DNA from: a virus
Taxonomy: Duplodnaviria; Caudoviricetes
Virus record (IMG/VR): IMGVR_UViG_3300017903_002400
Coordinates: 1-38,783 of that record
Strand: one strand, 5' to 3'
Length of the DNA: 38,783 nt
The notes beneath the pieces were generated by a model, which did not search any database, was not told where the DNA came from, and was given only the letters and a program-made list of their open reading frames with translations. The translations under genes were made by a program, and so were the position numbers. Position 1 is the first letter of the stretch; each line of letters begins with the position of its first letter. Shown in pieces: positions 1 through 38,783 of this stretch.

Positions 1-141
1 CGGCGGCCTTACTTATAACCCAAGCACAAATGTGCTGACAGCTGGCAGCTTCAGTGGTCCGCTCACTGGAAACGTAACCGGCAATGTCACTGGCAACGTA
101 ACTGGCGACGTAACTGGTGATTTAACAGGCAATGCTGATTC
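1..141. repeat. Terminal direct repeat, left copy (circular assembly overlap)
   Basis: Identical to 38643-38783; the reading frame continues across the junction. Confidence 0.97.
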
Positions 142-976
142 TGCTACGAATGCAGATACGGTTGACAGTTTGCACGCTTCTTCTTTCGTGCGTTCTGATG
201 CCAACGACACCCTAACTGGAGCACTTACGTTTTCAGGCTCTTCTTTGAGCACATTTACGGCTGGCGGGTTGGTTTTTAATGACAACAGGTATCTTTATTT
301 TGGGAGTGGAGCTGGTAGTGATTATCGGCTCGGGACAGATGGAACCACTCTCACGCTTGATATGGGGTCAAGTGTTACTGACTTCTTAATTAAAGATGGA
401 TCAGTAGATCGTTTCCAGTTCCACGATGACGGAGATTTTGAACTATTCAGTGGAGACGTCCGTAAAGGCTCCGATTTTTCCCAAGGCAGCAATGGATATA
501 GGTTGGCGGGTAATGGAACTCATAAGCTTGCCAGAAACGTAGGCGGTACTAACAATGTACTAGAGGTGTATGGCAGTGCTGGAGAGTTCCGCATCAAAGG
601 AGATGGTGACGCGCAAAACACAAACAATAACTACGGCTCAATTTCAGACATCAAGTTAAAGGAAAACATCGTTGATGCTTCTTCTCAGTGGGACGACATT
701 AAAGCTGTTCAGGTTCGCAATTACAACTTTAAGGCTGAAACAAATCTCTCGACACACACTCAAATTGGTGTTGTCGCCCAAGAGCTAGAAACAGTTTGTC
801 CTGGTCTTGTTAAAGACAACGCTGATTTAGACGCGAATGACAACGATCTTGGCACTGTAACCAAGAGCGTTTCTTATTCAGTCCTCTACATGAAAGCCTT
901 GAAAGCCTTGCAAGAGGCCATGGTTAAAATCGAAACGCTTGAAACCAAAGTGGCTGCTCTGGAGGCTGCTAACTGA
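2..976 (+). CDS. Tail fibre 2, C-terminal part with peptidase S74-type intramolecular chaperone (gene starts at 37996; about 540 aa in total)
   Basis: TGNV repeats; SDIKLKENI...IGVVAQELE...V.YS.L motif and terminal coiled coil; in frame with the ORF starting at 37996. Confidence 0.9.
   Translation, partial: GGLTYNPSTNVLTAGSFSGPLTGNVTGNVTGNVTGDVTGDLTGNADSATNADTVDSLHASSFVRSDANDTLTGALTFSGSSLSTFTAGGLVFNDNRYLYFGSGAGSDYRLGTDGTTLTLDMGSSVTDFLIKDGSVDRFQFHDDGDFELFSGDVRKGSDFSQGSNGYRLAGNGTHKLARNVGGTNNVLEVYGSAGEFRIKGDGDAQNTNNNYGSISDIKLKENIVDASSQWDDIKAVQVRNYNFKAETNLSTHTQIGVVAQELETVCPGLVKDNADLDANDNDLGTVTKSVSYSVLYMKALKALQEAMVKIETLETKVAALEAAN
65..136 (+). repeat. Degenerate 12-bp tandem repeat encoding (TGNV/TGDV)n
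   Basis: actggaaacgta accggcaatgtc actggcaacgta actggcgacgta actggtgattta acaggcaatgct. Confidence 0.85.
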
Positions 977-2163
977 TGGCTGACCGCAAACTTTCCGCAC
1001 TTACAGAGCTGACTGGCGCAACCGATGCGCTGTCTCCTGCATCAGACGATCTTTTTCTTGTGGTTGATGCGTCTGAATCAACAGACGCCAGTAAGAACAA
1101 AAAGCTCAAGATGAGTGTCTTGTGCTCAAACATCCCAGACGGCACGGTAGAAAATCCGTCTTTGTGCTTTGAGTCAGATTCTCTTGATAGCGGATTCTTC
1201 CGTTCTGCTGAGGACGAAATTGCTGTAAGCATTGACGATACGCTCAACTCAAAATTCACGTCAAACGGATTTCAAGTTGGTGATGGTACGGCGACAGCTC
1301 AGCTGCACACGTTCAAGTCAACGACTGGTGATGACGTAATTATTGAGAACACCGAGGCTGGCGCATCTGAAGGGCCAAACGTTGTTTTCTATCGCAACTC
1401 TGCGTCACCAGCTGCTGATGATGTTCTTGGAACGCTTGAGTTTCGTGGCGAAGACGATGCTGGAGGTGCCCAGTCTTACGCAGAGATAACCGCTGGCATT
1501 GTTGATCCAACCAACAGCAGTGAAGACGGTCGGATTGATTTCAACACAACAACCGCTGGGAGCTTGTCCACTGTTGTCAGGCTGCAAGAGGGCAAGGTTG
1601 GCATCAATGAGTCTGCGGCTGTTGCTCCGATCCACGCAACAGACACAGATACAGAGATTTTGCGCTTGGAGTGTCCAAACGATGATGCCGCCTCTGGCGC
1701 TGACATCACCTTGTATCGGCACCGCAATGATGCCGTGGGACAAAACGATGACGAACTAAGCGCCATCTTTTTTAGAGGCCATAACAACGATGCAACCGCC
1801 TCACAGCGACCAGTTGAATATGCGGCGATTCAAGCTGAAATCTCTGACGTAACTGCTGACGCTGAAGGCGGCAAGATTGTCCTGCAGGTTCAAACTGCTG
1901 GAACGCTCACGACCCAGCTTGAAGTTGACGAAAACAAGATCGGCTTCTTCGGTGCAACGGCTGCTGTGCAATCCACCCACGTTGCCGATTTGTCGGCTAC
2001 GGCAACAACTGGAACGCTGCCAACTGCTGATGGAACGATGACGATTGCAGATGCAGCGTCACCGACCAATGCAGAGTTGCTTGAATATTGTCGCGAGCTT
2101 GAGTCGAAGGTGAATTCGCTATTAGCATTTGCGAGTGCTCACGGCCTGATGGCTTCCAGCTGA
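976..2163 (+). CDS. Tail fibre 3 / virion structural protein with internal duplication
   Basis: MADRKLSALT start typical of fibres; DGT..PSL.F module shared with the other fibres; two copies of an ~85-aa unit (YR...DD.L..F.G...YA.I...G.I...TAG.L); TGATG coupling. Confidence 0.75.
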   Translation: MADRKLSALTELTGATDALSPASDDLFLVVDASESTDASKNKKLKMSVLCSNIPDGTVENPSLCFESDSLDSGFFRSAEDEIAVSIDDTLNSKFTSNGFQVGDGTATAQLHTFKSTTGDDVIIENTEAGASEGPNVVFYRNSASPAADDVLGTLEFRGEDDAGGAQSYAEITAGIVDPTNSSEDGRIDFNTTTAGSLSTVVRLQEGKVGINESAAVAPIHATDTDTEILRLECPNDDAASGADITLYRHRNDAVGQNDDELSAIFFRGHNNDATASQRPVEYAAIQAEISDVTADAEGGKIVLQVQTAGTLTTQLEVDENKIGFFGATAAVQSTHVADLSATATTGTLPTADGTMTIADAASPTNAELLEYCRELESKVNSLLAFASAHGLMASS

Positions 2164-2351
2164 TGAAACGACCTGATCCGATGATCCCGTGCAAACCTGG
2201 CGCAGAGGATATCGCCTGCCAAGATAATCGGCAAAAATGGATGGAGGAACTCTTTTTCCTCGATGGCCGGGACCAAATTTCGCATCCAATGCGAGGTCTT
2301 TTCACCGGCTTGGCAAACAAGTACGCACTGTTGGAATCCACTGACGTCTGA
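2163..2351 (+). CDS. Hypothetical protein (62 aa)
   Basis: TGATG-coupled at both ends; resembles small cyanophage proteins (recalled). Confidence 0.75.
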   Translation: MKRPDPMIPCKPGAEDIACQDNRQKWMEELFFLDGRDQISHPMRGLFTGLANKYALLESTDV

Positions 2352-2479
2352 TGGCAAAGCCTCGATCCCTGAACGGTCACACCTTTATTGAGGGAAAACC
2401 TAAAAAAAGTCATCAGGGTTCGGGGCGCCATTCTTTGCCAAAGAAGGGTAAAAAGCGTTATAGAGGTCAAGGTCGATGA
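2351..2479 (+). CDS. Small basic protein (42 aa, MAKPRSL...KRYRGQGR), absent from the ORF track
   Basis: Translated by hand; TGATG-coupled to the upstream gene; KRYRGQGR ending recalled from cyanophage proteins. Confidence 0.75.
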   Translation: MAKPRSLNGHTFIEGKPKKSHQGSGRHSLPKKGKKRYRGQGR

Positions 2480-2605
2480 ATGGATCAAACCACCCTCAAC
2501 AACTGGCGTCGAATTAAAGAGGCGCTGGAACGCGAAGGGAAAACCGACTCTTATTTTTATAAGCGTGCGATAGCAATTCTTGCTGGCAGGCCAGATCCGC
2601 TTTAA
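2480..2605 (+). CDS. Small hypothetical protein (41 aa, MDQTTLNNWRRIKEALEREGKTDSYFYKRA...), absent from the ORF track
   Basis: Translated by hand; ATG directly follows the upstream stop; W..IK.ALE..GKTDS.FYKRA recalled from cyanophage proteins. Confidence 0.75.
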   Translation: MDQTTLNNWRRIKEALEREGKTDSYFYKRAIAILAGRPDPL

Positions 2606-2631
2606 GGTGGCAGCGGTTTCACTTTTTTCAA

Positions 2632-2988
2632 ATGATTAAGCCTGTTGTTGCTGCAAGTGTCGTTGCACTAGCTGGCGCACCTGCTATGGCCGGAGGTCTG
2701 GATGGTCTGTATGTGAATCCTGAGTACAACGCAGGATTTTCTGGATCTTCGTTCGCAGGAAGTTCGCTAGAGCTTCACGTTGGTTATGAGGAAGGCCCTT
2801 TTTACATTCAGGCAGGCCCTGCACTTGCTAACGATGGAAGCGATTCTGAATGGGGTTTTTCCGGCAAAGCTGGCGTGTCGGCACCTGTGAATGAAAAGCT
2901 CGACCTCTACACCGAACTGAGCTACGCGAAGTTCAAGGACGTCGACGCTGGTTACGGAATCAAGCTGGGCTCTAAATATCGCTTTTGA
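2632..2988 (+). CDS. Small outer-membrane beta-barrel-like protein
   Basis: Signal peptide ending APAMA, alternating amphipathic Gly/aromatic-rich beta strands, C-terminal Y-x-F motif. Confidence 0.75.
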   Translation: MIKPVVAASVVALAGAPAMAGGLDGLYVNPEYNAGFSGSSFAGSSLELHVGYEEGPFYIQAGPALANDGSDSEWGFSGKAGVSAPVNEKLDLYTELSYAKFKDVDAGYGIKLGSKYRF

Positions 2989-3001
2989 GATTGAAAAGGG
3001 A

Positions 3002-3175
3002 TTGAACTACGCCTACGAATTTTTTCGTGTGGTCGTAGTTCCATGCCTGCATCCGTCAAATTGGCGTTATTGCTTCCCATTGACTTGGCTGGTTCCGTAC
3101 ATGTATGAGCTGCGTGATTACTACATGCAAGCGCCATACGCTAAAGAACGGGACTACTTGCTGGGGATTGATTAA
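3002..3175 (+). CDS. Hypothetical aromatic-rich protein (57 aa, TTG start)
   Basis: Open frame LNYAYEFFRVVVVPCLHPSNWRYCFP...GID fills the gap between the OMP gene and the terminator. Confidence 0.5.
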   Translation: MNYAYEFFRVVVVPCLHPSNWRYCFPLTWLVPYMYELRDYYMQAPYAKERDYLLGID

Positions 3176-3183
3176 CCTGACAT

Positions 3184-3219
3184 AAGCCCTTCTTTTCCTC
3201 ACACGGGAAGGGTTTTTTT
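3184..3219 (+). terminator. Intrinsic terminator whose loop contains UCCUCACAC
   Basis: Stem aagcccttc/gaagggttt running into a T7 tract. Confidence 0.8.
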
Positions 3220-3252
3220 ATTGCATATAAGGGTGAATGATCGTAACGGAAG

Positions 3253-3798
3253 ATGGACATGGTTGAGCTTCCTGCACTTCCTGTTTGGGGAATGCCGGCA
3301 AATCCTGAACTTGGGGGGAAACCAGTTCTGCCGACGTTGGAACTTGCAATTCCTCGTGGTGAAGGTTTGATTTTGCCTTCCGCAAAGCAGATGAGGCAGC
3401 AGATTCAAGCAGAGCAAGAGGCGCTAGATGAGAGTAAAGAAGAGACCCTAAAACGCTTAAAACCACAGAAGCGCCCAAACATACCAACGCCGCCGAACGC
3501 CTCACAGTTCAAAGAAGTAACTGAAATCACGCTACCTGGAACTGACATAAGCATCCCAGTTCCACGGAAAGAAATCCTATCTACTGCGATTGTGACGGCT
3601 GGGGCTTCGTCTGTTGCTGCAGTTGCTGGGACACTTGTTGCATCAACGCTTTTAAAGCGGCTCGTTCAGCTTCTAAAGCCTGCAATGAAGACTGGTATGA
3701 AGCGTCTTGCAAAGCTACGGGGTCGTCCTGCGCCTGAAACTTTTGGTAGGCAGCGATTGAGACGACGCCGGAACAAAGAGAACCCAGCTGGCTTTTAG
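3253..3798 (+). CDS. Hypothetical membrane protein
   Basis: Pro-rich N-terminal part, one Ala/Val-rich hydrophobic helix, basic C-terminus. Confidence 0.7.
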   Translation: MDMVELPALPVWGMPANPELGGKPVLPTLELAIPRGEGLILPSAKQMRQQIQAEQEALDESKEETLKRLKPQKRPNIPTPPNASQFKEVTEITLPGTDISIPVPRKEILSTAIVTAGASSVAAVAGTLVASTLLKRLVQLLKPAMKTGMKRLAKLRGRPAPETFGRQRLRRRRNKENPAGF

Positions 3799-4321
3799 GA
3801 TCGAGCATGTAGCCGCGATCGTAGAGGTTCGCGCATTCTTTTGCTCTAACTAGCAGGGAGTCGAGTTTGTCTTTGTAGATGCGTTGTCGGGCTAGCTCCT
3901 TGCACATTTCGCCAATAGACCCGTCAAGAGGCACTGCTACACCGAACTGAACGCCCCAGTTTCCTGATCGTGTGTAATTGCTGGTGTGTGTATCTGCACC
4001 TAGATAAAACGGCGTGACGTTTAGGGTTGCGCCGTTGCAAGATATACCCTTCCCCATGTGCTGCCTTGATGGCGCACCGTTGTTATTAAATTGCATTGAC
4101 GTATTGGTGTTATTGCTGGTTGCCGCCGCCTGCGGTCCAGCGATATTGCTTACTTCTGCTGCGTTGACCGAACTGCCGAAAATTATTGCGCAAAGACCGA
4201 AAGCGTAGTGGAAGTTGATTCGGTTTCGATGGTGCGGTCGATGTCGATCGTTTCGATGACGCCTGCGGCCCTGGTAGTGATTTCCAAATTGAAATCTGCG
4301 CCTTCCGTCACGATGTCCCAT
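3581..4321 (-). CDS. Secreted/envelope hypothetical protein (start uncertain)
   Basis: Signal-peptide-like segment FHYAFGLCAIIFGSSVNA; QFNNNGAPSRQ...SCNG motif; four Cys in the mature part; coiled-coil C-terminus. Confidence 0.7.
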   Translation of the reverse strand: MGHRDGRRRFQFGNHYQGRRRHRNDRHRPHHRNRINFHYAFGLCAIIFGSSVNAAEVSNIAGPQAAATSNNTNTSMQFNNNGAPSRQHMGKGISCNGATLNVTPFYLGADTHTSNYTRSGNWGVQFGVAVPLDGSIGEMCKELARQRIYKDKLDSLLVRAKECANLYDRGYMLDPKSQLGSLCSGVVSIAAYQKFQAQDDPVALQDASYQSSLQALEAERAALKALMQQVSQQLQQQTKPQPSQSQ

Positions 4322-4542
4322 GTTGTTGAGCTGTTGGTGATGTCAGCAGCACTCGGTTTTACATTAGTGCCGGACCAAGTATTAACAGAAGCTCCATAAA
4401 TTTCATGTGCAATCACCTCGTCAATCGTCTGCGTCGTGGTTGTCGTCGCGTTGACGGTTGCAGAGGTGAAGCGCGGTGAAATCGTTTGCGCCGTTGCTGG
4501 TGCAGCAGTCAGCAAGATCGCGAGGGCAAGAAAGCGTTTCAT
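4183..4542 (-). CDS. Secreted Thr-rich beta protein
   Basis: Classic signal peptide MKRFLALAILLTAAPATA; ATGA-coupled to the upstream gene. Confidence 0.8.
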   Translation of the reverse strand: MKRFLALAILLTAAPATAQTISPRFTSATVNATTTTTQTIDEVIAHEIYGASVNTWSGTNVKPSAADITNSSTTWDIVTEGADFNLEITTRAAGVIETIDIDRTIETESTSTTLSVFAQ

Positions 4543-4784
4543 TTGACCGTGGTGGGTTGTTTGGGTTCGTCCTTTTTCTTGTTCTGCCTGATATTGACAC
4601 CCATCGCAGTCATGGTACCTGTCAACAAGCTGGCCGGAAAAGTTGGATCGAGCGACTGCTTGAAAACCCCTAAGTAGTTAGCGGTCAGGATTGCCATGCT
4701 CCACGCGAGAACGGCAAGTTTGACAAGATCACCCAAGCGTGAATGTTCTTGTTGTTGCTCTTGCTGTTCAGCCGGTTGAGCCAT
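4539..4784 (-). CDS. Small two-helix membrane protein (81 aa)
   Basis: Start re-called at MAQPAEQ; two hydrophobic segments flanking DPTF; basic tail. Confidence 0.75.
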   Translation of the reverse strand: MAQPAEQQEQQQEHSRLGDLVKLAVLAWSMAILTANYLGVFKQSLDPTFPASLLTGTMTAMGVNIRQNKKKDEPKQPTTVK

Positions 4785-4809
4785 GATAGTTAGGACGACC
4801 GTCGATGTC

Positions 4810-5061
4810 ATGCTAGAGATTTTTGCGGCGGTCACAGGCGCCAGCGTCACTGCTGCTGCGATGTCCATAAATAACGCGGGCAGGCAAAACCTGCAGACCC
4901 GTGAAACGCTGGCACGTTTGACGATTGCGGTCGAAAACCTAGCTGAACGCTTAAACGTGTTTCACGACGACGTGATGCGCAAAGACAGCGAGGTATTTCA
5001 AAGGTTGCGGAATCTAGAATCTTCAGTTGCGAAGCTTGAAGCCAAACAGGAACGCACTTAG
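4810..5061 (+). CDS. Membrane-anchored coiled-coil protein, possible holin or lysis accessory
   Basis: Hydrophobic N-terminus, heptad-rich C-terminus, upstream of the endolysin; alternative start at 4783. Confidence 0.6.
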   Translation: MLEIFAAVTGASVTAAAMSINNAGRQNLQTRETLARLTIAVENLAERLNVFHDDVMRKDSEVFQRLRNLESSVAKLEAKQERT

Positions 5062-5087
5062 ACTTTGCGCGTTGCTGGTTTTTCGCC

Positions 5088-5252
5088 ATGCTGTTGCTAT
5101 TCAAGCCGATCTTGATGTCATTCATCAACAGCAGGGCTGTGCGCCAGTTGTTGATTGATTTGCTGAAAGCGGCAGCCAAGCAATCGACAAATACGGTAGA
5201 TGACCAACTGGTTGCTCTTGTTGAGCGTAATCTGCTGCCTCCTAATGCTTGA
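5088..5252 (+). CDS. Small amphipathic protein (54 aa), possible holin-like, absent from the ORF track
   Basis: MLLLFKPILMSFINSRAVRQLLIDLL...STNTVDDQLV, translated by hand; overlaps the endolysin start. Confidence 0.75.
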   Translation: MLLLFKPILMSFINSRAVRQLLIDLLKAAAKQSTNTVDDQLVALVERNLLPPNA

Positions 5253-5922
5253 TTTGTTGAAGTATTTCGAGCACTTCAGATTTGGTAATCCGTACCAACA
5301 TGCAGCGATTGCACAGCTGGAACAGGACTTGCCGCAGCATTTAAAGGATGAAGATGCCGAATGGTTGCAAGCGTGGAAAGCGGCAGGCGTTGAACAGCAG
5401 GTTCATGCGCCGTACTACCACCAGCTGACATCAAGAACTGGTTACGGCTACCGCGAGTGTTTTTCTGCGGTTGCTGGAATGGCGGCTGCATTTCATGGCC
5501 GTGTTGACAGCTTTGACGTTTACAACCGGATTAGAAAGCACCTGGGCGATACAACGTCTGTCGACGTGCAGTTGAATGCGCTGCGGACGTTAGGTCTAGA
5601 CGCTGAATTTAGAACCGATGGCACGTTTGACGATTTAGAAATCGAAATTGACGCAGGTCGCCCGGTGATCGTGATGTATTTGCATCGGGGTTCTGTCACT
5701 GAGCCTGTATGCAACGATGACGGTTGCGGACATGTCGTGCTTGTCGTTGGCTACAACCGCGAAGAACTGATCGTGCATGACCCAATGGGAGTGCCTGACA
5801 TGATCAACGGCGGCCATAAAAACAATGACCGCGCAGACTATGTTCGTATCAGTCGGCAAGCATTTAAGCCCAGGTGGGAAGTTGAAGGTGATGGCACTGG
5901 TTGGATGATCATTACGCAATAA
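5245..5922 (+). CDS. Putative endolysin, C39-like cysteine peptidase
   Basis: PYYHQ...REC (catalytic Cys), GRPVIV, GHVVLVVGY, HDP motifs; position in the lysis region. Confidence 0.8.
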   Translation: MLDLLKYFEHFRFGNPYQHAAIAQLEQDLPQHLKDEDAEWLQAWKAAGVEQQVHAPYYHQLTSRTGYGYRECFSAVAGMAAAFHGRVDSFDVYNRIRKHLGDTTSVDVQLNALRTLGLDAEFRTDGTFDDLEIEIDAGRPVIVMYLHRGSVTEPVCNDDGCGHVVLVVGYNREELIVHDPMGVPDMINGGHKNNDRADYVRISRQAFKPRWEVEGDGTGWMIITQ

Positions 5923-5985
5923 GTTGCCCTAGATACAATGTTTGCAGTTGCAGATGTCGGTCAATGACTTCTATCAGGCAACTGC

Positions 5986-6297
5986 ATGGAACATAAAATC
6001 GACGAGACGATTTTAGTTCCACGCAAAAAAGCTAAGGAACGTTTTCGTAGCTCAATCCACAATGCATGGGGTTGGTCCTGTGCATATTGCGGCCGTGAAT
6101 TATCGGAGCGTGATGCAACGCTCGATCATGTCGTTGCGAAAGCTAACGGCGGCCTGACGGTAAAACAAAACCTTGTAAGTTGTTGCCTCGGTTGTAATAG
6201 CTCAAAAGGCCACCAAGACTGGCACGACTGGTATCAGCGGCAAATTTTTTACGACGAATATCGTGAGCAATGGATTGAAAAATGGATTGATGGGTGA
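5986..6297 (+). CDS. HNH endonuclease
   Basis: CAYCG...TLDHV...GG...NLVSCCLGCNSSKG. Confidence 0.92.
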   Translation: MEHKIDETILVPRKKAKERFRSSIHNAWGWSCAYCGRELSERDATLDHVVAKANGGLTVKQNLVSCCLGCNSSKGHQDWHDWYQRQIFYDEYREQWIEKWIDG

Positions 6298-6326
6298 TAA
6301 TCTTGCTGCAGCATAATTACGAAACG

Positions 6327-6872
6327 GTGGGTGTTCTTGCTGATTGGCAGATCCGTAGTCGCTGCGAAGGTGATTCGCCAATGGTCGAACCTTTTGTTCT
6401 GGATCTGCTTAACCCTGCCTCTTTGGATGTTGTTTTGGGGCCTTACATTATGGTTGAAGACCCAAGCAATTTTGACTTGGTAAGGGTTGACATTTCAGAG
6501 CACACGGAAGACAACCCATGGCAGCTTGACCCTGGTGAGTTTGTACTAGGTGAGACCCGCGAAACGTTCAATCTACCGAACACAATCAGCGCACAATTTG
6601 TGCTTAAGTCTTCCCGTGCTCGCGCAGGCTACGACCATGCATTGGCCGGATGGGCCGACCCGGGTTGGGCGGGTTCAAAACTTACCGTAGAACTCAAAAA
6701 CAATCGTCGACATCATCCGCTGCCGTTATATCCCGGTCTAAAGATCGGCCAGATGGTATTTCACTGGATGGACGAAACCCCCGTTCTGAGCTACCCAAAT
6801 CAACGTGGCGGGGCTCATTACATGAACCACCAGACTGTGATGCCAGATATTGCAGTGTCGCGTTCAGCATGA
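6327..6872 (+). CDS. dcd: dCTP deaminase
   Basis: NPASLDV, PGEFVLG.T.E, KSSRAR.G, AGW.DPGW.G..T.EL, GLKIGQMVF; GTG start re-called from 6294. Confidence 0.92.
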   Translation: MGVLADWQIRSRCEGDSPMVEPFVLDLLNPASLDVVLGPYIMVEDPSNFDLVRVDISEHTEDNPWQLDPGEFVLGETRETFNLPNTISAQFVLKSSRARAGYDHALAGWADPGWAGSKLTVELKNNRRHHPLPLYPGLKIGQMVFHWMDETPVLSYPNQRGGAHYMNHQTVMPDIAVSRSA

Positions 6873-7050
6873 AGCGATGACGCCACATGTCTAGCAGCTG
6901 TTCGTGCAGTGAACGGGCTGCAAGCTCTTGCGTGAACTCATTGCACATGCCGCCGTAACAAACGCGATACACCTTCCCTAACTTCGTTTCTATTACTTCA
7001 AACTTGGGGATGGCTTTGTGTGTATCCTGCGCAAAAGCTTTGTTTTCCAT
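6694..7050 (-). CDS. Hypothetical protein
   Basis: N-terminal half (YRVCYGGMC...) fills the gap; C-terminal half overlaps dcd on the opposite strand. Confidence 0.55.
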   Translation of the reverse strand: MENKAFAQDTHKAIPKFEVIETKLGKVYRVCYGGMCNEFTQELAARSLHEQLLDMWRHRFMLNATLQYLASQSGGSCNEPRHVDLGSSERGFRPSSEIPSGRSLDRDITAADDVDDCF

Positions 7051-7321
7051 GACTTTTGACTGGATGGCGGCGGAACTCCCCTTAGAGGAGCAATTAACTG
7101 TAGAGAATCAAATTAGAGCAATTTCGGAGCAATGTGATACCGAGACTATTAAAGATCTGTGCAAGTCACTATTGCAGCAAAACCATCATTACGCTCTGCT
7201 GCTTCGTAACGCCACAAAGCACATCATCGAACTAGAGCTTGCGGCCGAAGATGCAAAATTACTCGAACCGGTTGAGCCCGTCAGACGTCCGTGGTGGCGT
7301 GTGATCTTGCGCCGCAATTAG
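7049..7321 (+). CDS. Hypothetical helical protein (90 aa)
   Basis: MTFDWM...LEEQL; ends in RRPWW; -10-like TATCCT at 7023. Confidence 0.7.
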   Translation: MTFDWMAAELPLEEQLTVENQIRAISEQCDTETIKDLCKSLLQQNHHYALLLRNATKHIIELELAAEDAKLLEPVEPVRRPWWRVILRRN

Positions 7322-8188
7322 TCGCAGCTTCTTTAATGCACGGTTCTTAATTTGCCTGGTGCGCTCGCGACAGATGCCCAGTTCTGCACCGATGTGCGCT
7401 AGCGGCATTCCTTTTGTTCCTGAGTAATACCGCGTAAGCACGTCGTATTCACGTTCTGTCAGCTTGTTGATGGCACGACCGAGCTTCTCTTCTTCTTCTG
7501 ACTTGATGACGTGGCTAACAACGTCGGAATCTTTGGACGTGTCGGCAATTTGATTCATCAACGGCGATCCGTCTTCATGACACAGCGCATCAAGGCTGCG
7601 GGTTGGTGTTGAACGCTCGAACCACATCATCAGCTCTTCAGGCTTGCGTTCGACGTGATCCGCCATTTCTTGCAGTGATGGAGCCCTGCCGTTCAGCTGA
7701 TGGAATTGATTGCTCCACGTTGCCAGCCGGTTGATGTTTTCGATCGTGTTGGTCGGTATGCGAATCATCCGGCTGTGATGGTCGATAGACCGTGAAATGC
7801 TTTGCCGAATCCACCAATAGGCATACGTCGAAAACTTGTAGCCACGGGTGCCGTCGAACTTTTCTGTAGCGCGTGCAAGACCAATGCAGCCCTCTTGGCA
7901 CAGGTCAGCAAGTTCTAGCCCCGTACCTTGAATGCGGTTGGCGTACTTGCGGGCAAGGCTCACAACTAATCGCAGGTTGCTGTTGATTAGTTGTTGCCGC
8001 GCACGTTCACCAGATCGAATGACACGCTTCTCTGCCGTCGTCAAAGGTGGCGGGTCGGTTATTTCTTTGCGTTGCTCGTCAAGTTCTTGCCATGCAACGA
8101 TTCGCCTTGACAGTTCGATTTCTTGGTCAGCGGTAAGCAGCGGAAACTTACCAATGTTGTCTAGATAAAACTTGAATGAATCAGTCAC
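7259..8188 (-). CDS. RNA polymerase sigma-70 family factor (RpoD/SigA-like, lacking region 1.1)
   Basis: YL..IGKFPLLTA.QEI (1.2), NLRLVVS.ARKY (2.1), DL.QEG.IGL.RA.EKFD..RGYKFSTYAYWWIRQ (2.2-2.4), RER.RQI..RALKKLR (4.2). Confidence 0.95.
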   Translation of the reverse strand: MTDSFKFYLDNIGKFPLLTADQEIELSRRIVAWQELDEQRKEITDPPPLTTAEKRVIRSGERARQQLINSNLRLVVSLARKYANRIQGTGLELADLCQEGCIGLARATEKFDGTRGYKFSTYAYWWIRQSISRSIDHHSRMIRIPTNTIENINRLATWSNQFHQLNGRAPSLQEMADHVERKPEELMMWFERSTPTRSLDALCHEDGSPLMNQIADTSKDSDVVSHVIKSEEEEKLGRAINKLTEREYDVLTRYYSGTKGMPLAHIGAELGICRERTRQIKNRALKKLRLIAAQDHTPPRTSDGLNRFE

Positions 8189-8189
8189 G

Positions 8190-8224
8190 GCAAGGCTGAA
8201 TAACGCAAAGGCTATCAGCCTTGC
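8190..8224. promoter_or_regulatory. 10-bp perfect inverted repeat directly upstream of the sigma-factor start
   Basis: GCAAGGCTGA-N15-TCAGCCTTGC. Confidence 0.6.
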
Positions 8225-8241
8225 TTATAAAAGTCAGTTAA

Positions 8242-8583
8242 TCAGAAGGGGACTTCATTGGTTGAAGTATCACTGATGCGGGGCAGAAATTCAAAGCGAC
8301 CACATTTGAAAATGTGCTTGCGACGTTTGCCGCCGTCAGATTCCCATTCGTTCATGACGATCTTGCCGATGCCATAAAAGCTGTCGCCTTGACCCATCTT
8401 TTCTTTGATGACTTCACCAGAACGGCCCCACACTTCAACGTCGATGGCGTTGTTGATCCAGTTGCCGTTTTTGTCTTTGCCTTCGTTGATGCCGCCGTAG
8501 AACTTGGCGACGGTGGTGTCACCGACGTTTTTCAGTTCGATGTCACCCAGGATGCGGATGATGCCGCTTGCTTGCAGGGTCAT
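8242..8583 (-). CDS. ssb: Single-stranded DNA-binding protein
   Basis: OB-fold pattern (DVEVWG, G.I...EWE..G.KR.K) and C-terminal EVPF. Confidence 0.88.
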   Translation of the reverse strand: MTLQASGIIRILGDIELKNVGDTTVAKFYGGINEGKDKNGNWINNAIDVEVWGRSGEVIKEKMGQGDSFYGIGKIVMNEWESDGGKRRKHIFKCGRFEFLPRISDTSTNEVPF

Positions 8584-8584
8584 T

Positions 8585-8803
8585 TCAGGTCAGAGGAGTG
8601 ATGTTTTTGGCTTGCTCGAAAGCAAGAACGTCGGCCAGGTAATACCTGACGCGAGGCAGTCTGGGATCTAATGCGAGCTTGTCAAGTTTTTGATAGACAG
8701 GCCCGCGACCTTCACGCCGCCAGCGTTTAATGGTGCCATAGGTGACGCCATAACGGATGGCAAGATCTTCAGTTGTTAGATAAGTCTGGATGTCGTCAGT
8801 CAT
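8585..8803 (-). CDS. Helix-turn-helix protein (excisionase/AlpA/MerR-like)
   Basis: YLTTEDLA.RYGV...TIKRWR..GRGP.Y.K...VRY...DV..FE. Confidence 0.85.
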   Translation of the reverse strand: MTDDIQTYLTTEDLAIRYGVTYGTIKRWRREGRGPVYQKLDKLALDPRLPRVRYYLADVLAFEQAKNITPLT

Positions 8804-9041
8804 TTGTTGTAGGAATTGGAGTATCCGCTACGAATTCACCGCAGAATTCGTGAGGTTCAACGGCCGGCCAAATGGCAGGCTGATGAATGCACATTTCCCC
8901 TGCGTCTTTGAGGTCATAGACAACAGGCTTTGGCGCATATCGGTGGCAAGTGCCATAACGTTCAAAGCCATCATTCGCAAAAAAAGCGCAGTTTTTACAC
9001 TGCCGGCCCAAGTCGCCGAGACATTTGGTTGAGTTCATCAT
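8796..9041 (-). CDS. Hypothetical Cys-rich protein
   Basis: CKNC...GTCHRYAP...WP.V...FCGEF; overlaps both neighbours. Confidence 0.75.
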   Translation of the reverse strand: MMNSTKCLGDLGRQCKNCAFFANDGFERYGTCHRYAPKPVVYDLKDAGEMCIHQPAIWPAVEPHEFCGEFVADTPIPTTND

Positions 9042-9640
9042 TGCTGATGCTCCTTTAGTTGTGCTTCGCGATTTTTAAGCAGTTCAATCAAATCCTTATA
9101 TTCGTCGCCTTTGAAGGCGTTCGCTTCATTGCGTTCTGCAACGCGCTTGCTTAGGGTTTTTAGCGCCGCGAGATCTTTGGCGGCGTTGATCATTTTTGTG
9201 CCTTGATTGAAGGCCATGCTGGTTTGACCTTTTGCAGCTGGTTTCGCCACTGCCTTTGCTGCCGGCGCGTTGTTTGATGGCGGCAGATCAGGCACGTCAT
9301 CAGTGTCCATGTCGGCCACGATGCCGAGGATGGAACAGATTGAAAACCTGCGTTGATACGTCACTGCTTTGCCCCATTCCTGGGTGTTGTTACGGCCGTC
9401 GCAGACAACCAGCTTGCAGCTGCTGTGAATCGTTTCACCACCTTCGTGGTGCAGTGTCGTGATCAGTGCATCGTCAAGAAACGTTTGAGTCAGCGCCAAA
9501 CCGTTTTTGTTCAGCGCAGGCGTCACCGTTGACAGCACGTTGGCTAGGTCCGCAAACTTGCCGTAATTGGCCCGTGCGTTTTTCTCAATCTTGTCGACGT
9601 CTTTTTGGAACTGAATCAGGGCTTTTGTTAATTCAGACAT
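9038..9640 (-). CDS. erf: ERF-family single-strand annealing recombinase
   Basis: ADL..VL....PAL..NGL, TTL.H..GE, Q.WG.A.TY.RR.S...ILGI....D.D motif. Confidence 0.9.
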   Translation of the reverse strand: MSELTKALIQFQKDVDKIEKNARANYGKFADLANVLSTVTPALNKNGLALTQTFLDDALITTLHHEGGETIHSSCKLVVCDGRNNTQEWGKAVTYQRRFSICSILGIVADMDTDDVPDLPPSNNAPAAKAVAKPAAKGQTSMAFNQGTKMINAAKDLAALKTLSKRVAERNEANAFKGDEYKDLIELLKNREAQLKEHQQ

Positions 9641-10410
9641 TAGAACTCAGAAAAAGGGATTTCGTCGTAGGTCGCCCAGCTGGGCAAAGAAAGGGTTTGC
9701 ACGTTGTCGCCATAACCGGGCCATTCGTCCCGTTGCTTGCAAGTCGCAATGCGGTGCATGGCGCGTCTGCGTTGATCCTCACCGATAGCAGATGCTTCGG
9801 CGTCAAGTTCATACACAGCCGTCTGAAAAGGATAAGTCTTTTCCACGACGATGAAAATAAACCTGGCGCAGTTTGTGCCTTTGACATAATGCGCTTGCTG
9901 CCGGTGATAACCGAAGTTTGCGACCGACTTTGCAAACGCTTTTGGTGAGGCGTCTTGCGTCGTTTTTAGATCGACAACTAGATCACCAGCCCACCAATCG
10001 GGTCGGCACTTGCATCGCAAGCCGTACTCGTCGTCATCCCACCAAAGTGAGTATTCGGCTTCACCGACTGACAGCAACCAAGCGGCTTCAGGGTGATTGC
10101 GTACTGATTCGGCCATTTGCTCTGCAGTGTCCATTTCTGACTGCAGAACTGGTTCAAATCCGTCGCTGAAAAGTTGTTGTGCTTCCTTGGTTCGCCGTGA
10201 TGAGACAACAGGGTGTCGCTCTTTGAGTTCATCGGGTTCAAGCACAGCAGTATGGCAGAGAGTGCCAAGCCGCATCGCAGCAGTCGGTTCATTTTTGGGG
10301 CGATTGGGATCGATGTACTTTTTGAAGTAGTGCTGCGGGGATTGCAACACTGCGTGCAGATGTGAGGCCGAAACCGCAGGGTCCGCGTGATATTCCGCGT
10401 TGGAAATCAT
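9640..10410 (-). CDS. PD-(D/E)XK exonuclease (RecE/exonuclease VIII-like, DUF3799-type)
   Basis: MISNAEYHA...SAS.L, GT..H.AVLEP, CKCRPDW, DLKTT, Y..Q..HY; start re-called at ATG 10410. Confidence 0.9.
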   Translation of the reverse strand: MISNAEYHADPAVSASHLHAVLQSPQHYFKKYIDPNRPKNEPTAAMRLGTLCHTAVLEPDELKERHPVVSSRRTKEAQQLFSDGFEPVLQSEMDTAEQMAESVRNHPEAAWLLSVGEAEYSLWWDDDEYGLRCKCRPDWWAGDLVVDLKTTQDASPKAFAKSVANFGYHRQQAHYVKGTNCARFIFIVVEKTYPFQTAVYELDAEASAIGEDQRRRAMHRIATCKQRDEWPGYGDNVQTLSLPSWATYDEIPFSEF

Positions 10411-10433
10411 CAGGGTGCCACAGGGGTCAGCGC

Positions 10434-10462
10434 AGCTTAAACCGGTTTTTTCGTCAGTGCAA
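10434..10462 (-). promoter_or_regulatory. Sigma-70-type promoter for the recombination operon
   Basis: TTGCAC (10462-10457), 17-bp spacer, TAAGCT (10439-10434), ending 23 nt before the ATG at 10410. Confidence 0.6.
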
Positions 10463-10495
10463 GACATTGCCGTTTTTCCTGTTATGCTTTGGTCT

Positions 10496-10581
10496 CTTCA
10501 CCCTGAAACGGGCGAAGGACAAGTCACCCTCAGCGGACAGGGTGCGAGGGGTGCGGATGCGTGAGTCGGCCCTAGTCCGCA
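10496..10581 (-). ncRNA. Candidate structured RNA of three hairpins
   Basis: Stems at 10552-10581, 10525-10544 and 10496-10517; a G-U pair forms only on the minus strand. Confidence 0.45.
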
Positions 10582-10585
10582 ACCA

Positions 10586-10657
10586 TTAACCACCAGCTGC
10601 GAACGTCCACAGAAGGATGCAGCTCATCAACATTGCTGGTAGTAACAGCAAGATCAT
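10586..10657 (-). CDS. Candidate 23-aa hydrophobic peptide MILLLLPAMLMSCILLWTFAAGG
   Basis: Translated by hand; starts 10 nt after the upstream stop on the operon strand. Confidence 0.4.
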   Translation of the reverse strand: MILLLLPAMLMSCILLWTFAAGG

Positions 10658-10667
10658 CAGACCCAGG

Positions 10668-11114
10668 TCATTTGCTGTCATTGATAAAGATCCAAAGGTC
10701 TTTAAATTCAGTGCCTGTCATACCGCGTTTGTATTCAACAAAGTCGCGGTGACACCATTTGACGTTGGATGGGTGATGAATTTTTGACTGGCCGTGAATA
10801 GCGACGTAAGACCTGGGGATGTCTAAGACGACTGCAGCGGTTTCCTTGCCGTCGATTTCGATCGGCTTGCCGGTGTAGTCACATCGACCGTTGAAGGTGT
10901 CGAGCACTTGCTGCACCCAGGTCTTGTCGTAACCCTTGACCAGCGAATTGAGGCCTTGGGTTGTGCCTTTGCGGCGTGTCCTAAACAATCCGTAGATGGA
11001 TGATTTAAGGCGGCAATGTGCGCATGACTTGCGGCCAGGTCGAGCACGGCGCATACAGCAGGAAGTACACAACCCCTTGCTGCGTGCTTGTTCGAGTTGA
11101 TATGCAGCAGGCAT
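10668..11114 (-). CDS. Zn-finger protein with a degenerate HNH-like domain
   Basis: CTSC...CAHC; GRCDYTG...NVKWCH...K..M resembles an HNH scaffold but lacks the usual D.H/N residues. Confidence 0.7.
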   Translation of the reverse strand: MPAAYQLEQARSKGLCTSCCMRRARPGRKSCAHCRLKSSIYGLFRTRRKGTTQGLNSLVKGYDKTWVQQVLDTFNGRCDYTGKPIEIDGKETAAVVLDIPRSYVAIHGQSKIHHPSNVKWCHRDFVEYKRGMTGTEFKDLWIFINDSK

Positions 11115-11377
11115 CAGCGCAAGGGTTGAGCTTCGATTGTGATGACGTAACCCGAGTCGGTGGCTTCGTCAATCCATGGTTGTGCGTCACTTAGATCGTT
11201 GACCCATTCGGTCCACATCACGCGACCTTCTAAACCAAGTAAACGACGCCAGATGCTGCGCCGCCGTGCTTCGAGGTAGTAAACCTCTGCGCGGTCTTCT
11301 GGTAGCACTTCAGACTCGTCAACGGTGTCTTCGAGCCATTCCTTGTAGCGCAGCGAATAGTTGTGAAAGTCTTCCAT
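11114..11377 (-). CDS. Hypothetical protein (87 aa)
   Basis: Start re-called at MEDFHN; TGATG coupling at both ends. Confidence 0.75.
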   Translation of the reverse strand: MEDFHNYSLRYKEWLEDTVDESEVLPEDRAEVYYLEARRRSIWRRLLGLEGRVMWTEWVNDLSDAQPWIDEATDSGYVITIEAQPLR

Positions 11378-11490
11378 CAGTTTTGGGGCAGTTTGGGAAG
11401 TTGCGGTGCGGGTTTGTTCCAGACCACTGGTGGGGGTGGGGTCTGTTCGCCCGGAAGGACCGGGCGTTGCTTGCGGATGACTTGAAGCAT
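11377..11490 (-). CDS. Small Pro-rich protein (37 aa), absent from the ORF track
   Basis: MLQVIRKQRPVLPGEQTPPPP...; starts 2 nt after the upstream stop and is TGATG-coupled downstream. Confidence 0.65.
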   Translation of the reverse strand: MLQVIRKQRPVLPGEQTPPPPVVWNKPAPQLPKLPQN

Positions 11491-11492
11491 GT

Positions 11493-11747
11493 TCAGGAAA
11501 TGGTTGCAAGAATTGAATTTGCGTTCTGCAGGCGCTGCATCAGTTGAGGCAGCAAGTGGAAGTGACGTTCACGCTTGGCTGCGTCGATCATTCCCAGGGT
11601 TTCGTTCTTGAAGTCAACCCACTTTTGACGATGGCTGGGCTTGGCTGGCTCGTCAAAAGTGATGGTGACGACTTCACGCTTAGCTGCAAGGTTGGCTGCC
11701 TTGAATGCAGCTTGTTCAGCAGGAGTGCGTTTGATTTGCTTGGTCAT
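11493..11747 (-). CDS. Hypothetical early protein (84 aa)
   Basis: ATG follows the promoter/repeat block at 11773-11810. Confidence 0.7.
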   Translation of the reverse strand: MTKQIKRTPAEQAAFKAANLAAKREVVTITFDEPAKPSHRQKWVDFKNETLGMIDAAKRERHFHLLPQLMQRLQNANSILATIS

Positions 11748-11772
11748 TGGTGCGCTTGTCTGAACTGATCTA

Positions 11773-11810
11773 AGTATGCACCCTGATGTGCCCTGATGTC
11801 TACCCTGGCG
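11773..11810 (-). promoter_or_regulatory. Leftward promoter with three tandem CAGGG(T/C) repeats
   Basis: Minus strand reads cgccagggta gacatcagggc acatcagggt gCATACT. Confidence 0.65.
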
Positions 11811-11830
11811 TGTGACAGCGTTGGGACTGG

Positions 11831-11989
11831 TTAGGTCAATTCGTTTTCAAGGTCGTCTTCGTGGTCTTCAATGAAATCAATCAGGTGCTGCGGTAGGTGT
11901 CCGTATGCGTTCATCGCCTGCAGGTCTTCAGGGTGTGCCTGAAGGGCAGCGACCAGCGCACGCACCGCAGCGGCGGTGTCGGTGTGCAT
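11831..11989 (-). CDS. Small protein with acidic C-terminus (52 aa), absent from the ORF track
   Basis: MHTDTAAAVR...IEDHEDDLENELT, directly downstream of the TATAAT promoter. Confidence 0.7.
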   Translation of the reverse strand: MHTDTAAAVRALVAALQAHPEDLQAMNAYGHLPQHLIDFIEDHEDDLENELT

Positions 11990-12021
11990 GTTGAAAAAGC
12001 TGTGCGCCTGTGCGCAGATTC

Positions 12022-12047
12022 ATTATAGCACCTTGATGCACCCTGAT
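12022..12047 (-). promoter_or_regulatory. Leftward extended -10 promoter with two tandem 10-bp repeats
   Basis: Minus strand reads atcagggtgc atcaaggtgc TATAAT (TG-n-TATAAT). Confidence 0.75.
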
Positions 12048-12505
12048 CAGTATTGAGGGATGACCGTGATGATCGCGCCCGCTGGTTCATACGGCAGGCA
12101 ATACCGCTTGCTCGCGTTCAGCACAACGACAAAGCAATCATCCTGCAGCACCCCACCATCCACCAGCGCATCAAGAGTTGAACGGCATACCTTGTCGATG
12201 TCATTTCTTTTCACTGTGTACTGCTTCGGTGCATTCGCACGCGGCTGCCCGTTAGTCGTCAAATGAGTCTTAGGTCGAGCAAAGCGAAACACAATCGACA
12301 CCGCTACAGGCACATCCATCGGACGCGAAATAGATGGACACGCGCCAACAATCGCCATGCGCCATGGCTTGCATCGCTTGGAAACCTCGATTAACCTGCC
12401 GCCACCGACATGGCGTTTTGAGCCTTGCGGAGCTGGGTCAATTCCATTTATCGCAATGTGAATCGGCTCGAATTCACGCTTATTTTCATCCGCTTCATTT
12501 TTCAT
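12047..12505 (-). CDS. rusA: RusA-family Holliday junction resolvase
   Basis: PAPQGSKRH, F.F.RPK.H, D.DK..R..LDAL, DD..VV.L.A.KRY; start uncertain. Confidence 0.88.
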   Translation of the reverse strand: MKNEADENKREFEPIHIAINGIDPAPQGSKRHVGGGRLIEVSKRCKPWRMAIVGACPSISRPMDVPVAVSIVFRFARPKTHLTTNGQPRANAPKQYTVKRNDIDKVCRSTLDALVDGGVLQDDCFVVVLNASKRYCLPYEPAGAIITVIPQY

Positions 12506-13019
12506 GATCCAACAGATCGGCTTCAACCAAGAAAGCGTAAATCCGTTCATCGAACTCAAGATCTACCACATCACAGAAGATCGCAAAATGCTCTTCGGTG
12601 AATGGCAAGCGCCATCAGGCAAATTTGAGGAAGCAATCCTCAATCCCGCCTACGGCGAACAGAACGTTTTAGACGTGCTCGAAGTCGGCACCGTCGTTCA
12701 CATCCGCCAGCCGAAAGAAAACACCAAGTCACGCGGCACAAAATGGCGTGCCTACATGCGACCGCTGGTTGAACAACCGATTTGGGTCCAGGAAGCTGCT
12801 AACCCGCAAGAAAAGCAGCTGCCGAAGGTTGTGCAGATCCGTCGTGCAGTTATCGAGCCCGTCAGCAGCGACCCGCTGCGCGTGACCATTAACGAATCTT
12901 TCCTTGCGCAGCATTGCCGGGAAGTTGCGCAAAAGAAGGGCTACACCGGCAACACGGCTGGATCAAAAGCCGTGATGGACATCATTCGCGCCGCAATGAA
13001 AGCAGGACTCGAAGCATGA
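12504..13019 (+). CDS. Hypothetical protein
   Basis: 171-aa ORF opening the rightward block; ATGA-coupled downstream. Confidence 0.75.
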   Translation: MIQQIGFNQESVNPFIELKIYHITEDRKMLFGEWQAPSGKFEEAILNPAYGEQNVLDVLEVGTVVHIRQPKENTKSRGTKWRAYMRPLVEQPIWVQEAANPQEKQLPKVVQIRRAVIEPVSSDPLRVTINESFLAQHCREVAQKKGYTGNTAGSKAVMDIIRAAMKAGLEA

Positions 13020-13264
13020 CCCCAGAACAACGTGACGCGCTGTTGAAGGCGCTGCGGAAGGATCTAGAGCAAACCCGCAAGACGGTTGATTTCTTGCGGC
13101 AGCAACGCGAGCATGAAGAGGCCCTGTACTGGGAAACCGGTATCTGGCGCGACGTGACCCGCAGTGAAGCCGAACAGGTCAGACAGGATTCAGGTCTGAT
13201 GCTGACGCAGCACGAAGAAACGCTCAAAGCGTTTTTTGCCGCAATGGACGGGCAAAAAAAATGA
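13016..13264 (+). CDS. Hypothetical coiled-coil protein (82 aa)
   Basis: Start re-called at the ATGA overlap (MTPEQRDALL). Confidence 0.7.
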   Translation: MTPEQRDALLKALRKDLEQTRKTVDFLRQQREHEEALYWETGIWRDVTRSEAEQVRQDSGLMLTQHEETLKAFFAAMDGQKK

Positions 13265-13284
13265 CGGTGTAGGCAACACCGTCA
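13254..13284 (-). terminator. Minus-strand intrinsic terminator, antisense to the replication operon
   Basis: 9-bp stem tgacggtgt/acaccgtca with 5-nt loop, followed by T8 on the minus strand. Confidence 0.7.
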
Positions 13285-13331
13285 AACCAAACGCAACTCA
13301 CAGGGTATGCCGACCCCGCACCGAAAATACC

Positions 13332-14189
13332 ATGTCATTCATTCCAGAGCAAACCCCGTTTGTCGCGCTGCCAACAGCGTTACGGGGTCGCCTTGCACCG
13401 AACCAGCTTGCGGTGCTGTGGGTGCTGCAGAGCTATTACCCGCAGATTTTCCCGAGCTACGAGCGCATCGCAAACGACACGCAGCTTTCGCGCAGCACGG
13501 TGATTCGCGTGATCAAGCAACTGGCAGTTGATGGCTGGCTGGTCAAGACCGACCGATTTCAGAAAAACGGGCAGACCAGCAACGTCTACGAAGTCCGCGT
13601 GTGGGACAACCGGGGTGTAAATCTGACACCCCTTGAATCCAGTATTGATCCGGGGTGTCAATCTGACACTAGTGTCACGCTGACACTGGGGGGGTGTCAG
13701 GCTGACACCCTAACTAAAACAACTGAACTAAAACAAATAAAACCAACAGCCAATACTGTTGGTTTCCAAGTGCTAGACGGTATTGACACGCCTGAGACGA
13801 ACGGAAACCAACCGCAGGCGCACACGGAACAAGTTCCGAAAACAACCCGCAAGCGCACGACCTACACCGACGAGTTCAACGCCTTCTGGAAGCAGTATCA
13901 AGCCATCGACAAAAAGGCTTCAGGGCAGTCCAAACCGAAAGCTGCGAAGGAATACGCCGCCGCACTGCGTCAGGCGCCTCACAGCGCCTTGCAGGACGCT
14001 CTACGGGCTGCTGTCAATGAACAGTCACGCGCAGAACGCACCCCAGGGGCGTTCGCGACCTCGTTCCCCGATTGCTTCCGTTGGCTGCGGGACGGCAAAT
14101 ATGAAGCCTTCCTTGAAAACGGCGTCCCAGGGGTTGAAAAACCATTCGACCCGCGTGATCATGCGCCGAACGGGGATGACCCGTTTTGA
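13332..14189 (+). CDS. Replication initiator (N-terminal winged HTH, lambda O-like layout)
   Basis: FPSYERIA.DT.LSRSTV.R.IK.L...GWL, SNVY, internal iterons, C-terminal F.AFW..Y...WLRDG.YE. Confidence 0.85.
   Translation: MSFIPEQTPFVALPTALRGRLAPNQLAVLWVLQSYYPQIFPSYERIANDTQLSRSTVIRVIKQLAVDGWLVKTDRFQKNGQTSNVYEVRVWDNRGVNLTPLESSIDPGCQSDTSVTLTLGGCQADTLTKTTELKQIKPTANTVGFQVLDGIDTPETNGNQPQAHTEQVPKTTRKRTTYTDEFNAFWKQYQAIDKKASGQSKPKAAKEYAAALRQAPHSALQDALRAAVNEQSRAERTPGAFATSFPDCFRWLRDGKYEAFLENGVPGVEKPFDPRDHAPNGDDPF
13612..13765. repeat. Putative replication origin: four palindromic GTGTCA-N3-TGACAC iterons plus an A-rich tract
   Basis: Units at 13612-13632 (one mismatch), 13652-13672, 13671-13687 and 13692-13710; AACTAAAACAA twice; hairpin aaaccaacag/ctgttggttt. 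Confidence 0.8.
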
Positions 14190-14542
14190 TTTTTCGCCCT
14201 CCCGTGAGCGCGGGACCCGCAACTTTGAAGCCGAACACCTTTCGGGCTGGTGGCCTACAGGTACACCGGCTGATTTCACGCGAAGGTCCATCACCGACCT
14301 TCGTCCTGTACTACCGCAACACCGCCAGGTTCTTTCATGACCCGGCAGACATTCGTCGCCATTTGCGTCTCACGAAAGGATCTGCGACACGCGATCAACT
14401 GATCGCCTGGTTTGATTCCTTCGATACAGACGAAAAACCGCAGGCAGACTTTCCTAGTCAACGGATCGCTGCTGAAGGTTTCGGCCCCGAAGCACACTTA
14501 GACAGCACCGACCCGAATCACGCCACCAAAACGGTGATCTGA
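14186..14542 (+). CDS. Hypothetical protein
   Basis: TTGA overlap with the rep stop; fills the gap. Confidence 0.65.
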   Translation: MIFRPPVSAGPATLKPNTFRAGGLQVHRLISREGPSPTFVLYYRNTARFFHDPADIRRHLRLTKGSATRDQLIAWFDSFDTDEKPQADFPSQRIAAEGFGPEAHLDSTDPNHATKTVI

Positions 14543-14549
14543 TCGCGTC

Positions 14550-15065
14550 ATGACTGCACATCACAAACGGCTTGCGCAGAGCCGTGATACTTCGTGGCGG
14601 CCGCCTGCACACGATTGCTTCGCCTGCAACGATTCAGGAATCATCAGTAATTCAGACGGTCTCGTTAATGAGTACTTGCCGGATTACGACGCCGAAATCA
14701 TCGACGGTGAACTTCACCGCCAAAGCGGTGCAGACCTTGCGTTGATTTGTCATTGCAAATCCGCCTACACCATCTACGCACCAGACGGCAGCACCGTTCG
14801 CGGTGGTCTGCGTGATTCCGGTACGTCAGAACCCATCACGGTGCAAACCGAAGCTGGGCCGCGTTCTGTAGGCATTTCAATCGACAAAGACACCGCACGC
14901 AAACTGCACCAGCGCCGTAAACAACAATGGCTTGAAACCGCTGCATTCATGAATCGGCAGCAGCTCCAACCCAAACCCACAAACGCCACTGCGACCAATG
15001 TCAAACGACAACTGTCAGCTTCCTCAGGAATCCTCAAAGACTTGCGGATGTCCCATGCCGCTTAA
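14550..15065 (+). CDS. Hypothetical Zn-binding protein
   Basis: CFACNDSG...ICHC. Confidence 0.75.
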   Translation: MTAHHKRLAQSRDTSWRPPAHDCFACNDSGIISNSDGLVNEYLPDYDAEIIDGELHRQSGADLALICHCKSAYTIYAPDGSTVRGGLRDSGTSEPITVQTEAGPRSVGISIDKDTARKLHQRRKQQWLETAAFMNRQQLQPKPTNATATNVKRQLSASSGILKDLRMSHAA

Positions 15066-15285
15066 CGACTTGATCGACGTCTCCAAGCGTCAAGAACCAG
15101 TGATCGCAAAACTAGAAACGATCATGGAAGATGCGCTTGCAACCGCTGCTGCAATTTCTGACAACGCCTTCGATGAACAGCGGCAAATACCAATGGCTCT
15201 GGTATCATCTTTCGCTAAAGACCTTGAGATGATCAAGGAATATCTGTTCACCGCTGCATCGGTTTATGAGAGACGTAAAAGTTAG
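15055..15285 (+). CDS. Hypothetical protein (76 aa)
   Basis: Start re-called at MPLNDL; overlaps both neighbours. Confidence 0.7.
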   Translation: MPLNDLIDVSKRQEPVIAKLETIMEDALATAAAISDNAFDEQRQIPMALVSSFAKDLEMIKEYLFTAASVYERRKS

Positions 15286-15541
15286 TTTGTCGCCGGAAGA
15301 CATCGAAACTTACGACCGTATGGCGCGGCAAGAAGGTGTGTCCCGTTCAGAGATCATCCGTCAACTGCTGCGTTCATCCGGTTTCGGTAGCGGCGCACTA
15401 CATCGCGTCACAGGCGCAATTCGTAAACGGTTCCATGGTGTATTCACCGCACAGCAAGCCGAGCAAGCCGCAGCAATCGCAATCGTTGAAATCGCACATC
15501 AGATGCGACAAGAAACTGGGCGAACTGCTGGAACTACTTGA
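15266..15541 (+). CDS. Ribbon-helix-helix (CopG-like) DNA-binding protein
   Basis: VKVSLSPEDIE.YD.MA.QEGVSRSEIIR. Confidence 0.8.
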   Translation: MRDVKVSLSPEDIETYDRMARQEGVSRSEIIRQLLRSSGFGSGALHRVTGAIRKRFHGVFTAQQAEQAAAIAIVEIAHQMRQETGRTAGTT

Positions 15542-15639
15542 TTGCTATCACCTTGCGCTCTACGAAGATCGCAACAACCCCAATCGTCCACGATTTATTG
15601 ATCAGCCCTAGTTATCATTAGGGCGAAAGCCTGTTACTA

Positions 15640-15963
15640 ATGGGTGCAAAAAATACCACCAAAGCAGAAACTGAATTGCGCGTTGCTGAATTCGTTCGCA
15701 TCGTCGCAAGCGGTGGTCGTCGGTCTGACTGCATTCGATATGCATCAGATCACTGGGGGGTAACTGATCGGACGGTTGACAAGTATTTGGCCCTCGCACG
15801 CGATCAGATTCGCGCTGACTGGGACTTAGAACGACCGCAGATGGTGGCAGACCTCCTGTCGCAATGCGCCACCCTGCAGCAGGAAGCACGCGCTAAGGGG
15901 CAGTATCACATCGCCTTGGGCGCCATCAACACCGCCGCAAAACTTGCACAGCTTTGTTCATGA
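15640..15963 (+). CDS. Probable terminase small subunit
   Basis: HTH-like WGV..RTVDKY; lies just upstream of terL. Confidence 0.65.
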   Translation: MGAKNTTKAETELRVAEFVRIVASGGRRSDCIRYASDHWGVTDRTVDKYLALARDQIRADWDLERPQMVADLLSQCATLQQEARAKGQYHIALGAINTAAKLAQLCS

Positions 15964-16121
15964 CCGAAGAATTTTGGTACGAGCCAACTGAAGACGACAT
16001 GTATCGCGTCTTCATGAAGATCGACGATGTGACCATGAGCTGCACTGTTTCGTCGATGCACCTGATTGAAGAGAAGCGTGCCCAGCTGCGTGGGGCGTGT
16101 TTGCGCAATGTCAATTCTTGA
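15960..16121 (+). CDS. Small hypothetical protein (53 aa), absent from the ORF track
   Basis: MTEEFWYEP...SSMHLIEEK; ATGA-coupled; overlaps the terL start. Confidence 0.7.
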   Translation: MTEEFWYEPTEDDMYRVFMKIDDVTMSCTVSSMHLIEEKRAQLRGACLRNVNS

Positions 16122-17445
16122 CGCTGCACCGCTAGGTCATGTGCTCGGTGATTCATCGGGCCTTGACACTGACATGCTGCTTAAACGCATGAAGGCCGAC
16201 CTACACCCAGGTCAGCTTGCGTTTGTCGAAGACCAAGAATCAGAAATCCTCGCGATCAGCGCCGGCTATGGCGCAGGCAAAACCAGATCGCTGCTTTGCA
16301 AGGCAGTGTCCCTTGCGATTGCAAATCAAGGGTTCACTGGGTGCGTCATGGAGCCAACTGGGCCGATGATCCGCGATATCTGGATCAGTGAATTCGATTC
16401 CTACCTTGAGCAGTACGAAATCCCGTACAGCTTCCGCGCCAGTCCGCTTCCAAACTACACCTTGCACTTGCCTGGGGGTGACACGCACATCTTGTGCCGC
16501 AGTTATGAGAACGTCGGACGGATCGTGGGTGTCAACCTGTCGCACGTCATTGTTGACGAAGTTGATACTGTTCAGTACTCAATCGCCGCAAAAGCATTCC
16601 CAAAAATCCTTGGTCGTTTGCGGGCTGGCAATGTTAGACAATTTGCAGTAGCAAGCACGCCAGAAGGCTTCAGGTGGCTCTACAACGAATTTGGCAGCCC
16701 TGAAGCACAACAGCGCACGGATCGCAAACTGATTCGTATGCGCACGCAAGACAACCCACATCTACCGCCTGACTTTATTGAACGCCTGAAGGCAAATTAT
16801 GATCCTACGATGCTGCAGGCATATCTGAATGGAGAATTTGTTAATTTAAATACGGGGCAGGTTTACGACAGGTTTGATAGAGAAAAGCACCTTTGTACGC
16901 CTGCAAAATATGAAGACGAGCCATGGCATGTTGGCCTAGATTTCAACGTCGGCAACATGTCGGCGGTGATAGGTGTACGCGACGGGGATAAGATTTTCAT
17001 TGTCGATGAGATCAGTGGTAGTCATGACACCGATTCGCTGGCCCAAGAAATTAAACGACGAGCTGGGCAAAGATCCAAGATATACATCTACCCTGATGCA
17101 TCAGGCGGAAATCGAAGCACGAACGCCACACGAACCGACATTGAGATCTTGCAATCGTATGGGTTCATTAACCAGTCGGGTCGGTCAAATCCTCCCGTCC
17201 GCGATCGGGTTTCTACTGTTCAAGCTGCTTTGGAAAACGGGAAAGGGGAAGTCAGATTGCAAGTAGCGAAGCACTGCACCAAGCTGATCGAATGCCTTGA
17301 GCTGCAGTCTTATACGGAAGCAGGCGACCCAGATAAAGACGCAGGGTATGACCATATGGTGGACGCTTTGGGATACCTTTGTTGGAAGCAATTCAGCCTG
17401 TTGGAAATGCGGGCGGGTCGCAGCACTGGTTTCCGTATTTACTAG
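16108..17445 (+). CDS. terL: Terminase large subunit
   Basis: LHPGQ, Walker A AGYGAGKT, Walker B VIVDE, STPEG, nuclease motifs GLDFN, YPDASG and DHMVDALGY. Confidence 0.95.
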   Translation: MSILDAAPLGHVLGDSSGLDTDMLLKRMKADLHPGQLAFVEDQESEILAISAGYGAGKTRSLLCKAVSLAIANQGFTGCVMEPTGPMIRDIWISEFDSYLEQYEIPYSFRASPLPNYTLHLPGGDTHILCRSYENVGRIVGVNLSHVIVDEVDTVQYSIAAKAFPKILGRLRAGNVRQFAVASTPEGFRWLYNEFGSPEAQQRTDRKLIRMRTQDNPHLPPDFIERLKANYDPTMLQAYLNGEFVNLNTGQVYDRFDREKHLCTPAKYEDEPWHVGLDFNVGNMSAVIGVRDGDKIFIVDEISGSHDTDSLAQEIKRRAGQRSKIYIYPDASGGNRSTNATRTDIEILQSYGFINQSGRSNPPVRDRVSTVQAALENGKGEVRLQVAKHCTKLIECLELQSYTEAGDPDKDAGYDHMVDALGYLCWKQFSLLEMRAGRSTGFRIY

Positions 17446-17494
17446 ACAACAGTTATTGTTAGGTGTAATTTAGTCTCGTCCTGTTTATTGAATC

Positions 17495-17839
17495 ATGCTC
17501 GAAGGCGCTGATTTGCTCGCAAAATGTCGCGAGGGTTCGCATCTGTCTAAGTCTGACTTGGTGCGTGCTTGTGGTTATGTTGCCGAGCGTCCTGATGGAG
17601 AAGGTGAGCGCATCAAGTTCACCGAGTTTTATGAAGCCTTGCTCGCTGCAAAAGGTCTTGTCCTGAAGACTGAAAAGCGGATGGGTCGCAAGCTGACGCA
17701 TCAGACCAAGATCCAAAAAGATGGCAAGCTGCTAATTGGCAGCGCATATGTCAACGAACTGGGTCTGGAACCTGGCGCGAAGTTTGACATTAAGGTGGGT
17801 CGCAACAGCGTCGTTCTGACTGCTGCAAACGCTGAGTAA
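17495..17839 (+). CDS. abrB: Cyanobacterial AbrB-like (cyAbrB) transcription regulator
   Basis: L.G.DLL.K..E...SKSDLVRACGY...FT.FYEALL.AKG...GRKL...G.LLIGSAY...LGLEPG..F.IK.GR. Confidence 0.85.
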   Translation: MLEGADLLAKCREGSHLSKSDLVRACGYVAERPDGEGERIKFTEFYEALLAAKGLVLKTEKRMGRKLTHQTKIQKDGKLLIGSAYVNELGLEPGAKFDIKVGRNSVVLTAANAE

Positions 17840-17868
17840 ACTATCAGTATTGACCTGCGAGATTAGCT

Positions 17869-19257
17869 GTGTATTCTGGTTTTTCTCATTACGATCGCCA
17901 GCGATTCAGCAAAGTTTCGCAGGTCTCAGACCCTAATGCCGCTTGGCACAACCAAGAACCGCATTGGGGTCTAATTGAAGATTTGATCGGTGGCACTTAC
18001 GAAGTGCGGCGTCGTCATCGCCGTTACTTGCCACAGGAAGAACGCGAGCAAGATATCAGCTATGACCATCGCTTGAGCAGATCGGTTGTTGCCCCTTACC
18101 TGCAGCGCCTCGAAAAAATGCTGGCGGGCATGTTGACCCGCAAGCCGGTGCGGCTTAACGACACGTCTGATCAGATTCGCGAACAGCTGTTCAACGTTGA
18201 CCTGCAAGATGATCTCAACGTTTGGACTTACGAAACAGCCAGGCAGCTAATTAGGTACGGCCACGTTGGTGTTCTTGTTGATGCACCAACTGACGGCAAC
18301 GGACGACCTTACTGGGTCCGATATTCTCCGAGACAGATACTAGGGTTCAGACACGAAATTATTGACGGCCAGCAGAAGCTAACTCAACTGCGGTTGTCTG
18401 AAACAGTAACGCTCCCAGATGGTGAGTACGGCGAAACGCAGGTTCAGCAGGTGAGGGTTCTAACTCCAGGCGAATTCAAAGTCTTTCAGAGAAACGAGAA
18501 GAAAGGCAAGATGGAAATCGTCGATGAAGGCACGACAAGCCTGCAAGACATCCCGTTCAGCGTTGCATACGCCAACCGCGTAAATTACTTGGAATCGCGG
18601 CCGCCGCTGGAAGACATCGCGATGCTGAACCTGAAGGCATATCAGGTGCAAAGTGATCTTGACAACCAGCTGCACATCAGTGCGGTGCCTTTCTTAATTT
18701 TTAAGGGCTTCCCATCCAGCGCAGAGGAGGTTAGTGCTGGTCCTGGTGAAGCAATTAGCTTCCCTGCTGATGGTGACGCGCAATATATTGCCCCGCCGTC
18801 AGATGCATTCGCATCGCAGTTCCAGCGACTGGATCAAATCGAGAAGCAGATCAACGAACTGGGTCTGTCTGCTGTGCTTGGTCAAAAGCTGAGTGCCGAG
18901 ACCGCAGAAGCTAAGCGTCTTGATCGCAGTCAAGGTGACAGCACCATGATGGTCATCGCGCAAAACATGCAGGACATGATCGACAACTGCCTGCAGTTCC
19001 ATGCGCAGTACCTGAACGATCGTCAGCCCGGCAGCTGCTACGTCAACCGCGATTTTCTTGGCACACGCCTTGAACCGCAAGAGATTCAAGCACTGCTGCA
19101 GCTTTACACTGCTGGCACGATCACGCAAGAAACTTTGCTGTCACAACTCAGCGACAACGAAGTTCTGGGCGATGACTTCGACATCGAGGGCGAACTCGAA
19201 GCCACTCAAGCTGGCGGCTTGCTTGATGCTGCGCCAGAAGACACGATCATTGAATGA
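17869..19257 (+). CDS. Portal protein (DUF4055-like)
   Basis: 462 aa after terL; YLP...E...Y..RL, G.L.RKP, PPL.DIA.LN..YQ..SD. Confidence 0.9.
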   Translation: MYSGFSHYDRQRFSKVSQVSDPNAAWHNQEPHWGLIEDLIGGTYEVRRRHRRYLPQEEREQDISYDHRLSRSVVAPYLQRLEKMLAGMLTRKPVRLNDTSDQIREQLFNVDLQDDLNVWTYETARQLIRYGHVGVLVDAPTDGNGRPYWVRYSPRQILGFRHEIIDGQQKLTQLRLSETVTLPDGEYGETQVQQVRVLTPGEFKVFQRNEKKGKMEIVDEGTTSLQDIPFSVAYANRVNYLESRPPLEDIAMLNLKAYQVQSDLDNQLHISAVPFLIFKGFPSSAEEVSAGPGEAISFPADGDAQYIAPPSDAFASQFQRLDQIEKQINELGLSAVLGQKLSAETAEAKRLDRSQGDSTMMVIAQNMQDMIDNCLQFHAQYLNDRQPGSCYVNRDFLGTRLEPQEIQALLQLYTAGTITQETLLSQLSDNEVLGDDFDIEGELEATQAGGLLDAAPEDTIIE

Positions 19258-19282
19258 TCGGGCATGATGGATTAGTGGCGGA

Positions 19283-19552
19283 TTGATCATGGAATCGGAC
19301 ACGCCAAACAAATCCGAGAGATATCAGATCCACTACGTCCAGCGCGAATTGCCGCATCCATTGTTTGCGATCGTGCGGATGACTTGGTTTTCAGAGCATG
19401 GGGCAGAACAAGTGGACGAAGTGCGAATTATTGACGAAGGCGAAGAGACTATCCTTGGCTTTGCTGATGTTATGAAAACTGCGATTGAAGGTGGCGCAGA
19501 AGTTTGCCTGCAATGTCCCTATGACCCTGAAGAAGTGGGGATGCATGAGTAA
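19283..19552 (+). CDS. Hypothetical acidic protein
   Basis: Fills the portal-to-minor-head gap; TAATG-coupled downstream. Confidence 0.7.
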   Translation: MIMESDTPNKSERYQIHYVQRELPHPLFAIVRMTWFSEHGAEQVDEVRIIDEGEETILGFADVMKTAIEGGAEVCLQCPYDPEEVGMHE

Positions 19553-20793
19553 TGAGCACACCTTCAGTATTGTTCAGGAATGCGATTGATCTGAATCGTT
19601 ACAGCAACAGTGTTGCACGGCAGATCATCGAAAATTACAACGATATTATTTTGGACTCTGTGGATCAACTGCAGAGGTTGATTCCTAACGTCAGCGATGA
19701 TAACTTACAGCCGATCACTGCGCCAGCAAAGGCCGCACGGTTGCGGTCGATATTGGCACAACTTAAAGAATCACTTGCAACCTGGGCGAATGAAAGCACG
19801 CAACTTGCAGCGACAGAGTTTCAAGGCTTGGCTGAATTGCAATCTGAATTTGTTGAAGGACAACTACGCCAAGCTTTACCGGCGGGTGCTCGTAGTGCTG
19901 TTAATACGGTTGAAATATCGCCTCAGTTTGCGCAAGCCGTCGTAACGACAGATCCGACAGAGATCGGGGTTGTCTCGCTGTCTGATGATTTAGTTGCTGC
20001 TGTGCAGGGATCACCGCAGCGATTTAGCTTGACAGCTGCGCAAGGTACAGCAATCACATTGCCAAATGGTCGTGTAGTTGAAAAAACGTTTCGCGGGATT
20101 GCTGAACAGCAAGCGGAACGATTTGCCCAGGTTGTGCGGCAAGGATTGCTAACGGGCGAACCGACGCAAGAAATCGCTAGCAGACTCGTTGGGCGACTTG
20201 ACCGTACTACTGACATTGGATTGGAGTTTGGGCAACGCGCAAGGTCTGTAAAACAGTTGCAGCTTGCAGGCGGTGAGCTGACAAAAGCGGCAGGCCATCA
20301 AGTCTTGACTCTTGTTCGCACCAGCGTGAATCAAGTGGCAAACGCTGCATCACAACAGGTCTACGAGGCAAACCAAGACATCACCAAGCGATATCGCTAC
20401 GTCGCAACGCTGGATACGCGCACGTCTGCAATTTGTCGTGCATTAGATGGCCGCGAGTTTGAATACGGCAAGGGACCAGAACCGCCGCAGCATTTCAACT
20501 GCAGATCAACGACTGTTCCGGTGATTGAACAAGAGGAAGGCGAAACACCACTACCAGTTGGCCGCCGTGCTGCGCAGGGTGGCATGGTGCCTGCAAATCA
20601 GAGTTACGGCGAATGGCTGTCTAAGCAAAGCAAATCACAACAAATAGAAGCAATAGGAGAATCACGAGTTCCATACTTCAAGAGCCTTTCCCGTAAGTAT
20701 GGCCCGCGTGATGCAATCGCAAAGCTTGTACGCGATGACGGTAGTGAACTAACACTGGCCGACCTGCGAAAACGTTACGGCCGGATAAATTGA
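19552..20793 (+). CDS. Minor head morphogenesis protein (SPP1 gp7/Mu gpF family)
   Basis: RT..N...N, YVATLD.RTS.ICR.LDG, PPQHFNCRST. Confidence 0.92.
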   Translation: MSTPSVLFRNAIDLNRYSNSVARQIIENYNDIILDSVDQLQRLIPNVSDDNLQPITAPAKAARLRSILAQLKESLATWANESTQLAATEFQGLAELQSEFVEGQLRQALPAGARSAVNTVEISPQFAQAVVTTDPTEIGVVSLSDDLVAAVQGSPQRFSLTAAQGTAITLPNGRVVEKTFRGIAEQQAERFAQVVRQGLLTGEPTQEIASRLVGRLDRTTDIGLEFGQRARSVKQLQLAGGELTKAAGHQVLTLVRTSVNQVANAASQQVYEANQDITKRYRYVATLDTRTSAICRALDGREFEYGKGPEPPQHFNCRSTTVPVIEQEEGETPLPVGRRAAQGGMVPANQSYGEWLSKQSKSQQIEAIGESRVPYFKSLSRKYGPRDAIAKLVRDDGSELTLADLRKRYGRIN

Positions 20794-20811
20794 AGCAGCG
20801 TCTTCATTGCC

Positions 20812-20883
20812 ATGCCTGGTTACATGAAAGGCCCTAAAAAGCCTGCCAAACCAACCAAGAAAAAAAGGGGCAAGAAAAAATGA
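20812..20883 (+). CDS. Tiny Lys-rich peptide (23 aa), absent from the ORF track
   Basis: MPGYMKGPKKPAKPTKKKRGKKK; ATGA-coupled to the next gene. Confidence 0.6.
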   Translation: MPGYMKGPKKPAKPTKKKRGKKK

Positions 20884-21104
20884 AACGGGGACAGCGAGTT
20901 AGTTGGACGTATCAAGGCAAGCGCACCTTCGGTGTCGTCACTGGTACTGCAGGCACACGGGCATCTGTCAAAGGCCCGACTGGTGGCACTGTCACCCGAG
21001 TCGGAACCAAGGAAGACCCAGTGATCCGCATCAAGTCGGAAAGCACGGGCAACCCTGTGCTGAAACGTCGTTCACAGTTGCGTTCCGCACCGAAGCGTAA
21101 ATGA
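20880..21104 (+). CDS. Small basic Tudor/SH3-like protein (DUF2945-like)
   Basis: G.RVSW......G.V...R.GT.EDP...IKS..TG....K. Confidence 0.75.
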   Translation: MKRGQRVSWTYQGKRTFGVVTGTAGTRASVKGPTGGTVTRVGTKEDPVIRIKSESTGNPVLKRRSQLRSAPKRK

Positions 21105-21376
21105 GCATCAAGTATCGCGGCGAAGAATTTAGCGGTTATAACAAACCGAAGCGGACGCCAGGTCATCCGAAGAAATCGCACGCGGTACTTGCGAAAGAAG
21201 GTGACAAGGTGAAACTGATTCGCTTTGGTCAACAAGGCGTTTCAGGTTCACCACGTCGTAGCGGCGAAAGTAAAGCGGCCAAAGAACGCCGCGCATCATT
21301 TAAGGCGCGACATGCGCAAAACATTGCCAAGGGCAAAATGTCTGCGGCATATTGGTCTAATAGGACGAAATGGTAG
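21101..21376 (+). CDS. Basic hypothetical protein
   Basis: GYNKPKRTP.HPKKSH.V...K.IRFGQQG...RR.SFKARH...SAAYW; overlaps the upstream stop. Confidence 0.8.
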   Translation: MSIKYRGEEFSGYNKPKRTPGHPKKSHAVLAKEGDKVKLIRFGQQGVSGSPRRSGESKAAKERRASFKARHAQNIAKGKMSAAYWSNRTKW

Positions 21377-21418
21377 AAAAGGTGTAAACTAAGCCTGCAA
21401 ATTAGCCCTGTGGGTTAA

Positions 21419-22093
21419 ATGTCTGAAGAGCAAACTGCTCCTGTGGAGCAAAATGCAGAACTGTCTAATCTGCAAGACGAACTAGAAGCAATGCGGCGCA
21501 AAAATGCCGAGCTTTTAGATGAGTACAAGAAAGCCAAGCAACAGGCGAAAGCTGTTCCTGATGGCGTCGACGTCAACGAACTGATCGAGTTTAAGCGCAG
21601 CGTCGAACAATCAAAGCTTGAGTCGAAGGGCAAGTACGACGAAGCCCGTCAAGCACTTGAACAACAGTTCCGCGAAGCAACGTCTGAAAAAGACAAGCGG
21701 ATCGCAGAACTTGAGGCCCGCATTCGTGAGCTTGAGTTAATCAGCCCTGCCGTTAGTGCATTGGCTGATGTTGTGCATGATCCGGAGCTAGTGCTGAACA
21801 CGAAGCTAGATCGCAATCAGATCGAGCGCGAATCTGATGGCACTGTTGTTGTGGTTGACGGTTATCAGCGCACACCTGTATCTGACTGGGCAAAACAAAA
21901 TGTGCCTGACTGGATGCAGAAAGCACCTAAGCCACAGGGTTCTGGCGCACCAACAAGTCGCGGCGGTGGTGACATTCCTGCAGGAACAAAGAATCCGTTC
22001 AGCCCTGAACATTACAACATCACTGAACAGATGCGTTTAGCGCGTACTGATCGTGATTTGTACGAAAGGCTCAAAGTTGCAGCTGGTCGTTAG
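21419..22093 (+). CDS. Capsid scaffolding protein
   Basis: Long charged coiled coil, P.GSGA linker, KNPF...N.TEQ C-terminus; precedes the capsid gene. Confidence 0.85.
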   Translation: MSEEQTAPVEQNAELSNLQDELEAMRRKNAELLDEYKKAKQQAKAVPDGVDVNELIEFKRSVEQSKLESKGKYDEARQALEQQFREATSEKDKRIAELEARIRELELISPAVSALADVVHDPELVLNTKLDRNQIERESDGTVVVVDGYQRTPVSDWAKQNVPDWMQKAPKPQGSGAPTSRGGGDIPAGTKNPFSPEHYNITEQMRLARTDRDLYERLKVAAGR

Positions 22094-22104
22094 TATCTAA
22101 TCAC

Positions 22105-22139
22105 GGCGAGGCTGTGCTGAGCCAACAAGGGCTGTGCCC
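22105..22139 (+). promoter_or_regulatory. Twin CUGUG-capped hairpins in the capsid gene leader
   Basis: ggc-ga-ggc(tgt)gct-ga-gcc and gggc(tgt)gccc. Confidence 0.5.
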
Positions 22140-22170
22140 GACTCAGTAAACCTTTTTTTGGTAATTTGTT

Positions 22171-23196
22171 ATGGCTACCCTGCGTAGCGATATCATCGTA
22201 CCCGAGGTATTTACCCCGTACATCATTGAAGAGACCACCCGTCGGGATGCATTCCTGCAGTCCGGTGTTGTGTCTCCGATGGCGGAACTGAATGCCACCG
22301 AGGGCGGTGATTTCGTCAAGGTTCCTGCTTTCGCAGCAAACCTGGCTGGTGACTTTGAAGTGCTGACCGATAGCTCTTCACTGACTCCCGGCAAGATCAC
22401 AACCAACCAGCAAACTGCCGTCATCCTTCACAGGGGACGTGCATTCGAGTCACGCGACCTCGCCGCACTGGCTGCAGGTTCTGACCCGATGGCTGCCATT
22501 GGTCAGAAGCTTGCTTCTTACATTGCGCACCAGCGTCAAAAGGATCTGATCTCCACCCTTAGCGGTGTGTTCGGTTCCCTGAACGCCAACACCAGCAGCA
22601 GCGCATTCTTTGAGCTGTGCATTGACTCTGAGTCTGGTGACACTCCGACCGCACTTTCTGCGCGTCAGATTGCAAAAGCTCGGTCAATTCTTGGCGACCA
22701 AGGCGAAAAGCTTTCTGTGCTTTGTATGCATAGCAAAGTCTATTATGACTTGGTTGAGCGCAACGCAATTCAGTACGTCAGCACTGAAGATGCACGCGGC
22801 ACTTCTACCACCCAGTCAGGTGGTGATGTGAGCGGCCAGTTTGGCAATCCTTCTGTTCCCGTGTACATGGGGATGCGAGTTATTGTCAGCGACGATGTGC
22901 AAACTGCAGGCTCTGGTTCTTCAACCGAGTATGCAACTTATGCATTCACCCCTGGCGCTGTTGCATCTGGCGAGCAGACCGGTCTCGACATCGAGCAAGA
23001 CCGGGACATCCTTGCCAAGAGCGATGCAATGAGCCTTGACGCTCACTATGTGTACCACCCCGTTGGTGCTAAGTACGGTTCTGCAACCGTGAACCCGACC
23101 CGCACTGTTCTCGAAACTGCTTCTAACTGGAGCAAAGTTTTTGAGACCAAAAATGTCGGGATCGTGCGGATTACCAACGTTTCTAACCAAGACTGA
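22171..23196 (+). CDS. Major capsid protein
   Basis: 341 aa after the scaffold; T..SD.I.PEVF.PY, AF.QSG, SDPMAAI, MHS.VY..L, YMGMRVIVSD. Confidence 0.9.
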   Translation: MATLRSDIIVPEVFTPYIIEETTRRDAFLQSGVVSPMAELNATEGGDFVKVPAFAANLAGDFEVLTDSSSLTPGKITTNQQTAVILHRGRAFESRDLAALAAGSDPMAAIGQKLASYIAHQRQKDLISTLSGVFGSLNANTSSSAFFELCIDSESGDTPTALSARQIAKARSILGDQGEKLSVLCMHSKVYYDLVERNAIQYVSTEDARGTSTTQSGGDVSGQFGNPSVPVYMGMRVIVSDDVQTAGSGSSTEYATYAFTPGAVASGEQTGLDIEQDRDILAKSDAMSLDAHYVYHPVGAKYGSATVNPTRTVLETASNWSKVFETKNVGIVRITNVSNQD

Positions 23197-23208
23197 AGGT
23201 AATTAACC

Positions 23209-23574
23209 ATGGCATCCATCTTTGAAGTTGGTGCAGGCAAGCTCGTCGGACCTACCGGCGGCGGCACTGTTACCCAGGCCACCAGCAAGGCCACTGCCGT
23301 GACTCTTAACACCGAGTCCGGTCAAATCACGATGAACAACGCAGCCCTGGCAGCAGCGGCTGAAGTTTCGTTCACCGTCAATAACGACAAGATTGCTGCC
23401 ACCGATGTGGTGGTGGTGAATCACGGTTCTGGCGGCACTGCCGGTACTTATCTTGTGCAAGCCAACAGCATCGCTGCTGGTTCGTTCAAGATCACCGTCA
23501 GCAACGTTTCAACGTCTTCTGCGTCTGAGGCGATTGTCCTGAACTTTGTCGCTCTGAAGGGATCTGATTCCTGA
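23209..23574 (+). CDS. Probable capsid decoration protein
   Basis: Ala/Thr/Gly-rich beta protein directly after the capsid gene, with a GAAGG RBS. Confidence 0.7.
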   Translation: MASIFEVGAGKLVGPTGGGTVTQATSKATAVTLNTESGQITMNNAALAAAAEVSFTVNNDKIAATDVVVVNHGSGGTAGTYLVQANSIAAGSFKITVSNVSTSSASEAIVLNFVALKGSDS

Positions 23575-23747
23575 TGGGGTTGTTCGCTTTCCGGCGAAAA
23601 CATGAGGTCGAGGCTGCCGCAAATGCGGTGGCCTCTTCTTCTGTAGACGCGCCAAAATCTAAAAAACAGATCGTGAAGCCCGATGGCAATCTCAATCGAC
23701 GCAACGGCGGGCGGCGCAAGCGCCAACAGTTACCTAACGCTGAGTGA
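23574..23747 (+). CDS. Small hypothetical protein (MGLFAFRR..., 57 aa), absent from the ORF track
   Basis: TGATG-coupled; translated by hand. Confidence 0.55.
   Translation: MGLFAFRRKHEVEAAANAVASSSVDAPKSKKQIVKPDGNLNRRNGGRRKRQQLPNAE
23610..23641 (+). terminator. Probable terminator after the capsid and decoration genes
   Basis: 11-bp stem gaggctgccgc/gcggtggcctc followed by ttcttc. Confidence 0.6.
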
Positions 23748-24243
23748 CGCGCAAGATATCATCGACGGCCTGATCGAAGATGATGATGTTGTTGCATGGG
23801 CAAGTGCAACCACAGATCAAAAGAATCGCGCCCTTTATACCGCTGCGCAGCGTATTGATCGCGAGCGGTTTTTAGGTGCAAAGGCAACTGATACGCAAGC
23901 CCTTGAATGGCCGCGCACTGGTGTTAGGCGCCCTGGGACGTATATCAACACTTACAGCGTTGGTTTTCCGTTTCGCATTACTACGGATTACTACACCGAC
24001 GAAGAGATCCCTGAGCGGGTCAAGAAAGCACAAGCGGTGCTTGCTGTCTATCTAAACAACAACAAGGATGGCATCGGTCTAAGTGGTCTTGAGGATTACA
24101 AGAACGTGAGCGTCGGCAGCCTAAATGTCACACCGAATCAGTTCGGTGCTGTTGGCTTGGATCGTATTCCACCGATTGTTCAGGGTTATTTGAACGGCAT
24201 TAGAATCAGTGGGCCGGGTAACGTTTCTATTAAACGGAGTTGA
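23683..24243 (+). CDS. Head-tail adaptor protein
   Basis: ANSY.TL.DA...W...K..AL..A...ID...F.G.....QALEWPR...IP..VK.AQ. Confidence 0.8.
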   Translation: MAISIDATAGGASANSYLTLSDAQDIIDGLIEDDDVVAWASATTDQKNRALYTAAQRIDRERFLGAKATDTQALEWPRTGVRRPGTYINTYSVGFPFRITTDYYTDEEIPERVKKAQAVLAVYLNNNKDGIGLSGLEDYKNVSVGSLNVTPNQFGAVGLDRIPPIVQGYLNGIRISGPGNVSIKRS

Positions 24244-24245
24244 TC

Positions 24246-24473
24246 ATGCAGTACATGTATCCGGGCGCTGAATACATCGACGACACCGCAGCGCACACAG
24301 GTCGCTTTGGAAAGATCGTTGCCCTTGAAGACTCTGTGATTGCTGCAATCGACACTGAAGATATCACCGGCAATTCAATGGCTGCAGCACCATTGAAGGC
24401 AAGCTGCGAAATCTGCGGTGTGATCACAAGCGTCACGCTAACTAGCGGCTCTGTAATGGCTTACCGACTCTGA
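24246..24473 (+). CDS. Small virion protein, paralog A
   Basis: GAE.I.D..AHTGRF...TGN...GV.TS..L..G...AYR shared with the next gene. Confidence 0.75.
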   Translation: MQYMYPGAEYIDDTAAHTGRFGKIVALEDSVIAAIDTEDITGNSMAAAPLKASCEICGVITSVTLTSGSVMAYRL

Positions 24474-24475
24474 TC

Positions 24476-24730
24476 ATGTCTAAAGGCTTTGGATCCTACG
24501 GCGACGTCGATTACACCGTTGGCGCGGAAGTGATCACTGACTCTGTTGCTCATACAGGTCGATTTAAGCAAATCGACTTCTACGAAAACAGCACGATCAC
24601 TTCAATCGTGTCTGAAAATTACACCGGCAACACGCTTGCAGGCGAGACGATGCCGTCTGGCTTTCATCTAACCGGCGTGTTTACAAGCATTCAGCTTCAA
24701 AATGGTGCCTGCATTGCTTATCGAATCTGA
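24476..24730 (+). CDS. Small virion protein, paralog B
   Basis: Same motif set as 24246-24473. Confidence 0.75.
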   Translation: MSKGFGSYGDVDYTVGAEVITDSVAHTGRFKQIDFYENSTITSIVSENYTGNTLAGETMPSGFHLTGVFTSIQLQNGACIAYRI

Positions 24731-25086
24731 TGGGACTCGCTAACTCGCTGAAAAAGGTTGCAGGCAAAGCCATCAGCAAGTTTGGCGGTGATGTGACGAT
24801 TCGGTATGTCACCGAAGGTAGTTACAACACGACCACAGGTGAGATCACGCGGTCGTCAAGTGATGCCACGATTAAAGGCATTTTGGAAGATGTAAACCAG
24901 CGCGACGTGAATGAGCTGATCCGTGCTGGTGACAAGAAACTAACGGTTGCAGCAAATGCGCTGACGACTGCACCGCAGACCAACGACCTTGTTTTGATCA
25001 GTAGCGTCGTCCATCAAATCATTCAGATCACAAAGCAAGAGCAAGACAACACCGCAATTACTTACGAGCTGTTCTTGCGTGCTTAA
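24730..25086 (+). CDS. Head closure protein
   Basis: G..VT.R....G.Y...TG...I..GD.K; neck-region synteny. Confidence 0.75.
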   Translation: MGLANSLKKVAGKAISKFGGDVTIRYVTEGSYNTTTGEITRSSSDATIKGILEDVNQRDVNELIRAGDKKLTVAANALTTAPQTNDLVLISSVVHQIIQITKQEQDNTAITYELFLRA

Positions 25087-25088
25087 TC

Positions 25089-25574
25089 ATGGCTAAAGAG
25101 ATTCGGCTTGATCAGATTGCTGATCACATGGAAGAGCAGGTAGAAAAGCTTCTGCGAAAGACTGTTCTTCACGCTGATTCAATGGTGAAACAGGCAAGCC
25201 CTGTCGATCTTGGTCGGTTTAGGAATAGCTGGGCGATTGGTCAAAACGCTGCACCGTTTGCTGGCTTACCGAAAGGTGATTACCGAAACACCCAGCCGCA
25301 ACTGCGTAAAGCGAACTACGGCACCGAAAAGCTGGGCAACTACTACAGCATTCACAACAACCTGCCTTACGCAGAAAAGCTCGCCAATGCGCAAAGCGGC
25401 TCTGGCAAGAAAGAAGAACAACGGTACAACCCAAATCGCAAGGTGACGAACTGGGCAGAACCCGGCAAAGGCAGCAGCCATCAAACCAACGGGCCTGGTT
25501 GGATTGATCTAATAAGCAATGACCTTCGTGATTATGTGAAGGCAGAATATGAACGTATCAAGCGGCAAAGCTGA
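25089..25574 (+). CDS. Neck/tail-completion protein (HK97 gp10-like)
   Basis: SPVD.GRFR.SW, NNLPYAE.L, S.Q...GW. Confidence 0.8.
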   Translation: MAKEIRLDQIADHMEEQVEKLLRKTVLHADSMVKQASPVDLGRFRNSWAIGQNAAPFAGLPKGDYRNTQPQLRKANYGTEKLGNYYSIHNNLPYAEKLANAQSGSGKKEEQRYNPNRKVTNWAEPGKGSSHQTNGPGWIDLISNDLRDYVKAEYERIKRQS

Positions 25575-25999
25575 TGGCGGCAGCAAACCTGAACACCATC
25601 AGATCGACCATTGAAGGTCGCCTTGCCACTGAGCTAAATAACAACCCGCAGGTGCCAGTTGTGTTTCACAACATGGCATACGAGCCAACCCCGAACTCAT
25701 CGTGGGTGCAGTGCCTTGTCAGCTTTAACAGCAGTTCGTATCTAACGCAGGGTCTACCTACAGGATCCGACAACCGCATGACCGGCGTGGTTGTTATCAA
25801 CGTTTTCAGTGCTCAAGGTGTAGGAGCTGGCGCCAATTTGACAATCAGCAAGCGCATTCGTGATCTCTATAATCGAAACATTGTGTCGGGGGTTTACTTC
25901 GATGCACCAATCGGCCCGGAGGTAGTGGCAACACCATCACCTGAAGGGTATTACCAAACCCAGGTCCGTGTGACCTTTGAATTCATTGAGGAACTCTGA
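25574..25999 (+). CDS. Tail terminator protein
   Basis: Precedes the tail tube gene; G...INVF...G.G motif. Confidence 0.75.
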   Translation: MAAANLNTIRSTIEGRLATELNNNPQVPVVFHNMAYEPTPNSSWVQCLVSFNSSSYLTQGLPTGSDNRMTGVVVINVFSAQGVGAGANLTISKRIRDLYNRNIVSGVYFDAPIGPEVVATPSPEGYYQTQVRVTFEFIEEL

Positions 26000-26001
26000 C
26001 C

Positions 26002-26424
26002 ATGGCTATTCTTCGCGGTGAACAAGGGGCTGTGCAGTTTGATGCTGCCGGTTCCACTAATGCAACCATTGTTGGCACTCGCAGCTGGTCGCTGTCTATC
26101 ACTAAAGAGACCTTGGATGTTACCGATCACGGCGACACCTTCCGGTCCTTTGTTGGCAGCATGATCAGCGGTTCTGGCACCGTCGAGCTTGTTTACGACC
26201 CTGACGCAACCGGCCAATCTGGTTTCTTGGAAGACGTTGTGACCAGCGCAGACACTGCAGACGCAACGTTTGAACTGTTTACCACTGGCACGACTGCAGG
26301 AACTGACAGCGTTAGCTTCGCTGGCATCATCACCGACATGGAAATCACTTCTACCGTTGGTGAGCTGGTGATTGTTAGCTGCAACTTCGTTACTTCTGGT
26401 GTTATCACTTCTAACCTTGAGTGA
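26002..26424 (+). CDS. Major tail tube protein
   Basis: SWSLS...ETLD.T..GD..R.FV....SGSG; synteny. Confidence 0.85.
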   Translation: MAILRGEQGAVQFDAAGSTNATIVGTRSWSLSITKETLDVTDHGDTFRSFVGSMISGSGTVELVYDPDATGQSGFLEDVVTSADTADATFELFTTGTTAGTDSVSFAGIITDMEITSTVGELVIVSCNFVTSGVITSNLE

Positions 26425-26454
26425 TGAATTTGTGAGCCTTTAGTGCTACTGTTG

Positions 26455-26480
26455 GCGGGTCATAGTTTGGCCCGCTTTTT
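26455..26480 (+). terminator. Terminator/attenuator after the tail tube gene
   Basis: gcgggtca/tggcccgc stem followed by T5. Confidence 0.65.
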
Positions 26481-26481
26481 A

Positions 26482-26838
26482 ATGCCTGGATCTAAACGAC
26501 TGGTTGATGAATTGATCGAAGCATTCGACCTAAACCAGCGGCGCAAGTTTGAACTGAAGAATGAAGACGGCGTAAAAGTCGTTGACCTGTACTTCAAGCC
26601 AATCACCCGCGCAGACCGCAAGAAAGCACAAGAGCTTGCAGGTTCCAACGAAGCATTGGACATGAGCACGCAGATGCTGTGTCAAATGGCAGAACTAGAA
26701 GACGGGACTAAACCGTTTGCTGCTGCTGATGCTGCCAAGCTGCAACGCAAGCTGCCTGAATCAGTGCTGAATGAACTTGAACTGTTTTTGTTCGGCATTG
26801 CGAATGATGCATCGCTTGACGAGGCAAAAAACGACTGA
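26482..26838 (+). CDS. Tail assembly chaperone (gpG analogue)
   Basis: Between tail tube and tape measure genes; ends at slippery A AAA AAC. Confidence 0.85.
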   Translation: MPGSKRLVDELIEAFDLNQRRKFELKNEDGVKVVDLYFKPITRADRKKAQELAGSNEALDMSTQMLCQMAELEDGTKPFAAADAAKLQRKLPESVLNELELFLFGIANDASLDEAKND

Positions 26839-27011
26839 AGCAGGACAAATGGCTCACGTTTGAGTTTTTCTTGTCCTGCGAACTAGGGATGACCGTAAGC
26901 CGGCTTCGCAACGAACTTACCGATGCGGAGCTGGTTTACTACGCGGCATACTTCTCCCATAAAAATGAAGAGGAAGAACGCGCAGTGCAGCGTGCAAAGA
27001 GGCGTCGATAA
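26826..27011 (+). CDS. -1 frameshift extension of the tail chaperone (gpGT analogue)
   Basis: Heptamer AAAAAAC at 26826-26832; -1 frame open to TAA 27011 (RLKQDKWLTFEFFLSCELGMTVSRLR...). Confidence 0.85.
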   Translation, partial: KKRLKQDKWLTFEFFLSCELGMTVSRLRNELTDAELVYYAAYFSHKNEEEERAVQRAKRRR

Positions 27012-27035
27012 GATGAAGGTATCGCTTAGGTAGCC

Positions 27036-29438
27036 GTGGCAGTATCCAATATCGAGCTGAGGGTTGATTCGCGAAATGCTGTACGCGAATTAAACCGTGT
27101 CAATAATAAAACGAATACCCTAACTAAATCAGTTAGCAAGCTTGGTGTCAGACTTGCTCAGCTTGAAATAGCACGACGCTTTTTTAAGGGTTTTCGCGAG
27201 GCTGATTCAGCGTCTGCTGCAGTCGAAACCCTAGGTGTCAACTCTAAAAAGTTAAAAAAAGAGCTGCTCGGTGTTTCGGCAGAAATTGGTGGTTTGCAGT
27301 CACAAACTCAGCTTTTGGCAGCGTCTTATGACGTTGCATCTGCTGGATTCAACGACGCGGCATCAGCTGCAAACATTCTCAAAGCTGCCTCGCTTGGGGC
27401 TACAGGCGGTCTGTCTGATTTGAATACAGTTGCTGATGCAACAACTTCAGTTCTCAATGCTTATGGGTTGTCATCCGACAAGGCGGCAAAACTTGTAGAT
27501 GGGTTTATACAAACGCAGAACGACGGTAAGATTGTTGTTGCCCAATATGCACAGCAGATTGGTCGTGTCGCGCCGATTGCGGCGGCTGCAGGTGTCGGGA
27601 TTGACGAGCTGAATGCAGCCATTTCAACCGTTACTGCCCAGGGTGTGCCGATTGAGGCAACTTTTTCTGGATTGAATCAAGTGCTCGCGTCGGTTTTGAA
27701 GCCGACAGCAGAAGCATCGAAGGTTGCAAAACTTTTAGGGCTTGATTTCTCAAGTGCTGGAATCAAGGCCAAAGGTTTTGGTGGTTTTCTTGAGGAAGTT
27801 GTTGAAAAAACCGGTGGCAGCGAAGTAGCCCTAACAAAGTTGTTTGGGTCGGTTGATGCCTTGAAAGCATTGTTCCCCTTGGTTAGTGGGGATCTTGAAG
27901 TATTTAATAAGAACCTAGAAAATCAAGCTAACTCAGCAGGCGCTGCCGAGTTAGCGGCAAAAACATTAGGCGGAACTGTAACGAACCAAATCCAAGCAAT
28001 CGTCAATGACATGGGCACTTTGGCCCGACAACTTGATGAAACATTAGGCCCCGTTATTAAAGGTTTACTGACAGAAGTCAAAAAAATAACTGGCGAGTTT
28101 GTGAGATTTTTTGCGTTGATACAAAACGCACCGTCTGCGCTTGAGGTTTTCAAAGGAAACCTGTCTTCCTTTTTTGGTGCTCAGAGCCAGGGCATTGATA
28201 ACTTGGTCTCTGCTGTAAACATGCTTGACGCTTCTACCGTCAAAACAGAGGCTGAAGCGGAAGTTTTAGAAGGTTCTATCAATCGCATCACAAGTGCGTT
28301 AAGCAACTTAATGGGTAATACAACTGCTCAGCAGTTGATTGATCGCGGTGTATATGACGAAATTAGGACAGTCCAAACGAAGATTGCTGATCTTAAAAAA
28401 CAGTTGCGCGATTTGCGCACTGCTGGTTTAGATACCGACGCACAAGATAAATCTAAGCCGAAAACAAAATCACCATTACAACTGCAGATTGAAGCTCTGC
28501 TTGCTTCGTTAAGCGGTGGCGGTGCCAAACAAGACAAAACTCAGATCCAAAACCGTGCCGCTAGAGAGCAACTCAGGATCACAAAGGCACAGCTAGGCAT
28601 CATTCAAGAGCAAAGTGCAATTGACAAAATACGGCTGCAGTTTGCATTCGAAAAAGAAAACACAGAAGCTAAGTATGCTGAGCTGCTTTCTAATGCACTG
28701 TCGGATGAAGAGCGCAGCAATAGACGAGCTGCAGAACGTAACGAACTAGAAATTATTCGTCTAGAGAAAAACGAAGCCATCACGCAAGCATTGCAAGATC
28801 AATTCCAAATGTATGACGACCTAGATACAAGCGTGCTGACGTTTACTGGGCATACGCAAGAGCTTTCAGACGAGTTCAAGTCAATAGCTAACACGATTAA
28901 CAACGAAATCATAAACGGCATACAAGGCATGATTGACGGCACTAAAACGCTGGGTGATGTCGCCAGCAGCATGTTGCGGCGTATCGCGGATCAAATGCTT
29001 GAAATGGCGATTATGGGCCAGCAAGGTTCTGGCGGTATCGCTGGAACGTTGTTTAGTGCTATTGGTTCGATCTTTAACCCTGCGGCAAGCTTGGCAGGTC
29101 CTGGCGGTTTTTCTATTGGATCTGCTGCTACGCCAATAACCAGTGGGCTTGATTTTTCAAGTGCGTTTTCAGGCGGTTTCGCCAGCGGCGGCCAGCCTCC
29201 AGTAGGAAAAACGGCACTTGTTGGAGAAAAAGGGCCTGAGTTGTTTGTTCCGAAAACTGCCGGCACGATTGTGCCAAATCACGCATTAGGCGGCTCTAAC
29301 ATCGTGGTGAACGTTGACGCTTCGGGCTCTAGCGTGCAAGGTGATGGACAGCAAGCTAAAGCACTCGGCAATGCGATCGGTGCTGCCGTTAAAGCCGAAA
29401 TCGTGAAGCAAAAAATGCCCGGAGGACTTCTTAACTAA
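27036..29438 (+). CDS. Tape measure protein (TP901-like core)
   Basis: 800 aa, Ala/Gly-rich helical; YDVASAG, TSVLNAYG, C-terminal FASGG...VGEKGPELFVP. Confidence 0.93.
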   Translation: MAVSNIELRVDSRNAVRELNRVNNKTNTLTKSVSKLGVRLAQLEIARRFFKGFREADSASAAVETLGVNSKKLKKELLGVSAEIGGLQSQTQLLAASYDVASAGFNDAASAANILKAASLGATGGLSDLNTVADATTSVLNAYGLSSDKAAKLVDGFIQTQNDGKIVVAQYAQQIGRVAPIAAAAGVGIDELNAAISTVTAQGVPIEATFSGLNQVLASVLKPTAEASKVAKLLGLDFSSAGIKAKGFGGFLEEVVEKTGGSEVALTKLFGSVDALKALFPLVSGDLEVFNKNLENQANSAGAAELAAKTLGGTVTNQIQAIVNDMGTLARQLDETLGPVIKGLLTEVKKITGEFVRFFALIQNAPSALEVFKGNLSSFFGAQSQGIDNLVSAVNMLDASTVKTEAEAEVLEGSINRITSALSNLMGNTTAQQLIDRGVYDEIRTVQTKIADLKKQLRDLRTAGLDTDAQDKSKPKTKSPLQLQIEALLASLSGGGAKQDKTQIQNRAAREQLRITKAQLGIIQEQSAIDKIRLQFAFEKENTEAKYAELLSNALSDEERSNRRAAERNELEIIRLEKNEAITQALQDQFQMYDDLDTSVLTFTGHTQELSDEFKSIANTINNEIINGIQGMIDGTKTLGDVASSMLRRIADQMLEMAIMGQQGSGGIAGTLFSAIGSIFNPAASLAGPGGFSIGSAATPITSGLDFSSAFSGGFASGGQPPVGKTALVGEKGPELFVPKTAGTIVPNHALGGSNIVVNVDASGSSVQGDGQQAKALGNAIGAAVKAEIVKQKMPGGLLN

Positions 29439-29776
29439 TGGCTGACTTCCCTTCAATCACGCCGACCTACGGCATTCAAAAGAACAGCGCCCCAAACGTA
29501 AGATTCGCTCAGTTTGGGTCGGGCTATAGCCAGCGCAGTACGTTTGGCATCAATCAAAACCTCAAGTCTTACAGCTTGACCTTTGAAGTCTCAGAGACGG
29601 ATGCAGACACCATTGAAGACTTTTTAGATGCTCGCGGTGGAGTGGAACACTTTGATTTCACGCCACCCGGCGAAGCAAGCAGTGGTAAATACGTTTGTCG
29701 CAACTGGAGCAAGTCAATTCCATATCTGAACCGTGCCACAATCCAAGCAACGTTTGAGGAGGTGCCTGAGGCATGA
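29438..29776 (+). CDS. Minor tail protein (lambda gpM-like distal tail)
   Basis: FGSGYSQR...GIN...I.DFLD.RGG.E.FDFTPP...C..WS...ATFEEV. Confidence 0.88.
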   Translation: MADFPSITPTYGIQKNSAPNVRFAQFGSGYSQRSTFGINQNLKSYSLTFEVSETDADTIEDFLDARGGVEHFDFTPPGEASSGKYVCRNWSKSIPYLNRATIQATFEEVPEA

Positions 29777-30513
29777 CGACAACACCTGATGCAGTCGAAA
29801 GGGAACTACATTCCCTTGAACCGTCAGCAATCATTGAGCTGTTTGAGCTGCATTTGACTGAAGCGGTGAATGGTGTGGATTTGGTGTATTACTATCACGC
29901 TGGAACGAATGAGTTGTCGCAAGACATTGTGTTCGATGGCGTCACATATTCAGCCGTACCGATTGAAGTAGATGGTTTTGCAGTGACGACGAAAGGCACA
30001 CTGCCTCGTCCCAGCATGAAGATTGCAAATGCGGATGGTGCGATTACTTCTCTTCTTAACAGTTACAACCCACTTCAGGCTGAAGTACGCCGAATCCGTA
30101 CTTGCAAGAAGTTTCTAGATGCTGTTAATTTTTCAAGCGGTACAAACCCGACGGCAGATCCCACCGCACTCTTCAACGGTGGCTATGAATCCTGGTACAT
30201 CGACCGCGTTGCAACGGAAAACCTAGAACTCGTTGAGTTTGAGCTAATTGGCAAGCTCGACTTAACCAATTTGCGTTTGCCCGGACGGCAAGTTGTAGAG
30301 CATTGCCCTTGGATTTACAAAGGCAACCAATGCAACTACAACCCAGGGAAATATTTTAATCTTGACAATGAGGAAGTGACAGACGCTGCAGAGGACCAGT
30401 GCGCCAAAAATCTAAGAGCCTGTGAACTGCGTTTTATAAAAGGTGAAGGCATTGGAGACAATAACGACCTGTTGCCGTTTGGAGGATTCCCAGGTGCGCG
30501 ACTTCAGGTCTGA
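29773..30513 (+). CDS. Minor tail protein (lambda gpL-like)
   Basis: IELFEL, PIE.DGF, G.LPRP, KFLDAVNF; C-terminal four Cys and LPFGGFPG. Confidence 0.92.
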   Translation: MTTTPDAVERELHSLEPSAIIELFELHLTEAVNGVDLVYYYHAGTNELSQDIVFDGVTYSAVPIEVDGFAVTTKGTLPRPSMKIANADGAITSLLNSYNPLQAEVRRIRTCKKFLDAVNFSSGTNPTADPTALFNGGYESWYIDRVATENLELVEFELIGKLDLTNLRLPGRQVVEHCPWIYKGNQCNYNPGKYFNLDNEEVTDAAEDQCAKNLRACELRFIKGEGIGDNNDLLPFGGFPGARLQV

Positions 30514-30802
30514 TGCAGAACAGCACGCCCAGTCGTCTGGAGATGTTGAGTCATGCGGTCTTGTGGTTGACGGTATTTTCTGGCCTTGCCGGAATATCGC
30601 TGATGATCCTTGTGCTGACTTTGCCATTGACCCAAGAGACTATGCAGCGGCAGCATTCCGTGGAACGATTGAAGCGATAGTGCATTCGCACCCAAAAGGC
30701 GGGCCAGCCAGTGAAGCTGATAAGCGTGCTTGCACTGGAACAGGTTTGCCGTGGCATATTTGGAGCGTGCCAGACAGACAATGGTTGACTATCGAGCCCT
30801 GA
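30494..30802 (+). CDS. JAB/MPN domain protein (N-terminal half of lambda gpK)
   Basis: ESCGLV, CRNIA, HSHP....S..D, PWHI; GTG start re-called. Confidence 0.85.
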   Translation: MRDFRSDAEQHAQSSGDVESCGLVVDGIFWPCRNIADDPCADFAIDPRDYAAAAFRGTIEAIVHSHPKGGPASEADKRACTGTGLPWHIWSVPDRQWLTIEP

Positions 30803-31173
30803 TCGGCAGGCAATGGCAATACGGCAAGTTTGATTGCTTTACGTTGATTCGCGATTGGTTTGGCTTGCAAGGGATTGAGTTGCCTGATTTTGAGCGCCCC
30901 GCTGATCTGCAAACTTGCGAAAGCATCTTCCTAAAACAGGCATTGGCTATCGGGTTTGAAGAGGTTGCTTATGCAAACAGGCGTCCTGGGGATGTGTTGA
31001 TTATGCGCCTTGGAACGGCAACACCGATGCACGCGGCAATTTTGTTAGCTGATGAGCGGATTCTGCATCAGCGTCAGGATTCACTAAGTGCGGTGGAACC
31101 TTTTGGGCGATACTATGTCTCTAGAGTCGCGGCGGTCTTTCGGTATGCAGCAGACCGTAAGGTTGCTGGATGA
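30781..31173 (+). CDS. NlpC/P60 domain protein (C-terminal half of lambda gpK)
   Basis: LIGR.W.YG.FDCF.LIRD, PGDV, HAAI, ILHQ; start re-called at ATG 30781. Confidence 0.85.
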   Translation: MVDYRALIGRQWQYGKFDCFTLIRDWFGLQGIELPDFERPADLQTCESIFLKQALAIGFEEVAYANRRPGDVLIMRLGTATPMHAAILLADERILHQRQDSLSAVEPFGRYYVSRVAAVFRYAADRKVAG

Positions 31174-32458
31174 TCTAGGCGAGCGTTACGGCTCAGAGCA
31201 CAGATACCATAACCTGCGTTCCCCTGCGGAAGCAATCAAGCTGCTGTGCATAAATCAACCCGCGCTCATGAAAGAGCTAGCTGAGGCGCATGAGCACGGT
31301 GTCGGTTATACGTTGGTGCAAGCTGAAACGTTTTTAGGGTATGAGGATCTGCATTTACCGCTAGGTCGAAACGATCTCGTGTTAACTCCTGTTGTTGCAG
31401 GCAGTGGCGGTGATGACGGTTTGAAAGTTGGCACGGTTTTATTAGGTGCTGCTTTAATTGCTACTGCGATTATTTCAGGCGGCACCAGTATTGCTTTTGG
31501 GGCACAAGGCTTTACTCTTGCTGCTGGAGTCAAGGCCACAACTGCTTTGACGGTAGCAATAGCAGCCGGAAATCTTGGTGTGTTTTTGGTTTTGACAGGC
31601 ACGGCAATGATGCTTGCGCCTCAGCCTGAAATACCTTCCCTGCAAAACAAAACTGCACCAGGGCAAAATACAAATGCAACCGGACCGCAAGGTGTTTCAC
31701 GAGCCACATCTGGTCAGCAGTCTTATGCATTTTCTGGTCCTGCAAACACAGTTGGCGTTGGAGCGACTGTGCCTCTTGTCTACGGCAAGTTGCTGATTGG
31801 TAGCCATCTAATCTCGTCAAAAGTAGAAGTGTCGAGCGAAAGCGATCCTACCGGCAAGTTTTTTGAGCCGCCAGGGCCTAGTTCAATCACAATAAATGGC
31901 GAAAAGGTAGGTAACAAATTTGCGTCTTTGAACGGAGTAAGAACTAGAAGATACGCAGACAAGCATGTAAGAATTGGAGATTACGCAGACAAAAGAAGAG
32001 CAACCGCTAAAATTTTCAACTTTGATGACACTGATAGAGAGACAATTAATAATGAAATTGATGCTAAAAATAAAAACAACGATGTTAGGAAAAACTTTCA
32101 GATATTTATAGAGATTGACAAAGGGCTTTCAAGGGTGATCGGCAATCAAACTGTCCCCGCTTTTGTGACTTACGAAATTACAATCAGGAAACAACAATAT
32201 AGTGGGGAGTCTCCTGTTTTTGCATCAGCCCGCGTGACAGTTCAAGGTTTATTGAGAAAGTCTGACAAGTACAAATACTGCCATGCTCTCACCTACGGCG
32301 TAAGCGGCGAAGAAGACGAGGACACCGTAGTGGCGCCAGCGATAAGAATTATCGATACAGACGCTGACGCGGGTCAGCGGTTAGTGGTTCGTGGTGTTGG
32401 ATATAATCATTTTTACAATAGTTCTGAAAACAGAACTGAAGATCTGTCGGAGACTTAG
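31145..32458 (+). CDS. Tail assembly protein (lambda gpI-like) with C-terminal extension
   Basis: L...L..RYG...EAI..L, SY.FSG..NT...G..VPL.YG....GS..IS, then about 200 extra aa. Confidence 0.85.
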   Translation: MQQTVRLLDDLGERYGSEHRYHNLRSPAEAIKLLCINQPALMKELAEAHEHGVGYTLVQAETFLGYEDLHLPLGRNDLVLTPVVAGSGGDDGLKVGTVLLGAALIATAIISGGTSIAFGAQGFTLAAGVKATTALTVAIAAGNLGVFLVLTGTAMMLAPQPEIPSLQNKTAPGQNTNATGPQGVSRATSGQQSYAFSGPANTVGVGATVPLVYGKLLIGSHLISSKVEVSSESDPTGKFFEPPGPSSITINGEKVGNKFASLNGVRTRRYADKHVRIGDYADKRRATAKIFNFDDTDRETINNEIDAKNKNNDVRKNFQIFIEIDKGLSRVIGNQTVPAFVTYEITIRKQQYSGESPVFASARVTVQGLLRKSDKYKYCHALTYGVSGEEDEDTVVAPAIRIIDTDADAGQRLVVRGVGYNHFYNSSENRTEDLSET

Positions 32459-32460
32459 AA

Positions 32461-34545
32461 ATGGGACTTAACTCTGAATCCGTTATTAAAATTGTTGACC
32501 TTCTTTGCGAGGGTCCGATTGATGGCATTGAAGGCGGCCGAAAAGGCGTTTTTCTAGACGAAACAGCTTTAAAATCTAAAAACGGCGGCAATCTTGTAAG
32601 CCCAGACAAGGTCGATTACGAGTTAAGAGAAGGGAGCCGTACGCAAAATTATTTGCCACAAGCAAAAGGCAAAACATTTAATGTCGTCAACGTCGGCAAA
32701 GAGGTCGGCACCAATTACGAGGAGAAGTTGAATAGTGAAGGCACACTAGTTAAAAAACGTAACTATGGTGCAGGCGAGCAGGTTGTGCAGATTACGGACA
32801 CTGAGGTTGACAGTATTGATTTAATTTTTACTATTCCGCGTTTGTTTTCTACGGCGCAAGAAGGTCTTGTGAAAGGGCAGTTGTTTGATGCAGTAATCTT
32901 TTTTGATGTTTTAATTCAAGATCAAGGAAAGGGCAGTGCATTCGAAAAAGTTAAAAAATCAAGCTTCAACAGTGTAAGCGAAGATTTTAAGTCAAACGGC
33001 AAAGATCTCTTTTTTATAGAAGGCATAAGCACCACAAATTATCAATATAAAATAGGTGGCATTAAGCTAGAGGGCAAAGGCCCTTGGAACGTAAAAGTAA
33101 GAAAATACCCTGGGAAAAAATATCAAGGCTTCATCGCACACAAAGCAGACAAAGCGGAAGAGATTGATGGTGAGATTTTTAGGGCTGATTTTGGAGAATT
33201 TGAAGATGTCCCCAAACGAACACCCCTAAAGGATGGCCGAGCAAATACCCTTATTTGGTCAGCAATCGTTGAAAAATTCAACGTTAGATCAGCCTATCCA
33301 TTTTCTGCATGTGTAGGCATGAACATCTCAACGGAAGAGTTTCCAAATCTTCCAACGAGATCGTATCTGGTTCGCGGCAGAAAAGTTCGCGTGCCAGAGA
33401 ATGCAGTGCCAAGAGATGATGGCAGCCTTGAGTTTAACGGCAGCTTTGATGGCAGTCTTGGTGAAGCTGTTTGGACGACTTGTCCTGTTTCAATTTTCTT
33501 TGATTTACTTACGAACGAACGTTATGGGGCGGGTCATTTTATCGACGAAGACAATTTGAGTTGGGTGGACCTTTATCCCTTGGCGCGGTATGCAAACGAG
33601 CTTATTGATGGTGAGCCGCGTTTTGCCTGCAACGTCCATGTGTCATCTCAAGCTGAGGCCTTCACTGTTCTGCAGGACTTCGCCAGTGTTTTTAGGGGCA
33701 TGATGTATTGGCAGTCAAACATCATTCAGGTGACTGCAGACCACGGCAATCTTGATGGCTCGGACATTAACCCTGTTCATATTTTTTCAAACTCTAACGT
33801 CATTGATGGCGTATTCAATTACAGCGGATCTTCGCTAAAGACGCGCAGCACTAGCATCAAAGTTCGATATAGCGATCCAGAAAATTTCTACAAACCGAAT
33901 ATTGTTTGTATTGAAGACTCAAGCCTGATTGAAAAATACGGCTACCAAACCAAAGAAGTGCTTGCTTTTGGGTGTACCTCTAAAAAACAAGCCAAGCGGC
34001 TTGGACGTTGGATGATGAAATCAGAAGAGCTTGATGCAAACACGGTGACGTTTGCTGTCGGCCTTGATGGCGCTCTTGTGTTTCCTGGGCAGGTGTTTGC
34101 GATTCAAGATGAGTTGCGTGCCGGTGTGCGCTTATCTGGACGGATCTCTGGTACGTCTACGGACTTTGATGACAACACGACGATTATTGCCGATCAAGAG
34201 ATAGAGCTACCTACTGGAGACAATCGCACTTTGACTTGTGTTTTGACTGATGGTGGTATTGAAAGCAAGCCAATCGACGCATTGAACAGTTCTAATGCGC
34301 TTGTGGTGGTTACGGAAGCGTTTAGCAGTGAGCCGCTCCAAAACTCTATTTATTCAATCAGTGCTGACAATGTAAAGGAGCAAAAGTTTCGCTGCCTGTC
34401 AGTTGCGGACAATGGTGATGGGACGTTTGCTGTTGTTGCCGTTGAATTCAACGATAGCGTTTACGCAGCTGCCGACGAAGATGAAGAGCTAGTGTTTGAG
34501 GCCGTTACTACTCTTGATGAGCAGCCCCCTGTGCCTTTGATCTGA
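32461..34545 (+). CDS. Tail tip / host-specificity protein J, N-terminal part
   Basis: DLLCEGPI.G, FLDET, P.RSY.VRG.KV.VP, WT..P....DLLTNERYG.G, EPRF.CN, GCTS..QA.R.GRW. Confidence 0.92.
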   Translation: MGLNSESVIKIVDLLCEGPIDGIEGGRKGVFLDETALKSKNGGNLVSPDKVDYELREGSRTQNYLPQAKGKTFNVVNVGKEVGTNYEEKLNSEGTLVKKRNYGAGEQVVQITDTEVDSIDLIFTIPRLFSTAQEGLVKGQLFDAVIFFDVLIQDQGKGSAFEKVKKSSFNSVSEDFKSNGKDLFFIEGISTTNYQYKIGGIKLEGKGPWNVKVRKYPGKKYQGFIAHKADKAEEIDGEIFRADFGEFEDVPKRTPLKDGRANTLIWSAIVEKFNVRSAYPFSACVGMNISTEEFPNLPTRSYLVRGRKVRVPENAVPRDDGSLEFNGSFDGSLGEAVWTTCPVSIFFDLLTNERYGAGHFIDEDNLSWVDLYPLARYANELIDGEPRFACNVHVSSQAEAFTVLQDFASVFRGMMYWQSNIIQVTADHGNLDGSDINPVHIFSNSNVIDGVFNYSGSSLKTRSTSIKVRYSDPENFYKPNIVCIEDSSLIEKYGYQTKEVLAFGCTSKKQAKRLGRWMMKSEELDANTVTFAVGLDGALVFPGQVFAIQDELRAGVRLSGRISGTSTDFDDNTTIIADQEIELPTGDNRTLTCVLTDGGIESKPIDALNSSNALVVVTEAFSSEPLQNSIYSISADNVKEQKFRCLSVADNGDGTFAVVAVEFNDSVYAAADEDEELVFEAVTTLDEQPPVPLI

Positions 34546-36026
34546 TGCCAATCGAATTTCAGCTAATTTCAAAGGATGGCGGTTTGACAAATCGCGCCAT
34601 AGCCACTTGGTCACGCGGTGACGAAGGTTTCACTGCTGCTTTCGACGTAAAGCATCGAGTTGGCAAGGGTAGCTATACCCGAATCTTGAACACTACTGAC
34701 ACGTCTCTTACGGTAGAAGGCATTAAGCCTGGCAAGACCTTTGAGGTACAGGTCAGAGCTGTAAGCACTGGTTTCCCTCCTAGAAAATCTCCTTACGCTA
34801 TAGCCACCGGCATTGCGCCTGCATTGCCTAAAAACATTGCTGGCAGCACGAATCAAAATCTTGAACAAGCTGTAAGTAATGTCTCAAATTTAAGAATAAA
34901 AGCATTGAGTAGTGCTCAAGCTGTTCTTGAGTGGAAACCTCCAACAAACGAAAAGCTTAACAACGTAACAGCAGTTGTTAAACACTCAAACAAAACAGAT
35001 GGCACAGGATCTTTTGCAAACAGTGTAAAACTTGCTGAAGTCCCAGGCAACGCTAATAGTGTTGTCGTGCCATTGCTCAATGGTCAATATATTGTCAAGC
35101 TGAGGGATGACACTACCAACAATAAAAGCTCTGACGAAAAGAGCGTAACCCTAAACATTCCAGACCTTGAAGTAGGCAAGCTTGTTCACAACAGGCGTGA
35201 AGACCAGGACAGCCCTCCTTTTCAGGGCCTTCAGCGTTTTGTTTTCTACAGCTCAGACAATGACGCATTGGTTATTGACACCGACGCTTTGCTTGACGAG
35301 CTTGGAACATTTGATGACATCGGTGATTTTGACTTTGCTTCAATTAGGCGTTTCTTTGGAACGTATGAGTTTAAAGATCCAGTTGACCTTGGAGGCAAAT
35401 TTAACGTAAAACTAGAGCGCATCCTTGAAACTCGTGGCGACTATCCTAAGGATTCAGTAGACGATCGAGCTGATCTGGTTGACACATGGTCCGATTGGGA
35501 CGGACTCGTTCCAGATGACACATCCGCCATCGTTTATTTCCGAACCACTGATAACGCAGAGGTTGATGAAAGGATATTGCTAGAAAACGACGACGGTTTT
35601 GATCTTGAAGATGGCGACAGCCTGATTCAAGAGTCAACAAATACATTCAATGATTGGACGGTTCTAGACAAGGGCACGTTTGTAGGCAGAACGTTCCAGT
35701 TCAAGGCAGAGCTTGAAACAGGCCATGTTGACCAAACGCCTTTAGTTGATCAGCTGGGTTACAAAATCACAATTCCAGGGCGCACCGAAAACAGCGGCGT
35801 GCTCACCTCTAATGCTGGCTCCACCAAAGATATATCGTTTACAAATGCCTTTTATGAAACGCCTGCTATTTCAATCTTGGCGTACAACCTAGGCAGTGGC
35901 GACTACTATGAGGTGACAAGCACCAGTCGCACAGGCTTTACAATCGCCTTCAAGAACTCCAGCAACACGATCGTGGAAAAACAGTTCTTGTATGTTGCAA
36001 CAGGCTACGGGGCGGAGGTGAGCTAG
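34545..36026 (+). CDS. Tail tip protein J, C-terminal part (FN3-like domains), encoded as a separate ORF
   Basis: W...F.V...Y...VEG.KPG..FEVQVRAV FN3 pattern; GRTFQFK; TGATG-coupled. Confidence 0.8.
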   Translation: MPIEFQLISKDGGLTNRAIATWSRGDEGFTAAFDVKHRVGKGSYTRILNTTDTSLTVEGIKPGKTFEVQVRAVSTGFPPRKSPYAIATGIAPALPKNIAGSTNQNLEQAVSNVSNLRIKALSSAQAVLEWKPPTNEKLNNVTAVVKHSNKTDGTGSFANSVKLAEVPGNANSVVVPLLNGQYIVKLRDDTTNNKSSDEKSVTLNIPDLEVGKLVHNRREDQDSPPFQGLQRFVFYSSDNDALVIDTDALLDELGTFDDIGDFDFASIRRFFGTYEFKDPVDLGGKFNVKLERILETRGDYPKDSVDDRADLVDTWSDWDGLVPDDTSAIVYFRTTDNAEVDERILLENDDGFDLEDGDSLIQESTNTFNDWTVLDKGTFVGRTFQFKAELETGHVDQTPLVDQLGYKITIPGRTENSGVLTSNAGSTKDISFTNAFYETPAISILAYNLGSGDYYEVTSTSRTGFTIAFKNSSNTIVEKQFLYVATGYGAEVS

Positions 36027-36028
36027 TC

Positions 36029-37936
36029 ATGGCACAACACGAGTATTTCCTAGACAACCAAACGGCAGCCAACTATCGCACCGATCACAATAACTGTCTT
36101 GCTGCGATTGTCAGCAACAACAGTGGTGACAACGAGCCCTCGCCCACGTTTAGCTTCCAGATCTGGGTTGATACCAGCGGTGCGACCGATGTCGTCAAGC
36201 AGCGAAACTCGGCCAATGACGCTTGGATTGAGATTTACCAGCTAACGACGAGCGCACAGACTGTTGCTGCCCTAAGCGTTGTCGGGAACATCACTGTTGG
36301 TGGAACGGTAGACGGGCGAGACGTTGCCACAGATGGCACAAAGCTGGATGGCATTGAGGCCAGTGCTACTGCAGACCAGACTGGTGCTGAGATCAAGGCG
36401 TTATACGAAGCAGAGGCCAACGCTTTTACGGACGCTCAGTTCACCAAGCTCTCCGGCATTGAGTCAAACGCTACGGCTGATCAAACTGCGTCTGAAATTC
36501 TTACAGCAATCCTGACGGTTGATGGCATCGCTTCTGGGCTTGATGCTGATCTTTTGGATGGGCAGCACGGAAGTTATTACTTAGACAGAGCGAATCACAC
36601 GGGAAGTATTACCAGCGGCAACTTTAGTGGAACGGTAACTGCTGCCGATTTTGCTGTCACGAATGGCGGCACCATTGCGGACGTTACTGGTGATTATGGC
36701 TCGATAAAAGTTACTGGCGGCTCTACTGGCACTTGGAGAGGTTATGCGATTGAAGACGGAGCTGTCTTCATGCAGAATGATGCCGGAACGGCTTTTGGCC
36801 TTTACGACGACACAAATAATCATTGGGCGTTACGGCACGCAAAAAATGGTGAAACGAATCTTTATCACGACGGTTCGGTGAGGCTTTCGACCACGGCTGG
36901 TGGAGTAGACATTCCTCAAGAAATTACTGCCGTTAATGGCACTTTTAGTGGCCTCACTCGGGTTCTAGCTCGCTTTGATGTTGGTGATGGCAGTGCTACG
37001 GGCAGCTACCTTCGTATTTTAAAAGCCGACAATAATGTTTCCGACCATCTCCAGTTTTACAACGGGACAACCCGTGTGGGTGAGATCGGCTGCGAAGATA
37101 CAACGTGGCTAAGAATCAATCAGGAGACTGCTAAAAACATCTACACCCCACGCTATATGCGTGCTGATGGCGGGTTTTATATTGATGGAACTACTTTTGG
37201 ATTTACTGGCGACGCTACCCTTAAAACAAAGAACGGCACCTCTTCTGCTCCTAGTCATACTTTCGGCAATGATACAAATACAGGTGTTTTTCTAATCACT
37301 AGTGACTCCTTGGGGTTTGCCGCTGGAGGTACTCGGCGTGGCAGATTAACCGGCGATACTGTCGATTTTCCAGGCGTTTACAACGCAACGACTTCTGGCG
37401 GCACCACTGTAAAAGTCAACAGCAGCGGAAGATTGCGTCGTGCGTCTTCAAGCAGAAACGTTAAGACCAATATTGAGCCAATGGATGCAGCTTATGCCAC
37501 AAAGCTGCTGAATGAGGCTCAACCAGTTTGGTACCGACCCAGGATCCCTGACCCTGAGTATCCACAGCAATATCTAGACAGTATTGAGGAAAATGAATCG
37601 CCAGGCATATCTGAATGTGAAGCGTTCTGTTTAGACAATGGCATTGACTGGGAGGTTGGTGATAAGTGGATGAATGAAGGCGAGAACCCTGACCATAGTC
37701 ATTGGGGTTTCATCGCTGAAGACTTGGCCGAGGTTGATCCTCGACTGTGTTACCTCAACCCAGATACGAATACTTGGGACAGCGTTGATTACGAAAAATT
37801 CACCCCTGTCCTTTTGAAGCTTGCCCAAATGCAAAAAGAAGAGATCACGCAAACCAACTCACTATTGCAAACTGCTCTAACCAGAATTGAAGCGTTAGAG
37901 GCGAAGGTTACTGCGCTTGAAGCGGGCTCTTCTTGA
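36029..37936 (+). CDS. Tail fibre 1 with C-terminal peptidase S74-type chaperone
   Basis: VDGRDVA.DGTKLDGIE and GLDADLLDG modules; SSRNVK.NI...P.WY...GFIAEDL...V.YE; coiled-coil end. Confidence 0.9.
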   Translation: MAQHEYFLDNQTAANYRTDHNNCLAAIVSNNSGDNEPSPTFSFQIWVDTSGATDVVKQRNSANDAWIEIYQLTTSAQTVAALSVVGNITVGGTVDGRDVATDGTKLDGIEASATADQTGAEIKALYEAEANAFTDAQFTKLSGIESNATADQTASEILTAILTVDGIASGLDADLLDGQHGSYYLDRANHTGSITSGNFSGTVTAADFAVTNGGTIADVTGDYGSIKVTGGSTGTWRGYAIEDGAVFMQNDAGTAFGLYDDTNNHWALRHAKNGETNLYHDGSVRLSTTAGGVDIPQEITAVNGTFSGLTRVLARFDVGDGSATGSYLRILKADNNVSDHLQFYNGTTRVGEIGCEDTTWLRINQETAKNIYTPRYMRADGGFYIDGTTFGFTGDATLKTKNGTSSAPSHTFGNDTNTGVFLITSDSLGFAAGGTRRGRLTGDTVDFPGVYNATTSGGTTVKVNSSGRLRRASSSRNVKTNIEPMDAAYATKLLNEAQPVWYRPRIPDPEYPQQYLDSIEENESPGISECEAFCLDNGIDWEVGDKWMNEGENPDHSHWGFIAEDLAEVDPRLCYLNPDTNTWDSVDYEKFTPVLLKLAQMQKEEITQTNSLLQTALTRIEALEAKVTALEAGSS

Positions 37937-37995
37937 GCGACAGGGTGGCTGCGGCTATGATCAGCAAAAGTCTGTAGACACTTCGCGTAGCTCCC

Positions 37996-38783
37996 ATGCC
38001 AGTTCATGATATGCACATCGCGAACCAAGCCGGAAGTGGATTCCGTGCTGATTTAAACAATGCCCTGCTGGCAATCGTTAGCAACAACAGCAGTGCAACT
38101 CAGCCTGCATCCACGTTTTCCTTCCAATACTGGGTAGACACCTCCACCAGCCCAGCGTTGCTGAAGCAACGGAATGCAGCAAATGACGCTTGGATTACCC
38201 AAGGGCAAATTGGTGGACAGTTTTATTTGACAGACGGAACTGTCGCGGCCCCTAGCCTTGCCTTTGAAGACGACAGAAATACAGGGTTTGCGACAACAGC
38301 AGAGGATCAGATCTCTGTTGTTACCGGTGGAACGGAAAGAGTTTCGGCGGCCAGTTCAACTCTGCATTTTTATGGCAACGGCGGTGCTGCAGACAGCTAC
38401 AGGTTCTACAAGGACGGATCAGCAAATCATGGCAAGTTAAGCTTTGAAAGCTTGACTGCTAATCGAACTTTTACGTTTCCGGATTCTGACGGCACGGTTC
38501 TGCTGTCAACTTCAACGGTTACTACAGCGACGAACGCAACCAACGCTGACAACGTTCAGATCGATAGCGACACATCAGACGCCACACGTTATGTCACTTT
38601 TGCTGATGGTGGTGGTGGCGCTGACGAAAGAGTCAAAGTAGACGGCGGCCTTACTTATAACCCAAGCACAAATGTGCTGACAGCTGGCAGCTTCAGTGGT
38701 CCGCTCACTGGAAACGTAACCGGCAATGTCACTGGCAACGTAACTGGCGACGTAACTGGTGATTTAACAGGCAATGCTGATTC
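37996..38783 (+). CDS. Tail fibre 2, N-terminal part (continues across the junction into 2-976)
   Basis: ATG 37996 (MPVHDMHIANQ...) is open to the window end; N-terminus paralogous to fibre 1. Confidence 0.9.
   Translation, partial: MPVHDMHIANQAGSGFRADLNNALLAIVSNNSSATQPASTFSFQYWVDTSTSPALLKQRNAANDAWITQGQIGGQFYLTDGTVAAPSLAFEDDRNTGFATTAEDQISVVTGGTERVSAASSTLHFYGNGGAADSYRFYKDGSANHGKLSFESLTANRTFTFPDSDGTVLLSTSTVTTATNATNADNVQIDSDTSDATRYVTFADGGGGADERVKVDGGLTYNPSTNVLTAGSFSGPLTGNVTGNVTGNVTGDVTGDLTGNAD
38643..38783. repeat. Terminal direct repeat, right copy (circular assembly overlap)
   Basis: Identical to 1-141. Confidence 0.97.

Follow-up and report, generated by a model that had tools for sequence, protein, structure and literature searches.

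The question raised by this locus is whether a cyanophage carries, behind the gene for its outer-membrane protein (OMP), a small RNA that copies the porin-repressing seed of the cyanobacterial RNA Yfr1, or merely a terminator whose loop resembles that seed. A first-pass annotation had pointed to such a loop at the end of the OMP unit and had proposed that it could silence host porins. Here we ask whether the loop is conserved in other phages, whether it could be made as an RNA of its own, what it could pair with and which other functions might account for it.

The phage and its outer-membrane protein

The window, i.e. the whole stretch of DNA that was analysed, covers a complete virus record (38,783 bases) bounded by direct terminal repeats. 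Its genes make up a lambda-like siphovirus set (terminase, portal, major head, tape measure and minor tail proteins, and the central fibre J), to which an Erf/exonuclease VIII/RusA module and a replication initiator are added. For the major head protein, identity is 77% to KBS-S-2A, 72% to S-H1 and 64% to MED4-184 and MED4-117, and the nearest relative of the sigma factor (7259-8188) is that of KBS-S-2A; KBS-S-2A and S-H1 are both phages on Synechococcus WH7803. The window is a complete, 38.8-kb cyanosiphovirus of the KBS-S-2A-like type and, since its head protein and sigma factor are closest to the KBS-S-2A group, we infer a picocyanobacterial host. Neither the tyrosine integrase (PF00589) nor the large serine recombinase (PF07508) was found in any of 22 records, comprising the window and 21 related ones, so the domain content does not indicate classical lysogenic conversion. 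Elsewhere in this genome, an AbrB-like regulator (17495-17839; PF14250, E 4.5e-19) is encoded between the terminase and portal genes. Further downstream, two adjoining ORFs (30443-31173) both match the minor tail protein phrog_30, and the central fibre J (694 aa) has behind it an ORF of 493 aa that contains fn3 (together 32461-36026); either arrangement may represent a natural split or frameshift.

The unit under consideration sits just behind the tail-fibre genes and all of its parts that had been named earlier were recovered at their places (Table 1).

Table 1. Parts of the OMP-hairpin unit, in window positions
Feature	Position	Strand	Basis
Predicted -10 box TAAGGT of the OMP gene	2603..2608	+	Conserved TAnnnT upstream of the OMP ATG; predicted
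Predicted OMP transcript start, giving a 17-nt pyrimidine-rich leader	G2615	+	Predicted
Phage outer-membrane protein, 118 aa	2632..2988	+	PF24653, phrog_417
57-aa ORF, optional insert between the OMP and the RNA unit, start codon uncertain	3002..3175	+	phrog_703
TAACCT, predicted -10 box of the small RNA; shares bases with the stop codon that ends the 57-aa ORF	3173..3178	+	Predicted
Predicted 35-nt small RNA, one hairpin serving as seed carrier and intrinsic terminator	3185..3219	+	Fold, terminator scan
Seed loop UUCCUCACAC	3195..3204	+	Conservation, predicted opening cost of 0.33 kcal/mol, som-leader duplexes
Family core CUCACAC within the seed loop	3198-3204	+	
U tract of the intrinsic terminator	3213..3219	+	Sequence, terminator scan

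The gene described earlier as encoding a signal-peptide beta-barrel-like protein specifies a full-length member of the Phage_OMP family (PF24653, E 6.6e-27, 94.6 bits against a cut-off of 27) with an N-terminal signal-like helix and a C-terminal Phe, but its AlphaFold model (pLDDT 84) shows only six beta-strands, i.e. a half barrel. The best structural matches of the model are parts of 8-stranded OMP barrels (Z about 10), and a Foldseek search with it gave no match at E 0.001. A six-stranded incomplete barrel, common to the window's OMP, is also what a preprint describes for this family (PF24653/IPR056410/DUF680), with a 12-stranded dimer predicted; the preprint further discusses receptor interference, citing the blocking of LamB by lambda Lom, and its main text is free of the terms 'sRNA' and 'small RNA' (bioRxiv 10.64898/2026.10.24.761521). 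In a tblastn search the OMP matched 385 phage records, all but four of which are named Synechococcus, Cyanophage or Prochlorococcus, the four exceptions being uncultured or marine entries.

A search for a host copy of the small OMP gave none with a first alignment; a second alignment yielded 12 genome matches, mostly non-cyanobacterial MAGs, and the hairpin element was absent from all 10 of these with a readable 3' end. Seven host-family genomes encode beta-barrel proteins of about 260 aa composed of two tandem Phage_OMP-like repeats (L363, L364, L366, L367, L368, L372, L374, L375), an architecture that would fit a 12-stranded dimer of the OMP. Related to them are His/acid-rich proteins of 320 aa (L361, L362, L365, L369, L370). 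Several of the tandem-repeat genes are followed by an ORF that, as we take it, starts like a CobW-type GTPase, and this neighbour hints at a role in metal uptake.

Conservation of the hairpin and its predicted promoter

Nine of the 11 bases of the Yfr1 motif are matched by the window's loop, as had been noted, and a single 9-mer of this kind is, as had also been conceded, at chance level: TCCTCACAC occurs exactly once in the window. We therefore turn to comparative counts. Window-type OMP loci were gathered from IMG/VR and metagenomes (181 with a stop codon, four of which were dropped for flanks of <70 nt, leaving 113 distinct flanks), and 87 myo/podovirus-type OMP loci, with 81 distinct flanks, served as the comparison set; both sets consist of the best 80 matches of each search. 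Among the matches listed, CTCACAC is present no more than 260 nt after the OMP stop in 92 of the 113 distinct window-type loci as against none of the 81 distinct loci sampled from myo/podovirus-type members of PF24653. It is the top 7-mer behind the stop in window-type loci; the remainder of their sequence, 280,570 nt in all, contains it just eight times, which amounts to 0.007 expected copies per 260 nt. These counts remove the doubt attached to the 9-mer, and the intergenic, loop-exposed position next to an OMP gene, on which the first-pass annotation had rested its case, is a real signal that goes far beyond chance. The seed is carried by 31 of 38 OMP protein clusters defined at 90% identity and by seven of nine at 70%. 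Among the 21 loci without the exact 7-mer, three have flanks that end too early and about ten carry one-base variants, while in the remainder the seed has been lost or is absent.

The association also emerges when the OMP is ignored. A scan of IMG/VR for seed plus terminator (TCCTCACAC, 1-14 nt, GGGNTTTTT) returned 71 matches, 49 of them within 210 nt downstream of an OMP gene on the same strand; the strong hairpins away from OMP genes stand behind unrelated-looking ORFs. Seventeen of the 49 had new flanks, with OMPs 36-56% identical to that of the window, and seven of these 17 OMPs group with myo/podovirus-type proteins (all OMP trees being quick trees on 100 columns). A major head protein was detectable in 14 of 21 carrier records, at 31 to 99% identity to that of the window. 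The same search of 201 genomes from the host family detected no such single-hairpin form. Second copies of CCTCACAC in related genomes were rejected as chance occurrences, lying in open reading frames and being without a terminator. Both the OMP and the hairpin are absent from the cultured phages KBS-S-2A, S-H1, MED4-184 and MED4-117, so the module as a whole is dispensable; a blastn search with two versions of it found no match among 50,697 phage records.

One locus (L331) has a window-type hairpin, a promoter box and an insert of ~200 nt behind an OMP that groups with the myo/podovirus-type proteins, which suggests that the OMP gene was exchanged and the RNA unit stayed. In two pairs of loci (L009 versus L148 and L008 versus L010) the OMPs are identical over the aligned region and the seed is the same, while the RNA layouts differ, the seed being placed in a terminator loop or in a separate seed hairpin. 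The 57-aa ORF is present in the window as annotated and matches phrog_703 (E 1.1e-10), but proves to be a dispensable insert found in 18 of the 113 loci; it has no match in Pfam or the Atlas, and a locus search with it confirmed none. Its frame (2990-3175) stays open somewhat further 5' than the TTG, by a few codons; in several relatives this position holds GTG or other codons, and translation may truly begin close to 2990.

In the window the predicted stem spans 3184-3214 and closes the annotated terminator loop with a folding energy of -12.2 kcal/mol; the z-score of the fold is -2.8 for the 37-mer 3184-3220, -1.7 for a 50-mer and -0.5 for an 86-mer. The predicted unpaired probability of the seed has a mean of 0.89 and is at least 0.7 in 70 of 76 distinct contexts. 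A script placed the seed in the terminator loop in 63 of these 76, including the window; of the remaining 13, two were likewise recognised by eye as terminator loops, and in the others the seed lies in a small hairpin on the 5' side or in a linker, with a separate terminator following. The 38 terminator-class hairpins chosen for comparison have 32 distinct stems, in which C-G, U-A, G-C and A-U pairs interchange at the same level. When their arms were swapped the folds averaged -13.6 kcal/mol as against -19.0 kcal/mol for the native ones, and the own 3' arm was the best partner for 11 of the 38 5' arms and among the top three for 19. Alignment of the downstream regions of relatives, a check proposed at the outset, hence returns a kept loop on varying stems, with a covariation that is real but not sharp. 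A conserved, exposed 7-mer on stems that are free to vary has the look of a pairing RNA, as far as folding predictions go.

A further element, new to this analysis, stands before the hairpin: a TAnnnT box that is conserved and has a purine at +7. It precedes the hairpin in 81 of the 92 motif loci (one of the 81 being a false assignment), with the purine in 74 of the 81, and it starts 2-3 nt past the OMP stop in 73 of the 95 loci without the insert, against a background of 0.0067 per position. The middle bases vary (TAGTCT, TAACTT, TAGCCT, TACACT, TAGAGT and others). Of the 11 exceptions, nine show TATAAC in the corresponding position, where +7 coincides with, or adjoins, the first base of the seed hairpin or of the seed. 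When the 57-aa insert is present, the box keeps its place before the hairpin and not its distance from the OMP stop. In a held-out test the box with a purine at +7 was present in 17 of 17 new loci, as opposed to two of 81 myo/podovirus-type stops. In the window, +7 counted from TAACCT is A3185, the first base of the hairpin. In sigma-70-type promoters, TAnnnT is the -10 box, with the start about 7 nt further on. The positional conservation of the box together with the purine at +7 makes it likely that the small RNA has its own promoter directly before the hairpin, and processing from the mRNA is then unneeded; the predicted RNAs of the family are 32-75 nt long. The proposal of an sRNA derived from the 3' end of the OMP message is thereby retained for its conserved exposed loop and probably to be revised as to origin. 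The conserved box would agree with the kind of 3'-end sRNA whose promoter stands at the end of the upstream gene and which shares that gene's terminator.

A comparable box, which had been marked as -10-like in the window, precedes the start codon of the OMP by 13-50 nt in 100 of 105 related loci, in 70 of them at exactly -35 and in each with a purine at +7; the TAA of the window's copy also ends a 41-aa ORF. No -35 box was recognised, and a scan with the sigma-70 consensus called neither a promoter at the hairpin nor the box at 2603-2608. The single RNA data set recovered, a metatranscriptome with a word share of 0.06, contributed one 225-nt contig at 2472-2692, which leaves the hairpin uncovered and is uninformative.

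Predicted pairing with som porin leaders and competing explanations

The seed loop is complementary to the ribosome-binding site of the host som porins, GTGTGAGGA(A). A som start pattern applied to 50 host loci recognised 22 starts; in 19 of these GTGTGAG precedes the ATG by 5-13 nt. With the GTGTGAGG site of these 19 leaders the window's loop is predicted to form 8-10 bp at -12.8 to -15.7 kcal/mol, energies that ignore the strain of pairing a closed loop of 7-10 nt. One Prochlorococcus genome adds three more som starts with the GTGTGAG site, and in five single-contig host genomes GTGTGAGG stands before the ATG in 13 of 18 som genes (coordinates compared by eye). Examination of 30 of 65 matches to the host pattern identified four som starts, four other putative ORFs and otherwise implausible starts. 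The seed itself occurs in the 3' UTR of one of 29 host som genes. In the 420 nt ending at the phage OMP stop GTGTGAG is found in none of the 113 loci and, the target site being absent, the phage's OMP message would escape. A precedent comes from Yfr1, which uses the same motif to pair with two som leaders at their ribosome-binding site and represses them 3.0- and 2.7-fold (PMC2796815).

We therefore favour, with a probability of roughly 0.63, the reading that the conserved hairpin with its complement to the som ribosome-binding site, likely made as an RNA from its own promoter, would pair with som messages and block their translation in the manner of Yfr1. The phage RNA would be transcribed from its predicted promoter, its seed CUCACAC would meet the ribosome-binding site of the som mRNA in the cell, and translation would be blocked as it is by the host's own RNA. 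The earlier interpretation is thus partly supported: it had named host porins and, as an alternative, Yfr2-type RNAs as targets, and the complementarity agrees with the former while the flanking bases favour som mRNAs over the latter. The three outcomes named at the outset as speaking against it that can be looked for in sequence were not encountered.

It is improbable, in our estimate, that the phage RNA instead acts as a sponge for the 5' GUGAGGAG head of host Yfr2 (Cyano-1), thereby freeing Yfr1 and Yfr10, with a net effect on porins that would be indirect and in the same direction. Yfr2 binds the same motif more strongly than does the mRNA target ppa (PMC6778093), a host has 2-5 Cyano-1 copies, and the Rfam consensus of the Yfr2 head is GUGUGUGAGGAG. 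Yet GTGTGAG is present in only six of 17 host Cyano-1 heads, and the C at -3 that would extend the pairing with Yfr2 in just seven of 76 phage contexts. The phage flanks follow som, with C at +7, A at +8 and rarely C at -3: the som-type flank TCCTCACACC is found in 38 of the 113 phage loci and the Yfr2-type flank CTCCTCAC in six. Likewise, the best perfect match averages 11.1 nt for som as against 9.3 nt for Yfr2, the som set being the larger (19 versus 6). As the flanks lie partly in stems and the loci are related, this preference for som over Yfr2 is to be taken as moderate evidence.

Slightly less probable again is a role in cis, whereby a host RNA or a protein such as PatR would dock onto the loop, as the 3' end of the OMP mRNA, and set the stability of the message, no separate RNA being made. 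The hairpin is indeed the terminator of the OMP unit in most loci, its linkage to the OMP gene is strict, and PatR binds Yfr1, 3' UTRs and terminators in Nostoc (PMC11797042). A cis site, however, has no need of a TAnnnT at a fixed place whose +7 purine is the first base of the hairpin in several layouts, nor of a box that stays with the hairpin rather than with the OMP stop when the 57-aa insert intervenes.

We regard as unlikely, more so than either of these, that the hairpin is a decoy resembling the anticodon arm of host tRNA-Val(CAC), which would draw off an anticodon nuclease or anti-tRNA-Val RNAs. In the host, the arm consists of a 5-bp stem and a UUCACAC loop. A 5-bp stem closing a 7-nt CUCACAC loop is possible in the window and nine relatives, a subgroup that resembles the arm as the family at large does not; the window's 12-mer pairs as well with the arm's antisense (-17.9 kcal/mol) as with som leaders (-16.8 kcal/mol). 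This geometry is, however, possible in only 10 of 76 contexts, the predicted loop is exactly the 7-mer in none of 38, and som leaders pair more strongly than the tRNA-Val antisense in 62 of the 76. The host loop begins with U and the phage loop with C: TTCACAC is found in two of the 113 loci and CCTTCACAC in none, compared with 92 for CTCACAC. A tRNA decoy would also leave the OMP linkage unexplained. On these comparisons the phage loop fits the som leaders better than it fits Yfr2 or a role as a tRNA-Val mimic.

The notion of an ordinary terminator whose loop is shared by descent alone, without a selected function, can draw on the relatedness of the loci (in a first tree two large groups each occupy one side of a branch) and on the loss of the motif in several of them, but is largely refuted and very improbable given that stems, loop sizes and layout change while the seven bases stay, that identical OMPs are followed by different layouts with the same seed, and that the unit is kept behind OMPs grouping with myovirus-type proteins.

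Relation to known RNAs and a possible role

The favoured som-pairing RNA shares with Yfr1 (RF01116) the nine motif bases, a predicted single-stranded seed complementary to the som ribosome-binding site, the predicted pairing there and its small size. The two differ in setting, Yfr1 being chromosomal between guaB and trxA (PMC2190773) and the phage RNA being phage-encoded and linked to an OMP gene. They differ too in architecture: Yfr1 presents the motif in an unpaired linker of 16-20 nt between two hairpins, an arrangement that is absent from the window, whereas the phage seed mostly sits in a terminator loop. The full Yfr1 undecanucleotide ACUCCUCACAC occurs in two of the 113 phage loci, the window having UUCCUCACAC in its place. 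The Rfam models of Yfr1 and Yfr10 (RF02362) found no match in the window (E 5), in 17 phage loci at the gathering score or in 12 chosen loci (E 10), while the same models score host copies at 55-68 bits for Yfr1 and 51.7 bits for Yfr10; nor did Rfam as a whole give a real match in the window or the phage loci.

Yfr10 and Yfr10-like RNAs have the same seed and a variable structure (PMC2518516, PMC6778093). A minority of phage variants with two hairpins (L050, L085, L169) resemble the Yfr10 layout, which the window does not, and the phage RNA differs from Yfr10 in its shorter core and in not being next to Yfr2 genes. By prediction, then, it works like Yfr1 and Yfr10, but by Rfam or motif it is a member of neither. 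In one Synechococcus locus (L357) a ACTCCTCACAC unit with a terminator is divergent from a Cyano-1 (Yfr2-type) gene and has no Rfam Yfr10 match; it is probably an uncatalogued Yfr10-like RNA.

The closest precedent, by analogy, is IpeX of the E. coli prophage DLP12, an sRNA that is likewise tied to a phage porin gene and lowers a host porin, OmpC; as reviewed, it is 167 nt long, is processed from the porin transcript and does not act solely by complementarity (PMC12197685). The phage RNA described here is distinguished by its predicted own promoter, by the predicted use of a perfect seed copied from a host sRNA family and by an origin in phages in which no integrase was found. The available part of the same review mentions, for cyanophages, only an antisense RNA and cis-type motifs (PMC12197685). 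No report of a phage-encoded Yfr1-type RNA was found in the literature searched, with subscription journals mostly outside it. We consider the hairpin real and conserved, and the putative phage sRNA family that it defines probably undescribed.

As to purpose, the phage may exchange porins, making its half-barrel OMP while throttling the most abundant porins of the host; this is a weaker proposition than the repression itself. Throttling would free outer-membrane assembly capacity and remodel the surface, and it may also lower the adsorption of competing or sibling phages. That a widespread group of marine cyanosiphoviruses has captured the seed of Yfr1, nearly universal in the hosts, in a minimal RNA, and that this RNA and a half-barrel OMP constitute a two-part porin-replacing module, which excludes other phages or rewires nutrient entry in infected Synechococcus, is a tentative and rather doubtful extension of the som-pairing reading. 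A translation block would not quickly remove porins already in place during a lytic cycle and, since porin turnover may be too slow for receptor removal, relief of outer-membrane assembly would be at least as likely a purpose as exclusion. No paper among the literature matches listed names som porins as cyanophage receptors. With host Yfr1 already abundant (PMC6778093), the gain from a phage copy is questionable, and host Yfr2/Cyano-1 RNAs, which have a related complementary head, could neutralise the phage RNA.

If the favoured reading is correct, a virus would be mimicking a host sRNA, a very common, uncharacterised cyanophage OMP family would receive its first functional context, and one could test whether, in the main picocyanobacteria of the ocean, the som porins are important as phage receptors or because they compete for outer-membrane assembly. 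Few trans-acting phage sRNAs have a clear host target; this candidate is directly testable, having a predicted start, a 7-nt seed and a target site validated for host Yfr1, with an established E. coli reporter. The two-part module, if real, would bring such mimicry into the three-way circuit of Yfr1, Yfr2 and porins and would point to the som porins as cyanophage receptors.

Upstream of OMP genes in other phages, two further elements were noted. Four myovirus loci (L024:~480-531, L026:~480-531, L029:~475-525, L030:~480-531) share a leader element upstream of the OMP start that contains a TTTCATC...CGGGTAA...CCGCAAGTAAA-like sequence; it has no Rfam match at the gathering score and is a candidate cis-regulatory RNA. 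In the podovirus P-SSP6 a Glutamine-II riboswitch (L027:406-461) lies just upstream of the OMP gene region.
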